64,000 nt of DNA from Candidatus Bathyarchaeota archaeon (GCA_963833575.1 CAWHXY010000006.1:1-64000); one strand, 5' to 3'. Counted from the first letter of the stretch, positions 1 to 64,000 are shown. Translations and numbers: made by a program. Notes: generated by a model not told the origin, from the letters alone.

Positions 1-66
1 GCTGTTTCAAAAAGGATTATTTGCTTTATTTTCCCGCGAATAGTGTGGTTATTCGCAAAAACTTAA

Positions 67-384
67 ATGCAAAAAACACTGAAAAATATCAGAAGGTTCC
101 TTATGACCCAGAAGAAACGCAAAAGCCAGTTGTATTATGTGTTAGCCTCTGCACTGATTGGAATTGTTTTTGGAGCTGTTTTAGCGTTCTATGGAGTGTA
201 TAAGGCAAATGGACCGCTTTTTAGTGCACAGACTGATTTTTTTATCGATCCTGGCTTGTTATTTTTTGGTTTAGGGCTGGGTGTTTTATCCTCGGCTCAG
301 ATTATTTGGAACTTGGAGAAGAAGATTGGAGACTTGGAAAACATCTTGGCAAAAAGAGAAAACTCCGACCCAGAATCGGCGTGA
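67..384 (+). CDS. small two-TM membrane protein
   Basis: Two hydrophobic segments then a coiled-coil-like tail; start may be the ATG of MTQKK. Confidence 0.6.
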   Translation: MQKTLKNIRRFLMTQKKRKSQLYYVLASALIGIVFGAVLAFYGVYKANGPLFSAQTDFFIDPGLLFFGLGLGVLSSAQIIWNLEKKIGDLENILAKRENSDPESA

Positions 385-396
385 CTTCATACAATC

Positions 397-879
397 TTAA
401 CGGGAAATTATATGCAGATAATACGCCAAAACATCCGGCGCCAACTGCTCTTTCACTTCCAAAACTGACTGATCACTCAAGCAGTCAGGACCTACAAACC
501 ATTGCGCTTTACACCAATACTTGATCTCTGCAGGCGTGAGGGATTTGAGCCATTTGTCATATTCTTCTTTCGCAAGAATAATCAGTAGGCCAAGCCATTC
601 GCGATAGTAACGGTCATCATCGCCAATCGCCGTTAGCAGTTTCTGGGAAACTCGAAGCATCCTTAAGAAATTGCCGTCGCCCTCAAACTTGCCAACTTCT
701 TTAAAGACACCCTGAGCAACCTCGAGACGATAGGCTTGATACATCCGCTTATACATGGAATCCAAAATCTTAGTTTGCGGAAAAATTGGTTCTCTCTCAG
801 GCAAAAACCGATCTAGTACTCGAACGGGAACATTAAGCAAAGCCTTCAAGAAACGCAACCTCAAATCCAAATGCAACAC
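397..879 (-). CDS. hypothetical (proviral) protein
   Basis: 160-aa ORF with normal composition, co-oriented with virus genes; no motif recognised. Confidence 0.6.
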   Translation of the reverse strand: MLHLDLRLRFLKALLNVPVRVLDRFLPEREPIFPQTKILDSMYKRMYQAYRLEVAQGVFKEVGKFEGDGNFLRMLRVSQKLLTAIGDDDRYYREWLGLLIILAKEEYDKWLKSLTPAEIKYWCKAQWFVGPDCLSDQSVLEVKEQLAPDVLAYYLHIISR

Positions 880-1023
880 TGTTTTCCGCCTATACTAACG
901 CAGAACCATAGTTTTTCAATTAGGACCTAATACAAAAATTAAACAAAAATGACTAAGAATTATTCTTCTGAAAAAACAAAAAAGAAATAGAGCTTAGCGG
1001 TAAAAACCACTTAACATGAACTC

Positions 1024-1449
1024 TTATACTACGAAACTTGTGCTAACGAAGTTGCCACCATGGCTAGTTACTAAGGTTACTGTATAAGTGCCTGCTGTGG
1101 TTAATGGAGCGAAAGTGACCGGTACTAGAGCGCCTGATGCCAATGCTGCACCGCCAGTTGGAGCGGCTGGAGTGCCAACTACTGCGCCAGTGGAATCTTT
1201 AATTATTAAAGAAGTTATGGTAACTGTTCCACTTCCAGTGTTCTGAGCGTAAACTGCACCGTTTGAAACACCTTGTATTGAAACTTTTTCTTGTGCTACA
1301 GTTCCGCCTTGAGTCATTGTTGCTAGTGTTCCGCTTGTAAACATGTAAACTACTACTCCGGCGATAACTGCGATTGCGATGAGAATTAGAGTTGCGAATA
1401 TTGGTGAAATAGCTTTAGTGTTCTTCATAAATTTTCTAAGATTATTCAT
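1024..1449 (-). CDS. archaeal type IV pilin (class III signal peptide)
   Basis: KA/ISPIFATLILIAIAVIAGVVVYMF prepilin cleavage site and hydrophobic helix; Ig-like C-terminus ending LVTSHGG; strong RBS GGAGGTGA (1460-1467) and own TATA-like box. Confidence 0.9.
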   Translation of the reverse strand: MNNLRKFMKNTKAISPIFATLILIAIAVIAGVVVYMFTSGTLATMTQGGTVAQEKVSIQGVSNGAVYAQNTGSGTVTITSLIIKDSTGAVVGTPAAPTGGAALASGALVPVTFAPLTTAGTYTVTLVTSHGGNFVSTSFVV

Positions 1450-1587
1450 TTTGTAATTTTCACCTCCAAGCTAAATTCTGTTTAGTTTTCTTACCCTTCT
1501 CTTCGTAGAGTTTGCTTATAAACTACGTTTCTTAAGAATCAATATATCAAAAATGGATACGTACTCAACAAGTCATTTTTGAAATAA

Positions 1588-1917
1588 CTATTTTTTAGAG
1601 TTACCCAGGGCTTTCTTTCTCAAAATCTCTTCACGATGCAACTTATAATAAGTTGCACATTTTGCCTTTATTTCATCTTTTTTCATTTGATATCTCATTT
1701 GGGCGTTTGTTTTAAAGTAAGAATCTTTTTTAGAATATGCAATTGCCTTTTTTTCCAATATCTCTTCACGATGCAACTCATAATAAATATGATCTTTTGC
1801 TAATATTTCATCCTTATTCAGTTCATATTTTCGTTGACCATAAGCGTGAAAATACTCTAATCGTCTTTTGCTTCGCTCTTGCGCTTCTGGTCCCCATGAA
1901 CCCGAATGATAAGGCAT
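1588..1917 (-). CDS. basic Tyr/Lys-rich repeat protein
   Basis: Internal repeats YYELHREEILEKKA / YYKLHREEILRKKA with matching DNA duplication (1625-1650 vs 1760-1785). Confidence 0.55.
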   Translation of the reverse strand: MPYHSGSWGPEAQERSKRRLEYFHAYGQRKYELNKDEILAKDHIYYELHREEILEKKAIAYSKKDSYFKTNAQMRYQMKKDEIKAKCATYYKLHREEILRKKALGNSKK

Positions 1918-2051
1918 GGTTTGCTTTTTGTTGGAGTTGCATTTAAGTTTTATGAAACTAGACTCCTTGGTTACTCAAGCAATCAGGGCTAACATACCAC
2001 TAGCTCGACACCAAAACTTTAGATCCAGATGCTAACAACTGTAACCTTCGA

Positions 2052-2396
2052 TTATTTGGAAGGTCCTTTTATGAAAGTGACCAATAACCAAATTGCGCAG
2101 ATAACGCCTATTCCGACTAAGATGCATTCCGAATATCTTATCCAAGCAGTGTTTTCATATAATCTGAAAGCTTGGTGCAATCCGGTGATTGTGTAGAATA
2201 TCCAGCACACTACTAGAGAGCCGCCAAGCAAAGAGGAAATTCCAGTAATATGAAAAACATAACTTAAGGGTTTTTTTACTCGGGGAACTTGATCAAAGTT
2301 CTTTCTGCCGAAATAATAAAGAATCCAGCCTATCAGGAAAATGAGGGCGAGAACTGGGCTAAGAACTATTTTGATTATTCGTTTTTTCTTGTTCGT
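2052..2396 (-). CDS. three-TM membrane protein (not in ORF track; no canonical start)
   Basis: 115-codon open frame starting ACG just after the stop of 2398..2838: KKRIIKIVLSPVLALIFLIGWILYYFG...GISSLLGGSLVVCWIFY...ILVGIGVICAIWLLVTFIKGPSK*. Confidence 0.5.
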   Translation of the reverse strand, partial: TNKKKRIIKIVLSPVLALIFLIGWILYYFGRKNFDQVPRVKKPLSYVFHITGISSLLGGSLVVCWIFYTITGLHQAFRLYENTAWIRYSECILVGIGVICAIWLLVTFIKGPSK

Positions 2397-2397
2397 T

Positions 2398-2838
2398 TTA
2401 TAGCCCCGCGTAATTTGTCCAAATTTGATGGAAAATCTCTAAGGCTTGCGCTCTTGTGTCTTGGGATGCTAATTGTAGGTAAGGATTTGGCTGCGTTCCA
2501 GGATGATTCACAACTGCAGCAAATACCATGCCGCCAAGTTGGCCGCCTGGGAAAGCCAAAACCCGCGCGTTGCGTGGTCTAATTTGATGAGGTCTGGTGC
2601 CGAGAGAAACAAATGAGGCATAAGATGCTGTAGGGATAACTTGAGCACTGTTTCCATCTATTTTTTTGGTTATGCTCATTGCTAAGAAGCCGCTGCGCCA
2701 TGGTGCACGTTTATACGCATTATCTAAGCATGCATCAGCAAGTTTCTCAACGAATTCCGGAACAATTTCTTTGGGCATACTTTGCGCAAGATTCTCTAAA
2801 GTAACATTGATTTTTGTGATTCTGCAGCTGATGCTCAA
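2398..2838 (-). CDS. HK97 gp10-like tail-completion/neck protein
   Basis: APWRSGFLAMSI...YASFVSLGTRPHQIRP...VNHPGTQPNPYL motifs typical of the HK97-gp10-like family; position after head genes. Confidence 0.8.
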   Translation of the reverse strand: MSISCRITKINVTLENLAQSMPKEIVPEFVEKLADACLDNAYKRAPWRSGFLAMSITKKIDGNSAQVIPTASYASFVSLGTRPHQIRPRNARVLAFPGGQLGGMVFAAVVNHPGTQPNPYLQLASQDTRAQALEIFHQIWTNYAGL

Positions 2839-2849
2839 AGAAAATCCCT

Positions 2850-3299
2850 CTATTTTTTAATTTGAAATCGTGTTCCTTTCAAAAGCCAAGCACTACGAAT
2901 CAGGTTAGGCAACTCCGCCTTGACCAATTCATCAGTAATTTCAACTACTGCTTGACCAGAAACTGACAATTGATTAATCTGCACTGTGTCCTGGATCCAT
3001 CTTGCAATGGTTTCCCGCGTTTGAAGAGCCGTCTCAAGAGAATCTCCAGGTTTAACCAAGAGATCTATTATGACAAGTTCATCAACTAACGTAAATTCTC
3101 GAGTTTTAGACGTGCTTTTAGTCGGTTTAGGCGGATTATAGGTGCTAATAATGACATTTTGAGCTATAGCATCTAGTTGGCTAACGGCTTCGAAACGAGT
3201 GTGACTCCAGTTAACATCAGTAACAAGGAAGCCCGTGCCCACACTAGTCCAATTGGTTTGAAGCAAAGTCGAGATTAATTCTGTTAAGGGTAGACTCAT
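2850..3299 (-). CDS. putative head-tail joining / tail terminator protein
   Basis: About 150 aa between the adaptor and gp10-like genes; call from position and size only. Confidence 0.45.
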   Translation of the reverse strand: MSLPLTELISTLLQTNWTSVGTGFLVTDVNWSHTRFEAVSQLDAIAQNVIISTYNPPKPTKSTSKTREFTLVDELVIIDLLVKPGDSLETALQTRETIARWIQDTVQINQLSVSGQAVVEITDELVKAELPNLIRSAWLLKGTRFQIKK

Positions 3300-3309
3300 T
3301 TTGTTTCCC

Positions 3310-3771
3310 CTAAGGTGAGAGCTCTGGGCCACTGTTGTGAGGAATATGGCGGGAAGAATGTGCTAATTTTACCACTGTGGAAACATTCATCAAGTTAGAG
3401 ACAAAACTTTGGGTGTAACTTTGAATCGCGATTTTTATCGAATTCGCATATGGTCCTGCTCTTTGCAGGTGCATGTCTCCAAGGGCATAATCGTAAGCGC
3501 CAATTAGGCTGCCTCCGACAACCGTAACTAATACTCCTAAGCAAGCGAGATCAAGAGCGGCTAACTGTGCGCAGACATAACGCGGATCAGTAGGATCCGA
3601 AAGGGTAGGCACTATTGAATAGAGATATTTATTGGCGTGATCAACCTGCGCCTGAAAAGAATCCGAGGAAATTGTCAAGCCATAAACCGTATAATTGCTA
3701 TTACTGTCTGGACCTGTTGCATTCAGATGGCTAACAAGTTCAGATATCGAAGTAAAGGCAGGTACAGACAT
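3310..3771 (-). CDS. putative head-tail adaptor (SPP1 gp15/HK97 gp6-like)
   Basis: First virus gene after MCP; N-terminal FTSISEL, helical core, YDYALGDMHL hairpin-like segment. Confidence 0.55.
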   Translation of the reverse strand: MSVPAFTSISELVSHLNATGPDSNSNYTVYGLTISSDSFQAQVDHANKYLYSIVPTLSDPTDPRYVCAQLAALDLACLGVLVTVVGGSLIGAYDYALGDMHLQRAGPYANSIKIAIQSYTQSFVSNLMNVSTVVKLAHSSRHIPHNSGPELSP

Positions 3772-3867
3772 TTCAAAGCCTCACAAATTATTTTGAATTA
3801 AAGAAACTGGCAAATTATCTATTTTCTAAGTAAACAGAAAATCTTGAAAACCATTCATATTGAAAGT

Positions 3868-3925
3868 TAGTAAAGAAACCTTGACGCAGGTTAGTCAAGA
3901 AAGTTATACGAATAGGCTTATATCG
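3868..3925 (+). repeat. conserved 58-bp element, copy 1 (inverted half-sites plus BRE/TATA)
   Basis: TAGTAAAGAAACCTTGAC-N7-AGTCAA-N9-ACGAATAGGCTTATATCG; aligns without gaps to 7888-7945. Confidence 0.8.
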
Positions 3926-3946
3926 AAAATCGTTCAAGATCTGGTT

Positions 3947-5290
3947 ATGGTCAGCTGGAGCAAGACTATCTCTTCAATACTTATAGTATTCTTCTTAACT
4001 TCTCAGGTCTTCGTGCTATCCTCTCAAGCTGACCCTGTTTGGAATATCCAGACAATAGACACTGCCAGTGTTGGCGCAGGCGCCCTTGCTTTAGATTCCA
4101 ACGGCAACCCACACTTACTCTACATCCACTATACGAACAACGATGCCTACCATGGCTCCGTTTATCCAGGTCCGTTCGAGTTTATCTATTCGAGCTGGAT
4201 TGGAGGAAGATGGAATAGCGAAGTCATTCCCAATCTTACCAGCGTTTACAACTTCGTGTTAGATTCAAACAATAACCCTCAAATTCTCTATTCTAGCAAT
4301 AAAGGCATAACTATTGACAGTCCGTTAGGGTCAAATTGGACCACGCAACCAACCCCAATCCAATCAGGCGCAAGAAAAGCTTTTCTTGCCTTAGATTTGA
4401 ATGGCAACCCAAGTGTAGTTTACGCAGACAATAGCAGTCCGCTTAATCCAACGCTTTTAGAGTATGCAAACTGGAACGGCGAGAACTGGACTATTCAAAC
4501 CGTTGATTCGGGCAAGATTGGCGGAATAGGTGTAGACAATCTTTATCTAGCATTCGATAAAAACAATTACCCAATCATAATGTATGGTAATGAGACTGAT
4601 TATTCGGCACCAGGTGCAAGTTTACTCTGGGATTTCTCAATCAAGTTTGCGTTCTGGAACGGTACGGATTGGAACCTTCAGACAGTCGTTTCGAATGTAA
4701 CTGCAATGTACAATATGGTTTTAGATTCTAAAGGCTATCCGCACTTCTGTTTCAGACACGATTACCCATATCTCTACAGTGGTAACGACACCTTATTTTA
4801 TGCCAGTAAGGATGGGTCGGGTTGGAATTTTCAAAGTGTTATTTCGAATGAGTCTTTGGGTGATAGTTATCTTGCATTTGATTCTATTGATGTTCCGCAT
4901 ATAACATATTTCAACGATTCTGGTTTGATTTATACGGTTTGGAATGGAACTGATTGGGCACCTCAAGTCGTTAGTCCAACTAATCAAACAGTACAGGGCA
5001 GTCCAATACCAAATGGTGGAGGTCAAATAATAATTGACTCGCACGAAAACGCCGACATCGCCTTTGGCGCATTTCCTTCTGGCTACCCTGAGTCTTTTGT
5101 CTATTTTAGTATGTTTGCAACTGCTACAGAGCCTTCCTTTATGCCTACGCCGACTCCTTCAGTCACTTCAAACACTTTGGCAGTATCGAAATCAATTCTC
5201 ATTATCTTATTCGTGACAGGATCTGTTGCAATCGGTGTTTTAGTGTTGCTTTATAGACGACATCGAAAAACCAAAAACTTAGAACATTAA
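3947..5290 (+). CDS. secreted beta-propeller-like protein with C-terminal membrane anchor (antisense moron)
   Basis: Signal peptide after ATG 3947; repeated LALDxNGNPHxxY...W blades; P/T linker, TM helix and RRHRK tail. Confidence 0.8.
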   Translation: MVSWSKTISSILIVFFLTSQVFVLSSQADPVWNIQTIDTASVGAGALALDSNGNPHLLYIHYTNNDAYHGSVYPGPFEFIYSSWIGGRWNSEVIPNLTSVYNFVLDSNNNPQILYSSNKGITIDSPLGSNWTTQPTPIQSGARKAFLALDLNGNPSVVYADNSSPLNPTLLEYANWNGENWTIQTVDSGKIGGIGVDNLYLAFDKNNYPIIMYGNETDYSAPGASLLWDFSIKFAFWNGTDWNLQTVVSNVTAMYNMVLDSKGYPHFCFRHDYPYLYSGNDTLFYASKDGSGWNFQSVISNESLGDSYLAFDSIDVPHITYFNDSGLIYTVWNGTDWAPQVVSPTNQTVQGSPIPNGGGQIIIDSHENADIAFGAFPSGYPESFVYFSMFATATEPSFMPTPTPSVTSNTLAVSKSILIILFVTGSVAIGVLVLLYRRHRKTKNLEH

Positions 5291-5355
5291 GACCTTCTTA
5301 TTGCTCGCTTCTCCAAACTGTAACGCTATAGCGAGCCAGCGTTTTGAATTTGGCC

Positions 5356-5375
5356 AGAAAAAGAAAAAAAGAAAT
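5356..5375 (-). terminator. oligo-T terminator after major capsid gene
   Basis: A-rich run AAAAAGAAAAAAAGAAA on plus strand (T-tract on minus) directly after the MCP stop. Confidence 0.5.
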
Positions 5376-5379
5376 TAGT

Positions 5380-6276
5380 TTAGCTTGTTAAGCAACCTGT
5401 GATCTTGGCGACACATTCACCGTTGGTGACTATGGGTGCATACCGTGTTGTTAGCAGTGGCTTGACGATTTCTTTGCTCTTAATTAAGTCTACATCAGTT
5501 GTTAGAGGTCTTCTAACTAAGAAGTAGCCAAGAGGTGCGTATGCTGCTGAGAGGTTTTTGCCTGTGCTTATACAGTAGACTGTTCCTGCGGGAATTACAT
5601 TGGACCAACAGAGTTCCCATTCGCCTAGCATCTGCATTGGTTGCTGAGTAATTGGGCTAGTAACTTCACGTAGCAAGCTGTAGTTTGGCAGGTTCTTTAT
5701 GTCACGTTTCTGAACAGGGTTGCAAAGGATCGTGTCCATCTGGAAGTCTGCTTTGTTGATTAGAGCCTCTGCATTGTTGAAGTCTTCCATACCTGGAGTC
5801 TGAGCCTTTGTGAACTCGGTTCCTGCGACAGTAATTGTTTTGCCTGTGCAAGCGTTGGAGTTGGCTACTGGGCATGCTGCATCTATTACGCCTATGCAGT
5901 CAGTTTCAATTTGGAAGGCTAAACGTCTTGCGAGTCTTTTGAGTTGCTGATTGACAACTGGTAGATCCACGTCTTCAACGATTTCTTTGGGAATTTCGAC
6001 TCCTTCGCCTCGTTTGTATGGGCTAACAACTGCGTAGCTTAATGGTGTGTAATCTACTGGTACTGCTGAGCCTGGAGCTATTTCGCTTATGCCAACGCTG
6101 CGGGATCCAGCTTCTTTTACGTAGGTTTTGGTTCTGCCGTGTTTAAGCACATCATCGACCAATAGCCGTTTTACAACGAGATTGGGCATGGTGAGTTCGA
6201 GCAATTGTTGATGTAGTTCGGGATACTGAATAGCGCCTGTATCTACCCATGTTAGGGCATCTTCATTAAACGACAT
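5380..6276 (-). CDS. major capsid protein (HK97 fold)
   Basis: 298 aa after protease and cement genes; EIAPGSAVP (E-loop), YKRGEGVEIPKEIVED, spine helix LARRLAFQIETD, ILCNP motif. Confidence 0.85.
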   Translation of the reverse strand: MSFNEDALTWVDTGAIQYPELHQQLLELTMPNLVVKRLLVDDVLKHGRTKTYVKEAGSRSVGISEIAPGSAVPVDYTPLSYAVVSPYKRGEGVEIPKEIVEDVDLPVVNQQLKRLARRLAFQIETDCIGVIDAACPVANSNACTGKTITVAGTEFTKAQTPGMEDFNNAEALINKADFQMDTILCNPVQKRDIKNLPNYSLLREVTSPITQQPMQMLGEWELCWSNVIPAGTVYCISTGKNLSAAYAPLGYFLVRRPLTTDVDLIKSKEIVKPLLTTRYAPIVTNGECVAKITGCLTS

Positions 6277-6292
6277 TCTTCATTATTCTCCT

Positions 6293-6772
6293 TTAACCAA
6301 ATATTATTACGACTGTTGCGTTGTTGGCTCCACCGATGATGACAACGCCTCTTCTGTTCATTTGTGCGTTAATTATGGCTGCAAGTCCTGTGCAAGTGGT
6401 TGTAAATGGCGAGGCAGCACCCGTGATCGCTATGGTGCCAGCGACTGCTGCATCGGTTGTTGGTGCAAGTTTTGTGATTCCGCCATTTCCTGAGGTTACG
6501 ACATCGCCTGCGCTCAAAGCCCCGCCTGAAGTGTTTTTCACTCGCAAACGATGACCAAAAGTGTAGACATTAAGTGCTTTATTGCCGCCAACTGCTATGC
6601 TTTGGACAAAGCCGATGAACGCTGGATTTGGTGCGGTGCATAGTGAAACTTTGTTATCTGCGGAAATGTAAACTGGGTCTCCGACGGCGGGTGCTGTGTA
6701 GCCTGAATCTGGGAAGAATGTTTGCTCTAGATCTGGAATTACTTTTATGCTTGAACTATCAAAATATGTCAT
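6293..6772 (-). CDS. capsid cement/decoration protein
   Basis: Small G/A/T-rich beta protein (AVGDPVYISADNKV, GALSAGDVVTSG) immediately upstream of MCP. Confidence 0.65.
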   Translation of the reverse strand: MTYFDSSSIKVIPDLEQTFFPDSGYTAPAVGDPVYISADNKVSLCTAPNPAFIGFVQSIAVGGNKALNVYTFGHRLRVKNTSGGALSAGDVVTSGNGGITKLAPTTDAAVAGTIAITGAASPFTTTCTGLAAIINAQMNRRGVVIIGGANNATVVIIFG

Positions 6773-6774
6773 TT

Positions 6775-7866
6775 TTAGGACTCCTCTTCCTCTTCGTGGG
6801 TTATGTCAGCAGTTAAGCCCGCCATCCTGTGGGCAGCTGCTTTGAGTTCTAAACCTGCTTTTTGCAGGTTGGCTTTCCTGGCGAACATGTTGTTGAGTTT
6901 TTGTGCATCATCCGGTGCTGCTATGATGCCTTTGCCTGTGGGTTTTGCGGCGATTTTTGGAAGCATCGCTGAGACAGCTGCTTTGACTTCAGTTGTCAAT
7001 TTTGCTTCAAGCTTTGTTGAGCTTTCAGCTATGGCTGCTTTGCAAGCGTTCATTATTGTGGCAGTGTTTTTTGTGAGTTCATCTTGGAATTGCTGATATG
7101 TCAGTTCTGTGCCGGCTTTGACTGCTGCCTTTTTGGCTTTTTCTTCTTCAGTTTCTTCAATGGGGGGTTCTTGTTTAGGTGGTTTTTCTGACAATTGATT
7201 TTTTTCTCCTGTTACTTTTTGTTGGTTAGGCTCGTCTTTTTTAGCGAGCTGTACCTGTGATCTAAGCTGAGAAATTCCGCAAGGACACTTGGTTTTGTCT
7301 TGGCAACTGCATTTAGAAGCAATCAAGGCTCTTTGTTGGGCTTCATTCATGGCGGCTGCGAAACCCTTAGGCCTAAAAATATTGTTTTTATATGCTCCAA
7401 CTGCTACGATGCTTAATTCGACACATTGCGGCTTATGGACAACTTCATATGCGCCGGAGCAAAGGTGAATCATGCCTAAAGTTTCGTTTCGGGTTTTGTC
7501 GCCGCATTTGCTGCAGACAATTTCGTCTGAGATAACTTTGGGGCTAACCATGTTGAGATATTTCTTCTCAATCTGAGTTAGTAAAATGGGATCTCCGGAG
7601 ACCTCGGCAGAAAAAAGAACTGTATCGCCGACTCGCTTAACGGTTTTAACAATCCCTTTGACGTCTTCCACATTTGTGCCATGGTTAATTCGTAACTGCG
7701 AATTTTTCAGAGTAGAAGCAAAATAGTCAATATCTTCAGAGGGCACTTGCCAATTATTTTCGTTAATAGACGTGTCGATTGCTTGACCTTCAATCGTTAT
7801 CGTTTGCCTAATTTCATCTATGCTAGCTTTAACATCTATGTCATAATTTAGTTTCGTTAAAACCAC
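6775..7866 (-). CDS. prohead maturation protease fused to scaffold-like domain
   Basis: IEGQAIDTSINENNW, LRINHG (His), VSP (Ser), ELSIVAVGAY; charged helical C-terminal half. Confidence 0.75.
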   Translation of the reverse strand: MVLTKLNYDIDVKASIDEIRQTITIEGQAIDTSINENNWQVPSEDIDYFASTLKNSQLRINHGTNVEDVKGIVKTVKRVGDTVLFSAEVSGDPILLTQIEKKYLNMVSPKVISDEIVCSKCGDKTRNETLGMIHLCSGAYEVVHKPQCVELSIVAVGAYKNNIFRPKGFAAAMNEAQQRALIASKCSCQDKTKCPCGISQLRSQVQLAKKDEPNQQKVTGEKNQLSEKPPKQEPPIEETEEEKAKKAAVKAGTELTYQQFQDELTKNTATIMNACKAAIAESSTKLEAKLTTEVKAAVSAMLPKIAAKPTGKGIIAAPDDAQKLNNMFARKANLQKAGLELKAAAHRMAGLTADITHEEEEES

Positions 7867-7887
7867 CCATTAAGCGTCTCTTGTTAA

Positions 7888-7945
7888 TAGTCAAGAAACT
7901 TTGACTAACCTCAGTCAACTTTCTGTGACGAATAGCCTTTTATCG
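7888..7945 (+). repeat. conserved 58-bp element, copy 2
   Basis: TAGTCAAGAAACTTTGAC-N7-AGTCAA-N9-ACGAATAGCCTTTTATCG; 41/58 identical to copy 1 by manual ungapped alignment. Confidence 0.8.
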
Positions 7946-7968
7946 CCTACAGTTTCCTAATACTAAGT

Positions 7969-8823
7969 ATGGGTAAAATCGGCAAAACTTTCGCTCTCTT
8001 TCTAACTCTAATTATCGCTATGTCATGCCTAACTGTGCTTATAATCAAACCTACCAATGCTCAGAGTATACCAACCCTTTCTACTCCACAATTTACTATC
8101 AAGTTTGTAAATGCCTCCTATACTTCAACAACCACAAATTCCTATACTGGTCAAAGTCAAACTCAACTTATCAATAATAACTCAATTGAAATAACGATTA
8201 AGAACCAACCTTTCGATTACTCAAACAACGGTTTACCTTATCAAATATACTTTAATGTACGTGTCGAACCGCATTTCTCAAACAAAGATAACTGGACAGA
8301 AGTTTATCCGTTAGAAAACTTGACAAGTTCACAGGCTAGCGGAAACGGTTTTCCTTATGCATGGTATTTGCTTCCTGAGTCGCCCCCACAATCAAATCAG
8401 GACTATACTACAATTGCATTCCCTGTTATTCCAACTGAGGTTTATGGGGCTTCTGGCTATGATGTTTTGAGAGCAGACACAGGGCATAATGCTTGGTTAC
8501 CTGATTTTCTTGATGCTATTCCAAGCGGTGCTCAACTTGATTTCCAAGTACAGGCATTAGTTGGACATAATTCTACGTACTGGTATATTCAACATCCCTT
8601 TACGCCTACTTATGGTGGATATTCTGCTCCTGCTACTGCATATGATTCAGCAAGTGGATGGAGTAACTCACAAACAATAACAATAGGAGAAACAACTTCT
8701 AATTCACCAAGTCCATCTCCAACTGTTCCAGAGTTATCTTGGTCAGCAATTTTGCCAATGTTCTTTGCCTTGGTCTCTGTTGCTTTAATGCTTAGGCGTC
8801 GAAATAAGGCTAGTTACCAGTAA
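7969..8823 (+). CDS. secreted protein with PEF-like C-terminal sorting signal (antisense moron)
   Basis: Signal peptide; S/P/T linker; VPELSW + TM + RRRNK tail resembling archaeosortase-type PEF-CTERM. Confidence 0.8.
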   Translation: MGKIGKTFALFLTLIIAMSCLTVLIIKPTNAQSIPTLSTPQFTIKFVNASYTSTTTNSYTGQSQTQLINNNSIEITIKNQPFDYSNNGLPYQIYFNVRVEPHFSNKDNWTEVYPLENLTSSQASGNGFPYAWYLLPESPPQSNQDYTTIAFPVIPTEVYGASGYDVLRADTGHNAWLPDFLDAIPSGAQLDFQVQALVGHNSTYWYIQHPFTPTYGGYSAPATAYDSASGWSNSQTITIGETTSNSPSPSPTVPELSWSAILPMFFALVSVALMLRRRNKASYQ

Positions 8824-9206
8824 ACGTCATGTTCTCTCACGACCAGGCAGTGACAGTTGGGATGCAAATTCACCGCAAAAGTGTCATCATCAAGCCATTC
8901 GCCCCAGGGAAACATATCTAAGAGCTCATCAGGGTCTTTCAGCTCGTAAGTGTCGGTTTTGTTGTCATCGCAGTTGTGGCAAAGATTAGGGCTAGGCGCT
9001 AACCCCTCAGTTACATATCGCCAAACGGTATATCGAATTGCAGGGTTAACAACAGCGGCTTTTAAGCCAACTCCAGCTAAAACAGGCGTATTAAGAAGTC
9101 CAGCAACTTCAATTGCCTCAAATAGAACCGCTTCAGGAAGAGGAAGCGATAATTTCTGCGACAAGATAATTCTTTCCATCCTTGTTGAAAGTTGCTTGAT
9201 TCCCAA
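8814..9206 (-). CDS. phage minor head protein (Mu gpF/SPP1 gp7-like C-terminal domain)
   Basis: CHNC...LHPNCHC motif immediately after portal. Confidence 0.7.
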   Translation of the reverse strand: MGIKQLSTRMERIILSQKLSLPLPEAVLFEAIEVAGLLNTPVLAGVGLKAAVVNPAIRYTVWRYVTEGLAPSPNLCHNCDDNKTDTYELKDPDELLDMFPWGEWLDDDTFAVNLHPNCHCLVVREHDVYW

Positions 9207-10542
9207 ACTTGTTTCCTGACTGATTTAATTGCGGCTTAGGTGCAGGTAGAGGATTTGAGTCTTGAGGCATCTCTTTTGGCAAGCCAACAGCAACTCGCCA
9301 TTCACTAATTCTGGCTGCATTTGCTTGAACAAGAGTCGCATAAATTGCTGACTTCTCCTGTAAACTTGGCTCCCAAATCGGCTTCCACTTAATATGCGGA
9401 ACCTCAGTGCCCTCCCCAAATTTGGCTTCAACAAGCCGAGTAAAATGCATCGTCTCGACATCGTCGCCCATGATTTCTTGAAGCATTCGCAGTCGGGTAA
9501 CGAATTCCTGCATTACTATATCGGCTGTTGCACGATTTGTCCCGGATGGCTCGCCTAAGAAGATTTCAGGCACGCCCAAAATGGCTTTTCTTTGGCGCTC
9601 TAAGTAATTCATCCAGGGCTCAAAATTCAGAGTGCGCGTTAAGGATTGAACTTGGTCAACTGTGACGTCTCCTCGGACAAAAACATCTGTATTGGGTCTG
9701 CGATCGCTAAAAGCTTCCATTAGGGTACCAAGTTGCGTATCGTTGAAGGGGCGCTCCGGAGTGCCTGCTTTCACGACAAGCATTGGCTTAAGGTAAACGC
9801 CGACTATAGTTGCCATGTCCCGCTCATAAGAGTCAATGTAGGCTTGATTTAGAATTAATGGCCTAATTTCGCTTGTTCCGTAAATTGCTTCATACCAGTT
9901 ACTTTTCGGCTCATTTTTAAAATGCATAATTTCCTGAGCAGTAAAAGGCACAGGCGGAAAAGTCAACAGTTGAATATAGCCAAAAACGTTGCCATATTCA
10001 TCTCGGCGAACGCGCATGTGAACTGGATCCAGCCCTTTAAGCCACCACAGTTCAGGAGGCACACTTTCGTCACTGCAGAGTTCTTGGTAGGCATTGCCAT
10101 AAACCATCATATCCCAAGCAACTACGCGGAGGGTTTGCAGAAAATTATGTTTATCGCACCAATCCATCAGCCAAGTGCGAACATCTTCATCGCCGCCTTC
10201 AAGTTCAAACCCGTTGCTGATGGCCATGTTAGCTTTAACCCGAATAGAAGCAGCCACATAGGGGACTCTTGTTGCTAAATCCTTGTATTTTGCCAAATCT
10301 TCAACTGGGGTAACTCCCCAAACTAGATCCCAAATTGCCGTATAAGGCTGAGAAACAAAGCCGGCTCCACTTGCTGGCTGCTTATATTTACTGTTAATAT
10401 AGCTGTAGAGTTCGCCATCGGTTCGCCAGCTGAAGGGAATTTGCTCCTGCATTTGCTGAGTACTAACATCAAGTGAAACGTTCCGATCTGTGCCGGAAAC
10501 GGTGATACTAATACTACTGCGAGCAGGCATAAGAAAAATCAC
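9133..10542 (-). CDS. portal protein
   Basis: YGNAYQEL, LDPVHMRVRRDEYG, EIMHFK...IYGTSEI, ILGVPEIFLG...NRATA portal motifs. Confidence 0.9.
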   Translation of the reverse strand: MIFLMPARSSISITVSGTDRNVSLDVSTQQMQEQIPFSWRTDGELYSYINSKYKQPASGAGFVSQPYTAIWDLVWGVTPVEDLAKYKDLATRVPYVAASIRVKANMAISNGFELEGGDEDVRTWLMDWCDKHNFLQTLRVVAWDMMVYGNAYQELCSDESVPPELWWLKGLDPVHMRVRRDEYGNVFGYIQLLTFPPVPFTAQEIMHFKNEPKSNWYEAIYGTSEIRPLILNQAYIDSYERDMATIVGVYLKPMLVVKAGTPERPFNDTQLGTLMEAFSDRRPNTDVFVRGDVTVDQVQSLTRTLNFEPWMNYLERQRKAILGVPEIFLGEPSGTNRATADIVMQEFVTRLRMLQEIMGDDVETMHFTRLVEAKFGEGTEVPHIKWKPIWEPSLQEKSAIYATLVQANAARISEWRVAVGLPKEMPQDSNPLPAPKPQLNQSGNKFGNQATFNKDGKNYLVAEIIASSS

Positions 10543-10546
10543 TCAC

Positions 10547-10762
10547 TTATGGTTTAGGCGCGTTTGAAACAGGCTTTTTAACTGTAATGAGTAGCGTATC
10601 CAAGACGTAATGTTCCAGGATATCTTTGCCATTAACGTAAATATGCAGGTCCGAAGGCTTCGCTGTTATTTCTACGCCTAAAGCTTGCACTATCTTTTTA
10701 GCAGGATCAGTCGGTCTATCATCTGCGCTGAAGAGTTCTTTTTCGTTTTCAGGAACATCCAT
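10547..10762 (-). CDS. hypothetical proviral protein
   Basis: 71-aa ORF between TerL and portal. Confidence 0.55.
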   Translation of the reverse strand: MDVPENEKELFSADDRPTDPAKKIVQALGVEITAKPSDLHIYVNGKDILEHYVLDTLLITVKKPVSNAPKP

Positions 10763-10782
10763 AATTAATCACTGTGAATTTT

Positions 10783-10896
10783 TCATTTTTTGTACCAGGA
10801 ATTGTGAGAATTCAAAAACTCTTGAGAACATAGAATGGCTTTGCAATCTGCAGCAGTTAGTACTTCAACAGTTTTGCCTTCACGAATAATTTTCAT
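10783..10896 (-). CDS. small hypothetical protein (37 aa)
   Basis: MKIIREGKTVEVLTAADCKAILCSQEFLNSHNSWYKK starts 6 bp after the reconstructed TerL stop. Confidence 0.35.
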   Translation of the reverse strand: MKIIREGKTVEVLTAADCKAILCSQEFLNSHNSWYKK

Positions 10897-10901
10897 AAAT
10901 T

Positions 10902-12259
10902 TTAATGTCTTATGAAGCCCGCACACTTCCCGGGCGGAGCACTTGAATTCAAAATGTTAATGGCGCCGCTGCAGGCGTCAATTTGATCGTCATGTTCACC
11001 TTCAGGGAATGCTTCAGCTTCATCAAGAAACTCGCTGATCCAATCTCCCCGCACCAAAAAGACTTGCCATTTTCAGCCGCCGTACTGAAGGGTCCTGCTC
11101 TTACTTCTTTGCTTCCGGTCGGGCGCTCACTTCGAAACATAAAGCCTTGCAGGATTTCTCGGGCATAGTAATCAGCTGCAATTTTGCCGCTTGAGCCGCC
11201 TTCCTCTTCCATCCAAACCTCTTGATCTCGACCATCAAGCTGAGCAACAGTTTTGATCTTGTCTGCAGTGCCCTTGGGGGTCTTCTGGAAATGCTCCAGA
11301 CCAAAAATATAATATTGCCCTTGACAGACGCCGATTAAAGCGCCAGCCGTCCAGTCAGGATCTTTGCCCTTCGCCGGTTCGGAGCTTGCCAAATCCCAAT
11401 AACGAACCTTAAAGATATCTGTCGGCGCTTGGGCTTTTTCAATTATTGTGAACCAGGAGCGGTTGAACATTTTGCCGACTGCTGCATCCCAGCTGCCCTC
11501 AAGCAGCTGCTTGCGTGTAGTTGAATCTAGGGCTTGAAGCCGTTTAATATAACTTGCTTGGTCAATGTGCGGGTTATCCTGCAACCTCGCAGGCACAAAA
11601 ACTCTTCCATATTTTTCACCTTCCACAATAAACCGCTGCTTAACCCAAGCATGCCCCAGGCCGCCCGGGTTAGATGCTCCCCACAACCGCAAAGGCACTG
11701 GAAAATTGTCTGGCCGACGCAACCGACTGTTCAAGTAAACATATTGGGTCTCGCTAAACTGGGTTAGTTCATCTGGGAATATGCCTATGAATTCTGCGCC
11801 TTGATAACGATATTTGTCGGTTTCTGACTCAAGGTAGCCAAATTGTACTTTGGCGCCGCTTGGAAAGGTCCAACAGTGCTGAATCTCGTTCCAACGTGCG
11901 TCAGTGTCTTGTAGCCATTCTTTGCTTCGATCCATCAGTGCACCGGGAAGCGCTAAATCCCGATAAGTGCGCCTTAAAATCAAAGCTGTATAATGTGAAA
12001 ACTCTACATATTGCAAAGCCGCCATTAAGAGTGCTGAACTTTTACCTGGTCCTGCTGCCCCGCCAAATAACGCTTCAGTAGCACCGCAGGTCAGAAATTC
12101 AATTTGTTTTGGCGTTGGCTTCTGAATAATGTAGGGATTGTTAAGGATTGTTCTCTGGAATATTTTCCGTTGAAGTTCCTCTTCGCGATTGGATGATTGC
12201 GTCGTATTCGGCAAGGATTTCGAATGTTTCTTTGATGTCAGTTGTGGGGTTGGTAACAT
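10902..12259 (-). pseudogene. terL: terminase large subunit, frameshifted near the C-terminus (~11056-11065)
   Basis: Walker A GGAAGPGKS, Walker B IFPDELTQF, ASNPGG coupling motif, RYWDLA nuclease motif; conserved tail VFLVRGDWISEFLDEAEAFPEGEHDDQIDA lies in the -1 frame. Confidence 0.85.
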
Positions 12260-12806
12260 TTTGCTGAATCAGAACCGCAGGTTGAATTTGTTTTGGTAGT
12301 TGACCTAAACTCTGTTTAAGCTCAACTTCAGCTTTGATAGAATCAATAAACTTGCCAATAGCACCTACACGTGCATTGGGAGACTTGCATGTTTTCATCA
12401 TGTACAAGGCTTCTTCACGAGCAAGCTGCAACAAATTAAGCTGTTTCTTTCCGTCTTCATGAGCCTGCTGTGCTTCCCAAATAAATGGCTCCCAAATTTC
12501 ACGTTTCGCTAAATCGTTAAGCAACGCTTTCACAGTGCAATCAAATTCTTCCGCAATCTGCTCAAGACTAGTATGATTCAGACGATCGCTATAATGTGCT
12601 ATTAACATTGTTTTGCGTCGACGAAAAAGCTGCAGATTCATTCGAACGATAGGTTCTTTTGGGTGTTTATCCCTCGCGCCGTACTGATCTGCCGTTTTCA
12701 GGGTTTTTTCAGCAGACTCCAAGTTTGTTTCTGAGTTAAGTTTTTCAAGATTTACGGCATCTTTGCTTTCTTGTTCAGTTGGAATCGACATAACTTCACT
12801 CTGCAT
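12141..12806 (-). CDS. putative terminase small subunit
   Basis: HTH-like SLEQIAEEFDCT, helical oligomerisation region, overlaps the TerL start. Confidence 0.6.
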   Translation of the reverse strand: MQSEVMSIPTEQESKDAVNLEKLNSETNLESAEKTLKTADQYGARDKHPKEPIVRMNLQLFRRRKTMLIAHYSDRLNHTSLEQIAEEFDCTVKALLNDLAKREIWEPFIWEAQQAHEDGKKQLNLLQLAREEALYMMKTCKSPNARVGAIGKFIDSIKAEVELKQSLGQLPKQIQPAVLIQQNVTNPTTDIKETFEILAEYDAIIQSRRGTSTENIPENNP

Positions 12807-12807
12807 T

Positions 12808-12972
12808 TTAGCTTTCTTGGTTGTGGCTCTGAATTATAATTTCCATTGTGCGGATTCTATTCTCGATTGCAGCGTCTATGTCTTCGAGCAGAATTGTTTG
12901 CATCCACTCAGGCATCGCTACTACTCTGGCGAAGGCTTTCTTTATTTTTTCAATAAATTCTTCTGGTTCCAT
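12808..12972 (-). CDS. small hypothetical protein (54 aa)
   Basis: MEPEEFIEKIKKAFARVVAMPEWMQTILLEDIDAAIENRIRTMEIIIQSHNQES; stop 1 bp before the TerS start. Confidence 0.55.
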   Translation of the reverse strand: MEPEEFIEKIKKAFARVVAMPEWMQTILLEDIDAAIENRIRTMEIIIQSHNQES

Positions 12973-12997
12973 TTTTTTAACCTCAGTTACGAGAAGT

Positions 12998-13483
12998 TTA
13001 TCTCAGGTTTTTTGCTGAAACATACTTTAAGGAGACTGTCAAACGGCATCTACTGTTAGAGCGAACCAGTTCTCGATTTATCCGGGTGTCTCCTTTTCCG
13101 TGGCTGCCATGTCCAACACGCTTGATTATCCAGTTACCGAGATTTCCCCGTACCAACTGGGGATTGCTTGTGACCAAATAAAATGGCAAACTACTCTGAG
13201 ATGAATAAAGTTCAGCCATGAAATTCAACAGACGTTTTCCAATGCCTATGCCCTGATAATCGGGCAAGACTACAAGACGGCTAACGCGATAATAGTTTGC
13301 CAACATATGCACATGTGCGACTGCAATAAAGGCGACAGGTTTCTGCTGATAAAGTGTTGCATAGCATTTGACGCCGGCGCCAAGCTGTCCGTTTAGATAG
13401 TGATATGGCCTAAAGATCTGCCACATGGAATTGCTGCATTTATGAACTGAGAGCTCAATTGCTGGGTGGCTAACTTTTTTTTT
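12998..13483 (-). CDS. GNAT/Mom-like acetyltransferase domain (probably fused to the upstream ATPase by a -1 shift)
   Basis: WQIFRPYHYL, RVSRLVVLPDYQGIGIG acetyl-CoA motif, TSNP; no convincing independent start. Confidence 0.8.
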   Translation of the reverse strand, partial: KKKVSHPAIELSVHKCSNSMWQIFRPYHYLNGQLGAGVKCYATLYQQKPVAFIAVAHVHMLANYYRVSRLVVLPDYQGIGIGKRLLNFMAELYSSQSSLPFYLVTSNPQLVRGNLGNWIIKRVGHGSHGKGDTRINRELVRSNSRCRLTVSLKYVSAKNLR

Positions 13484-14076
13484 ATAAACTCCATGGAGTC
13501 TGTGCAGAAAACCCAATCAGGCTCTAACCAATCAATAACGTCATAGTGGCATGTGACTGCTATGAACTTCTTGTTTGATCTTCGAACAGCTTTGCTGATT
13601 GCGTAGGCGCTGACTTTTGCAATCTCGCGATCAACAACGCTTGTGAATTCATCAAAGACGATAAGGTTTTGATCTAAACTCAATGCCCTTGCAATGTCTA
13701 CGCGCATTTTCTCGCCTTGGCTGAGTACTTCATAGTTTTTGAGCCAATCGGGAGGAGATGCAAAACCTACACTGCAGAGGTTTTTGGTTATGTCGTTTAC
13801 CTGTAGGCCTGCTGGAAAATCATCTAATATTGATTCATGGTGATAGTCGAAGCCTTTGATGTAGCTCTCTGGGAAAAGGGTTTTGGCGATGCTGGTTTTG
13901 CCTGTGCCACTTCGACCCACTATGACGCCTATTTGCCAGGATTCATTTTCGATTGGCAGCTCCCCAACAAAATGCTTCTCCATTTTGCAATCTGTTAGTG
14001 TGAAGCTTCCGATTACGGATTGAGCTCGAAAACTCTCAGGTTTAGTCCAGGTTTTTACAAACTCAAAACGCGGCAT
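13393..14076 (-). CDS. soluble ABC-type ATPase (phage-associated)
   Basis: Walker A GRSGTGKT, signature LSQGEK, Walker B VFDEFTSVVDR, H-switch VTCHYD; no TM partner. Confidence 0.85.
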   Translation of the reverse strand: MPRFEFVKTWTKPESFRAQSVIGSFTLTDCKMEKHFVGELPIENESWQIGVIVGRSGTGKTSIAKTLFPESYIKGFDYHHESILDDFPAGLQVNDITKNLCSVGFASPPDWLKNYEVLSQGEKMRVDIARALSLDQNLIVFDEFTSVVDREIAKVSAYAISKAVRRSNKKFIAVTCHYDVIDWLEPDWVFCTDSMEFIKKKLATQQLSSQFINAAIPCGRSLGHITI

Positions 14077-14597
14077 TTGTAACCTTCACCAATTAATTTG
14101 TTGTAGATTGCTTCTTGTTGGGTTTCGTCTTCGCATTCGATTACTACTTCAAATGATTCGTCGAAGTTGACGCTTTTTTCTTCTTGACTCAAGGCGTTAG
14201 TTAGTTTGTCGTCTGAGAGCATGAGGAGGTATTTGAGGTCGTCTTCTTTTCCAGCTTCTATGATGCGTTCGTACTCTGCCTGGTCAAGCTCTTTTTGGTG
14301 TTCGCCTTTGAGTTTGTTTAGAACTTGCCTTAGTAGCCGACGATCTACATCTTCGACGGGCAATCGGATAACGGAAACTTCAGTCATGCCCAAAGCTTTT
14401 GCAGCTGTATAGCGCTGTTCGCCATCAGCGATTAAGAGGTCCTTGTTAGTGATGATGGGAATAATAAAGCCCCATTTTTTGATAGAAGCCTTAAGCCGTT
14501 CGAGCTGCTCTTTGCCCATTTTGTTTGGGTTCTGCCCATCAGTCTTAATATCGCTGACATTTACGGTTTCAGCAGACGGAATATTAATCGACATCAC
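14055..14597 (-). CDS. ParB/Srx N-terminal domain protein
   Basis: NPNKM...LKASIKKWGFIIPII...ADGEQRY ParB-like motifs; overlaps the ATPase start. Confidence 0.8.
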   Translation of the reverse strand: MMSINIPSAETVNVSDIKTDGQNPNKMGKEQLERLKASIKKWGFIIPIITNKDLLIADGEQRYTAAKALGMTEVSVIRLPVEDVDRRLLRQVLNKLKGEHQKELDQAEYERIIEAGKEDDLKYLLMLSDDKLTNALSQEEKSVNFDESFEVVIECEDETQQEAIYNKLIGEGYKCRVLSL

Positions 14598-14869
14598 TTC
14601 ACCAAAATTCTTTCAATCAAAATTATGGCCAAGCTAACCAGCCCAATGAGACTAGCGCTGCCTAAAGCGATTAGAATTTTCTGAGTAACCTCAAGTTGCT
14701 GCACCTTAGCTACCAACCCCGATTGGAAATCCTCACCTACTAGAGCATTTTCTATTCGGTTAACTTGCGCCGTATTGGTGTGGATTGCTGTTATGTATGG
14801 GCAAGTGGGGTTCTTGTTAGCATCTGGACATATCTCGGCAGCTTCTATTTTTTCTTGGTTTGTGTCCAT
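14594..14869 (-). CDS. small coiled-coil protein with C-terminal TM helix
   Basis: VNRIENALVG...GLVAKVQQLE then one hydrophobic helix. Confidence 0.55.
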   Translation of the reverse strand: MDTNQEKIEAAEICPDANKNPTCPYITAIHTNTAQVNRIENALVGEDFQSGLVAKVQQLEVTQKILIALGSASLIGLVSLAIILIERILVK

Positions 14870-14885
14870 TTATCTTGCCTCAAGA

Positions 14886-15170
14886 TTAAAGTTCTATTAA
14901 TTGAAAAGCGCCTTCGCCGCTCGGATTACTAATAACTAGTCCAGGCTCCACTATAGGTACTGCTTCAGCTACGGGCTGCCCAAAAGTTAAAGCTAAATGA
15001 TAAGTAATGTCATCAATTGTATCTAAGCAAACAGACTCTCCTTTGACCCTGTCGAAGAAAGCATTATCTCGAACAAACTGACGAGAATGTTTTTGTTGAA
15101 TCCTAAATTCTAAAGATTTAGAACTTCGTCTACCGCGTTTATGATTCATGCTAACAAGCCGCACTCCCAA
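14886..15170 (-). CDS. hypothetical proviral protein
   Basis: Co-oriented ORF heading the late operon; no motif recognised. Confidence 0.45.
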   Translation of the reverse strand: MGVRLVSMNHKRGRRSSKSLEFRIQQKHSRQFVRDNAFFDRVKGESVCLDTIDDITYHLALTFGQPVAEAVPIVEPGLVISNPSGEGAFQLIEL

Positions 15171-15492
15171 CTTTTGGGTGAAGGGGGCGAAAACTGAAAC
15201 AAATAGGAGCTATCGCTCACCGCCTAATATCGAGCGCAGTAGATATAGCATGTTTCTTAAAAAACTATCTGTCAAGCATTAAACTGAAAAAAGCAAGAAT
15301 CAAATGCGTGGAGTTTCAGGCAACAGCGCTAGCCCTTTCCATATGTCTTTAATAAGCGATTCAACCCCCCCATAATGTCGATTTCGCGGAAAGGGTGACA
15401 ATTCAAACGCATTTACATTAGGTGCAGGGAATGATTGGTTATCTATTCAAACGTTGAAAATAAACCTATAACTTATTTGCTTGTTACGTTGA

Positions 15493-16857
15493 TTATCCAT
15501 AAGCTGCAAGCTGTAGGTCGGATGCTACGAACACTTTATTATCAGATATAATCGGTGGCAAAACATAGTGGTCAAAATGTTGATTTCTTGCAAAGTTTCC
15601 TGTTGACGCATCGAAAACCCATAAAGCATTATTCTCATTTAAAAACACTGAATCTCTGTTGACAACTAAACCAGCAGAAAATCCGTAAAATACGCCGCTG
15701 TCTTCTATTTGTCTATCCCACATAAGTTTTCCAGTGGCCAAATCAAGGCTGCATAATGTTGCTAAATAATGATCATGCTTATTCTCGCTCGTTGTTCCAA
15801 GTTGCTGAATAACGCCAAAACTCCAGTAGATTCTATTGTTTTGAGGATCAACTTGTATTGGATAAGTAACAAGAGTGTTGCTATCGTTAACCATTGGAAA
15901 AATGCTTTGATTATCAACTTTCGTTTTGGATACTACTGTACTGCTACGTAAGTCGAGCGCATAAAAGTTGCCATCTGATGCTCCAAAGTAAAGAACCCAT
16001 TTATACAGAGTTGGCTGGTAAATTGACGACCCAATATCAATGCTCCAAAGACTAACACCAGAAGTATCATTGAAACTTTGTATTTGGTTACCGTTCTCTA
16101 TTACAACTTGCCCTTGATAGGTTGCTAAGACACTTGGAATTCCGCTAAATATGCTGACATTAGCATGCCAAAAAATGCTGCCATTATCCGTATTTAGTTT
16201 AAAAATATTTGGGCTTGACTCATTGCCACCTAAGGCATATAATACGTTACCATTAAACGCGTCGCCTACCAATGGAAAACCACTTGCCCACCAAGTATTC
16301 GAATCGGTTATGTTACCAAAACTATCATAACCGTAATAGTAAGATGCTTGCCAAAGAAACTGTCCAGTGGTTGCATTATGAGAAGTAACATCTGGGCTTA
16401 CTCCTTCCGTAAGTGTTAATACTTGGCCGTCATTAACGATTATGTTATCTGGAGCTAATGCATGGTCTACGTCGCTTATGAAGCTCCATTGAAACAGTCC
16501 GTTAGACTCATTTAAGCAGCCGACTGAAGCATCCCTATACCCACCGTAAACTCTTCCATCTGATATTGTGATGTCAGCAGCGAAATAACCGCCTACACTG
16601 TTACCGTTCCAGATGGAATTGCCGTTCTTGCCATCGTAGCTGTTAACGTTTCCTGAAATATCCATTGTAAACACTTGTCCGTTATCAGTAGCCAATCCAG
16701 TAGCAAAGTTTTGGATGGAGCGTTGCCAAAGAATCCCCGAGCCGTCGGGATTTTTGACATAATTTGCATAAATTAATAATGAAGAAACAGTTATGACTGC
16801 GATTAAGCCTATGGCTATTACCGACAAGGTACGCTTAGTCATCTTTCGCCCCCTCAT
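15493..16857 (-). CDS. PQQ-like beta-propeller repeat protein, N-terminal membrane anchor
   Basis: Repeated LYFGASDGNFYALD / G..LW Trp-docking motifs; hydrophobic N-terminus. Confidence 0.85.
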   Translation of the reverse strand: MRGRKMTKRTLSVIAIGLIAVITVSSLLIYANYVKNPDGSGILWQRSIQNFATGLATDNGQVFTMDISGNVNSYDGKNGNSIWNGNSVGGYFAADITISDGRVYGGYRDASVGCLNESNGLFQWSFISDVDHALAPDNIIVNDGQVLTLTEGVSPDVTSHNATTGQFLWQASYYYGYDSFGNITDSNTWWASGFPLVGDAFNGNVLYALGGNESSPNIFKLNTDNGSIFWHANVSIFSGIPSVLATYQGQVVIENGNQIQSFNDTSGVSLWSIDIGSSIYQPTLYKWVLYFGASDGNFYALDLRSSTVVSKTKVDNQSIFPMVNDSNTLVTYPIQVDPQNNRIYWSFGVIQQLGTTSENKHDHYLATLCSLDLATGKLMWDRQIEDSGVFYGFSAGLVVNRDSVFLNENNALWVFDASTGNFARNQHFDHYVLPPIISDNKVFVASDLQLAAYG

Positions 16858-17350
16858 GGGTTTCTATGGTAGTAATCTTTAAAGGCTTTTGCACATTGCT
16901 CAGGCGTTCAATACGCTTTGGGTTTAGCTTACGGTATAATGCTACTCCCTCCAGTAAGAAGAGAGCCATGGCTACTCCAGTCATGCCTGTTAAAAAGTAG
17001 AAGCTGATTTGAACTACAAAGCCCTTTATTAGAGCGCTGAGCAATATTATTGTTATCTCGGCTGCGAAAGCTCCGAGAAAAAATAGGGAGTAGAACATCA
17101 ACCGTGGCACGAGGTTTCGTCCAACCCACACGTGCCCCTTGATGCTCGTCTTCTCCCTTAGAATGTAATCGCCGTACAGGTTTTTTTCGATTAAGCCCAT
17201 GTCTTCAAGTTTCTGTAGGTGTCTGGATGCGACGCTTGTATTACTAATGTTGGCTCCTCTAGTTACTTCTCTTGTACCAACTGGCTTTGCAGCGTGGACT
17301 ATGTACGCATAGACCGTTAATGTGTTGCCTTCGAGTTCACCGTTAGCCAC
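16835..17350 (-). CDS. winged-HTH transcription regulator with two C-terminal TM helices
   Basis: VGTREVTRGANISNTSVASRHLQKLEDMGLIEK wHTH followed by two hydrophobic helices. Confidence 0.8.
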   Translation of the reverse strand: MANGELEGNTLTVYAYIVHAAKPVGTREVTRGANISNTSVASRHLQKLEDMGLIEKNLYGDYILREKTSIKGHVWVGRNLVPRLMFYSLFFLGAFAAEITIILLSALIKGFVVQISFYFLTGMTGVAMALFLLEGVALYRKLNPKRIERLSNVQKPLKITTIETHEGAKDD

Positions 17351-17364
17351 TTTATGCCAACAAC

Positions 17365-18261
17365 CTATGGATACGTTTTTTGCATAGCTCCAGTGGGGTT
17401 TGATGGACTCTCTATCGGTACTGGCATGGTTGGTGTGCAGGTTCCGTAAATGAATGCGTTGCCTTCTTTTGTTAACACTATGGTTTGCAGGATTTGGTTG
17501 CTTGGTCCCATGTTGACCGTGACGTTGCCGTTATAGCTGACTGAACCTATTCTGGTTACATCGACGCTTAATGTTTTAGCGTTTCTAAGTTCAGTTACTA
17601 CTTGGTTTTGGTTTCCGTTGTAGCTTGCTATGTATGAGCTGATGAATCCTTGACTAGAGGTTTGGTTGGTTGCTCCTTCTGGCAGACTGCTGTTGCTACC
17701 TACGAGTACAGTAAAGCCTCCTGATCCACCGGAGTAGCCGTTGTAGTTTGGAATGCCGTTGTATGTGACACCGTTTGCAAAGGTATAGCTGGTGCCTGGA
17801 CCAAAACCTGTTATGGCCATATAGCCTCCGCCTTGAATGCCTGGAATGTTGTTTATGCTTCCATGAGAGCCCAGTTCCTCTATGGTTGAGCAGACAGAGT
17901 AGGTTACGTTGGCGATTGGTCCTTGGTCAGAGGAGATCTGGAACTGATAGTATTCTATTTTTGCGTCTGCACCTTTGAGAGCCATGCCAGCAGGGGTCAA
18001 TGTGACGTTTGCAAGTCCATTGAGTTCAACGCCGTCCCATGACGCTGTGCCATTTGAGCCACTTTGGTCAAGATTAACATAAGCGTATGTAACATTAACG
18101 TTGAACCAAGGCGTTGATACAACTTGAGCGTTTGCCAGGTCAGCATTTCCTTTTGTTTGGGCCGCCATCAGGTATTCCATTGGTATGACTGTTGCGATTC
18201 CGATTGCTATTGCGAGTATTGAGCATAGTATTACTTTTTTTTCGACCATTTGGTTTTTCAC
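17365..18261 (-). CDS. secreted/membrane-anchored G/S/T/N-rich protein
   Basis: N-terminal KK plus hydrophobic helix; extracellular composition. Confidence 0.7.
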   Translation of the reverse strand: MKNQMVEKKVILCSILAIAIGIATVIPMEYLMAAQTKGNADLANAQVVSTPWFNVNVTYAYVNLDQSGSNGTASWDGVELNGLANVTLTPAGMALKGADAKIEYYQFQISSDQGPIANVTYSVCSTIEELGSHGSINNIPGIQGGGYMAITGFGPGTSYTFANGVTYNGIPNYNGYSGGSGGFTVLVGSNSSLPEGATNQTSSQGFISSYIASYNGNQNQVVTELRNAKTLSVDVTRIGSVSYNGNVTVNMGPSNQILQTIVLTKEGNAFIYGTCTPTMPVPIESPSNPTGAMQKTYP

Positions 18262-18302
18262 CGGTCACCTATTAGCCAAGGCACCTAATAATAGTCCTTG
18301 AA

Positions 18303-18339
18303 GAACAAAAGTGTTCCACTCCTGTTCTCAAGAAGAACA
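18303..18339. promoter_or_regulatory. candidate operator: GAACA/TGTTC inverted repeats
   Basis: GAACA-AAAG-TGTTC and TGTTCT-CAAGA-AGAACA upstream of the 17365-18261 operon. Confidence 0.45.
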
Positions 18340-18431
18340 GCACTTAAGAATAAGATTTAGGCATTGCAGTTAAACACTCTGGGACACCTTCGGAAAAATA
18401 TTGCCATTTTATACGCAACAGTTCTAACTTA

Positions 18432-18878
18432 TCACTCCGACCTTCCCCAAGCGTCAAATGCAAAACCAGTTAATGCCCAGTGCCAACCCCTTTTCTCCGA
18501 AACGTTTTCTCCAAACTCCTTTTCTAATCGCTTGTTCATTCTTAGGATTCTTCTGCTTATCTGGTGACGAGTAATTTTAAACTGTTCAAGTTTTGACTGC
18601 AAATCCTTTGGCAGCAGACCTGGGCTACCTGCCTCATAGAGCAAGCGCAAGATTTCTCGATCAACTTCGTCATTGCAGGCTAGCCTCTCGACTAGAGATT
18701 GCTCAAAATTGAAAGATCCCTTAAGTCCAGCAAAAATTGTTCTCAGCATCAGTTTTACTTCTGCTATTTCTGATAGGGTCTGTTTGAGAAGCTGCTGATT
18801 ATATTTCAATCGCCCGATCTTGTCGCTTTGGCTACGCTTCTTTTTCTGATTTTGAACAGGTTTTTCAATGGTTCCCAT
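18432..18878 (-). CDS. winged-HTH DNA-binding protein
   Basis: DREILRLLYEAGSPGLLPKDL...ITRHQISRRILRMN...EKRGWHWAL; ATG 18878 coupled to the upstream small ORF. Confidence 0.7.
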   Translation of the reverse strand: MGTIEKPVQNQKKKRSQSDKIGRLKYNQQLLKQTLSEIAEVKLMLRTIFAGLKGSFNFEQSLVERLACNDEVDREILRLLYEAGSPGLLPKDLQSKLEQFKITRHQISRRILRMNKRLEKEFGENVSEKRGWHWALTGFAFDAWGRSE

Positions 18879-18879
18879 G

Positions 18880-19044
18880 TCAGAATGCACACTCCAAGAA
18901 TTCTCCAACATCAATACAGGGCAAAATTGACAGTGGGTAATCAGGACCAACCAGTGACAGAAAAGTGACTTCTGAAAAGCATGGACTTTTCCCATGCCTG
19001 AGGGTGTGCGCAAAAATTGCTTTTGAACACCTTTTTACAGACAT
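18880..19044 (-). CDS. small hypothetical protein (54 aa)
   Basis: MSVKRCSKAIFAH...; TAATG overlap with the upstream ORF. Confidence 0.4.
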   Translation of the reverse strand: MSVKRCSKAIFAHTLRHGKSPCFSEVTFLSLVGPDYPLSILPCIDVGEFLECAF

Positions 19045-19220
19045 TATAACCCTCTCTTCTCTAATTCAGCCAGATAGCTATTGATTGCAGAATAGCGCTT
19101 CATACTCCAGAAATCATTTAGTGAAGCGGCCTTTATGACGCGCTTGCAAGCTTTTCCCCGAAGATACATCAAATTATTCATCCGATCGTCTTTGGCCTTC
19201 AGCAAGCGGGGTTGGATCAT
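19044..19220 (-). CDS. small hypothetical protein (58 aa)
   Basis: MIQPRLLKAKDDRMNN...LEKRGL; TGATG overlap with the upstream ORF. Confidence 0.5.
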   Translation of the reverse strand: MIQPRLLKAKDDRMNNLMYLRGKACKRVIKAASLNDFWSMKRYSAINSYLAELEKRGL

Positions 19221-19396
19221 CAAAACCGCCTCCGAAGAACGCAGAAGCTTCTACGTCCTGAAATAACTTCAACTGCTTCAACCAAATCACAAGAGGCATA
19301 AATTTTCTGGTAACCCACGACTATCATAACAACAAATTTTCCACTGCCTCGATTAGCCGCTATGTAACCTGCAGATTTGCCACCAGCCTGACTCAT
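19220..19396 (-). CDS. small hypothetical protein (58 aa)
   Basis: MSQAGGKSAGYIAANRGSGKFVV...; ATGA overlap with 19393..20415. Confidence 0.5.
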   Translation of the reverse strand: MSQAGGKSAGYIAANRGSGKFVVMIVVGYQKIYASCDLVEAVEVISGRRSFCVLRRRF

Positions 19397-20415
19397 CGCA
19401 CATACTCTCCAAGTTTCCGCTGTTTCTCATCAAAAGTTTTTGGACTATCTTCCTCACCGAACTTTCTCAAAGTCTCATTCAACATGGTAACGTTAACCGC
19501 AATCTTTTCGGCAGCCGCCTCAAAACCCTCAAGCTTGGGCAACTTGTTTAAATTCTTATAAATCGCCTCAGTCAAACGTTCAACCTGCAACAGCCGACTA
19601 TTGTTAAATTTAATAGCTTCAGAATTCTCTTTAACTTCCCTACGTAACTCGAAATTTGCTTGGGCACTCTCCATATCTTTAAAGCCCTTAGAAATTGCCT
19701 CTTCAAACTTGTTAATACTCATCGCCTTGGTAACCTTGCGCTCCCTTCGAATTAGCGACTCTTCCTTTTGATACGTCCGATCAATCATGCCAAATAAGTC
19801 TCTCTTCGTTATGCACTGCACGCCATCTACGCGGACACCATGGTAATCTTTGTTCATCTCAAAAGTGGTCAGAACCAAATCTGATAGTGCAAAACCCAAT
19901 TTAGCCTCAACCAAATCAAACCATCGGTTAAGTGCGAAAAGACATGCATCATGGCTCATCCCGCCGATATCACATGCAATGTATCCGCTTATCTTTCGTC
20001 TCTCGGAACCAAAACAAACATGCAACTTAACTCCTCCGACAAACTCGTCAGTTTCCCAATGCTTGATGTCTTGGCAGACATTGGATTGCAAGCTAATGTT
20101 ATGCACACACAAAGGCACAAACCGCACCCTGTAGGTGAGTTTATTGCAGTAGCTTCCAGGATAAGGCTGCAAAACCAAGCCTTTCTGAAGCAGCTTTGAA
20201 CAGACAACCCTAACGGTGGTGTATTGCCCAGTTGTGATTTCCTTAGGTTTCTTATGGGAATGTATTATGCGGGCGATTTCAACGGGTTTTAGTTCAACTT
20301 CGGAAGCATCAATTATATGGTAAGCACGAGCTTCAATGCCTCGACACTTATCCGCTAAACTGTTTAAACAGGTGTTGCTTGAAGTGTTGGCGGTGTTATC
20401 AGATGCTTCAACCAA
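19393..20415 (-). CDS. wHTH-containing protein, possible replication initiator
   Basis: N-terminal wHTH (LKPVEIARII...VCSKLLQKGLV), central VHNISL and FEMNKDY motifs, C-terminal coiled coil; function inferred only. Confidence 0.5.
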   Translation of the reverse strand: MVEASDNTANTSSNTCLNSLADKCRGIEARAYHIIDASEVELKPVEIARIIHSHKKPKEITTGQYTTVRVVCSKLLQKGLVLQPYPGSYCNKLTYRVRFVPLCVHNISLQSNVCQDIKHWETDEFVGGVKLHVCFGSERRKISGYIACDIGGMSHDACLFALNRWFDLVEAKLGFALSDLVLTTFEMNKDYHGVRVDGVQCITKRDLFGMIDRTYQKEESLIRRERKVTKAMSINKFEEAISKGFKDMESAQANFELRREVKENSEAIKFNNSRLLQVERLTEAIYKNLNKLPKLEGFEAAAEKIAVNVTMLNETLRKFGEEDSPKTFDEKQRKLGEYVR

Positions 20416-20418
20416 AAA

Positions 20419-20682
20419 TTAGAACCCTCCAAAACGTCGGTACTCGAGAACTGCTCGCCTGGAACAGGATCCGCCGCCATGCGTGCAATGCCGATTACTA
20501 AAACTGTAAGCTTTGCAAGAAATATCAGTTCCATCAGCATATGCAAGCTTTGCAAACTTGCAGAAAAACAAGTCCTTAGAGCAAGTGTCCATCATGGCGC
20601 AGTCTTTTGATGCTGGATTGCTCAGGCAAGGATAGTATCCGAGAAGACATGGAGGCTTAAACGAATCAGCGGCAAAACTCAT
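20419..20682 (-). CDS. Cys-rich small protein
   Basis: 8 Cys in 87 aa; first gene of the element. Confidence 0.5.
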   Translation of the reverse strand: MSFAADSFKPPCLLGYYPCLSNPASKDCAMMDTCSKDLFFCKFAKLAYADGTDISCKAYSFSNRHCTHGGGSCSRRAVLEYRRFGGF

Positions 20683-20883
20683 TGGAGGCTGCCTCCTCTG
20701 GGCTGGAACTTAGAGCAAGCACTGCTCGAAGCTAACTGATTAATTGATTTCTTACCCTTCAAGGCGGGCTCCGCGCAACGGCCACACCAAAAAAAGCAGT
20801 CCATACAATGGAAAACTTTAGCGTTTTGAGAATTGTTAGAAGTAGATAAAAGAAAAAAACTGGTATATCTTGTAACTGAGAAG

Positions 20884-20960
20884 TGGCGCCGTCGAAAGGA
20901 TTCGGACCTTTGACCGACTGGTTAACAGCCAGCCGCTCTACCGGGCTGAGCCACGACGGC
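20884..20960 (-). tRNA. tRNA-Asn(GTT), CCA encoded; putative provirus integration site
   Basis: Full cloverleaf GCCGTCG...GCTGG CTGTTAA CCAGT...AAAGG TCCGAAT CCTTT CGACGGC GCCA. Confidence 0.95.
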
Positions 20961-21027
20961 ACATCATAATGCTTACGTCACTTTTCAGATTCAATATAGT
21001 ATTTAAGTTTAGTCTTTTCAAACCTGT

Positions 21028-22488
21028 CTATTCTATCTGTCGTACTTTGCGCTTTGCAATTGCTGAGAAGCCCTTGTAGAACTCTTTGGATATTTGTTGG
21101 TACCATTTATCTGCGAAAGACAAGTCAAGTAGATTATCTACCCATCGAAAATCATGTTCTGCACATTCAATTAGAAGCTGCTTGTGTGCATCACTCAATT
21201 GGGTATCGGTAAACCAGTCTTCACTTTTTAGTTTGCCCAACGGAACAAAAAACAGTGGCACAATAAGGCTCCGCATATCTTTAAGGTCATCAACTAGTTC
21301 CATTGTTTTCATGATGTCCGATTCTTGCTCATCCGGCAACCCAACTATTAATGTGCAGGCTGGAGCAAGCATGTTGTCATGCATTACCCCCATGCCCTGA
21401 ACAACTACGTCATGCCAGTTATCGGCGCTAAAAGGATGGGCCTTTGCAGGCATTATCTTCTTTGCAATCTCTGAAGAACCCGTTTCAATTCCAACTTCTG
21501 CTCCCCACCATTTTTGATTTTGCAGTATAAGCTCCGACAATCTTGAAAGCAGCTTAGGTTTTGAGGCAACAGCGGCCAAAGAACAGTGGCTCCAACTTAA
21601 CCCGTCTACTTTTTTTGTTACTAATTCATGCAATTGTACAAGTTTCTCTTCATTTGGAGTAGTATTATTAGAGCCATAAAGCATGACATCTTCTGAATGT
21701 AAACATGTGCCAGTGTTGCCTGCAGCAATATTAACGTTTAATTCACGATCGATCTTCTCAATTGGGTACCAACGAAGAGGCCTTAACGTGACATTGCAAA
21801 ATTGACATCCTCTGCAACAGCCTCTTCCAACCTCAACCAAACCATTGACAGATGGCTTAACAATATCAGGAATCTCTTCCAAAGAAGGTGCTTCACCTAT
21901 TCCTACTTCATAATGGCTTTGAAGAGGTTCTCCCTCTATTGCGCCTTTGATAACTTTCCCAATTATGTTTTCTGCTTCACCTTCAACAACGCAGTCAATA
22001 CCTAAAGCCTTAACAGCATTCTCCCGATAGTGGAACTGCCATGCGCCAGGGCCTCCGACAATAATCTTTACCCCGTTTTGTTTTGCCCTTTGAACTGCTG
22101 GACTTCTAAGCAGGCTTCGAAAGTGTTTTGCCAGAAATGGTTCCTTCTTAAAAATTGAGGCAAGAGTTGTGGAAGCTGGACCTAATCCGAATGGGTCCAT
22201 TGTGTGAATGCCAAGAACTTTTGCGTCTTTAAGATATTTGCCAAGGTACTTTGGGCTTACCGTTTCAACGTTGAAGCCTTCTTTTAAAAGTTGAGCTTCA
22301 GTTTTCCTCAGGCCATAAGGCGCAGAACAGGGGTGCCCACTTTTCGTTTTTAACGGAGGAAAGAAAAGGTAGCTGTAGAGAAATTCTGGAATAAAATTAG
22401 GAGGGGCACAAGTACCAAACCCTAAGAATTCATTATTGTGATAATTACTCATTAAAGTTCTATCAGCGGTCAAAACTACGTCTGCCAT
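21028..22488 (-). CDS. B12-binding radical SAM protein, GDGT ring synthase (GrsA/B)-like
   Basis: CCRGCQFC (CxxxCxxC), IIVGGPGAWQ B12 domain, VLTAD...APYGLRK.EA and DPFGLGP N-terminal motifs. Confidence 0.75.
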   Translation of the reverse strand: MADVVLTADRTLMSNYHNNEFLGFGTCAPPNFIPEFLYSYLFFPPLKTKSGHPCSAPYGLRKTEAQLLKEGFNVETVSPKYLGKYLKDAKVLGIHTMDPFGLGPASTTLASIFKKEPFLAKHFRSLLRSPAVQRAKQNGVKIIVGGPGAWQFHYRENAVKALGIDCVVEGEAENIIGKVIKGAIEGEPLQSHYEVGIGEAPSLEEIPDIVKPSVNGLVEVGRGCCRGCQFCNVTLRPLRWYPIEKIDRELNVNIAAGNTGTCLHSEDVMLYGSNNTTPNEEKLVQLHELVTKKVDGLSWSHCSLAAVASKPKLLSRLSELILQNQKWWGAEVGIETGSSEIAKKIMPAKAHPFSADNWHDVVVQGMGVMHDNMLAPACTLIVGLPDEQESDIMKTMELVDDLKDMRSLIVPLFFVPLGKLKSEDWFTDTQLSDAHKQLLIECAEHDFRWVDNLLDLSFADKWYQQISKEFYKGFSAIAKRKVRQIE

Positions 22489-22843
22489 TGCCCGTCACCA
22501 ACCTTGTCATAGCCCTTTAAAGTTACATTCCTAGAAAGTATGAGGCAGATATAACTTTATTGCTGACCTGCTTATGTTGATTTGGCGTTCATTGCCGTCG
22601 TTTTTTCAGATGTATTTTGAGAGCCTCTAGGCTCTTTATAGAAGGAGTTGTTACCGTTTGCAGTTATTTCGTCGTGCTTAATCTGAGAAATTTTAAGAAA
22701 TTGAGTTAAAGAGTAAAAATCGCTTAATTAACTCATACTCATGTGACACCTTTTGTCAAGGATCAAAACGATGATCTTTACATAAAAAGGTCAGGTTTAA
22801 TCATTTTAATAGAAAAATGTTTATGAAGGTAATCTACTAGTTA

Positions 22844-23437
22844 ATGGGAAACGTCATCGGAGAATGGGATTATTTGAAAAGTATGATAGAATTTAGATGG
22901 CATGGCAGAGGCGGTCAAGGAGCATGGACAGCCAGCGAACTTTTGGCAAGAACAGCCCTCGATGAAGGAAAATACATTCAATCATTCCCTGAATTTGGAC
23001 CTGAACGAATGGGCGCACCAGTTACCGCCTTTACAAGAATAAGCACCGAACCAATAAGATTACATTGCGCAATCTACGAACCAGACGTAGTTGTCGTTCT
23101 TGATAACACCCTATTGAAATCCGTTCAAGTAACCTCTGGATTAAACCGAGATGAAGATGTCTTAATTATTAACTCCCCTGAGGAACCAGGTGCTTTGAAA
23201 GAAAAGCTCAAGGTAACAAAAGGTAAAGTTTGGACAGTCCCAGCAACTGAAATTGCCCTGAGAATTTTGGGTGCACCAATAACAAACACAGCACTGTTGG
23301 GGTGTGTCGCTAAGGCGACAAACATAGTGACTCTTGAGGGAATCCAAAAAACCCTCAAAGGACGATTCCGAGCCGATTTAGCAGAGAAAAACTTTGCAGT
23401 AATAAGAGAAGCTTACGTGGAGGCAAAAAGTGAATGA
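22844..23437 (+). CDS. porC: pyruvate/2-oxoacid:ferredoxin oxidoreductase gamma subunit
   Basis: IEFRWHGRGGQGA, FPEFGPERMGAPV; true start likely 22874 or 22883. Confidence 0.92.
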   Translation: MGNVIGEWDYLKSMIEFRWHGRGGQGAWTASELLARTALDEGKYIQSFPEFGPERMGAPVTAFTRISTEPIRLHCAIYEPDVVVVLDNTLLKSVQVTSGLNRDEDVLIINSPEEPGALKEKLKVTKGKVWTVPATEIALRILGAPITNTALLGCVAKATNIVTLEGIQKTLKGRFRADLAEKNFAVIREAYVEAKSE

Positions 23438-23724
23438 GCAGCAAAGAAAAAACCTGGAAAGAAGTTTCAATTGCTGGCGTATGTTCAAAATCCAGCATTG
23501 GATTCATGACAGGCGATTGGAAAACCTACATGCCAGTTTTAGACCTAGAAAAATGCACAACATGCTTAACGTGTGTTATGTTTTGTCCTGACGGAGCAAT
23601 AAGGTGGCGCCCAGAATTGGGCAAAATTCAATTTGACTTTAGCTTCTGCAAAGGTTGCGGAATATGTGCTAATGAATGCCCAAGCAAAGCAATAACTATG
23701 AAATTGCCAGACGTGGAGGAGTAA
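23434..23724 (+). CDS. porD: 2-oxoacid:ferredoxin oxidoreductase delta subunit
   Basis: TGDWK...CTTCLTCVMFCP and CKGCGICANECP. Confidence 0.92.
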   Translation: MSSKEKTWKEVSIAGVCSKSSIGFMTGDWKTYMPVLDLEKCTTCLTCVMFCPDGAIRWRPELGKIQFDFSFCKGCGICANECPSKAITMKLPDVEE

Positions 23725-23726
23725 AA

Positions 23727-24959
23727 ATGAAGAAAACAGTTAATCAGGAAACAATGGCTTTAAACGGAGACGAAGCAGTTGCGTTAGCAGCAAAACAATG
23801 TGATGTCGATGTTGTTGCTGCCTACCCAATTACTCCCCAAACCATCATAGTTGAAAAATTCAGCGAATACGTCGCAAATGGAGAAGTAAAAACAGAGTAT
23901 GTCTGCACTGAATCAGAGCATAGTGCAATGACCGCGTGTCTTGCAGCATCATCGACAGGTGCACGAACTTTTACTGCAAGTGCATCTGCTGGTTTAGCAT
24001 TAATGCACGAGATGCTTTTTGTTACTTCAGGCTCCCGCGCTCCAGTAGTAATGGCTGTTGCCAACCGCGCTTTATCATCACCTCTAAACATTCATGGCGA
24101 CCACTCCGACAGCATGGCAGAACGAGACAGTGGATGGATTCATATTTACGTGGAAAACGCTCAAGAAGCTTATGATTCCATTATTCAAGCATTCAAGATC
24201 GCCGAAGACGTTGGTGTATCTTTGCCGATAATCGTCGGTCTAGATGGATTCACAATTAGTCATACTCTTGAAAAAGTAGATGTACTTTCCGAAGATGTTG
24301 TTCAACAGTTCATTGGAGAACGCCAGTTCCCCTTAGTGCTTACCCAAGAGGGAAAAACCGTGCCGTTCAAACTTGACCCAAAAAACCCAATGACAATGGG
24401 ACCAAACGCGTTGCAGAACTATTATTTCGAGTTTAAGCGTCAACAGGAGGAAGGCATGAGAAATGCCTTAACAAAGATTCAAGAGGTTAACACTGAATTC
24501 GCTAAAATCAGTGGCAGAAGCTACGGTAACGGGTTAATTGATGCTTACAAGCTTGAAGATGCTGAAATTGCGATTGTTGTTATCGGCTCAACGGCGGGAA
24601 CATTAAAAGTTATAGTTGATCAACTAAGACAAGACGGGATTAAAGCGGGGGTTCTAAGGTTACGCACGTTTAGGCCACTGCCAGTTGAAGATCTTCGCAA
24701 TGCATTAAAAGACGTTAAAGCCATAGCCGTTATGGATAAAAGCATGGTTCCCGGCGGTTTAGGCGGTGCCGTCTTTAGTGAAGTCCGAAATTCACTGTAT
24801 GACCTAAAACAGCATCCGACTATCGTAAGCTACATTTTTGGTTTAGGCGGCAGAGATAGCAATCCGCATAACCTTCGAAAGATCTTTGATGAATTATCTC
24901 GAATCGTTAAAACAGGACAAGTGGAAAAAGAGGTCCACTACTTCGGATTAAGAGAATAA
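23727..24959 (+). CDS. porA: 2-oxoacid:ferredoxin oxidoreductase alpha subunit
   Basis: AAYPITPQT, ESEHSAM, NRALSSPLNIHGDHSD. Confidence 0.93.
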   Translation: MKKTVNQETMALNGDEAVALAAKQCDVDVVAAYPITPQTIIVEKFSEYVANGEVKTEYVCTESEHSAMTACLAASSTGARTFTASASAGLALMHEMLFVTSGSRAPVVMAVANRALSSPLNIHGDHSDSMAERDSGWIHIYVENAQEAYDSIIQAFKIAEDVGVSLPIIVGLDGFTISHTLEKVDVLSEDVVQQFIGERQFPLVLTQEGKTVPFKLDPKNPMTMGPNALQNYYFEFKRQQEEGMRNALTKIQEVNTEFAKISGRSYGNGLIDAYKLEDAEIAIVVIGSTAGTLKVIVDQLRQDGIKAGVLRLRTFRPLPVEDLRNALKDVKAIAVMDKSMVPGGLGGAVFSEVRNSLYDLKQHPTIVSYIFGLGGRDSNPHNLRKIFDELSRIVKTGQVEKEVHYFGLRE

Positions 24960-24972
24960 GGAGGAAATATAG

Positions 24973-25938
24973 TTGACAACAATACAAGAATGGAAATTTA
25001 CGGCAAAAGATATTGCAAACAAACCAGATCTATTCCTTTCGGGCCATAGATCATGTGCAGGCTGTGGACCAGCGTCAACTCTACGGCTCATAATGAAAGC
25101 TACCCGTGGACCAACAATTGTAACCCAAGCAACTGGCTGCATGGAAATCGTCGGTTCAATTTACCCATACACATCGTGGGCGGTGCCTTGGTTGCACACT
25201 GCTTTTGAAAATGCGGCTGCAAATGCTTCAGGAATAGACGCAGCTCTTAAGGCCATGCAGAAAAAAGGCAAAATCAAAGAACACATTGACATTATTGCCC
25301 TGGCTGGTGACGGTGGGACCTGCGATATTGGCTTGCAAGCATTATCTGGCGCTGTTGAACGTGGACACGATTTCTTGTTTATCTTGTACGATAATGAGGG
25401 ATACATGAACACTGGAATACAAAGAAGCAGTGCAACACCAACTGGCGCAGCAACAACAACCACTCCAGCAGGCTCAGTCAATCCTGGAAAACTTGAGAAG
25501 AAAAAGCCTATCACAGATATTATGCTAGCACATGAAATGGAATATGTAGCAACTGCAACACCGTATTACTGGAAAGACCTGATAACAAAAGTACGCAAAG
25601 GCCTAGAAGTCAATGGACCAGCATTTCTACACATATTTGCACCCTGTCCAAGAGGATGGCGCACCGAACCGGGCAAAACAATGGAGTACTCAAAACTATC
25701 AGTAGAATCATGCGTGTTCCCAATCTGGGAAGCAATAAACGGCAAACGACAACTCTCAACGCCAAGCAAACTGATTGCTCTAGCACCGCAAAAAAAGAAG
25801 CCAGTTAAAGATTACCTTACTGGCCAAGGCAGGTTCAGGCACCTGTTTACTCCGCAAAATCAACATGTGCTTGATGAGATGCAGCGCTATACTGATGAAC
25901 GTTGGCAACGGCTTCTACAAAAATGTGAGCCCGCCTAA
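24973..25938 (+). CDS. porB: 2-oxoacid:ferredoxin oxidoreductase beta subunit
   Basis: GHRSCAGCG, GDGG...DNEGYMNTGIQRS TPP motif, APCPRGW. Confidence 0.93.
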   Translation: MTTIQEWKFTAKDIANKPDLFLSGHRSCAGCGPASTLRLIMKATRGPTIVTQATGCMEIVGSIYPYTSWAVPWLHTAFENAAANASGIDAALKAMQKKGKIKEHIDIIALAGDGGTCDIGLQALSGAVERGHDFLFILYDNEGYMNTGIQRSSATPTGAATTTTPAGSVNPGKLEKKKPITDIMLAHEMEYVATATPYYWKDLITKVRKGLEVNGPAFLHIFAPCPRGWRTEPGKTMEYSKLSVESCVFPIWEAINGKRQLSTPSKLIALAPQKKKPVKDYLTGQGRFRHLFTPQNQHVLDEMQRYTDERWQRLLQKCEPA

Positions 25939-26444
25939 TTCTTTTTCTTATTTTTGCTTTTTACTAATTTAATAATTATTAGAACCTATTTTCTTAAATT
26001 TCTGAACTAAATTGAACCTGTGGGGTCAAAAAGTACGTGTTTTTAACTTGAAAAACAACTTAAGAAGGCTTAAAATCATTAAAGCTTCGTGGATATGATT
26101 TGCAGCACTGTGAAGTTTTGAACTATTCTTCCATGAAACGGACGTTCGATTAAACCTACAGGACGTATTAATGCGGCAAAACCGATAGGAACGAGCATTG
26201 CCTTGTCCCGAGAATTGTTTGTGGCAGTAGGTAGCCGAAACCGTTTTGTCGAATCTCCGATGTTGTCTAATGCCTCTGTGCTCAAAATCAATTACAGAAT
26301 GCGGTACAACGCGTGTTTACTGCGGTTGCTTGAGTTGGATAAAAAACGCCAGTTGCAGTTTACCAAGAAGCAAAACGCTTCCACGCCCAACCTCAATTGT
26401 AGCAACTACTATATTGCCAAATAAACAAAAATAACAAATAACGT

Positions 26445-27668
26445 TTAGTGGTTGTTTTCGGGAAGGATTTTTAGTATGCGAAGAATTTTTTTGAATTCTT
26501 CCTCTTTTAACGATGCTCTTCTGCCGTTTGCATAGACTTCCTTTATCCTATCAACCACGATAGCTACAGTTTGGTCGTCAGGTTCGCTGCCAGCAAGCTC
26601 GGTTACTTTATGTTTAATTATTCCTTTTCCAGACTGCTTCCCAATTGTCAAACGCCGCTCGTTTCCTACTAATTCGGGTGGATAAGGCTCATAGGTCCAT
26701 GGGTCATTTAAAACACCGTGTGTGTGAATCCCTGACTCATGCGCAAAACCGTAGTCGCCGACGATTGCTTTGTTAGGTGGAACAATGTAGCCTGTAGCTT
26801 TGCCAATGTAGTCGGCAGTTTGCTTTAGCTTATCAGTTTTACCTTCAAACTTTTTGACAGCATGATGCAAATACAAGTTCAACAGCACCTTCTCGGTTTC
26901 AGCGTTACCTGCACGTTCGCCAATACCCAGAAACGTTGTGCTAGCGTACACTTTGTCCCATACACCCGATGCAGCTTTGATTGCCGCCATTGTGTTTTCT
27001 ACTGCGTTCCCAAAGTCATCATGCGCATGGATCTCAATTGAGTTCATTTTGGTTTCTCTCTTTATGGCTAATACTTTTGCCGGAATACCGTTTGGAAGAG
27101 GGGCTGTTGGATCAGATAATCCTATACCTACAGTGTCGCAGATACGGTAACATTCTGCACCAGCCTCGGAAACTGCATTGATCAGAGTTTTTTCAAATTC
27201 CCAGTCCGCGCGAGTGCTATCTTCACCGTGGACAAAGGTTCTTAATCCACAAGTTTTAGATGCATACTCAACGACACCCACGATGTTTTCCAAGATTTGG
27301 GTTTTGGTTTTTTCAGGCCACTTAGCCTTAAAATGTAAGTCGGAGACTGGATGAGAAATTCCCACTTCCTTAAACCCGCACGCGACAGCGCTATCAATGT
27401 CCTCTTTTACGGCGCGGCACCAACCTGCAACGCGTAAATCAAGCTGTAAATCCATTATTAATTTTGCAGCTTTTTTGTCAGGTTCTTGAAAATGGAATAA
27501 TTCAATGCGTTCAACCCCAATGTTCGCCAGAAACTGGGCTATTTTCGCTGAGTCTTTTGGGCCAGCGGCTAAGCCGGGCATTTGAATGCCATCACGCAAT
27601 GTGGTATCATCTATGATTGGCTCGGTTTTTAGAGCGGGTAACTTGAAATAGAAATCTTGTAAGTTCAT
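26445..27668 (-). CDS. DRE-TIM metallolyase (Re-citrate synthase / homocitrate synthase family)
   Basis: DTTLRDG, EDSTRAD, HAHDDFG, GIGERAGNA, FAHESGIH; no LeuA regulatory domain. Confidence 0.8.
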   Translation of the reverse strand: MNLQDFYFKLPALKTEPIIDDTTLRDGIQMPGLAAGPKDSAKIAQFLANIGVERIELFHFQEPDKKAAKLIMDLQLDLRVAGWCRAVKEDIDSAVACGFKEVGISHPVSDLHFKAKWPEKTKTQILENIVGVVEYASKTCGLRTFVHGEDSTRADWEFEKTLINAVSEAGAECYRICDTVGIGLSDPTAPLPNGIPAKVLAIKRETKMNSIEIHAHDDFGNAVENTMAAIKAASGVWDKVYASTTFLGIGERAGNAETEKVLLNLYLHHAVKKFEGKTDKLKQTADYIGKATGYIVPPNKAIVGDYGFAHESGIHTHGVLNDPWTYEPYPPELVGNERRLTIGKQSGKGIIKHKVTELAGSEPDDQTVAIVVDRIKEVYANGRRASLKEEEFKKILRILKILPENNH

Positions 27669-27853
27669 TTTTGTACTACTCTGTCATTTTTTTAATGCTT
27701 CGTCCATGCATTTCGTAATGCTAATTAACGCTTATCTGTAATTGATAAACGTTTCTCCGATACTTATGTAAGACTGTTCAATGAATAATGAGACTTAGAA
27801 ACTAAATGTCTTGTCAAAAGCAAGCAAAAACTTTACACATAAATCTAGCAAAG

Positions 27854-28168
27854 CTATTTTAGATTTGAATATAGCGCTTTAAGCGTGCCTGAAACAGCCA
27901 AAACATGCACCGATGCTTCTTTGTTAGCAAGACCGGTAACTGTAGCTAAAGAAGCTTTTACCGTGTTCAAAGCCACTAGCGCAACCCGAATCACAGCAAT
28001 TTTCCGTTCTACGTCCAAGCCGATCAGAGTTAACCCTGTTAAACTTGCGCCGACCTCACCATAAAGCCTGGTTACTGAAGCCCAAACGGCATCAATAAAT
28101 TCGCGTTCAGTGGGCAAGGTTTCACAATCCAATTGCAAAGCTAAGTAACGCCGTTTTACTCTCTTCAA
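27854..28168 (-). CDS. rnp2: ribonuclease P protein component 2 (Pop5)
   Basis: KRRYLA...LYGEVGAS...VSGTLKAL. Confidence 0.9.
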   Translation of the reverse strand: MKRVKRRYLALQLDCETLPTEREFIDAVWASVTRLYGEVGASLTGLTLIGLDVERKIAVIRVALVALNTVKASLATVTGLANKEASVHVLAVSGTLKALYSNLK

Positions 28169-28899
28169 AGCACTTTGCCCTCCTTTACTATGCTGATGCC
28201 TGGGGCAACAAATCGGTTGCTGAGTTTCTCTCGATTACGCAGAACGATACTCTCCGGATTGGTCGAAACAGCATCCAATCCTGAAGCTTCATCCAACCCA
28301 AACAGGTAAGCTAAACTTGCCATGTCTCTTGGAAAACGCATAAATCTTTGCTCGGCAACGCCGCTGGAAACCACTATGGGCACTTTGAATTCGCGTGCAA
28401 TGCTAATTTCACGTCTTAAGCTCATAAGGATCCTAACGCGTGGGGGCCCCTCCAAAATCAGCAGCGGTTTGACATCCACTTCTAATGCCGTTAAGCTGCC
28501 ACTTGCTAATTCTGCTTCAGCACGATCAAAAAACCGCTTATGATAATCTAAGCTTGGAAAACTCAAAAGGTCAACGCGACGATCTTTTGCCGCTTGCCTT
28601 GCTACTTCCTTATTGTCACATGAGATGCATATGACTTCGAATCTTCGTCTGAACTTACGCAAGAAATGAGTTAAGTCATTTTCTGACCTGGGATGAAAAT
28701 CTGCGCGTGAAACAAAATCTATACCTGCTTCTGCACAAATTGATTTTAGTTTGCCTAAGTCGTCTTCGTGCATTCCGGAAGTGAAGGGAATTGAAATTAA
28801 GCTATATCCGAAGTTTGCAGCACGGTTGATTAGTTCGCGGGTTGCCTTTTGGTCTTTGGGGTTAACTCGTAAATGCAAGTCGGTGAAAACTCTTGTCAT
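28165..28899 (-). CDS. rnp3: ribonuclease P protein component 3 (Rpp30)
   Basis: FTDLHL, ARQAAKDRRVDLL, PIVVSSG; conserved context. Confidence 0.88.
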   Translation of the reverse strand: MTRVFTDLHLRVNPKDQKATRELINRAANFGYSLISIPFTSGMHEDDLGKLKSICAEAGIDFVSRADFHPRSENDLTHFLRKFRRRFEVICISCDNKEVARQAAKDRRVDLLSFPSLDYHKRFFDRAEAELASGSLTALEVDVKPLLILEGPPRVRILMSLRREISIAREFKVPIVVSSGVAEQRFMRFPRDMASLAYLFGLDEASGLDAVSTNPESIVLRNREKLSNRFVAPGISIVKEGKVL

Positions 28900-29342
28900 G
28901 GCAGCAACCCAGAGCTCTTGCAGATTTCAGATATTTCTTCCGGTGTCTTATTCTTGAAATGTATTTTGAGGTGAATGGGGTCATTTTGGCCAAACTTTAC
29001 GGTACCTAAAAAGGCGGCTTGCTTGTCAAATCTAAGGTATAAATTTCGCTTTTCCAAATGCAATTTTAAATCGCGGCATAACTCTTCTTTATCTAGCGAG
29101 TTCAAGTTTGCACCAATTTTTTCTAAAAATAATGGAAGGAGCTTTTTATCAGTTAGTTGGATTGTAAAAAGAGTAATGGGGTTTCCATGATGCCCTGTTA
29201 AACTTGTTTTTTGGAAAATAAGGGTTTGAGCCAATTCTTCTGGCAACAAGTTTTTTACGGCAGTTTCAACTTTGTCCGTGTCTTCGGTTGCGTGTGCGAA
29301 TACTCGAATATCTATGTATCCTATTGGCGGTTTCGAAGACAT
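28896..29342 (-). CDS. exosome-locus RNA-binding protein (DUF54 family)
   Basis: HATEDTDKV, GHHGNPI, LYLRFDKQAA. Confidence 0.88.
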   Translation of the reverse strand: MSSKPPIGYIDIRVFAHATEDTDKVETAVKNLLPEELAQTLIFQKTSLTGHHGNPITLFTIQLTDKKLLPLFLEKIGANLNSLDKEELCRDLKLHLEKRNLYLRFDKQAAFLGTVKFGQNDPIHLKIHFKNKTPEEISEICKSSGLLP

Positions 29343-29367
29343 TGGTTACCGGTTTGTCTTTGGGCTT

Positions 29368-29634
29368 CTAGCTTTTAGCTTTTTTCTTTGGCTGTGTCTC
29401 GATTTGGGGAGTTTGTGGTTTTGAGGTTGCTTCCGTTTTTGCTTTTTCTGCGTGTGCCTTTAAGGTTGCGACGTTTTCGTCATGGAAAGATTTTCTTTTA
29501 ATATCAAGGTGGATGCCTATTTTTTGAGCTTGCTGCTTGTCTAAACCTGCTTTCTCGAGTTCAGTTGGGCTAAATCCTTTTCCGAAGGTTTGTTTCCCAT
29601 TTCGCTTAGTTACTATGGCTCTGATATGATGCAT
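29368..29634 (-). CDS. rpl13e: 50S ribosomal protein L13e
   Basis: GKGFSPTELEKAGL...IGIHLDIKRKSFHDENV. Confidence 0.85.
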   Translation of the reverse strand: MHHIRAIVTKRNGKQTFGKGFSPTELEKAGLDKQQAQKIGIHLDIKRKSFHDENVATLKAHAEKAKTEATSKPQTPQIETQPKKKAKS

Positions 29635-29638
29635 TTTT

Positions 29639-30232
29639 TTACCACCTTTGCACGTCGGGGTGCCTTGCGCCTCTTTGATGGCTTGGTCGAGCTTTTTCTG
29701 AGCCTTTTCCACGGTGATGTAATCCTCTTACGTTTTTGCCTGCGCTTGTCATGCTTCTGAAGACTCTGCTTGTATGTTGCTTTTCAGTTATCCAGTTGAT
29801 ATCTTTGTCTGTTTTTATGCCTGGAGCCTTTGGATCAACCAATATAACTTCGAACCACTTGTGTTTTCCGTCTTCGCCTACCCAATAGCTGTTCAAAACT
29901 TCCATGTTTGGAAAATGTCTTGCTGTACGTTCTTCAGCTATAAGTTTTAGGCTTTTGCCTGGTTTGAATTTGGCGACACCCATACGTTTGGGGCGTCTGC
30001 CAGACCGTGGGCGTAATTTCCTCAAATTGCCTCTACGAACTTTTGTTCGGGCTATAATGAAACCTTGTTTGGCTTTAAAGCCAAGTTTTCTCGCCCTGTC
30101 AAGCCTTGTTGCATGCTCAATGCGAAGCGTCGATGGCTGCTTTCGCCATTGCACTAATCTTTCGCGCATGAGTTCTTCAACGAAGGATTTTTCAGGCTGC
30201 GTCCATTCTTCTGCTATGTATTTATATGCCAT
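29639..30232 (-). CDS. rpl15e: 50S ribosomal protein L15e
   Basis: TRLDRARKLGFKAKQG, VLNSYWVGEDGKHKWFEVILVDP. Confidence 0.97.
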   Translation of the reverse strand: MAYKYIAEEWTQPEKSFVEELMRERLVQWRKQPSTLRIEHATRLDRARKLGFKAKQGFIIARTKVRRGNLRKLRPRSGRRPKRMGVAKFKPGKSLKLIAEERTARHFPNMEVLNSYWVGEDGKHKWFEVILVDPKAPGIKTDKDINWITEKQHTSRVFRSMTSAGKNVRGLHHRGKGSEKARPSHQRGARHPDVQRW

Positions 30233-30258
30233 TTTTTCAATTTTCCTCCAATGTTTCT

Positions 30259-30316
30259 TTGCTTACGGTTCAGCCTTTTGGCCACATCCCAACGGACATG
30301 ATTGTCCGCCTGCAAT
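30259..30316 (-). promoter_or_regulatory. candidate eL15 ribosomal leader (structured 5' UTR)
   Basis: Minus strand TTGC-AGG-CGGACA-ATCA-TGTCCG-TTGGGATGTG-GCC-AAAA-GGC-TGAACCGTAA-GCAA: two hairpins inside an outer stem, just before the rpl15e RBS. Confidence 0.55.
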
Positions 30317-30567
30317 TTCACATCATAGTGCCACGCAACAAAATAAACCTTTCCAGCAATAGCCTTGTCTTGAAGCAGAAGCTTTCCTACGTGAACTGCT
30401 GACTGAAGACGAATTAGTTTTATACAAGGCTTGGAAAGAGATTTTGTTTGATTTATAAGTGTGGGGCGCCTTCATGTAAACGAAGAGCTTCTTTTGTTCT
30501 CTTGGCTGACCCGGTTGAGTCACTGATTCTTTTCGAAGAAAAACAAGGGAAAAAGGGGTAAAAAACT

Positions 30568-30864
30568 TTGTATATTGATAGCGGAGCATCGGCTCAGAAA
30601 GAAGATAACCTAAAACGCTCGGGCACCCAAGAAGGTACCGGGCGATTAATTCGACCAATAGTTAGTATCGGTGACCATAGAATGTGTCCTGAATGCAGAT
30701 CATTAGGATGTGTGGTTTGGGTTTCGCAAGACCAAAAGACAATGGGCATACAATGTCACAGGAGCCACCGCGAAGCGAGCAGGCCACAAACCAAATACGG
30801 AGCAACCGTTGTGCGCTCAACCAAAACGAGAAAAAACATCGTTTTCTTAACAGCTGTGGCATAA
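30568..30864 (+). CDS. small zinc-finger-like hypothetical protein
   Basis: CPEC...CxxxH. Confidence 0.5.
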   Translation: MYIDSGASAQKEDNLKRSGTQEGTGRLIRPIVSIGDHRMCPECRSLGCVVWVSQDQKTMGIQCHRSHREASRPQTKYGATVVRSTKTRKNIVFLTAVA

Positions 30865-31124
30865 CAAAAAAGCTGAATTGCTCCACCTAAGGAAGGGCTC
30901 AGCAATCAGAAAAGAGATCGGAAACGATTACACTTTTACCGAATGTGGCAACAATTTCAAGGCCTCACTGCTAAATCTTTTCTTTTTGATAAATTGAGAG
31001 ACAAATCAACACATATTTTTTTAAAAAAGCAATCTGTTGTGTGCGACGCGTAACAATCAATAATCAATAATATTTGGTAAATGTTTAAATCGAAAGAAGA
31101 TTTTCTCGAAGGAGATTGTGAGAA

Positions 31125-31763
31125 ATGATGTCATTTCAAAATGATGCTGAGAAATTTCAGTTTCTTGTCAAGTTGGCTTTGGAGCATGGGGCTGCTGACG
31201 CTAAAATTATCCCAACAACTAAAGTAGTTGTTGAAGACCGTGTGGTGCTCAAATGCAAAGTAGGCTGCAACCATTATGGCAAAACCTTAGCTTGCCCACC
31301 TTACACGCCTTCGGCTGAGGAATTTAGAAAAATCGTAAGCGAATACAGCTATGCTATGTTTATGAAATTCAAATCACAGGCAGAAGCTGACCCAGAAGTG
31401 CTCAAAAAACTTATGGTCGCAGAAACTGACCCTGCTGTTCCAAAAGATATCAAGGAGAAAGCAGCAAAATTTTGGGTAGACTGGAAAGCTGACAAACGCA
31501 AAATGCTCCAATCCGTGGTTGATTTAGAAAAAGCAGCCATGAGCAAAGGCTACAGCTTAGCAATATCCTTCGTTTCGGGACACTGTCAACTCTGCGAAAA
31601 ATGTAACACAGAAACAAAAATTTGCGCCCACCCCAATCTAGCGCGTTGGTCGGAAGACGCCGTCGGAGTAAACGTGAAAAAAACCGCGGCCAACGCTGGA
31701 ATGGAGGTTACCTTCCCGTTTGCAAAGAACCCTGAATCTTTCGCACTGCTTCTTATAGATTAA
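31125..31763 (+). CDS. DUF2284 family metal-binding protein
   Basis: KCKVGCNHYGKTLACPP; GHCQLCEKC...C; SEDAVGVNV. Confidence 0.85.
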   Translation: MMSFQNDAEKFQFLVKLALEHGAADAKIIPTTKVVVEDRVVLKCKVGCNHYGKTLACPPYTPSAEEFRKIVSEYSYAMFMKFKSQAEADPEVLKKLMVAETDPAVPKDIKEKAAKFWVDWKADKRKMLQSVVDLEKAAMSKGYSLAISFVSGHCQLCEKCNTETKICAHPNLARWSEDAVGVNVKKTAANAGMEVTFPFAKNPESFALLLID

Positions 31764-31860
31764 CGATTCCTTTTCTTATGAAGAAGAAGGACACTAATTT
31801 TCGCATTTTTTGGTAAGGCTGTTTTGTGTTGCTTCTTTAGTTTAGGCTTTAATTCATTTG

Positions 31861-31950
31861 CAGCTTGAGTCTGTAATAGTCACTATCAGTCATTAATAGT
31901 CATAAATAGTCCTTAATAGTCATAAATAGTCAATAGCAGTCATAACAAGT
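31861..31950. repeat. 10-bp tandem repeat array (AGTC-N6, consensus CATAAATAGT, 9 units)
   Basis: cagcttgagt ctgtaatagt cactatcagt cattaatagt cataaatagt ccttaatagt cataaatagt caatagcagt cataacaagt. Confidence 0.85.
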
Positions 31951-32102
31951 AGTCTTGTTATTCATCAAATGTCAACAGGCACCAAGGAAAAAATTGGTCA
32001 TACCTCAATTAATCTTAGGATTTCAGCTCCAAATGCAGACAAAATAAGTAGAAATGTGTGAGAAAGCAAAATCTAAATAACTTAACTTACAAAAGAGAAA
32101 AC

Positions 32103-32372
32103 ATGAAACTTCTGCTCGATGAAATGTACGCCGGTTTGAAAGAGTACTTTGAAACCTTAGGCTATGAAGTATTAACAGCTCAAGAAGCAGGCTTAAAAAG
32201 CGCAAAAGACCGAGATGTTGTAGAATACGCAGGCAAACACAATTTGATACTCATTACCCAAGACCAAAAATCCGCTGAATTAACAGAGTTGCTGGGTGTC
32301 AAATGTATTTTCATTTCTAATTTGATGATTGCCAAGCTAGTTGACGAGAAAATCAAACTGATGTTTAAATGA
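32103..32372 (+). CDS. DUF5615/Mut7-C PIN-like domain protein
   Basis: MKLLLDEM...GYEV...DRDVVEYA...ILITQD. Confidence 0.8.
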   Translation: MKLLLDEMYAGLKEYFETLGYEVLTAQEAGLKSAKDRDVVEYAGKHNLILITQDQKSAELTELLGVKCIFISNLMIAKLVDEKIKLMFK

Positions 32373-32919
32373 GGATGTGGCGAAGGTATTTGTTCCACAG
32401 GTATGAGGCTGCGTAACCAGCTACGATGCCAGTTACTGGACCCATAAACAGTACCATCGCATCTAGCATGGTGCTTCTTTGAATGAACAAGCCGATGCCT
32501 GAGAACTCTTTTGCAAAAGGAATAAACTGAGGAAATAGGGCAAATGCCGAGTAGCTCAATATTCCAATTAGCATTGTGCTAAGTGCCATTACAGCCATCA
32601 GCCGGTTGCGATTTACACCTTCGCGGGAACCATTGATTCTGAAAATATACATGAAAGCATCGACCAAGATTCCGAATATAAGTGTGAAGAAAAATGTGAA
32701 TGGCCCTAAAGCCGGGTTTCCGATTGCTGTTAGAAGCCCTCCAACAGCACCGACGTATGTGGCACCTACTTTTCTGATGAATAATCCGCTGAGGGCAAGC
32801 AGAACTGCTTCAACCACAATTAATACATAATTTAATGGAGGCGGTAAAAAGACGTTAACGACAAAGATGATTGAGCCGAAAAGCGCAGTTAAAATTAATT
32901 GGTTAATCTTATGCGTCAT
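32365..32919 (-). CDS. multi-pass membrane protein (ECF S-component-like)
   Basis: 5-6 hydrophobic helices, about 180 aa. Confidence 0.55.
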   Translation of the reverse strand: MTHKINQLILTALFGSIIFVVNVFLPPPLNYVLIVVEAVLLALSGLFIRKVGATYVGAVGGLLTAIGNPALGPFTFFFTLIFGILVDAFMYIFRINGSREGVNRNRLMAVMALSTMLIGILSYSAFALFPQFIPFAKEFSGIGLFIQRSTMLDAMVLFMGPVTGIVAGYAASYLWNKYLRHILI

Positions 32920-33097
32920 TTGCCCCTCTTTGTATAGGATTCCACTTTGCTCTCTAAAAAGCGTAATGCAAAAAATGTTGAAAATTTGGGTTAACCCGCA
33001 AAGAGCAATGCAGTTAGAGCGACATTTGTTTTAAACAGAAAAGCATAAATTGCAAGGCTGCAATAATGAGTTAACATCCAATATTTGACTTATTAGT

Positions 33098-33871
33098 GTG
33101 AAAAAAGGGGAGTATAGATTGAGCACTCACGCGGAAGATTTGAAACTTCGTTTAATGACAATCGAGCTGTTGCGAACAGCAAAATACAAACGAAATATTA
33201 CTTATCGCGAATTAGCTTCAAAAACAGGCTTGCCAGTCACAGTACTTAGTCGTTACGCAAAAGGCCATGTGCTGCCAAACACAACAAGAGCTAAACAACT
33301 TTGGCGAGTTCTAACCAAAATGGTAGGTTTAGAAGCCGAACTTCGTAGCAGAATAAAATTTGATGACAATGGATACTTTGACAACACAGAAATTGTAGGT
33401 GATTACAACATCCTTTCGCAAGCAGCGAATCATGCACTTGCAAATTTTGCAGGCAAAAGAGTTACCAAAGTTTTGACGGCAGCCGTTGATGGAATTCCGT
33501 TAGCCACCATGGTAGCTAACGCGTTAGGCGTTAACCTTATCGTGGCAAAGCGAAACAAAGAAGTCGGCGTAAAAGCTTTCCTAGACGAAACATTTGTTCT
33601 AGGAAGAGATTCAGGAGTAACAGTAACACTCTACATTCCTAAAGAAGCAATAAAGAAACGCGACAGCGTCCTAATCGTAGATGACATGATTAAAAGCGGC
33701 GAAACACAAGAAGCACTCGTAACGCTTGTCAAGAAATCGAAAGCTGAAGTTTCCGGCATCTTCTCGCTCATCGCTGTCGGAGAAGAATGGAAGAAACGCC
33801 TAAAATCAGGCGAAGATTCCCCAGTTGAAGTAGTTACCGCACTCAAATCGCCCTTAGACTCTTCCAATTAA
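33098..33871 (+). CDS. HTH-phosphoribosyltransferase protein (PurR-like)
   Basis: TYRELASKTGLPVTVLSRY HTH; VLIVDDMIKSGET PRPP loop. Confidence 0.85.
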   Translation: MKKGEYRLSTHAEDLKLRLMTIELLRTAKYKRNITYRELASKTGLPVTVLSRYAKGHVLPNTTRAKQLWRVLTKMVGLEAELRSRIKFDDNGYFDNTEIVGDYNILSQAANHALANFAGKRVTKVLTAAVDGIPLATMVANALGVNLIVAKRNKEVGVKAFLDETFVLGRDSGVTVTLYIPKEAIKKRDSVLIVDDMIKSGETQEALVTLVKKSKAEVSGIFSLIAVGEEWKKRLKSGEDSPVEVVTALKSPLDSSN

Positions 33872-33928
33872 ACCACAAGCCAACATTTTTCTTTTAGTTT
33901 TCTATCAGCCATTTGGAAGCATTATAAA

Positions 33929-34321
33929 TTGAAAATAGGTCATATAACTTTACTAGTCAAAGATTTTGATGAAGCCATAAATTTTTATGTTAAAAAATTG
34001 GGTTTTCAGAAAATCCGAGACGACAAGTTCGAGGGAAGTATGCGTTGGGTTACTGTCTCGCCAAAAGATCAACCGGACATAGCGTTAACATTCGTCTTAG
34101 CAGACACTGAAGAGAAGCTCAAAGCTTTGGGAAAGCAGGCAGGAGACCATGTTTTTATGACTCTATTGACGAATGACTGCAAACGAGATTACCAAACAAT
34201 GAAAGCTAAGGGAGTAAAGTTCTACGGTGAACCTACAAAACAAATGTGGGGCATCGAAGTTGTTTTAGAAGACCTCTACGGCAACCTATACGATTTAGTC
34301 CAACGAGAGTTTAAGCAATAA
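33929..34321 (+). CDS. VOC/glyoxalase family protein
   Basis: HITLLVKDFDEAINFY...EDLYGNLYDL. Confidence 0.9.
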   Translation: MKIGHITLLVKDFDEAINFYVKKLGFQKIRDDKFEGSMRWVTVSPKDQPDIALTFVLADTEEKLKALGKQAGDHVFMTLLTNDCKRDYQTMKAKGVKFYGEPTKQMWGIEVVLEDLYGNLYDLVQREFKQ

Positions 34322-34386
34322 CTATCGAAAATCTTTAACACTCCCTTTCAACCTAAGTAAGCCAATAACATTAACAGCTGAGAGTA

Positions 34387-35412
34387 TTGAAAATGCGGAT
34401 GATAAAGTGGCAAAACGGAACCGTCATAACACCAGACCAAACCAAACTTCCCCTTCAAGAAGTGACTTTGGAAATTAATACTGTTGCTCAGATGGCTGAA
34501 GCGATAAAAACTCTTCGTGTTAGGGGCGCTCCATTGCTTGGGGCGGCAGCAGCGTTTGGAGTAGCCTTGGCAGCTTATAATTCAAAAGCAATAAACAAAG
34601 AAAAACTGTTATCTGAGCTTGAGGATGCAGGCTCAATTATTAAGAGTCAACGGCCAACAGCTGTGAACTTGTTTTGGGGCACAGACCGCGTTCTAAACAA
34701 GGCTCGAGCATTTTCAGGAAATGTTGAAGAACTCAAAGCAGTGGTCATCGAAGAAGCAAAAAAAATTGCGGATGAAGATGCGGCTCAGAACCATGCAATT
34801 GGTAAAAACGGTGCCGAGCTCATTAAAGATGGAGATACAATTTTGACGCATTGTAACGCTGGCGAATTGGCAACTGTTGAATATGGCACTGCTTTGGGTG
34901 TTGTTCGTGCGGCTTGGGAACAAGGCAAAAAAATCAAAGTTGTTGCCGACGAAACCCGACCTCTATTGCAGGGTGCGAGGCTCACAGCTTATGAACTTAA
35001 ACGCGACGGTATACCCATCACTTTGATAACAGATAACATGGCTGGTTACTTCATGAGCAAAGGACTTGTCAACAAAGTTATTGTGGGCGCCGACCGCATC
35101 GTTCAAGACGCAGTAGTTAACAAGATTGGCACGTACTCTGTAGCGGTATTGGCTCATGAGCACGGGATACCGTTTTATGTTACAGCGCCAAAATCAACCT
35201 TTGACTTAGCACACAAAGCGTCTGACGTTATTATTGAAGAGCGCAAACCCGAAGAAGTCACCCACATCGGCTCCCAACAAATCGCTCCCGACGGCGTCAA
35301 CGTTATGAATCCGGCATTTGACATTACGCCCTTAAAGTATGTGTCTGCGATAATCTGCGAAACTCAAGTTTACTACAACAAAAATTTTGGTTTGTTCAAA
35401 AAACAGCGTTAA
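34387..35412 (+). CDS. mtnA: methylthioribose-1-phosphate isomerase
   Basis: VRGAPLLG, RPTAVNL, THCNAGELATVEYGTALG, ETRPLLQGARLTAYEL, NPAFDITP. Confidence 0.9.
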   Translation: MKMRMIKWQNGTVITPDQTKLPLQEVTLEINTVAQMAEAIKTLRVRGAPLLGAAAAFGVALAAYNSKAINKEKLLSELEDAGSIIKSQRPTAVNLFWGTDRVLNKARAFSGNVEELKAVVIEEAKKIADEDAAQNHAIGKNGAELIKDGDTILTHCNAGELATVEYGTALGVVRAAWEQGKKIKVVADETRPLLQGARLTAYELKRDGIPITLITDNMAGYFMSKGLVNKVIVGADRIVQDAVVNKIGTYSVAVLAHEHGIPFYVTAPKSTFDLAHKASDVIIEERKPEEVTHIGSQQIAPDGVNVMNPAFDITPLKYVSAIICETQVYYNKNFGLFKKQR

Positions 35413-35444
35413 TTAAGAAAAACCCGGGAAAATTCTTGCGGAGT

Positions 35445-36698
35445 TTATTCCGCTTTTCTATATCTTAAGAGAGCAGCAAAACCGCCCAAAGCCGTAAGCT
35501 GCGCTTTTTCTTTAGAATCAGTAGATATTACCTCGACTCTTGCGTTTGTCTGTGAAGTCGCATCTTCTAACACGTCTATTATGTCTTTCTCCTCCAATTC
35601 ATAATCAAGGGCGCCGCATTTCTCGCAAGGGCTTGAAATCATTTCCTGCACCGCATGAACTTTATCCGATGTACGAAACATCTGCTCTTTTGATAGCCCG
35701 CATTTTTTACAAACTGCAACAGTTTCGACCATATCTATGGTATCTGTCACTAAAGCAACCTCCACTTCACCCTTTTTAATAGCCATCAACACTGGATCAA
35801 ATCCGTAAATGGCTAAGCCGTCCTGCTTGCCAATAGCTGCCATTAGCCGCTGCACAATTCGCCGCTCATCAGGCGAACACATATTTTGCCGTATCTCAGC
35901 TGATTTATCCAGCATCTCCCTCACGCCATCTTTGCCCGCGGATTGCGTATCAACTACAGTCACAACCGAATTTTGAAGCTCATAATTTAGGTAATCGCCC
36001 CTCAAGAAATCTTCTTTAGTGGTGCCTGGACCACCAACAATTAACGCCGTAACTTTATGGTCTTCGAGAAACGCCTTTGCTGCATGCTCCGCAACCCTGT
36101 GGAAAAAATAGGTGACTGACATATCGCGTTCTCTTTCGTATCTTCTTTGGCTTGACCCGCCTTTACCTGACTTTCCATGAATGCCCGAGGCTATATTTTC
36201 AATTAATTCGAATTGTTCACCTTTGATTATTCCGAAACTGGCCTCCTTTGAATCCACGGCAACAAATCCCACATCTTTTTGGTTTCTCAACATTTCTCGC
36301 AGTAGTTCTAAATGGAAGTGGTCGTCAACTTGGTATAGATAAGTGGTTATTGGCGCTGGCGGGATAACTTCTTCGATACTCAAAACATTGTTTTCTAACT
36401 CACTTGCGAATACCCCAGCAAATATCGCTAGCCCATTGGTGGGAACTTGTTTCTGAAGCTTCAGATACTGAAGTAAATTTTTGGTTGCGTCTTCTATGCG
36501 ATTCTTAACGACTTTAACATTTTGAGAAGTTGTAGAGACGCAGTCAAGCTCTTTTTTGAGGGATGCCACAACCTCATCTATGAACGTCTCATGGGGTATA
36601 TATAACGAAATAAACTCGATTCCTCTTCCCTTTTGCTCAGATATGCATGCTATGAGCTTCCTCAGTTTGTGCTGTTTCACGGAATCAGAAGTTGCCAT
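35445..36698 (-). CDS. peptide chain release factor aRF1 paralog (GGQ replaced by GGS)
   Basis: Three-domain aRF1 architecture (ISLYIP, NGLAIFAG, VGGPG, CxxC..CxxC, LGGFAALLRY) but GKGGSSQRRY and no NIKS. Confidence 0.85.
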   Translation of the reverse strand: MATSDSVKQHKLRKLIACISEQKGRGIEFISLYIPHETFIDEVVASLKKELDCVSTTSQNVKVVKNRIEDATKNLLQYLKLQKQVPTNGLAIFAGVFASELENNVLSIEEVIPPAPITTYLYQVDDHFHLELLREMLRNQKDVGFVAVDSKEASFGIIKGEQFELIENIASGIHGKSGKGGSSQRRYERERDMSVTYFFHRVAEHAAKAFLEDHKVTALIVGGPGTTKEDFLRGDYLNYELQNSVVTVVDTQSAGKDGVREMLDKSAEIRQNMCSPDERRIVQRLMAAIGKQDGLAIYGFDPVLMAIKKGEVEVALVTDTIDMVETVAVCKKCGLSKEQMFRTSDKVHAVQEMISSPCEKCGALDYELEEKDIIDVLEDATSQTNARVEVISTDSKEKAQLTALGGFAALLRYRKAE

Positions 36699-36935
36699 CT
36701 GGCATCCATGAAAATGCAGTATTTCGTTAGCCCCCAAAATTTTACACCTTAACATTCAGTTATAGCGGAACCTAATTTATTAGTTTTCCAGAATTAGAAC
36801 CAATTGTTTTTAACATTAAAGAAATTGCAAACTGGTTTCTTGCAGACTATATTACTATATTATGTGTAAATGGTTTCCATCCAAGCATAATGTTAAAGAG
36901 TTAACAAGTCCAAAAAGAAGCCTATTGCGGTTGTT

Positions 36936-37493
36936 TTGTTAATGAGCGACACCAAAAAAACCCAACCTCCAGAATTCAGGACCAGCGGTACTTTAGCGAA
37001 AAAAGGCGTTGTTGTGGCTGAGCAGAGCAGTATTGATGCACTTACCGCTCGAGGATATGGCACGTTAGAGGATAAGATTTTCAAGCTTACTTTCTTCGAA
37101 GCATTGTACCTAATAGATAAGGGAATGCTTGAAGTCAAAGATGAAAATGGCAAAATTGAAGATTTTCAAAGTTTGCTACACTGCTATGAAACGCAGAATG
37201 AGAATGCTTGGGTAAGCTACATGGTTTACCGTGATTTGAGGAGTCGTGGTTATGTTGCACGGGAAGGGTTTGGAGCTGGAATTGACTTCCGAATGTACGA
37301 ACGTGGAGCTTATGGAAAGGATACTGCGCCGTATTTGGTTTTAAGTATGCAAGAAGGTAAACCTCTCGGCATAGATGAATTAGCAAACGCTACTCAGCAG
37401 TGTCAAAACCAAAAGAAAGAGCTAACCTTAGCTGTCATGAACCGTCGAGGCGAAATAGTCTACTATTCAGTCTCCCAATTAACGTTCAAATAA
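36936..37493 (+). CDS. endA: tRNA-intron endonuclease subunit (probably structural)
   Basis: LTFFEALYL, VYRDLRSRGY, DFRMYERG; the catalytic Tyr/His positions appear substituted. Confidence 0.85.
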   Translation: MLMSDTKKTQPPEFRTSGTLAKKGVVVAEQSSIDALTARGYGTLEDKIFKLTFFEALYLIDKGMLEVKDENGKIEDFQSLLHCYETQNENAWVSYMVYRDLRSRGYVAREGFGAGIDFRMYERGAYGKDTAPYLVLSMQEGKPLGIDELANATQQCQNQKKELTLAVMNRRGEIVYYSVSQLTFK

Positions 37494-37504
37494 AGGTGAA
37501 AAAC

Positions 37505-38305
37505 ATGGTGCATATAGGGTATAATTGGAATGCTCAGGATTACGCCAAAAACAGTCAAAACCAGTTCCAATGGGCTCAAGAGCTAATTCCAAAACTAAAA
37601 CTTAAAGGAAACGAATCATTGCTAGACATCGGTTGTGGCGACGGAAAAATCACTGCCGAACTAGCTCGTTGCCTACCCAAAGGCAGGGTAATCGGAATTG
37701 ACAGCTCAGAAAAAATGATAAATCTAGCAAGAAACAATTTTCCCAAAAAAGATTACCCAAACCTTACTTTCCAAGTAATGGATGCGCGAAAACTAACTTT
37801 CCAATCTGAATTTGACAGGGCATTTTCTACCGCCGCATTACATTGGATTCTTGACCAAAAAGCAGTCCTTGCCGGCGTACAAAAAAGCCTAAAATCGGGC
37901 GGCAGGCTGCTGTTTCAGATGGCTGGAAAAGGCAACGCTAAAGACATACTCAGCCTCATAAACGAACTAATAATTGTAGAGCCATGGAAGGGATTTTTCC
38001 AAGGCATGACGTTTCCCTATGGCTTCTACGACCCAGAAGAATATAATGCGTACCTGCAGCAAGCGGGTCTGTTGACAGAACGGGTTGAACTTTTTCCCAA
38101 AGACATGAAATTTAATGACGCAGAAGGCTTAGCTGGATGGGTACGGACGACATGGTTACCTTTCACCGATCGAATTCCAGCAGAGCTTAAACCAAAATTC
38201 GTAGAACTAATCGTTAACAGCTATCTCCAAAAGCACCCAGCTGACGCGGCAGGCATCATTCATGTTGGAATGATGCGCATAGAAGTACAAGCACACAAAC
38301 CGTAA
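37505..38305 (+). CDS. class I SAM-dependent methyltransferase (Tam-like)
   Basis: WNAQDY, LLDIGCGDG, FSTAALHW. Confidence 0.88.
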   Translation: MVHIGYNWNAQDYAKNSQNQFQWAQELIPKLKLKGNESLLDIGCGDGKITAELARCLPKGRVIGIDSSEKMINLARNNFPKKDYPNLTFQVMDARKLTFQSEFDRAFSTAALHWILDQKAVLAGVQKSLKSGGRLLFQMAGKGNAKDILSLINELIIVEPWKGFFQGMTFPYGFYDPEEYNAYLQQAGLLTERVELFPKDMKFNDAEGLAGWVRTTWLPFTDRIPAELKPKFVELIVNSYLQKHPADAAGIIHVGMMRIEVQAHKP

Positions 38306-38321
38306 AACCAATCTCTGTTTC

Positions 38322-38921
38322 TCATGCACGTTGGTTTTTGTTTTTTCCATTAAAATCGTTTAAGAGGGTTAGTTCGTTTTCTGTGATGCCTGCTTGTCGC
38401 AGTTTGGCGATGCATACGTGGTATTGTTTTTCTGTGAATTTTGTAGGCTTGACGGCTTCACTTGTGGTTGAGCTGGTGAAGTGGTAGGTTTCTTTAGCAG
38501 TTCTACCCTTCTTCAACGTAGAACGCTGTTTTTTGAATCGAATCAGGGAAGGGCAGTCTTCAGTCAGCATACCAAAGGTAGTGTTGGGGAAAAGCCGACA
38601 GCCCTCAGGTCGGATCTCGTAGATGGAGCAAGCCTTGTTAACCAGAAACGGGCATGATACTTGCGCAGTGTGTCGGTCATATTTTGTTTCGTCTGCTTCC
38701 CACATTTTGCCAAGCTCTTCAAATAGGGCTTTTACTTTGGCGTGGACTTGTGGTTGCTCTTCAGGTTTGGCAGAGATTTCCCCCGCAGTCAAGAAATCTT
38801 CCAATTTACAACAAACGCCACATTTGATGCAGGAAAAAGGCAAGTTAATCGACCATTTACTTTTCTTATTTTTGAATTCCAAATGCACATAGAACGTGTC
38901 AATCATGGTCAAACTCCTCAT
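38322..38921 (-). CDS. YkgJ family cysteine-cluster protein
   Basis: CIKCGVCC, CPFL...CSIYEIRPEGCRLFP. Confidence 0.85.
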   Translation of the reverse strand: MRSLTMIDTFYVHLEFKNKKSKWSINLPFSCIKCGVCCKLEDFLTAGEISAKPEEQPQVHAKVKALFEELGKMWEADETKYDRHTAQVSCPFLVNKACSIYEIRPEGCRLFPNTTFGMLTEDCPSLIRFKKQRSTLKKGRTAKETYHFTSSTTSEAVKPTKFTEKQYHVCIAKLRQAGITENELTLLNDFNGKNKNQRA

Positions 38922-39042
38922 CCTATCTTAGTCGGTTAATAATTGTCAATTACTAATTATATAGTTGGTAGATTTTAGCGATAGTTTAATAGAATAATTG
39001 TACCTTCTTAATTGAAGTTTAACAGGCAAGGAGAAAAATTGC

Positions 39043-40317
39043 ATGCCCGCTTTCCAAACGGTTCGTGGAATGAGAGATTTAATCGGTGAAGAAGCACAAA
39101 CCTTCACGTTCATTATCGCTAAAGCGCGAGAAACTGGCCTGCTTTACGGTTACAAAGAAGTAATAACGCCAGTAGTTGAACCGCTTGAACTTTTATCTGC
39201 GAAGTCAGGTGAAGAAATTCGTCAGCGCATGTTTATTTTCAAAGACCTCGGCGACCGCCAAGTAGCTTTGCGACCAGAATTTACTGCTTCAATCGCACGT
39301 CTAGCTACGACAGCTCTAAAAAATGAGCCCAAGCCGCTCAGGCTTTTTTCTGTTGGAAGCGTTTATCGCTATGATGAGCCTCAACGTGGGCGATATAGGG
39401 AGTTTTGGCAGTCAAATTTTGAAATAATGGGTTCGAACAGGCCTGAAGCTGATGCAGAGATCGTTTTGTTAACTAACAGTTTGATGAAAGGTTTAGGCTT
39501 GCAAGGCTATGCTTTCAAAATCGGGCACATAGGTGTTGTACGAGGCATACTTTCCCAAGAGAACGTGGATGAAAAAACCCAGAATGCAATTCTCCAACGG
39601 ATGGATAAGAAGGAGTATGAGGAAGCGTTTAAGCTAGCGCCGACCGACAATTGCCGGCTTGTGCTGGAAGGATTACTGAAACTAAAGGGCAACGATTGTT
39701 TTGAGACAATTGAAAAAATAAAAAACTATGTCGCTGGTTACGAGAAAGCTAAGGCTGCCGCAGAAAACCTTGGCGAAATCCTCAAGCTAATAGTCGAGAG
39801 TGGCTGCCCCGTTCAAGTTGTTGAACCCGCATTTGCCCGTGGCTTAGAATATTATACAGGGATGATTTTTGAAATCTACATTCCCCAATTAGACATTGCA
39901 CTTGGCGGTGGAGGCAGATATGATAGGCTTATCGAATTATTTGGCGGGGAACTGACGCCGGCGGTTGGTTGTGCACATGGGATTGACCGTGTTGCACTTG
40001 CCCTGCAAACGCAAAAAACAGAAATCGCAACTAAGGGCGAAAAGAGAATTCTTGTTCTCTCGGTGAATGATGCTTTAAAAGTTCAGGCACTAAAGATTGC
40101 TCAAATACTCAGGGCCTCGGGAGTTATTGTGGAGTTCGAAATTATGGGTCGAAAGATGGCGAAGGCGCTGGAAGATGCGGATAAACGAAAAGTCGACTAT
40201 GCCGTGATTGTTGGCGAACGGGAGTTAAAAGAAAGCGGTGTGATGTTGAGGAATTTAGCGAAACGAGAACAAACAATTGTTCCGATTAAAGAATTATCAG
40301 AAAAAATCAAAAGTTAA
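39043..40317 (+). CDS. hisS: histidine--tRNA ligase
   Basis: RGMRD, LRPEFTASIAR, YRYDEPQRGRYREFWQ, RGLEYYTG, GGGRYD. Confidence 0.97.
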   Translation: MPAFQTVRGMRDLIGEEAQTFTFIIAKARETGLLYGYKEVITPVVEPLELLSAKSGEEIRQRMFIFKDLGDRQVALRPEFTASIARLATTALKNEPKPLRLFSVGSVYRYDEPQRGRYREFWQSNFEIMGSNRPEADAEIVLLTNSLMKGLGLQGYAFKIGHIGVVRGILSQENVDEKTQNAILQRMDKKEYEEAFKLAPTDNCRLVLEGLLKLKGNDCFETIEKIKNYVAGYEKAKAAAENLGEILKLIVESGCPVQVVEPAFARGLEYYTGMIFEIYIPQLDIALGGGGRYDRLIELFGGELTPAVGCAHGIDRVALALQTQKTEIATKGEKRILVLSVNDALKVQALKIAQILRASGVIVEFEIMGRKMAKALEDADKRKVDYAVIVGERELKESGVMLRNLAKREQTIVPIKELSEKIKS

Positions 40318-40349
40318 AAAACGATTAGACTGCACAAAATATCCAGCTG

Positions 40350-40658
40350 CTACTTTAGCTCCACAACAAGCAGATCAATTACTGTGCCACCGATGTTTGT
40401 AACTTCATGGTCTTGTTCATCTAAGAAAACCGCTTTGCCTTCTACTAAATTCATTTCTTGAGTTTTTCCCTGAGAAGTAAATTTCGCGATACCGCCTTTC
40501 AGTACATACGCCATGTGTTGCGGATGATGATGCATTTTAGCAGTGTCACCTGGGTTGAAAGTGACTTTTAGCACACGCATTCGGTCATTTTCATTAATAA
40601 AAGCGTAAACGTTTGGAGCGGCAACTAAAGGGTCAGATTGCTTTTTCATTTCCGTCAT
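40350..40658 (-). CDS. cupin domain protein
   Basis: PGDTAKMHHHP...HEVTNIG. Confidence 0.85.
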   Translation of the reverse strand: MTEMKKQSDPLVAAPNVYAFINENDRMRVLKVTFNPGDTAKMHHHPQHMAYVLKGGIAKFTSQGKTQEMNLVEGKAVFLDEQDHEVTNIGGTVIDLLVVELK

Positions 40659-40770
40659 TAAAATTACCTCTAATCAAAGTTAAGTATTCTACGAAATAAG
40701 ACATTGTGACTGCATCTTGAAATAACATTAAACAGATAAAAACAAAGAAAGAAAAATAAGCCGTTTGGGC

Positions 40771-42135
40771 TTAGAGTCGTTTTATGTAGCGGTTGACTTC
40801 CCACTCGGTCACTTGGGTGCGATAGAGATCCCATTCTCTACGTTTTTCAGTCAAGAAGTTGATATATGCTGTTTCGCCAAGTGTTTCGCGTATTAAATCG
40901 CTGGTTTCCAACTCATCTAGCGCTTCTTTCAGTGATTCTGGCAACGAAACGATGTTTCGTTCCTTACGTTCTTCATATGTCATGTGGTAAACGTTTAGCT
41001 CCACTGGATCGCCTGGGTCAATTTGGTTTCTAATACCATCTAACCCAGTTGCTAGTAACACTGCAAATTGTAGGTATGGGTTTCCTGCGCCGTCTGGGCA
41101 TCGGATTTCGCATCTTGCTGCATTTTTTCTTCCGCCAAAGTTTGGAACACGAATAAGCGGTGAACGATTTTTGTGTGCCCAAGCAAGATATACTGGTGCT
41201 TCGTAGCCGGGGACTAATCGTTTGAAGCTGTTTGGCCATGAATCAAGGATTGCGCACATTTTTCGACCGTGAGCTAGTTGTCCACCGATAAAGTTTCTTG
41301 CCAAATCTGAAAGGTATCCGTTCTTTTCATCGTCTTCATAGAAGAGGTTTTGAGATACATTTTTGTTCCAAAGGCTCATGTGAGTATGCATACCTGAACC
41401 ATTTATGCCCGCAAATGGCTTAGGCATGTATGTGGTGATGTAGCCGTTTCGAGCACCGACTACTTTTCCACACATTTTCATTGTAATCGTTCTGTCAGCT
41501 GTTTTCAATGCTTCGTCATATTTGAAGTCAATTTCGTTTTGGCCAAGTGCAACTTCGTGATGTGAAATCTCTATTTCTATTCCGAAAGCTTCGGCAGTAT
41601 CAGCAATTTCTCGCCGCAAGTCGTCTGTTAAGTCACCTGGGTGAAAATCGAAGTAGCCAGCCATGTCTATTGGTGTGGGCAAGCCGCCAGTTTCGCTTTC
41701 TTTTACTATGAAGAATTCTAGTTCAGGAGCGCAGATGAATGTGTAACCTGCTTTTGCTGCTTTCTCTACAGCTCGTTCAAGAACGAATCGTGGATCTCCG
41801 TCAAAGCGTTTATTCTGCGGAGTGTAGATGTCGCACAGTAACCTTGCGGAAGATTTTTCTTTTGGTCGCCAAGGTAAAACCGCAAATGTAGTTGGGTCTG
41901 GGTACAGCACCATGTCTGATTCTTCAATTGGTCTATAGCCTGTTATAGAAGAACCATCGAAGGATTGGCCATTTTCAAAAATGGTTTCAATGTTTTTTGC
42001 GCTTACTGCTAAATTCTTTAGCATACCATTAATGTCGGTAAATTGAAGTCTGATGAATTTTATTTCTTGTTCTTGTATTTGCTGAATTACTTTTGTAACA
42101 TTTTCTTTCCATGTCGCGTCTTTGAAATTTTTCAT
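40771..42135 (-). CDS. glnA: glutamine synthetase type I family
   Basis: FDGSSI, PELEFF, HHEVA, NGSGMHTH, KRLVPGYEAP, NRSPLIRVP. Confidence 0.92.
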   Translation of the reverse strand: MKNFKDATWKENVTKVIQQIQEQEIKFIRLQFTDINGMLKNLAVSAKNIETIFENGQSFDGSSITGYRPIEESDMVLYPDPTTFAVLPWRPKEKSSARLLCDIYTPQNKRFDGDPRFVLERAVEKAAKAGYTFICAPELEFFIVKESETGGLPTPIDMAGYFDFHPGDLTDDLRREIADTAEAFGIEIEISHHEVALGQNEIDFKYDEALKTADRTITMKMCGKVVGARNGYITTYMPKPFAGINGSGMHTHMSLWNKNVSQNLFYEDDEKNGYLSDLARNFIGGQLAHGRKMCAILDSWPNSFKRLVPGYEAPVYLAWAHKNRSPLIRVPNFGGRKNAARCEIRCPDGAGNPYLQFAVLLATGLDGIRNQIDPGDPVELNVYHMTYEERKERNIVSLPESLKEALDELETSDLIRETLGETAYINFLTEKRREWDLYRTQVTEWEVNRYIKRL

Positions 42136-42370
42136 TTTCTTTCACCTAACGTTAAGCGTTTGATTAACTGTTTAGTTAATAGGGCTCTTTGGGTAAATAT
42201 ATCTAATGTTTAGCAACCGTCTCGGAGAAACTCATATTTTTACAAAATATCTTATTTTCTTCAGACGCGCAATGTAGCCATTTTCTAAAATTACGAATTC
42301 AACTCGAAATAGCAAGGCTTAAAGAGGAAACAGCTGTTAGAGAGATAACTGGTGAAGACAAATAAGTTAC

Positions 42371-42685
42371 TTGAAAATTATACAAAAAATCTCTTTAATC
42401 TCAGGGATTGTGTTCATAATATTTGCAGCGATCGTTGCAGTCTTAAGTTACGAAATAGATATTCTTCAGTACACTTCTGCTGCCCCCGCCAACTTCATTC
42501 GACTAAGCGTCGTCGGCACAATGATGCCTTACCTGGTTTCTGCTGTTGTGTCATTCGTAGTTGCATTTTTGACGGCGAACGCAATAAAACCTGCAGATGA
42601 AAAAATACTAGAAACTCAGATGGAAACTAAGCCCAAACAAGAAACCGACCCCGAAAAGACAGCCCAAGAAATTGAAACTGCCTAA
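42371..42685 (+). CDS. two-TM membrane protein
   Basis: Two hydrophobic helices, acidic tail. Confidence 0.6.
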   Translation: MKIIQKISLISGIVFIIFAAIVAVLSYEIDILQYTSAAPANFIRLSVVGTMMPYLVSAVVSFVVAFLTANAIKPADEKILETQMETKPKQETDPEKTAQEIETA

Positions 42686-42781
42686 ACCTCTTCAATTTAT
42701 TTTACTTTTTTTAGAAAGCGCTACATTATTTTTGTCCTTTTATCTTTTCCTAAAAGAAAGAGAAGAAGAGAAATACTCGAC

Positions 42782-44257
42782 TTAGTAGTCGAGGTACTTC
42801 ATTATTTCCCAAGGTGATACGTATAGACAGTATTGGTTCCAATCATTCGTTTTTAACTCAATAAACGCCTCGAACACATGGTTGCCAAGTGTTTCTTTAA
42901 TGAGTTCGTCGCCTTCCATTTCATCTAGTGCGTCTTTGAGTGTAGTTGGAAGTTCTTGTATGCCTAATTCTTTGCGTTTTGCCTTGCTGAGTTTGTAAAC
43001 GTCTTCGTCTACTGGATCGCCTGGGTCAAGTTTCTTTTTGATTCCGTCAAGACCAGCTTTCATGATGCATGCGAATGCTAAGTATGGGTTGCATGATGGG
43101 TCTACGCCTCTGTATTCAACTCGTTTCTGTGCAGCAAAGCCTGCTCCCTTGTAGTACAAGGGTATTCTTGCGAGGGATGATCGGTTGCGTCGACTCCACA
43201 TAACGTAGATTGGTGCTTCAAATCCTGGTACGAGTCGTTTGTAGCTGCTTACGGTTGGGCAACATATTGCGGTTAATGCTTTTGCATGGGCTAAGATTCC
43301 GCCTACGTAGTACCTGCCAATTTGGCTTAGTTCTGCGTATTCGTCTTTTCCATCGTACATAATGTTCTTTCCGTCTTTCCAGAGGCTGGAATGGACGTGC
43401 ATACCGCTTGCGTTATCTAAGTAAATGGGTTTAGGCATGAATGTAGCGATTAAACCATACTTTTTCGCAATGTTTTTGGCAACGAACTTGAAGAATAAAG
43501 CTCTGTCCGCTGTTTCCAGAAGTTCACCGTATTTATAGTCAATTTCAACTTGGCCAACTGTGGCAACTTCATGGTGGTGCTTTTCAATTGTTAATCCAAA
43601 GTTATCTTCCAATACTTGAGAGACTTCATTTCTGTACGCAACAGTTGTGTCTTCTGGTGGAGTCCTGTAGTATGCTTCTTTGGGTCTTAAGATGAAACCG
43701 CCTGGTTTAATTTCTGGCGATTCAGGAACAACGCGTGGTGCTCCCCATGCGTCGCCTTCACCGCTTTTTGGCGCAGCCCAAAGATCCCATGTTAATTTGG
43801 TGGGGTCGATTGAAGTGAAAACGAAGTGTTCTAGTTCAGGTGCGAATATGCCTGTGTAGCCCATGTCTTTGGCTGCTTTTATTGCTCGTTTTGCTACGTA
43901 GCCTCTTGGGCAGGTAACAGAGGGTTCTTTTCCGCCGAATGCTTCTTGGGCATCGCCTAATATTATTGCGCTTTTCTGTAATTCATCGGTTACCCATGGC
44001 ATAATTGAGAGTGTTTTTGCATCAGGCATAAAGATCATGTCTGATTCTTCGATAGATTTGAAGCCGCGAACTGAGGATCCGTCAAAGCCTATGCCTTCCG
44101 TAAAGGCAGCGCCGCTTAGATATTCTCTAGCTGGAAGAACCATATCTTGGAGGATTCCTCGGACATCGACAAATGCTGAGTGCACCCATCGAATATTGTT
44201 TGATTTGAGAGTTTCAATTGCTTTCTTTACTTGTTCATCCACCATGACTTTCACCAT
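42782..44257 (-). CDS. glnA: glutamine synthetase type I
   Basis: FDGSSV, HHHEVAT, MPKP...NASGMHVH, KRLVPGFEAP, NRSSLARIP. Confidence 0.93.
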   Translation of the reverse strand: MVKVMVDEQVKKAIETLKSNNIRWVHSAFVDVRGILQDMVLPAREYLSGAAFTEGIGFDGSSVRGFKSIEESDMIFMPDAKTLSIMPWVTDELQKSAIILGDAQEAFGGKEPSVTCPRGYVAKRAIKAAKDMGYTGIFAPELEHFVFTSIDPTKLTWDLWAAPKSGEGDAWGAPRVVPESPEIKPGGFILRPKEAYYRTPPEDTTVAYRNEVSQVLEDNFGLTIEKHHHEVATVGQVEIDYKYGELLETADRALFFKFVAKNIAKKYGLIATFMPKPIYLDNASGMHVHSSLWKDGKNIMYDGKDEYAELSQIGRYYVGGILAHAKALTAICCPTVSSYKRLVPGFEAPIYVMWSRRNRSSLARIPLYYKGAGFAAQKRVEYRGVDPSCNPYLAFACIMKAGLDGIKKKLDPGDPVDEDVYKLSKAKRKELGIQELPTTLKDALDEMEGDELIKETLGNHVFEAFIELKTNDWNQYCLYVSPWEIMKYLDY

Positions 44258-44413
44258 GATAATTCATATGTTTGAGAATCCACTTAAAACATAAACATAT
44301 ATAAGTTTATCCCTCAAATGTTTGAATGAACGTTCACTCAATAAAACTGATTTTTATGACAATAAACACATATCAAAAGTAGACACGTGAAAAAAAATCC
44401 AAATTTGAAAAAG

Positions 44414-44887
44414 CTAAAACCTGTCTCTTGTTTCTCTGCGCAAAAAGTCGCCTGCATCCAACACGTTCTTAATTGCAACTTTCCCTTCAGACACATTTGA
44501 CCCAGCAAGTATCTTTCCAAAGCCCAGACATTCTCCAAACTCATTTAGCACCAAAGTATCATCACCTTTCCGTTTGGAACCCATTACTTTAACTATGCCT
44601 GTTCGAAAAACATCTCTTCCGCAGATAAAGAGCCAGGCTGCTTTTTGGTCAACAACGATTTTGTTAGCTGCTACACTAACAAGCATGTTGAGCAGATTGA
44701 AGCTTGGAAAGAACATACCGTTTTTTACTTTGCCAAGGTATAACCCAGCATAATAATAGTTAACTTGCAATTCCTTCTTTAGACGTGGGCTCAAAAGATA
44801 ATAACGTTGATTCTTTTCAACAACCAATTCAGAATTAAAGGCAACTCCGCAACCGAAACGGGAGGCAAAAACTTCATACGGCTTCAT
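44414..44887 (-). CDS. NIP7-like PUA domain protein
   Basis: AWLFICGRDVF, VLNEFGECLGFG, DAGDFLRRE; coupled to NOP2. Confidence 0.8.
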   Translation of the reverse strand: MKPYEVFASRFGCGVAFNSELVVEKNQRYYLLSPRLKKELQVNYYYAGLYLGKVKNGMFFPSFNLLNMLVSVAANKIVVDQKAAWLFICGRDVFRTGIVKVMGSKRKGDDTLVLNEFGECLGFGKILAGSNVSEGKVAIKNVLDAGDFLRRETRDRF

Positions 44888-45771
44888 TGTGCTTCGACCT
44901 TTTTTAGTTTACACACAAAGAAGCCCTGCGTATCTTTTGGCCAGATTCGTCTAGAAAATCCTACTTCGGAATCAAGTTTTTTGCCGAAAACCTCGGTAAG
45001 CCCGTCCACGCCTAAGCAATTAGTTTTCTGAACTTGTAGCCCCAGGTTTTTGACTGCCCAGTCTATGTTTAACTCGTCTTCTTCGGGCTCTAACGAGCAG
45101 GTAGAATAAACAATTTCGCCATTCACGGCTAAACACTTGACTGCTTCTGCCAGAATTTCCTTTTGTACCTTTGCATTTCTCTCTACATCTGCAAGGGTTC
45201 TTCGGCTGAACCATTCACTATCGGAAGCAAAGTTTCCTGAGCAGGGAACATCCAACAATATACGATCAAATGTGCGATTTAGCTTTGTAGCTTGTCGAGC
45301 ATCCAAATTGTAAACGATTGTGTTATTGATGTGGCATCGTTCTAAATGGTTTGCCATGACGCCCAAGCGCTCCTTATTAACATCTAAGGCTGTTATGACT
45401 CCGCTGTTTTCCATCAAGTCGGCCAGTTGAACGGTTTTTCCTCCTGGCGCTGCAGAGTCATCCAGAACCATTTTGCCATGCAAAGCGGTGAAAAGTGTGG
45501 CGGGAATTTGAGCGGCAGCTTCCTGAATAGAGTACAGTCCAAGCAGATATTCGGCTGTTGCTCCTGCTGAAGCTTTTGATTTAACTACCCAATATCCTGC
45601 TTGCAAAAAAGGCACTTTCTCAAGCTCAACACCTAAACTGCGAAGCCTTTCAGGGATTTTTTTGGCTTTTGCGTTAATTTGGTTTACCCTAATTGAAAGT
45701 TTGGGCTTAGGTTCTTCGAAGTCCCAACCAAGTTGGACATAACGATCTAGGAAAAATTGTTTGCCAGACAT
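44884..45771 (-). CDS. RsmB/NOP2 family RNA m5C methyltransferase
   Basis: AAPGGKT, DRILLDVPCSG, VYSTCSLEPEE. Confidence 0.9.
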   Translation of the reverse strand: MSGKQFFLDRYVQLGWDFEEPKPKLSIRVNQINAKAKKIPERLRSLGVELEKVPFLQAGYWVVKSKASAGATAEYLLGLYSIQEAAAQIPATLFTALHGKMVLDDSAAPGGKTVQLADLMENSGVITALDVNKERLGVMANHLERCHINNTIVYNLDARQATKLNRTFDRILLDVPCSGNFASDSEWFSRRTLADVERNAKVQKEILAEAVKCLAVNGEIVYSTCSLEPEEDELNIDWAVKNLGLQVQKTNCLGVDGLTEVFGKKLDSEVGFSRRIWPKDTQGFFVCKLKKVEAQ

Positions 45772-45879
45772 CAACTCTACATTGCGATTAACGTAATAAA
45801 AACCTTTCAACAAAGATTTAGGAAAGTTCAGAACTGAAGTAAAATTGATTGCCGTCTGATTTTGCCGACATCACAAGTT

Positions 45880-48678
45880 TTAAGTGTGATCATGAATTCT
45901 TAGCGATTCAGAGCCAGTTTTGGTGAATTTTCGGCTGAAAAACTTTCGAATTTCCTCAGCCAATACAACGATTACAGCCAGCGACAGCAAAAATGCCCAA
46001 TCGGCAAGTCCTAATGGTTGTGTTCCGAATACTGTGTTCATTATTGGAACGTAAACTAGAAATGCCAATATGGAAAGTTGAGCAACAATGCCAAAGATTA
46101 TCCATTTGTTGTGTTTAAGGCTTGTTTTGAGAATTGATTGCTTCGATGTTCTGCATGCGAGAACGTTACCAGCTTGAGCTACAACTATACCTGCAAACAT
46201 CATTGTAACTCCTTTGAGATAGATAGGATTGTTGTTGGGTAAGCTTCCTCCGAAATGCCAATCTGATGGAACAGGCATTCCAATGTGCCAACCGCCGGTG
46301 GCCCAAACGTTTAAGCACCCAATTATGGCGCCAACTGCAATAATCACTCCGATGAAAACCGAGCGTAGAAGGACTTTGCGCGTAAACAACCTCTCTTTAA
46401 TGCTTCTTGGTGGCTCTTCCATGATTCCAAGTTCAGCTGGTTCCCTACTTAGCGCCAATGAGGGGATTACGTCTATTGCAAGATCTATGGATAAGACCTG
46501 AACAACAAGTAATGGCAACGGAAACCCTAAACCGGCATACAACACGAAGGGGATGAGTTCTGCCCAGTTGTGCGAAAACACGTAAACGATGAACTTGCGA
46601 ATGTTCTCATAAATTGCTCTGCCCGATTCTATTGCTTTAACGATTGATGCAAAGCTGTCATCAAGCAAGACTATATCTGCGGCTTCACGTGCAACGTCAG
46701 TTCCAGAAGCGCCCATAGCAACACCAATGTCTGCTTCCTTAAGGCTTGGAGCATCATTTGCCCCGTCGCCTGTAACTGCAACGATCTCTCCACTCGATTT
46801 GAGCGCCTTGACTATGCGAAGTTTCTGCTCAGGCGCAACACGGGCAAAAATTACATTTCCTTTTCGAACTTCATCAATTACTGCTTTATCGCTTAAATCA
46901 TCCAAATCTATACCGCGAATAACTTGACAGCAGTCTCGGTCGACAATTGCAACTTCTTTAGCAATTGCCTCCGCAGTTGGACCATAGTCTCCAGTAATGA
47001 TGACCGTTTTTACTCCAGCTTGCTTTGCCTTCAAAACAGCGTCTTTAACTTCCATTCGCGGAGGGTCTCGCATTGCAGCTAACCCAACGAAAACAAGTTC
47101 AGACTCAAACCCTGCGTCTTTGCTGTACTCAGTTTTCAACATCTGCTTGTATGCGACGGCAATAACCCGCAAGCCTTCGCGGGCAAACTCATGAATTCGT
47201 GATTCTATCCACGTCATTTTTTCCGAATTTAACTCTTCGACTTTCCCGTCCACAAGCACTTTAGTACATAAATCCAAAATGTTTCTCGGTGCGCCTTTAG
47301 TGTAAATTAAAATATTGCCGTTCAAACTGTGAACTGTGCTCATCCGTTTGCGCTCAAAACTGAAGGGCAAAACGTGAATAATCGGTTTCTCTTCCAATGC
47401 ATTTGGAACGTTAACGTTGGATTTAAGTGCGGCAACAAGTAAGGCACCGTCGGTTGGATCGCCTATCACGCTCCAATTTTTGTTTCTATCTGATGGGGGA
47501 TCAAGTTTTGCACCATTGCAAAGAGCAGCAATTTCAAGAAGTTTTTCCAAAGTGCCTGTTTGGCCTTGCTGCAATGGCTGACCGTTTACAGTGAAATCAC
47601 CTTCAGGCTTATAGCCTAAACCGGAAACGTCGGCTACGTAGTCATAAACCCAAAGCTTGTTTACGGTCATTTCTCCTTTAGTTATTGTGCCTGTCTTGTC
47701 AGTGCAAATTACGGTGACACTACCTAAAGTTTGCACGGCTGATAACCGTTTTACCAAAACGTTTTGTTTCACCATCTTCAGAACGTTGATAGCTAAGGCG
47801 CTGGAAACGGTGACTTGCAAGCCTTCAGGTACGCAGGCGACCATTACACCAATCATGAACAAAATAGCAGTGCCGAGACCGACATGCAAGAAGAGAAAAC
47901 TTGAGATAAAGAATGCAGCTCCCACAGCAATAGCAATTATGAAGTCATATTTTGCGGTTAAAGCGATTTCTTTTTGGAGCGGGCTCTCTTCTTCACGAAT
48001 TGTCTGAGTTAAGTTAGCGATTTTCCCAAACTGAGTACTCATACCAGTCGCGTAGACAATTGCTTTACCTTGACCTTTCGCGACGCTAGTGCTCATGAAA
48101 ACCAGGTTAGGTGCGTACAAGTAAGCTTTCTCAACAATTTTGACCGTTTCAGCTACGCGTGGTTGCGGTTCAGATTCTCCTGTTAATGGAACATTATTTG
48201 TCCACAAATCAAAAGCTTCGATTAAGCGTCCATCCGCAGGTACTCGATCACCTTCCTCAAGAGCAACTATGTCACCTGGGACAATTTCACTAACTGAAAT
48301 CTTTTTGAGTTCACCATCACGCATTACTTTTGCAAATTCTGGCATCCAGCTTCTGAGTGTTTCTATGGCTTTTTCTGCGCGTGACTCTTGAAACATTGAT
48401 ACGAAAATGTTGACAAAAACAACTGTAAGTATGATTAACGCAAGTTCTGGACTGCCGCTAATGTAGGATAAAATAGCTGCAACAAGCAGCAGTATTCCAA
48501 ATAAATCTCGAAGGTTACGAATAAATTTGTGAATAAGGGGGGTTTGACGTTTTTCTGTGAGTTTGTTGTAGCCATATTTCTTCAGACGAAGTTTAGCCTC
48601 TTCAGTAGTCAAACCATTAATTGATGTGTTTAAGTCATCGAAGACCTCATCAACAGGCAAAGAAGAAGCTTTTTCCAA
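45880..48678 (-). CDS. P-type cation-transporting ATPase (type II)
   Basis: TGES, CVPEGL, DKTGT, KGAP, DPPR, TGDGANDAP. Confidence 0.95.
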   Translation of the reverse strand: MEKASSLPVDEVFDDLNTSINGLTTEEAKLRLKKYGYNKLTEKRQTPLIHKFIRNLRDLFGILLLVAAILSYISGSPELALIILTVVFVNIFVSMFQESRAEKAIETLRSWMPEFAKVMRDGELKKISVSEIVPGDIVALEEGDRVPADGRLIEAFDLWTNNVPLTGESEPQPRVAETVKIVEKAYLYAPNLVFMSTSVAKGQGKAIVYATGMSTQFGKIANLTQTIREEESPLQKEIALTAKYDFIIAIAVGAAFFISSFLFLHVGLGTAILFMIGVMVACVPEGLQVTVSSALAINVLKMVKQNVLVKRLSAVQTLGSVTVICTDKTGTITKGEMTVNKLWVYDYVADVSGLGYKPEGDFTVNGQPLQQGQTGTLEKLLEIAALCNGAKLDPPSDRNKNWSVIGDPTDGALLVAALKSNVNVPNALEEKPIIHVLPFSFERKRMSTVHSLNGNILIYTKGAPRNILDLCTKVLVDGKVEELNSEKMTWIESRIHEFAREGLRVIAVAYKQMLKTEYSKDAGFESELVFVGLAAMRDPPRMEVKDAVLKAKQAGVKTVIITGDYGPTAEAIAKEVAIVDRDCCQVIRGIDLDDLSDKAVIDEVRKGNVIFARVAPEQKLRIVKALKSSGEIVAVTGDGANDAPSLKEADIGVAMGASGTDVAREAADIVLLDDSFASIVKAIESGRAIYENIRKFIVYVFSHNWAELIPFVLYAGLGFPLPLLVVQVLSIDLAIDVIPSLALSREPAELGIMEEPPRSIKERLFTRKVLLRSVFIGVIIAVGAIIGCLNVWATGGWHIGMPVPSDWHFGGSLPNNNPIYLKGVTMMFAGIVVAQAGNVLACRTSKQSILKTSLKHNKWIIFGIVAQLSILAFLVYVPIMNTVFGTQPLGLADWAFLLSLAVIVVLAEEIRKFFSRKFTKTGSESLRIHDHT

Positions 48679-49256
48679 ATTAATTCCGCCAAAACCTCGC
48701 GATTAACTAGTTAGGAACAACCTCAAACGAAGGGAATCTGAACGTCAAAATAGGATATGTGAATGAAGAATTATAGTTTGAACCGGAATTAACTAAAGGT
48801 GTAATCATATTCTCAGCATTTTTAACGTAAATATTAGACATAATTGTTATTTTTTGTTAAATTGTTGCTTGCTGAATTTAAACCAATCGGATAGAAAGAT
48901 ACTTTCAACATTGAATTAGCAAACTTTAAGCAAGCGATGTTCTTCTTATTCATTTAATTCTTTTCACCTTTAAATTTAATATTTGCATATAAACAAAATT
49001 GTTCTTTTATCCTTTCTTGCGAACTGGGCTTAACCAACTTGCAAAGCAAAATCAACCGCTTAATGTAAAATACAGAAGCGGAAAACGTCAGAAATCAAAG
49101 TTATTTAAAGACAGAAACATGTTTGCGGTTGTTTGCATAGATATTGCTTTTCCAAGTTTTTCAAAAAAGGATGCCATAAAGTTAATAGGACACAAATTCA
49201 CTTTCCATGTAGTTTCAAATAATAAATATCATTAAAAAAATGGAGAATGTATAGTT

Positions 49257-51473
49257 ATGGCTCGTTATAGGCAAACTGACGAAATAGTCAAACTGATGGA
49301 AACTCCGACATTCATCAGAAATACTAGCATTATTGCACATGTTGACCATGGAAAAACCACTCTTGCCGACAGTTTACTTGCAGCAGCAGGAATTATCAGC
49401 ACCCAAACTGCTGGGCAAAAACTTTTCCTCGATTCGTGGGATCTTGAGCAGAAACGTCAAATGACAGTTTTCGCCTCAAACGTTAGCCTAGTCCATACAT
49501 ACCAAAACCAAGATTACCTCATCAACCTGATTGATACGCCTGGACACATTGACTTTTCAGGCGCCGTTACAAGAAGCCTCCGTGCTGTCGACGGAGCCCT
49601 TGTAGTTGTCGACGCTGTTGAAGGCCCCATGACTCAAACAGAAACCGTTTTGATGCAGGCCCTTCGAGAACGCGTTAAACCAATTCTATTCATCAATAAA
49701 GTTGACCGATTAATAAAAGAAATCAAACTAACACCTCAAGAGATCCAAAAGAAATTTGCCAAGATTCTCATGAGAGTAAATAGTTTGATTGAGAGGTATG
49801 CGCCTGCAGAGCACAAACAAGACTGGCAAGTAAAAATTGAAGATAGCCGTGTCGCATTTGGCTCAGCGCTACATAAATGGGGATTGAATCTTGATCACAT
49901 GAAAATGAAGAAAGTCACTTTCCAGGACATTATCGACGCTTACACAGGCGATCCAATAGAAGTTGGAAGAAAAGTTGATGAATTAAGTAAAAAAGCGCCA
50001 CTACCAGAACCGATTTTGGATATGTTCGTTAAACACTTACCTAATCCTTTCGAAGCACAGCCATACAGGCAGCCACAGATTTGGCCAGGAGATGTTAGTA
50101 GTCCGACAGGTCAAGGAATGGCGAAAGTTGATCCGAAAGCTCCTTTGCTGATGTGCATATCGACCATTGAAGTTGACCCACACAGCGGAACAGTTGCAAT
50201 TGGCAGAATTTTCAGCGGTTCAGTTGTGCGAGGAAAAACAGTCCAACTTTTAAGCAGTAACCAGAAAGGCACTATTCAACAGGTTTTTATGAGTATGGCA
50301 ACTGACCGTGTTCTTATTGACCATGTTCCAGCAGGGAACATTGGAGCAATCTCAGGTTTACCATCAATACATGTAGGAGAAACTATTGCAGAAGAAGGCG
50401 CAGACGTACATTCGTTTGAAGGCTTAAGATACGTTTCTGACCCAGTCGTAACCGTAGCTGTCGAACCCGAAGACGTCAAAGACCTACCTTTATTCGATAA
50501 AGTAATGCACAAGCTCACAACAGAAGACCCCAACCTGCATTTCGTTATGAATAAAGAAAGCGGCGAATTCCTCTTGTCAGGAATGGGCGAACTCCACCTT
50601 GAAATCACTGCTTACCGAATGCAAGAAGCAGGCTTAAAAGTAAAACTTAGCAAGCCAATAGTCATCTACAGAGAAACCATAAGTCATAATTACATGGGTC
50701 CAGCTATTATGGGAAAAAGCCCTAACAAACACAACAAACTCTGGATAACAATTGAGAGGCTGTCAGATGAAGTTATTGATGCTATAAAATCTGATAAAAT
50801 TAGTGACATGCAGAGCAAAGATGAACGAACGAAAACTTTGCGTTCTTTAGGATGGGAAGCAGATGAAGCTAAAGGCGCAGTAGCTGTTGAAGAAAACTGT
50901 ATTCTTGTTAACCGCATTAGAGGAAGACAATACGTCGAGGAAATTCTCGATCACATTAAAGGCGGATTCCGAGAAGCAGTCCACACATCGCCGTTAGCTA
51001 AAGAACCAGCTTACGGCTTAAAAATCAACCTAGAAGACATTGTACTTCACGAAGATCCAGTCCACAGAGGTCCAGCACAAGCTATCCCAATGACCTGGAG
51101 ACCAATATACTGCTGTATACTACTAAGCGATCCAAAACTGCTTGAGCCACTCATGAGTTTCGAATGCAAAGTTCCAAGCGAATTCGTCAGCGCAGTAATC
51201 ACAATGCTTAACAAGAGACGAGGAAAAATCCTTGACATGCCATCTGAAGAAGACATGATCACCGTTAAAGCTGAAATGCCAGTTTCCGAAAGCTTCGGCA
51301 TTGCTGACGAACTGAGAGGTTCAACTTCAGGCAGAGCATTTTGGGCAACACAGTTCAGCAGATGGGCACCAGTTCCAGAACAAATGCAAGCAGACACTAT
51401 CAAAAAGATACGCGAACGCAGAGGATTACCACCAATTCCGCCAAAACCAGAAGAATACTTCGAGAAAGAATAG
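49257..51473 (+). CDS. fusA: translation elongation factor EF-2 (possibly a paralog)
   Basis: AHVDHGKTT, DTPGH, NKVD, GMGELHLE, HEDPVHRGPAQ diphthamide loop; G2 region RQMTV is atypical. Confidence 0.92.
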   Translation: MARYRQTDEIVKLMETPTFIRNTSIIAHVDHGKTTLADSLLAAAGIISTQTAGQKLFLDSWDLEQKRQMTVFASNVSLVHTYQNQDYLINLIDTPGHIDFSGAVTRSLRAVDGALVVVDAVEGPMTQTETVLMQALRERVKPILFINKVDRLIKEIKLTPQEIQKKFAKILMRVNSLIERYAPAEHKQDWQVKIEDSRVAFGSALHKWGLNLDHMKMKKVTFQDIIDAYTGDPIEVGRKVDELSKKAPLPEPILDMFVKHLPNPFEAQPYRQPQIWPGDVSSPTGQGMAKVDPKAPLLMCISTIEVDPHSGTVAIGRIFSGSVVRGKTVQLLSSNQKGTIQQVFMSMATDRVLIDHVPAGNIGAISGLPSIHVGETIAEEGADVHSFEGLRYVSDPVVTVAVEPEDVKDLPLFDKVMHKLTTEDPNLHFVMNKESGEFLLSGMGELHLEITAYRMQEAGLKVKLSKPIVIYRETISHNYMGPAIMGKSPNKHNKLWITIERLSDEVIDAIKSDKISDMQSKDERTKTLRSLGWEADEAKGAVAVEENCILVNRIRGRQYVEEILDHIKGGFREAVHTSPLAKEPAYGLKINLEDIVLHEDPVHRGPAQAIPMTWRPIYCCILLSDPKLLEPLMSFECKVPSEFVSAVITMLNKRRGKILDMPSEEDMITVKAEMPVSESFGIADELRGSTSGRAFWATQFSRWAPVPEQMQADTIKKIRERRGLPPIPPKPEEYFEKE

Positions 51474-51581
51474 TAAACTCTTTTCTTTTTTAGTTTTTTC
51501 TTTTTAACATATCTAGCTAAGTTTAAGCAAATATTTTTTGGTGTAGTAAGGCTTTAATGCAAATTAGCGGTTAACCTTTCA

Positions 51582-52187
51582 GTGAGGCTTATGATACTGG
51601 GAATTTGTGGTAGCCCAAGAGAAGATCAAGCTACTGAATACGTTTTAAAAGAAGCTTTAAGAATGCTTAGTGAAAAAGGCTTCGAAACCAAGTTTTGGAG
51701 CGTTAAAGGAAACTGGATTGATTATTGTACACATTGTGATTACTGCCTCAAAAACAAGGAATGCTCTATCCAAGATGATATGCAAGAGCTTTACGTTTTG
51801 CTTACTGAAGCAAAAGGAATTATCTTTGCAACTCCCGTGTATAACGGCGGAGTAAGCGCACAAATCAAAGCAATAATGGATAGAACACGCGCATTAGTTG
51901 CTGCAGACAAAAATGTTTTCAAAGGCAAAGTTGGCATGGGCATAGCGGTTGGCGGAGACAGAAATGGCGGGCAAGAATTCACCCTAATGCAAATTCACAC
52001 ATTTTACATAATAAACGGAATGATACCTACAGGGGGAGGATTTTTCGGGGCTAATTTAGGTGCAACTTTTTGGAGCAAAGACACCTTAGAAGGGGTTAAA
52101 GCGGATGAAGAAGGCTTCAGAAGTTTAAAAAAGACGATTAAACGGTTTGTTGAATATTCAGAGAAGTATGGCGAAACAAAAGGTTGA
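51582..52187 (+). CDS. iron-sulfur flavoprotein / flavodoxin family
   Basis: GSPR, CTHCDYC...C, TPVYNG, GGDRNGGQE. Confidence 0.9.
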   Translation: MRLMILGICGSPREDQATEYVLKEALRMLSEKGFETKFWSVKGNWIDYCTHCDYCLKNKECSIQDDMQELYVLLTEAKGIIFATPVYNGGVSAQIKAIMDRTRALVAADKNVFKGKVGMGIAVGGDRNGGQEFTLMQIHTFYIINGMIPTGGGFFGANLGATFWSKDTLEGVKADEEGFRSLKKTIKRFVEYSEKYGETKG

Positions 52188-52771
52188 ATGTTATGGCTGA
52201 AGATGTTAAGGTTAAGAAGCGTAAAGTGGCGTGGGGAATAAGCGGCGCCGGCGATAAAATCGCTGAAATAGTCGAAACCATGAAGGAATTAAAAGCTCAG
52301 TCAGAAGACAAAGTGGAGATTGAGGTTTTCATCTCCAAAGCCGCCGACACTATGCTCAAATTCTACAGGTTGGACGAGGAAGTCAAAAAGAGCTTTTCCA
52401 AAGTCACGGTTGAAGTCAACGCGAACTCGCCATTCCTAGCGGCGTGGATGCAAAGCGGCAAATACGAGCTCCTGCTTATCGCACCTGCGTCATCAAATAC
52501 TGTCGCTAAAATCGCCAATAGCATAAGCGACACCATGCTTACCAACGCCGCCCTAATGGCTCTTAAAGCCTTCCAACAAGTCTACATCCTACCCACAGAC
52601 TACAGAGAAAGCATAGTTTACACAAAACTGCCCAACGGCAAAGAAATGAAATTGCGAGTACGCAAAGAAGAAGCCGACCAAGTTCGACGGCTCGAAGCCA
52701 TGGACGGCATGCACGTGCTGGAAAACCCCCAAAAAATGAAAGAAATATTATTGGAGAGGCTAAAACCGTGA
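52184..52771 (+). CDS. afpA: archaeoflavoprotein AfpA-like
   Basis: VAWGISGAG, APASSNTVAKIA..I.DT, ILPTD. Confidence 0.8.
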   Translation: MNVMAEDVKVKKRKVAWGISGAGDKIAEIVETMKELKAQSEDKVEIEVFISKAADTMLKFYRLDEEVKKSFSKVTVEVNANSPFLAAWMQSGKYELLLIAPASSNTVAKIANSISDTMLTNAALMALKAFQQVYILPTDYRESIVYTKLPNGKEMKLRVRKEEADQVRRLEAMDGMHVLENPQKMKEILLERLKP

Positions 52772-52796
52772 AAGCCTAACTCGTTTTTTCTCGATA

Positions 52797-53402
52797 TTAT
52801 AGCTTTTTTTGGGTGAAGATGGCGTTCCATTCCGTATCAGCCTTGGTAAATAATTGAACATCTACAAAACCGACCGATTGCAATGCATTTTGAATTTCCT
52901 CGAGAGGCAAAAGCCTCACATGTGTTTCTTTAATAATGTTGGCTGGCGTAACCCCGTGTAGCAGTTCATTTACCAACAATAGTTTGCCTCCAGGTTTTAG
53001 CACACGGTTTATTTCTCTCAAAGCTGAAGGGAAATTGGTCCAAAAATAGTAAGTTTCAAAAGCAGTCACCAAATCAAAGAAGCCATCTTTAAAACTCATT
53101 TTTTCAACTGATTCTTCAATTATTTCTACTCGGTTTTGAGTGATCAACGTTTTGTTAATTTCTTTGGAGAATTCTACCATGTCAGCAGAATAGTCAATGC
53201 CAAAAACTTTTCCTTGGGGTGCCATTCTGGCTAATTTGTCGATAGTTTTGCCGCCACCGCAGCCGATATCTAAAATCACGTAGTCCGATCCAACGGTAAC
53301 CTTTCCTAGTCCCCACAAAGTTAGCTTCTCATGATGAAGGTTCATCCTTCTAGCAACTAATCTGCCAACTGGACCTTTCGGGCATTGATATTGATCTCCC
53401 AA
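52797..53402 (-). CDS. class I SAM-dependent methyltransferase
   Basis: ILDIGCGGG, FDLVTAFETYYFW, VLKPGG. Confidence 0.9.
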   Translation of the reverse strand: MGDQYQCPKGPVGRLVARRMNLHHEKLTLWGLGKVTVGSDYVILDIGCGGGKTIDKLARMAPQGKVFGIDYSADMVEFSKEINKTLITQNRVEIIEESVEKMSFKDGFFDLVTAFETYYFWTNFPSALREINRVLKPGGKLLLVNELLHGVTPANIIKETHVRLLPLEEIQNALQSVGFVDVQLFTKADTEWNAIFTQKKL

Positions 53403-53462
53403 GTCTAATTTTTTAACGGGCGTTAGATCTTAACCTCTTAGCCTGTTAAGGCAATCAAGGCT

Positions 53463-53666
53463 TTATTTCTTTAAGGCTTTTTTAAAAATTGCTTCTTCAG
53501 TTAATGCTTTTTCCATAAGGTTTTTTATAGCTTCATCCATATTGCCTTTGAAGTAAGGTTTAACAATTTTTAGGGTAAACTCTTTGAGTAAAACTGTTGA
53601 AAAATTATGTATAGTCAAATTCACTGACAACTTTTCCTCAGCCATAACTGAAGATTTCTCAACCAA
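53463..53666 (-). CDS. small hypothetical protein
   Basis: 67-aa ORF ending in an amphipathic helix. Confidence 0.5.
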   Translation of the reverse strand: MVEKSSVMAEEKLSVNLTIHNFSTVLLKEFTLKIVKPYFKGNMDEAIKNLMEKALTEEAIFKKALKK

Positions 53667-53800
53667 ATGTTTTCAACTCCAACCAATAGCAAGGAAAAAA
53701 ACGCTAAAAACATGTGTGCGCACCAATAGCACATACAGAAGAATGAGTAATTATTGGTCAGGCTGCAATCTTCAGTTTCAGAAATAATTTCTTCAAACTG

Positions 53801-56038
53801 CTACGGTTCCATGTCCTCACTCAAATAATCTAGCTGATTAGTCGGAGTTGTGTTAACTTGCTGTCTTTTCTTTCTTTTTCGTTGATATGAATAGCCTATT
53901 AGAGCAGCGGCGGCAGCTACCCCGACTGCCGAAACGGCTAAGGGTACTGCAATTGAGCTTTTTTGGGTTACTTTGTAGGGACGCATCATCTCGTTGTCCT
54001 CGTGCTCGAGCAGATGACAATGCCACACATATCCTGGCCCAGCAGTGGCGTCAAAAGGAAAGCTGGAGCCATCTTGTTGTGCAAACCGCACTCGGATAGT
54101 TACGACTTCTCCCGCGTTAACTGTGATTGTGTCTTTCCAGCATTGCTCATTCGGTTGAAGTGCGATTTTCAAGTTAGATAGATACGAGTTTAGGTTGACA
54201 TTTTTTGTCGGTTGGCTAAAAGGAGGAACACCGTTGTAGGATTCCCAAGCTTCAACGTAGGAAGTTGAATCAAAGGTTTCTCTTTGGACCAATTGGAATT
54301 GAATAAGATGCAGATGTATCGGATGCGGATTCATGGTTGGGTTAACTATTATCCAATCTTCGGTTGTTCCCACTTCTGGCGTTTCAGATATTGGAGCATC
54401 CCACATTTGCCCATCAAGTAGTGCAACTTTAGTACTATTTTGACCTGAAACTTCAAACAAAGTGAGAATTCTTTTCGCTGTGGGTTCTGGCAAGGTAGGA
54501 AAACTGGAAGCTGCAAGTGTTGGATTAAATGGGTTTGGCGCCTGAGGAAGGCTGAAGGGTGTTGGTGCCGTTTGGTTGGTGACAGTAAATTGAATAATTT
54601 GACCGACGGTTTGTCTTTCACTACCTGTATTGCTCGTTAAGGCGGTGTTTTTAAGAATCACTTTTGTTCCTGAAGCCAGAGACGAGAAATCTACTACTAT
54701 GTCTGCTCGTTCTGCAGGTGCTATGAGAAGAGATGTTAGAGAGACTGGTGCTTTGAGGTAGCCTCCGTCGCTTCCAATCTGAAAGAAGCCCATTCCATTT
54801 GAAAAACCTATTTGGTAAAAACGAGAATTTGATCCATTTAAGATCCGGAATCGATATTGCCCTCTATCTACGTTCATGTTTGGCCAAACTTTTCCATTAA
54901 CCATGATAGTGTTTCCCAAGAAACTGTTAACCCAATACGGATGAAAAGTAGGCTCAACTCCGACAGTGGGATAATTCAATGATCCATCATTATTGAAAGA
55001 TCTATCCTGAATCACAAGCGGCATCTCATATTTTCCGGTCGGCAAAATTGCAGCAACCTTATCATCACCGCCTTGGGGTTCTCTCAACAAATAGAAACCC
55101 GCCAATCCTGACATTACATTAAGACGTGTAACGCCTAGGCCATGATCATGATACCAAAGTGTTGTAGGCTGCTGTGCATTAGGATAATAGTAAACTGCTT
55201 TGTTTGAATCGGTTTGTGTGTATGTGCTGTACTGAGAGCCGTGTTTTCCGTTTGCGGTGAACCATTGGTTTGGTCCTCCATCATAATAAGATTGGTTTTC
55301 ACCACCATGAAGATGTGTCACAAGAGGAACAGGACTTTGGGCATATGGATATCCTGGCGGATAAACAGGGAAGGATGAAGTGGGCTTCGAAGTGTTATTA
55401 GGGTTTGCCCAGTGTATGGTCGGATCAACTGCAAACATGTAATGCGAAGTAATGGTGTTTTGCCATTCCACTTGAATGGGGATTCCTCTGACAGCTTCAA
55501 ATGTGGGACCTGGGCTGCTTTGAACAAAACCTAAAGACGACCCAGTTATAGCATCCATTGCGGTACCGCCATAACCCCAAACCTGCGTATTTAGATTCAT
55601 CGAAGGAGGAAGAATTTGTTCCGAGAAACTAGCCATTGCTACCGTGTATTCATGTCGAATCACATTACCTTGGGCAGTTACCACTTTTGGCACATACACG
55701 GGTGGCGGAGAAGTCAACTGGTTTTCAAACATCGGAATACTCAGCGGATCCAAAAGGGCAGACCCAGAAACTGCAATGGGTTGAACCACCCCCGTTTTTA
55801 TGTTTGCCAGCTGAGGTCGACCTGCTGCTGTAGTAATTAGATTAAAGGGTTTTAGGTAGCTTTCCAAGGCAATAGTAGCTAAAGTTCCACCCGCCATTAG
55901 GGCTGATAGCTTCATGAAGTCTCTTCGCTTCAGTTCGTGAGGGTTAATTTCAAGCCCAGTTTTATCAGCCGATATATGCGCTGATTTTCCGTTCAAAAGT
56001 TTCTTGTTTTGATGTGATCGACGAAAATTTTTTTTCAT
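53801..56038 (-). CDS. multicopper oxidase (CotA/bilirubin oxidase-like), Tat signal and C-terminal anchor
   Basis: KRRDFMK twin-Arg; HLHG, WYHDH, HPIHLH, WHCHLLEHEDNEMM copper motifs; TM plus basic tail. Confidence 0.92.
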   Translation of the reverse strand: MKKNFRRSHQNKKLLNGKSAHISADKTGLEINPHELKRRDFMKLSALMAGGTLATIALESYLKPFNLITTAAGRPQLANIKTGVVQPIAVSGSALLDPLSIPMFENQLTSPPPVYVPKVVTAQGNVIRHEYTVAMASFSEQILPPSMNLNTQVWGYGGTAMDAITGSSLGFVQSSPGPTFEAVRGIPIQVEWQNTITSHYMFAVDPTIHWANPNNTSKPTSSFPVYPPGYPYAQSPVPLVTHLHGGENQSYYDGGPNQWFTANGKHGSQYSTYTQTDSNKAVYYYPNAQQPTTLWYHDHGLGVTRLNVMSGLAGFYLLREPQGGDDKVAAILPTGKYEMPLVIQDRSFNNDGSLNYPTVGVEPTFHPYWVNSFLGNTIMVNGKVWPNMNVDRGQYRFRILNGSNSRFYQIGFSNGMGFFQIGSDGGYLKAPVSLTSLLIAPAERADIVVDFSSLASGTKVILKNTALTSNTGSERQTVGQIIQFTVTNQTAPTPFSLPQAPNPFNPTLAASSFPTLPEPTAKRILTLFEVSGQNSTKVALLDGQMWDAPISETPEVGTTEDWIIVNPTMNPHPIHLHLIQFQLVQRETFDSTSYVEAWESYNGVPPFSQPTKNVNLNSYLSNLKIALQPNEQCWKDTITVNAGEVVTIRVRFAQQDGSSFPFDATAGPGYVWHCHLLEHEDNEMMRPYKVTQKSSIAVPLAVSAVGVAAAAALIGYSYQRKRKKRQQVNTTPTNQLDYLSEDMEP

Positions 56039-56211
56039 AGTCTCAACCAATAAAATGCTTATAACGCAGATTAGCGCCCTCAAGGCTGCCTAAATAATGA
56101 CACTCTGAATTCTTATAAATATGTGACTGTGAACTCACACAAACAATTATCCAGTGTAAATGCTGGATATTTTTAATTAAAGAGAATTTTTGGATTGTAC
56201 GATTTTTTACG

Positions 56212-56409
56212 CTATGGTGCTACTTCTTTTGCTTTTGGAATTACACGTTTTATCCAGTCTATTTTTGTATTGTAAGTTTCATGCATTTGTGGCTGAGCAT
56301 AATAAACTCTTTCTTTAGCCATTGAAGCCAAACGACTTTGTGCCCCAGTAACTTTGCTTACTTTTTTTGGCTGTCCTTTTCTTTTGGTTTTATAACTTTC
56401 GCGGTTCAT
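56212..56409 (-). CDS. small basic hypothetical protein
   Basis: 65-aa ORF with RBS-like GGAG upstream. Confidence 0.4.
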   Translation of the reverse strand: MNRESYKTKRKGQPKKVSKVTGAQSRLASMAKERVYYAQPQMHETYNTKIDWIKRVIPKAKEVAP

Positions 56410-56515
56410 ATTTTCGATCTCCGCTAGAAGCTTAAAAACCTGACATATAGAAGTTTCGTAGTCTTTTTGTCTGACTCTACACTTTGAGCTGATGCAGATA
56501 CAGCGGTAATGACTG

Positions 56516-56929
56516 CTATTGTTGATTGTGTGATTCGTTTTTCTGTAGATTTGGCTGTTCGATAAGCAGTGCCACTAAGCTCATGAAAGTTCCGCTTGCA
56601 AGAATTAAACCTGTAAAGCTCAATTTTAGTGCAATCTCAAAATTATTGGAAATCAAAAATAAGAAAGTGATAATAATAAAGAAAGAAGACAGCCCAAGAA
56701 AACCTAGAATAATTTTCGGATGATTTTTCTTTTGAAGTTCTAACCACTTATTAGAACATCCCAAACTGAAGAAAATACCTGTGAAAATTATTGCAGTTGA
56801 AGTAGCAATAACAATTCCATTGACTATCGTTGGGATAAGATCGGTTTGGACAGAGACATTGATCAGCCAAGCAAAAACAAGCGCCAATGCGCCGGCTATT
56901 GATAAGATTGTGTTAAATTGCCGCGACAT
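56516..56929 (-). CDS. four-TM membrane protein
   Basis: Four hydrophobic helices. Confidence 0.6.
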   Translation of the reverse strand: MSRQFNTILSIAGALALVFAWLINVSVQTDLIPTIVNGIVIATSTAIIFTGIFFSLGCSNKWLELQKKNHPKIILGFLGLSSFFIIITFLFLISNNFEIALKLSFTGLILASGTFMSLVALLIEQPNLQKNESHNQQ

Positions 56930-57042
56930 ATTAATTTCCTTTTGGAATAAGCCCTGTTTGCTTTAAAAGCATTATCTCTATTGATCTTTGGGGCAGCAGA
57001 CTTAGTTTTTAGAAGCCGATCTAACGACAATGACATTTAACC

Positions 57043-58626
57043 CTATGTAGAGGCGATTGTTTGGGATTGGTCTCGGAGAAAATTAAGCAGATAATGTGTT
57101 CCGCATACACCTCGACCTGTTGCGCCGCTGGCGTTCCAGCCTGTGAAGGATTGGGCACCTGGCCATGCTCCCGTGGTTGCTCCACCGCTTCGATTCGCGT
57201 ATAGAACGCCGAACTGCACTTGGTTCATGAAGGTTTGCACTTCTTTTTGGTCTTCTGAGAATATGCCTGCTGTCAGTCCATACTCGGTATCGTTGACTTT
57301 GGCGATAGCATCGTCTAATGTGTTGAATGCAGAGACTACACTGAGGGGCATGAATAATTCATCTCTGAACAACCTGTGAGTAGTTGGCAAATCAGTTATG
57401 ACAGTTGGCGAAAGGTAATACCCATTCTTGAATTTCCCTTCCGTGAGCACTTTTCCGCCAATAAGAACTTCGCCGCCAGCTTTCTTTGCATCTGCCAATG
57501 CTCCGTTGAATTTCTCGATCACAGCTTGATTGATCACAGGCCCCACGAAAACATCTTTTTCTCTTGGATCTCCCACTACTATCTTTTCGACTCGTTCAAG
57601 CAATGCTTCTAAGAATTTTTGTCGAACCGTACTCTGAACGTATATTCTTGATGCTGCACTGCACTTTTGCCCCCCGTAGCCGAAAGCCGATCTGACTATG
57701 CCTTCGACTGCTTTGTTGATGTTAGCAGATGAAGTTACGACCACTGGGTTTTTGCTCCCCATCTCAAGCACCATAGGCTTGGGGTACGGTTGCTGAGTCA
57801 AAAACTCCCGATAAAGCCTCATTCCAACATCTCTTGAGCCAGTAAACGCGATTCCTGCCACATCTCTGTTTGAAACAAACTCCTCCTCGAAATTAGGACC
57901 AGGACCTGTAACATAACTGATTGCGCCCTCGGGAACCCCAGCGTCTTTCAATACTCTGTAGAGCAGCAGACCTGTGAGTGGAGCTTCACTAGTCGGCTTT
58001 AAGATGATAGTATTACCCGTAATAAGCGCACCAAGAGCCATTCCATTAGCCAACATGAAGGGAAAGTTGAAGGGCGAAATCACAGGCCAGACGCCAAAGG
58101 GTTTTGAAACTATTGTGCAATCTTCGCCTGGACCGCCGCCATCCAACTTCTCGATGTAGCCGCTGTTTTTCTCCATGATTTTGGAATAGAATTTTATTGC
58201 GTCAATTGCTTCCCAACATTCAGCTAACGCTTCAAGTCGATTCTTCCCAACCTCATAAGTGACAGCTGCAGCGATGTCAAATTTTCTCTCATCAATCAAA
58301 TTAGCAGCGCTAAGCATGATTTTGACGCGTTCTTGCCAGCTTTTTTCGCTCCACTGTGGAAACCCTTTCTTGGCTGCCGCGATTGCAAGTTTAGCGTGGT
58401 CTCGCGTGCCGACTTGGAATCGGCCAACTGTTACTGAGGTGTCAATGGGGCTTTCATGTTCGAATTCGCCGCTTTCTGACCACAACTCATTTTCCCCGAT
58501 GTACATGGGGTAACACTTTCCGAGTTCCTGCCTGAACCTTTCTAAGGCAGCCTCATATTTTGGGTGAATACGCTCATCCGCAAACAAAGTAACATAAGTA
58601 ATTTTGGGAAAAGCAGCTTTTGCCAT
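57043..58626 (-). CDS. aldehyde dehydrogenase, 1-pyrroline-5-carboxylate dehydrogenase-like
   Basis: ISPFNFP, FTGS, EMGSKN, GQKCSAASR, YGLTAG, TTGAWPGAQSF. Confidence 0.88.
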   Translation of the reverse strand: MAKAAFPKITYVTLFADERIHPKYEAALERFRQELGKCYPMYIGENELWSESGEFEHESPIDTSVTVGRFQVGTRDHAKLAIAAAKKGFPQWSEKSWQERVKIMLSAANLIDERKFDIAAAVTYEVGKNRLEALAECWEAIDAIKFYSKIMEKNSGYIEKLDGGGPGEDCTIVSKPFGVWPVISPFNFPFMLANGMALGALITGNTIILKPTSEAPLTGLLLYRVLKDAGVPEGAISYVTGPGPNFEEEFVSNRDVAGIAFTGSRDVGMRLYREFLTQQPYPKPMVLEMGSKNPVVVTSSANINKAVEGIVRSAFGYGGQKCSAASRIYVQSTVRQKFLEALLERVEKIVVGDPREKDVFVGPVINQAVIEKFNGALADAKKAGGEVLIGGKVLTEGKFKNGYYLSPTVITDLPTTHRLFRDELFMPLSVVSAFNTLDDAIAKVNDTEYGLTAGIFSEDQKEVQTFMNQVQFGVLYANRSGGATTGAWPGAQSFTGWNASGATGRGVCGTHYLLNFLRDQSQTIAST

Positions 58627-58769
58627 AAAATAACTGGAGATAAACCAATACTTAATGATTTAGTATATGATTCCAAGCCATTTTTTGAACAGATAATTTC
58701 TTAAAATCAAATTAGTCTATTTGGAGAAGACTTATAGGGAAGAGTGGTTAAGGTTTGTCGGTTTTAAAA

Positions 58770-58856
58770 ATGGTAATGTACCAATTTGTTAGAGAAGAAG
58801 AAGACGAAGACTGCGAAGACGAATGCGACTGTGAAGACTGCGAAGACGAAGAATAA
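58770..58856 (+). CDS. acidic Cys-rich micropeptide (28 aa)
   Basis: MVMYQFVREEEDEDCEDECDCEDCEDEE*, followed by a T-rich terminator-like tract. Confidence 0.55.
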   Translation: MVMYQFVREEEDEDCEDECDCEDCEDEE

Positions 58857-58928
58857 ACATTCTTCCACTTTCTTTTTTCTAAAACTTGATTTACCATTAA
58901 AAAAAGAATAATCAAAAAATTGATTTCT

Positions 58929-59183
58929 TTAGGTTTTTCGCGATTCAATTATGCCTCGACATTTGTCGGCGTATTGGCAGTATTCTAGGCATGCGGCTGA
59001 TTTGTCTGGTCGTTTCCATTCGGCGCCACATGATGGACAGGTAGTTTTGTCTTCATCGCTCCAGATCTCGAGGTCGCCGCCGCATACGTGGCATTTGATG
59101 TAAGACGGTTTAGGTTGAAGTAGGTCCCGGAGTCCGGGGCATGTTTGAGGGTTCTTTTCCGCTGGTTTGTCTTTAGAGCTCAA
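58929..59183 (-). CDS. small zinc-ribbon protein
   Basis: CPG, CHVCG, CPSCG, CLEYCQYADKC. Confidence 0.75.
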   Translation of the reverse strand: MSSKDKPAEKNPQTCPGLRDLLQPKPSYIKCHVCGGDLEIWSDEDKTTCPSCGAEWKRPDKSAACLEYCQYADKCRGIIESRKT

Positions 59184-59814
59184 CTATTTCACCTCCAATT
59201 TTGACTTCTAATTCTTTAACTGGGATTTGCTTGCCTGAGGCTTCAAGTGCCTTGTTTACTGCCCATTTTAATCCTGTGCAACAGGGTACTTCCATATGAA
59301 CAACAGTTACAGATGCAATATTGTTTTGTTTGAAAATTTCAGTTAGTTTTTCAGCATATGCTCTGGCATCGTTGAATTTTGGGCAACCTATTATGACTTT
59401 TTTTCCAGGCATTAAATCGTGAAAATTTTTGAGTGCAATTGGAGCGCAATCAGCAGCGAATAACAGATTTGTGTTTTCGAAGAACGGAGCCTTAAATGGA
59501 ACAAGATCTAGCTTGACGGGCCACTGAGGCTTCTGGGGGGCAGTGTTTGCAGAAGCTGTTGCATTTGTGGTTTTGGTTTTGAGGTACTCATGCGCTTCAG
59601 CTTGGTTGAAAGCGTCAGCCTCACGCTCAGTAACTGTAATTGCCCCTTGAGGACACTGACCAAGACATGCACCAAGTCCGTCGCAATACGTATCTTTGAC
59701 GAGTTTTGCTTTTCCATTAACAATTTGTAGGGCGCCTTCCGCGCATTTTGGGATGCAGCTTCCGCATCCATTACAGAGATTTTCATCTATGTTAACTATT
59801 TTTCTTTTTATCAT
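59173..59814 (-). CDS. 4Fe-4S dicluster protein
   Basis: CNGCGSCIPKC, CDGLGACLGQCP, QWPVKL, ADC, GCPK, MEVPCC. Confidence 0.88.
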   Translation of the reverse strand: MIKRKIVNIDENLCNGCGSCIPKCAEGALQIVNGKAKLVKDTYCDGLGACLGQCPQGAITVTEREADAFNQAEAHEYLKTKTTNATASANTAPQKPQWPVKLDLVPFKAPFFENTNLLFAADCAPIALKNFHDLMPGKKVIIGCPKFNDARAYAEKLTEIFKQNNIASVTVVHMEVPCCTGLKWAVNKALEASGKQIPVKELEVKIGGEIVEL

Positions 59815-60137
59815 GTATAGTTTTCTCCTCTTAGGCATTTTCCGCCGGTTGGGCAGAATTTTTCTGCGTGGTTTTCGATTGCAGCAAAGATTGGGCGCAT
59901 GGTTTCTTCATTGATGTTGTAAATATGCTGTTTTCCTTCTTTTTTGATAGTGATCAGGTTGCATTGTAGTAGGGGTTTGAGGTTGTGTGAGATCATGCTT
60001 TGTTCTTGTCCAAGCAAGCGTGCTAGTTCGTTTACGCTCATGGGTTTCTCCATTAGTTGTTCGAGTGCGGCTAGTCTTGTGGGGTTGGCTAGGTTGGTGA
60101 AGAAGTGGTAGCAGATTTTTGTTAGGCCTGTTTTCAT
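59811..60137 (-). CDS. ArsR/SmtB family metalloregulator
   Basis: FTNLANPTRL, MSVNELA, EQSMISHNL; C-terminal H..C..C. Confidence 0.9.
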   Translation of the reverse strand: MKTGLTKICYHFFTNLANPTRLAALEQLMEKPMSVNELARLLGQEQSMISHNLKPLLQCNLITIKKEGKQHIYNINEETMRPIFAAIENHAEKFCPTGGKCLRGENYT

Positions 60138-60161
60138 TTTTTATCTTGCCTTTGTTAATCG

Positions 60162-60196
60162 TATGAATTATATTTCATATGAATGATTATTCATAT
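60162..60196. promoter_or_regulatory. tandem ArsR/SmtB-type operator palindromes
   Basis: TATGAA-TTATAT-TTCATA (60162-60179) and ATATGAAT-GATT-ATTCATAT (60177-60196) upstream of the ArsR gene. Confidence 0.7.
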
Positions 60197-60715
60197 AAAC
60201 ATGTCGGTAAAAGCCGCTTATTAATCGCCAACAATAATCAAAAAGAGAAGAAAAAGAATAGTGATTCGATAAACTACGAAAATAGATAGAAAAAAACGCG
60301 GCAAAGCACCCACAAATCATCGACACTTACGGCAATAAGCACGAATATTTCATTTTTTTTCTCTAAGTCACAATACGCAAAAGAAAAAATCTCAATGGCA
60401 AGTTAATCTCTATCGCCTAATCACACTACCTTCTCTGTGCCCTAAAATTCATTAAACTTCGAAGTACAAAAAAACCATCAAAAAACCCTTTATCAACAAA
60501 CGAAAGTACAGATTAAAAAGGGAAAAATGTCCCCTTAGAAGGAAACGTTTGGTTGGGTCAACATTGGCAAGACACGGAGGCTACTTAGCCCAACATAATT
60601 AGCCCCTTGCGCGTCTGAGCCAAAACGTGCTTTGGCCTCCCAAACATATTACCCCCTTTTTTTAAGGTAGAGTTTAGCTAAAAGTTAATATTTGCTGTTT
60701 AGTCTATTTGGAATT

Positions 60716-61207
60716 ATGTCTTCTTTTCATGTTAGGCGTAAAGACCGAGAAATTACTGACTCAAGTGAGATGCGACAGGTGTTGAAAGTTACTAAATTTG
60801 TTACTGTCGCCCTTTGCATGGATGATGAGCCGTATCTGGTTTCGCTTAGCCATGGGTACGACGAAGCCAAGAATTGCCTATATTTCCATTGTGCGCCCGA
60901 AGGCAAAAAACTCGCTTACCAAAAAACCAACAATAAAATATGGGGACAAGCAGTGTTGGACTTTGGCGTAACCGAAGAATGTGACTATGCATATAAGTCA
61001 GTTCATTTCAGCGGCAAAATGCACCTAATCGAAGATTTAAGGGAAAAGCAACATGCAATGGAAGTGCTTGTGCGTCAGGTTTCTCTTAACCCTGAAGCAA
61101 AGCTTGCTAAGATTAAGGCTGAAAGACTAAGCAGTGTAACGATGGGCAGAATTGATATTAATTACATGTCCGGCAAGAAACATTCGAGCCCTAAAAGACA
61201 AGACTAA
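60716..61207 (+). CDS. pyridoxamine 5'-phosphate oxidase / NimA-like flavin-binding protein
   Basis: RRKDREI, PYLVSLSHGY, LYFHCAPEGKK, YKSVHFSG. Confidence 0.88.
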   Translation: MSSFHVRRKDREITDSSEMRQVLKVTKFVTVALCMDDEPYLVSLSHGYDEAKNCLYFHCAPEGKKLAYQKTNNKIWGQAVLDFGVTEECDYAYKSVHFSGKMHLIEDLREKQHAMEVLVRQVSLNPEAKLAKIKAERLSSVTMGRIDINYMSGKKHSSPKRQD

Positions 61208-63048
61208 GTGCCCATCTTAACGGTATCAACTTGGTAAATTCTCAGGTTTTGATTGGTGTAAACGGGTTCTAGCCAGCTTATGCTATCAAAGTGCGCTGTG
61301 CAATTGGGGTAATTGCTTAGTTCATCGTAGCCCACGTAAACGTATGAGACTTTGTATGTTGTGATTACTTGTCGTAAATCGTTTGTAGTGCCGTTGAAAG
61401 CTCTGTCAATATCGTTTTGCCTCTGGTAAACCTGGTCAAGTGGTATTCCCCAGCCGTAAGGCCAATTAATGTATGAGGATACCGTTAGCCGTCCGCCGAT
61501 GAATGCTGGAGGGCAATGAATAGAATAATAGGTCAGAAATACTGAACGCTCAGGGGTGTTGTTTTGGACCCAGAGCCCCAGTTGATATTCATTCCAATTC
61601 GCGGCTGTATAATTTGTTCCGATATTATAGACTATGACGCTTGCTGAAGTTATGATAGAAAGCAAAACCAATGTTACAATCAGGATCTTTTTTGTTTTAG
61701 CCAACATTATACCAGCTAACACGGCTATTGGTACCCATGCAAACATGAAAAACTTGTACATATCCCATGGATTAGGTGTCAAAAGCAAGATGTTTGGAAT
61801 CAAAACAAGGAAAAGAAATGTGCCTTTCAGAAGTTCGTGCCCAGGCTTAACAAATGAAATAATAGCAATAACAAATGGGATGCCAAGGTTCAAAAAGTAA
61901 TAAGTAAAAGGATTTTGCGCGAAATTAGCAATCCAAACTGTGCTTAAAGAAATAGTCAATGGAGGCCCGTTGTGGAAAATAAAGGGCAATGCTAAAGCTG
62001 TAGGTGCTAAAAAGTATATGCAGTTGGCGAGGTTGAAGCGTTTAAGATTAAACAAGATGGCGACAACAAAGGCTACGTAGCAAGCGAAGAATGCGACATT
62101 ATGAAATTGGAAAACTAAACCAGTTATGACTCCCGCTAAGAGTAATCGTTTCTTGTCATCCATGTCTCGTAGTAACGCTAAGACCAGTGCGAAAGCGGGT
62201 AAACCAAGCAGAAGTGGGCGTTGCTGAAGCAAATTATCAAAAATCGAAGGCAAACCAAACGTTTGGCCGTACTGAAAAATGTAATTTGTGGACGGGCTAA
62301 ACGTGCCATTAAACAAGGCTGAAAATAACCCAAAGTAACTCAACCCCCAACCGAAAGTGGCTATAACGGTTGCGATGATTGCTGCTCGTCTGCCGATGGG
62401 TCTTGCAAGAGCGTAAATTGCAAGTGCAAAGACAACAATGAAAATAGTATTTAGAAAAGGCAGAAGTGTGGGCAGATACCCATAGACCTTCTCTATAATT
62501 GCAGTGTGAAAATCAACAAAATAATGATAAGTTAACGGTTCTCCCGCATAATTTGGCATCTGAGGCGGAAAGTTGCCATGGTTTATGCTTTCAATTATTT
62601 CGTAGTGCAGCGGCGTATCTTGCCAATTAGAACCTGTTAAAACTATGCCATATTGGTTGCCAACCCAAACGCTCCTTGCTAAAACGACAAATGAAATAAG
62701 AAAAATAATTGTAAATAGCAAAAGGCTTGTTTTCTTAATTTGCTGAAGTTTTAGAAATTTTGGAGGATTTAACGGTTCTCCCTTCTTGTAAACCACGATT
62801 GCGTAGACGGCTGTTAGGGCGAGAAAGCTTGCAATTATTGTTTCACGTGAATAGCCAATCGCCAACGATAAATAGTAAATCAGGCTCACAGAGAACAAAA
62901 CGCTGAAAATGGGAACGAAAGCCCATACTTCATGCGATTTTAGCCTGAAAAATCTGTAGAAGATTAAGCCTGGAACTAAAAAAGTGAATACTAAAGCAGC
63001 GAAGAGCGCGACATAGCTTGACGCAAACGAGACTAAAGCCAACAGCAA
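61204..63048 (-). CDS. polytopic membrane protein, GT-C glycosyltransferase-like
   Basis: Many TM helices; WQDTPLH, PPQMPNYAGEPLTYHY luminal loop; C-terminal YVYVG domain. Confidence 0.7.
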   Translation of the reverse strand: MLLALVSFASSYVALFAALVFTFLVPGLIFYRFFRLKSHEVWAFVPIFSVLFSVSLIYYLSLAIGYSRETIIASFLALTAVYAIVVYKKGEPLNPPKFLKLQQIKKTSLLLFTIIFLISFVVLARSVWVGNQYGIVLTGSNWQDTPLHYEIIESINHGNFPPQMPNYAGEPLTYHYFVDFHTAIIEKVYGYLPTLLPFLNTIFIVVFALAIYALARPIGRRAAIIATVIATFGWGLSYFGLFSALFNGTFSPSTNYIFQYGQTFGLPSIFDNLLQQRPLLLGLPAFALVLALLRDMDDKKRLLLAGVITGLVFQFHNVAFFACYVAFVVAILFNLKRFNLANCIYFLAPTALALPFIFHNGPPLTISLSTVWIANFAQNPFTYYFLNLGIPFVIAIISFVKPGHELLKGTFLFLVLIPNILLLTPNPWDMYKFFMFAWVPIAVLAGIMLAKTKKILIVTLVLLSIITSASVIVYNIGTNYTAANWNEYQLGLWVQNNTPERSVFLTYYSIHCPPAFIGGRLTVSSYINWPYGWGIPLDQVYQRQNDIDRAFNGTTNDLRQVITTYKVSYVYVGYDELSNYPNCTAHFDSISWLEPVYTNQNLRIYQVDTVKMGT

Positions 63049-63250
63049 AAGCAGGATGGATACCCAATATTTTTGCAGAACCGCATTGAAGTCTATGTTG
63101 ATCTGTACCTTTCTTCACCCATCCTGCCATTATCTGTCAGTGAATACTTGTATTAAAATTACCGATAAATCATTTTCTAACCTCAAGGTTGAACTGGATT
63201 TCCGAGAAAGATTAATTAGTTGAATTATGATGTATTGTTGCGGCGCTTGT

Positions 63251-63328
63251 GCCCAGGTAGTATAGTTCGGTCCAGTATATGCGGCTGTCGCCCGCAGGAC
63301 CCGGGTCCGAATCCCGGCCTGGGCGCCA
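63251..63328 (+). tRNA. tRNA-Asp(GTC), CCA encoded
   Basis: GCCCAGG...TGCGG CTGTCGC CCGCA...CCGGG TCCGAAT CCCGG CCTGGGC GCCA. Confidence 0.95.
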
Positions 63329-63682
63329 AAACCTTCTATTTTGCCTTATTTCACAAAATAGAGTTTGTTTTCGCCTTATGTTCAACAATCTTTTCGGATT
63401 TTCAACAAAAAATAGTTCATAGAGAAGAATTTATGCCCGGGTCTGAACCTGTAGCAGCATAAGGCACATGAGATAGGATAAACCGTTTTCTCCAACTCAG
63501 TACTTAATTTCTTGTGAAGGCAACGTGTGATTTCTTGAACAGTTGATCATTGAAACTCGTAGGTTATGAAAATTAATTTGAAAATTTAAGGTAAAATCTT
63601 TTATAGTGTTTCCAAGCTACAGCTAAGAGTTAGCTTGCAAGTATCAAGCGCATGCTACAAAATGAAAGGTTAAGGAATACGC

Positions 63683-64000
63683 ATGAAAAACAAAATTTGG
63701 AAACTCGCAGCTTTAATGTCAATTATGATATTGTTGTGTCGGCAGCCAACACAGTTCACGCTCAAACAACAATTACGACAGGAATAGGAGTCTACCCCAG
63801 CGGGGTGGCGTACGACCCAAATATGCATGAAGTGTACGTAGTTAATCCTGACGCTGGCCCGCTTTCGGTTATCTCAGACAGCTCTAACACCGTCGTTCAA
63901 ACTGTAAACGGGTTGTCATCCCCTCCTTTCGGTTTAGCTTACGATTCAGGCAAAAGTGAAATATTCATTTCCGAAAGTGGCGGAGTTGACGTAGTATCGG
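63683..64000 (+). pseudogene. YVTN/YncE-like beta-propeller surface protein, frameshifted in the signal peptide; runs off window
   Basis: MKNKIWKLAALMSIMI in one frame; VSAANTVHAQ...PSGVAYDPNMHEVYVVN...SVISDSSNTVV...PFGLAYDSGKSEIF in the -1 frame from about 63736. Confidence 0.7.

Follow-up and report, generated by a model that had tools for sequence, protein, structure and literature searches.

The 58-bp element that occurs twice in a tailed provirus of Candidatus Bathyarchaeota archaeon (GCA_963833575.1 CAWHXY010000006.1:1-64000; these 64,000 nt, analysed as a whole, are the window) is very probably a cis-regulatory module, in which two tandem sites for a dimeric regulator stand just 5' of an archaeal BRE/TATA promoter. 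It is most likely the operator-plus-promoter of a surface-protein regulon and not a recombination site. This reading builds on the anatomy of the element, its copy number, its position relative to ORFs, its conservation across species and the boundaries of the insertions that carry it. In one Bathyarchaeota genus, the module would head a regulon whose members are secreted surface proteins anchored in the membrane, and two cargo genes (morons) of the provirus entered it by insertion, each with its own copy (Table 1).

Table 1 Features of the window discussed in the text (positions counted from its first nucleotide).
Feature	Position	Strand	Remarks
Copy 1 of the 58-bp module	3868..3925	+	PWM 69.5 bits
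Copy 1, distal unit	3869-3886
Copy 1, linker	3887-3892
Copy 1, proximal unit	3893-3910
Copy 1, TATA-like box	3917-3924
Copy 2 of the 58-bp module	7888..7945	+	PWM 73.7 bits
Copy 2, distal unit	7889-7906
Copy 2, proximal unit	7913-7930		degenerate
Copy 2, TATA-like box	7937-7944
Inserted segment 1	3786..5300	.	takes the place of ~30 intergenic bp that separate head-tail connector and capsid genes
Cargo gene 1, 447 aa	3947..5290	+	signal-peptide-like N-terminus, repeat-rich body, C-terminal membrane anchor ..YRRHRKT..
Inserted segment 2	7868..8811	.	between protease/scaffold gene start and end of small head gene
Cargo gene 2, 284 aa	7969..8823	+	signal peptide, Ser/Thr/Pro linker, ..VPELSW.. hydrophobic anchor, basic tail
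Viral backbone between copies	5380..7866	-	conserved in 20 related provirus loci
Major capsid protein	5380-6276	-	Phage_capsid_4 just below cut-off
Decoration-like protein	6293-6772	-
Protease/scaffold	6775-7866	-
Viral backbone upstream	8814..12259	-	small head protein to large terminase
Portal	9133-10542	-	Portal_Mu above cut-off
Large terminase	10949-12259	-	Terminase_6N and Terminase_6C above cut-off

Both copies lie on the plus strand, antisense to the provirus head module (terminase, portal, protease/scaffold, capsid, and connector), and the ungapped alignment of the preliminary description was reproduced, with 41 of 58 positions identical and 17 different. The element consists of two tandem 24-bp units with the consensus AGTCAAGAAAnyTTGAC, followed by a TATA-like box. 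The site within each unit is a near-palindrome of 16-18 bp, GTCAAG-N4-yTTGAC, whose spacer contains an invariant GAAA. The unit starts are 24 bp apart, 6-7 bp separate the end of the proximal unit from the TATA-like box CTTTTATC, and the centre of this box lies ~27.5 nt upstream of the ATG. The ATG itself lies 21 nt past copy 1 (3947) and 23 nt past copy 2 (7969). The TTGAC/GTCAA "arms", which had been taken as a single site, are the facing halves of two neighbouring units.

Relative to a seed consensus composed by eye, copy 1 differs at 12 of 58 positions and copy 2 at 7; each viral copy is nearer to this consensus than to the other copy, which suggests two separate acquisitions. Copy 1 is odd in its linker, which is atypical, and in its distal unit, whose last base is G rather than T. 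The proximal unit of copy 2 is degenerate, and its promoter may therefore be regulated differently or weakly. The bulged hairpin reported for copy 2 does fold (-8.2 kcal/mol, z -3.5); in its extended form it is peculiar to this copy, and a sister provirus has 10 more bases there in the proximal unit. Across 61 unique copies, positions G3, T4, A7, A9, A10, T14, G27, T28, A30, and A31 are invariant and positions 12-13, 22-23, and 36-37 are variable (22-23 below 0.2 bits), although conservation at the searched positions is partly by construction because the copies were collected by pattern and PWM. C50-TTTTA55, which lay outside the search pattern, is kept in 52-58 of the 61 copies.

The similarity of the copies is far beyond chance, with 15 matches at up to 17 mismatches in the genome of origin. 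The PWM scan of this genome likewise returned 15 matches of 58-88 bits, and at least 15 promoters on five contigs carry the element. The distal and proximal units alone gave 19 and 27 matches, respectively, against none in the reversed genome, whereas the TATA part alone was unspecific (71 matches against 86). A linker-blind pattern with a free 8-nt linker matched 80 of 120 genus genomes and its reversed control none; a stricter pattern matched 12 of 25 genus genomes and none of 16 genomes of the other genera in the order. Related (pro)viruses carry the module on other cargo genes (loci L041, L049, and L050, weakly L058, and as a variant L042), and one IMG/VR contig has two tandem units on the cargo gene of a related (pro)virus.

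An ATG-initiated ORF of at least 40 aa begins within 130 nt downstream of 54 of the 61 copies, most frequently at an offset of 22-23 nt (25 of 54). Hydrophobic, signal-peptide-like N-termini are found in 42 of these 54 ORFs and hydrophobic C-terminal anchors in 31 of the 47 that are complete. The downstream families are unrelated and include PQQ/beta-propeller, NosD-like beta-helix, BsuPI-like, and Kelch proteins, a multi-pass membrane protein, and unannotated families. When the viral inserts are compared with the chromosomal copies, nucleotide similarity covers the element with the leader and signal-peptide region (77-84%) and a short piece of the 3' anchor, and the gene bodies cannot be aligned. 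A TATA-like box stands at a set distance from the gene start, palindromic sites lie in fixed phase directly 5' of the BRE, and the same site is common to several unlinked, unrelated genes and conserved across species, as in a regulated archaeal promoter. Genome-wide, TATA-like hexamers show a weak peak near -41 from the ATG and not at -27.5. This leaves two readings, namely that these genes differ from most in being leaderless, or that the TTTAC of the proximal unit is the real TATA box.

In the accessible sections of two reports on archaeal activators, a dimer site lies a few bp 5' of the BRE and further sites lie two or three helical turns away (PMC2995911, PMC5512572). The element resembles the sites of Ptr2, LysM, Ss-LrpB, and EarA (fla promoter) and the ara-box described there, in that short palindromic or consensus sites are repeated just 5' of the BRE/TATA (PMC2995911, PMC5512572). 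As far as those sections go, it shares with them a proximal site a few bp from the BRE, a second about two helical turns upstream, and one motif at several unlinked promoters, and it differs from them in its own motif, its unit (6-bp arms, a 4-bp spacer, invariant GAAA), and its targets, the surface proteins of a genus of uncultured Bathyarchaeota. In contrast to these known sites, activation is suggested here by position only. A putative dimeric DNA-binding regulator would bind the two tandem units upstream of the BRE/TATA, and from that position we consider activation somewhat more probable than repression. At the usual archaeal TATA-to-start distance, transcription would begin at or next to the start codon and yield a leaderless or near-leaderless mRNA.

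The boundaries of both insertions could be placed by comparison with relatives. Homology to cargo-free sister proviruses ends at 3783-3785 and restarts at 5301-5302 around segment 1; homology to a cargo-free relative ends at 7867 and restarts at 8812 around segment 2. The stop of cargo gene 2 and the three codons before it belong to viral backbone sequence. L042 and L044, with capsid proteins 98-99% identical, have an empty site 1, and L045 and L047 an empty site 2. Independent metagenome DNA contigs join 3783 to 5302 and 7853 to 8814, the cargo-free forms of the two sites. Each gene is therefore missing at the same junction of close relatives while the flanks are conserved, and the two head-module hot spots accept many different cargoes in either orientation.

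Cargo gene 1 has a BNR_4 match that is weak and below the cut-off, and its product shares 39% identity with the N-terminal half of a chromosomal protein of 884 aa whose gene has the same promoter. The family of cargo gene 2 was found in Bathyarchaeota only and matched neither Pfam nor NCBIfam; the same promoter also precedes its paralogs on the chromosome, at C4:505158 and C7:629550. The two downstream genes had been called unrelated, which holds for their bodies (best blastp E 0.067) but not for the C-terminal anchor common to both. The tails of the ..VPEF/VPEL.. type, hydrophobic and then basic, only resemble the PEF-CTERM sorting signal; the curated C-terminal model for this signal gave no NCBIfam match at E up to 0.1 in 12 regulon proteins, including both window genes.

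Phage morons are independently transcribed cargo genes that lambdoid and HK97-like phages carry amid their conserved genes, and their products, made from the prophage, are often envelope or surface proteins. The two cargo genes resemble them in having a predicted promoter of their own between adjacent structural genes and in being missing in close relatives; they differ in their archaeal host and in a promoter that is recognisably that of a host regulon instead of a generic one. In the Bathyarchaeia virus papers searched, neither morons nor promoters are mentioned. Since each cargo gene has its own copy of the module, it could be transcribed on its own, in antisense to the viral late operon and without depending on it, presumably in the lysogen, and could thus come under the host's control of the surface-protein regulon. 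RNA contigs of one metatranscriptome cover relatives' viral structural genes and not the cargo genes, which carries no weight either way.

Three other explanations were weighed. The one that survives best, though improbable, is a constitutive strong promoter-plus-leader block without a dedicated regulator, spread between genes for surface proteins by duplication and gene conversion, its conservation reflecting recent common descent. Similarity often extends across the 5' leader and into a signal peptide (MGxIxKxFAL.. type) that the genes have in common, and since many members have a similar signal peptide, part of the conservation may indeed come from common descent of such a block. Promoter and gene body re-assort, because only 5 of 24 loci with cargo gene 1 homologs have a copy of at least 40 bits, with one weak match of 17.6 bits in addition. 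However, the element also stands 5' of genes with unrelated signal peptides and of some non-secreted proteins, the coding regions have diverged past nucleotide alignment, and the unit is present twice at a fixed 24-bp phase. Conservation is moreover position-specific: in the 61 copies, taken from 40-odd genomes, the half-sites are invariant, whereas positions in the spacer and the linker are free to vary.

Less probable still is a dual-use boundary, in which the palindromes with their T-runs also stop transcription arriving from the upstream gene or the opposite strand and so insulate the cargo from the viral late operon. A terminator scan flags the hairpin of copy 1 with its T-rich tail (minus strand, 3900-3879), but the scan uses a bacterial-type consensus and found 9 sites against 5.3 expected in shuffles. 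The element folds with modest stability (-5 to -8 kcal/mol), yet z-scores are weak in two of the four copies folded and the pairing register varies between copies. In arrays it stands right behind the stop codon of the preceding gene or overlaps that codon; in the provirus, a terminator there would cut the late transcript between capsid and connector genes.

Least probable of all is the reading first proposed, that of a tyrosine-recombinase-type site with inverted arms and an asymmetric 8-bp core flipped between the copies, which mobilises single surface-protein genes as cassettes. Tyrosine-recombinase sites have two inverted arms around one asymmetric 6-8 bp crossover core of defined orientation. 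Like such core sites and integron attC, the element has short inverted repeats (TTGAC/GTCAA) about 8 bp apart in both copies and recurs between array genes. Unlike them, its repeats belong to two units and its spacer is variable and symmetric. The core of one copy, reverse-complemented, does match the other at 6 of 8 positions, but the linker consensus TAAryTyA is nearly self-complementary, and among the 61 copies the forward orientation fits better in 43 and the reverse in 16 (by 0.4 to 4.6 bits), with 2 ties. The linker of copy 1 fits poorly either way (-3.4 and -2.2 bits). The proposed core is thus a variable, quasi-palindromic linker from which no flip can be deduced. LVKKP*/IVKKL* can be read in frame at the left end, as proposed for the 3' end of a preceding cassette gene, but these reading frames extend over no more than 6 and 23 codons.

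Many copies do punctuate tandem arrays of unrelated secreted-protein genes, as had been predicted, and in these arrays the gene before a copy ends within it; a regulon promoter predicts the punctuation equally. The element-bearing genes are accessory and are inserted in viruses as well as in the chromosome. The expectation that breakpoints would map inside the motif failed against cargo-free relatives: the left breakpoints lie outside it, by 82 bp at site 1, 20 bp at site 2, and ~75 bp at the chromosomal C4:505 kb insert, and the right breakpoints of the three insertions fall at or within the 3' end of the gene. The 3' junctions and empty sites lack any copy or half-site of the element, so that no partner site marks the other cassette end, and at least seven inserts at the same viral hot spots are without the element. 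Nor does a tyrosine recombinase accompany it. Pfam searches of 35 window ORFs found no recombinase, PF00589 (Phage_integrase) has no match in window positions 1-64000, the nearest being ~125 kb away, and none of its five matches in the genome stands beside the arrays at C7:625-632 kb, C8:157-164 kb, C4:327 kb, and C4:505 kb. The two copies are direct repeats, and recombination between them would therefore delete the capsid and protease genes. Contigs of four sequencing runs, which drop rare forms, contain no strand-changing joint and only the cargo-free joints 3783>5302 and 7853>8814; a single 3883>7934 joint, with 33 non-matching letters in between and a side of 33 letters, probably represents another family member from a different locus. 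Contradicted by the linker, the breakpoints and the recombinase search, the recombination-site reading is largely refuted, and the evidence favours the alternative already offered in the preliminary description, a common activator operator joined to a BRE/TATA promoter. Its corollary that the genes are vertically inherited does not hold, because these accessory genes travel with their promoter.

For the operator-plus-promoter reading, winged-helix proteins of the same genomes were considered as regulators. The best candidate, the DUF7347/ArsR-like family, whose members have a membrane anchor, was rejected as the general regulator because its distribution does not track the motif: the family occurs in 45 of 120 genomes, and the motif in 32 of these 45 and in 48 of the 75 without it. 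The motif lies within 1.5 kb of 4 of 30 DUF7347 loci and 2 of 30 control loci, and the distant wHTH loci examined showed no link to it. DUF7347 genes have an upstream palindrome of their own, GTCC[AT]G-N4-C[AT]GGAC, which shares the 6-bp arms and 4-bp A-rich spacer of the unit of the 58-bp element and differs at one arm position. At C7:13198, a hybrid promoter carries a DUF7347-type palindrome at the position of the distal unit.

The window covers the opening 64 kb of a contig from a 2.75-Mb genome. A tailed-provirus head module occupies its minus strand from base 1 to about 20,000, genes of ordinary cellular type begin at about 21 kb, and relatives of the capsid protein were found in Candidatus Bathyarchaeota MAGs. 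Two cargo genes are inserted in the module in the opposite orientation, each behind a copy of a 58-bp element. Both cargo proteins have a signal-peptide-like N-terminal segment and a membrane anchor at the C-terminal end. As described previously, the two copies align without gaps (41 of 58 positions identical); the ATGs lie 21 and 23 nt past the element end in copies 1 and 2, respectively, and the downstream proteins are unrelated except for the anchor. Based on sequence comparisons, the element is a real and widespread putative operator-plus-promoter module of a surface-protein regulon, carried here by provirus cargo genes. RNA contigs from a single run cover the relatives' genes for capsid, protease, and portal but leave the cargo genes uncovered.

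Provirus genes, element features, and winged-helix regulator genes.
Feature	Position	Strand	Remark
Large terminase	10949-12259	-	Provirus head module
Portal	9133-10542	-	Provirus head module
Small head protein	8814-9206	-	Provirus head module
Protease/scaffold	6775-7866	-	Provirus head module
Decoration-like protein	6293-6772	-	Provirus head module
Major capsid protein	5380-6276	-	Provirus head module
Head-tail connectors	3310-3771, 2850-3332, 2398-2838	-	Provirus head module
Cargo genes	3947-5290, 7969-8823	+	Opposite to module; element copy ahead of each
Element copies 1 and 2	3868-3925, 7888-7945	+	
TATA-like box, CTTTTATC	Centre about 27.5 nt before ATG		
Winged-helix regulator, host genome	C8:162363-163217; C7:12149-13111		Three paralogs in host genome; C7 and C8 are contigs
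Winged-helix regulator, sister proviruses	L043:4620-5453; L052:7533-8368		Antisense cargo at site 1 (capsid-connector hot spot)

Across 61 unique copies, the consensus reads tAGTCAAGAAAcyTTGACtaa..tyAGTCAAGaaA.yTTtACGAa.A..CCTTTTAtc. It contains two units whose starts are 24 bp apart, and in each of them GTCAAG and yTTGAC are separated by a 4-bp spacer whose A-run is invariant. The proximal unit is frequently degraded to TTTAC, and the TATA-like box follows 6-7 bp past it. Conservation among the 61 copies is position-specific, with the half-sites kept and the spacers not. A fuzzy search of the host genome with a seed consensus composed by eye found 15 copies, and the position weight matrix scan suggested in the preliminary description also gave 15 sites, at 58-88 bits. 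A pattern with a free 8-nt linker had at least 302 matches, spread over 80 of the 120 genomes of the genus, and its reversed form had none. A stricter pattern was present in 12 of 25 genomes of the genus versus 0 of 16 genomes of other genera in the order. The occurrence of the element is far from chance. Its specificity comes from the operator units, because these have 19 and 27 matches in the host genome versus 0 in the reversed genome, and not from the TATA part, which is non-specific by itself (71 matches versus 86). An Rfam search of positions 3000-9500 with E-values up to 1 gave no matches.

An ATG-initiated ORF of at least 40 aa begins within 130 nt of 54 of the 61 copies, at an offset of 22-23 nt in 25 cases. 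Hydrophobic N-terminal segments are present in 42 of these 54 ORFs and hydrophobic C-terminal segments in 31 of the 47 complete ones. The encoded families include PQQ-type propellers, NosD-like beta-helix, BsuPI-like, and Kelch proteins, a multi-pass membrane protein, and unannotated families restricted to Bathyarchaeota; no PEF-CTERM members were detected among 12 element-headed proteins, both cargo proteins included, with NCBIfam models at E-values up to 0.1. Some of these genes lack a signal peptide. One of them encodes a small Cys/His-rich protein (about 57-68 aa) with the conserved stretches ..ALNHYVINHRLL..FCAICHQPIVEGQRVASRK.., and the element precedes it in several relatives (loci L007, L009, L012, L064, L075, and L085). 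This small protein was ruled out as an autoregulated factor because tblastn showed it to be absent from the host genome.

When viral inserts and chromosomal copies are compared at the nucleotide level, similarity is confined to three parts: the element itself, the region of leader and signal peptide, and a short piece of the anchor. The gene bodies have diverged past alignment. The viral copies differ from the by-eye seed consensus at 12 (copy 1) and 7 (copy 2) positions and from each other at 17. Only 5 of 24 loci with homologs of cargo gene 1 have a copy of at least 40 bits (one more has a weak 17.6-bit match), and promoter and gene body therefore re-assort. The confined similarity, the copy-to-consensus distances, the re-assortment, and the position-specific conservation together favor a regulon promoter over mere shared ancestry. 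The distance from TATA box to transcription start that is usual in archaea is well established, and with the box centre located as in the table, it predicts leaderless or near-leaderless mRNAs for the element genes. PMC5512572 also gives this distance. In a crude count, TATA-like hexamers upstream of 877 long ORFs of the host genome showed a weak peak near -41 from the ATG; unlike the element genes, most genes of this genome may have leaders of about 14 nt. According to two papers (PMC2995911 and PMC5512572), archaeal activators bind as dimers at a site a few bp upstream of the BRE and again at a distance of about two helical turns from it. The element matches the layout described there, with its proximal site a few bp from the BRE and the second about two helical turns upstream. 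This likeness favors activation over repression, and we consider activation the somewhat more probable mode of the predicted regulation. A description of the motif, or of morons in Bathyarchaeia viruses, was not found in a limited literature search, and within its limits the operator-plus-promoter module is previously undescribed.

The preliminary description had proposed, as one of two readings, a recombination site of the tyrosine-recombinase type, for which breakpoints inside the motif would be support. We compared 20 related provirus loci. Site 1, between connector and capsid genes, is empty in proviruses L042 and L044 (capsid identity 98-99%), and their homology with the window ends at 3783-3785 and restarts at 5301-5302. 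Site 2 is empty in L045, where homology ends at 7867 and restarts at 8812. Both empty forms also occur, independently, in metagenome DNA contigs (joints 3783>5302 and 7853>8814). These limits define the inserts as 3786-5300 and 7868-8811, and the breakpoints are not inside the motif, which begins 82 and 20 bp inward of the left junctions. The right junctions lie 10 bp past the stop codon of cargo gene 1 and within the last codons of cargo gene 2, and no element copy or half-site was found at either right junction or either empty site. A chromosomal copy at 505 kb of contig C4 lies within an insertion of ~1.5 kb, whose breakpoint is separated from the element by about 75 bp; the two flanking genes are adjacent in the 5 relatives with both flanks aligned. 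Vertical inheritance was rejected for this chromosomal copy, which adjoins the F420-ligase gene, since the loci of only 2 of 30 genomes have the motif within 1.5 kb of the conserved neighbour; the copy is therefore an insertion too. Five tandem 11-bp units containing TTGACA mark the far edge of this insertion (L090:3830-3880, about 503.8 kb of C4), which carries a motif-gene unit.

Many different cargoes have been inserted at both viral junctions, which are thus hot spots. The element is present in the cargoes of L041, L049, L050, and, weakly, L058, and at least seven others are without it (L043, L045, L046, L052, L057, L059, and L060). On one IMG/VR contig, two tandem units in sense orientation adjoin the connector genes. 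No co-occurring tyrosine recombinase was found: a PF00589 search gave 0 matches in the window, and the five matches of the host genome are located elsewhere. As the two copies have the same orientation (direct repeats), a recombination event between them would remove the genes for capsid and protease. A joint at 3883>7934 (run X4) was rejected as a product of such recombination, with 33 unlike letters between, a short side, and 88% likeness, and is read as another family member at a different locus. Breakpoints, junctions, recombinase, and repeat orientation thus all speak against the proposal, none of its testable features being observed. The element is most likely not a recombination site; it rides inside mobile segments as their predicted promoter. 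At window 7864-7872, the start of the protease/scaffold gene was replaced by the second insertion; the gene now begins with GTG and encodes a longer N-terminus than in the cargo-free relative. The last three codons and stop of cargo gene 2 (window 8812-8823) are antisense of the 3' end of the small head gene.

The arms of TTGAC-N8-GTCAA, previously taken as one inverted-repeat site, are the right half of the first unit and the left half of the second; they are halves of neighbouring units, and the 8-nt "core" is consequently a linker. Its outer bases are part of the half-sites, and its inner positions 22-23 carry less than 0.2 bits, the lowest conservation in the element. The linker consensus TAAryTyA is nearly identical to its own reverse complement, which explains why the reverse complement of the copy 1 linker resembles the copy 2 linker. 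When compared with the family, 43 linkers fit better forward, 16 better reversed (margins of 0.4 to 4.6 bits), and 2 tie, and copy 1 fits poorly both ways (-3.4 and -2.2 bits). With the linker left free, the 61 copies give no support to a flipped core, and copy 1 fits neither orientation. The long hairpin of copy 2 is a local change, as L042 has 10 more bases there, the start of a proper proximal unit. The LVKKP*/IVKKL* reading at the left end of the element is correct as a reading, but its interpretation as the 3' end of a preceding gene is not supported, the frames staying open for no more than 6 and 23 codons. Upstream genes of chromosomal arrays do terminate within the element (..SVKKV*, ..SQETLT*), because it holds TGA and TAA in two frames.

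A membrane-anchored winged-helix protein, with a DUF7347/ArsR-like N-terminus, one transmembrane helix, and an outside domain, is encoded next to copies of the motif at C8:162 kb and at C7:12 kb. Its genes have their own perfect palindrome, GTCC[AT]G-N4-C[AT]GGAC, about 95 bp upstream, present at 19 of 30 regulator loci (L125-L154) versus 0 of 30 control loci and 0 of 46 motif loci. The host genome has three sites (C8:162273, C7:13198, and C7:10160) and the reversed genome none. This palindrome probably serves autoregulation. GTCCAG-N4-CTGGAC has the same architecture as the element unit GTCAAG-N4-CTTGAC, with one arm position changed, and at C7:13198 it takes the place of the distal unit in a hybrid promoter; both features are suggestive of a related factor. 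The DUF7347/ArsR-like protein itself was rejected as the cognate factor. Its family is present in 45 of 120 genomes, the motif occurs in 32 of these 45 versus 48 of the 75 without the family, and co-location is weak (motif at 4 of 30 loci versus 2 of 30 controls). A search for distant wHTH homologs in five motif-rich genomes without this family gave no full-length match of at least 25 bits except a weak one of 33.6 bits (L197), and these homologs were rejected because neither a unit nor a GTCAAG-type palindrome lies beside them. A 61-bit element copy on the minus strand at C8:163240-163297 has no ORF downstream and is directed, in antisense, into the 3' end of the gene for the regulator, perhaps as a relic or as an antisense promoter.

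Bathyarchaeota are abundant and uncultured, and to our knowledge, almost nothing is known about their transcription control. The sharply defined motif marks a predicted surface-protein regulon and provides a concrete probe towards its regulator. In archaeal tailed proviruses, cargo genes recur at two hot spots of the head module, some apparently under a host-regulon promoter, which is the archaeal counterpart of the morons of bacterial lysogenic conversion. A tempting but wrong reading, a new cassette-recombination system, is also removed. It is a bold and rather improbable extension that the element is the plug of a portable operator, promoter, leader, and signal-peptide module, traded between Bathyarchaeota chromosomes and tailed viruses and fused to varied surface-protein bodies, by which viruses would wire cargo into the host surface-remodelling regulon. 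Since sister proviruses carry the winged-helix regulator at the same hot spot, with an operator of the same architecture, a virus could, if this is true, also reprogramme the surface regulon, e.g., for superinfection exclusion.

In the sister provirus L042, several structural genes and the homolog of cargo gene 2 align piecewise in different frames, which suggests sequencing indels in the assembly or decay and makes 1-bp differences from L042 unreliable. A 141-aa provirus protein (window 1024-1449, minus strand) without a Pfam match has an N-terminus (..AISPIFATLILIAIAVIAGVVVYMF..) that resembles pilin-type signals of archaea. The provirus also encodes a PQQ-type beta-propeller protein (window 15493-16857, minus strand), with no element copy ahead of its gene. 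It is similar to the C-terminal half of an 884-aa chromosomal protein, and cargo gene 1 to the N-terminal half of that protein.
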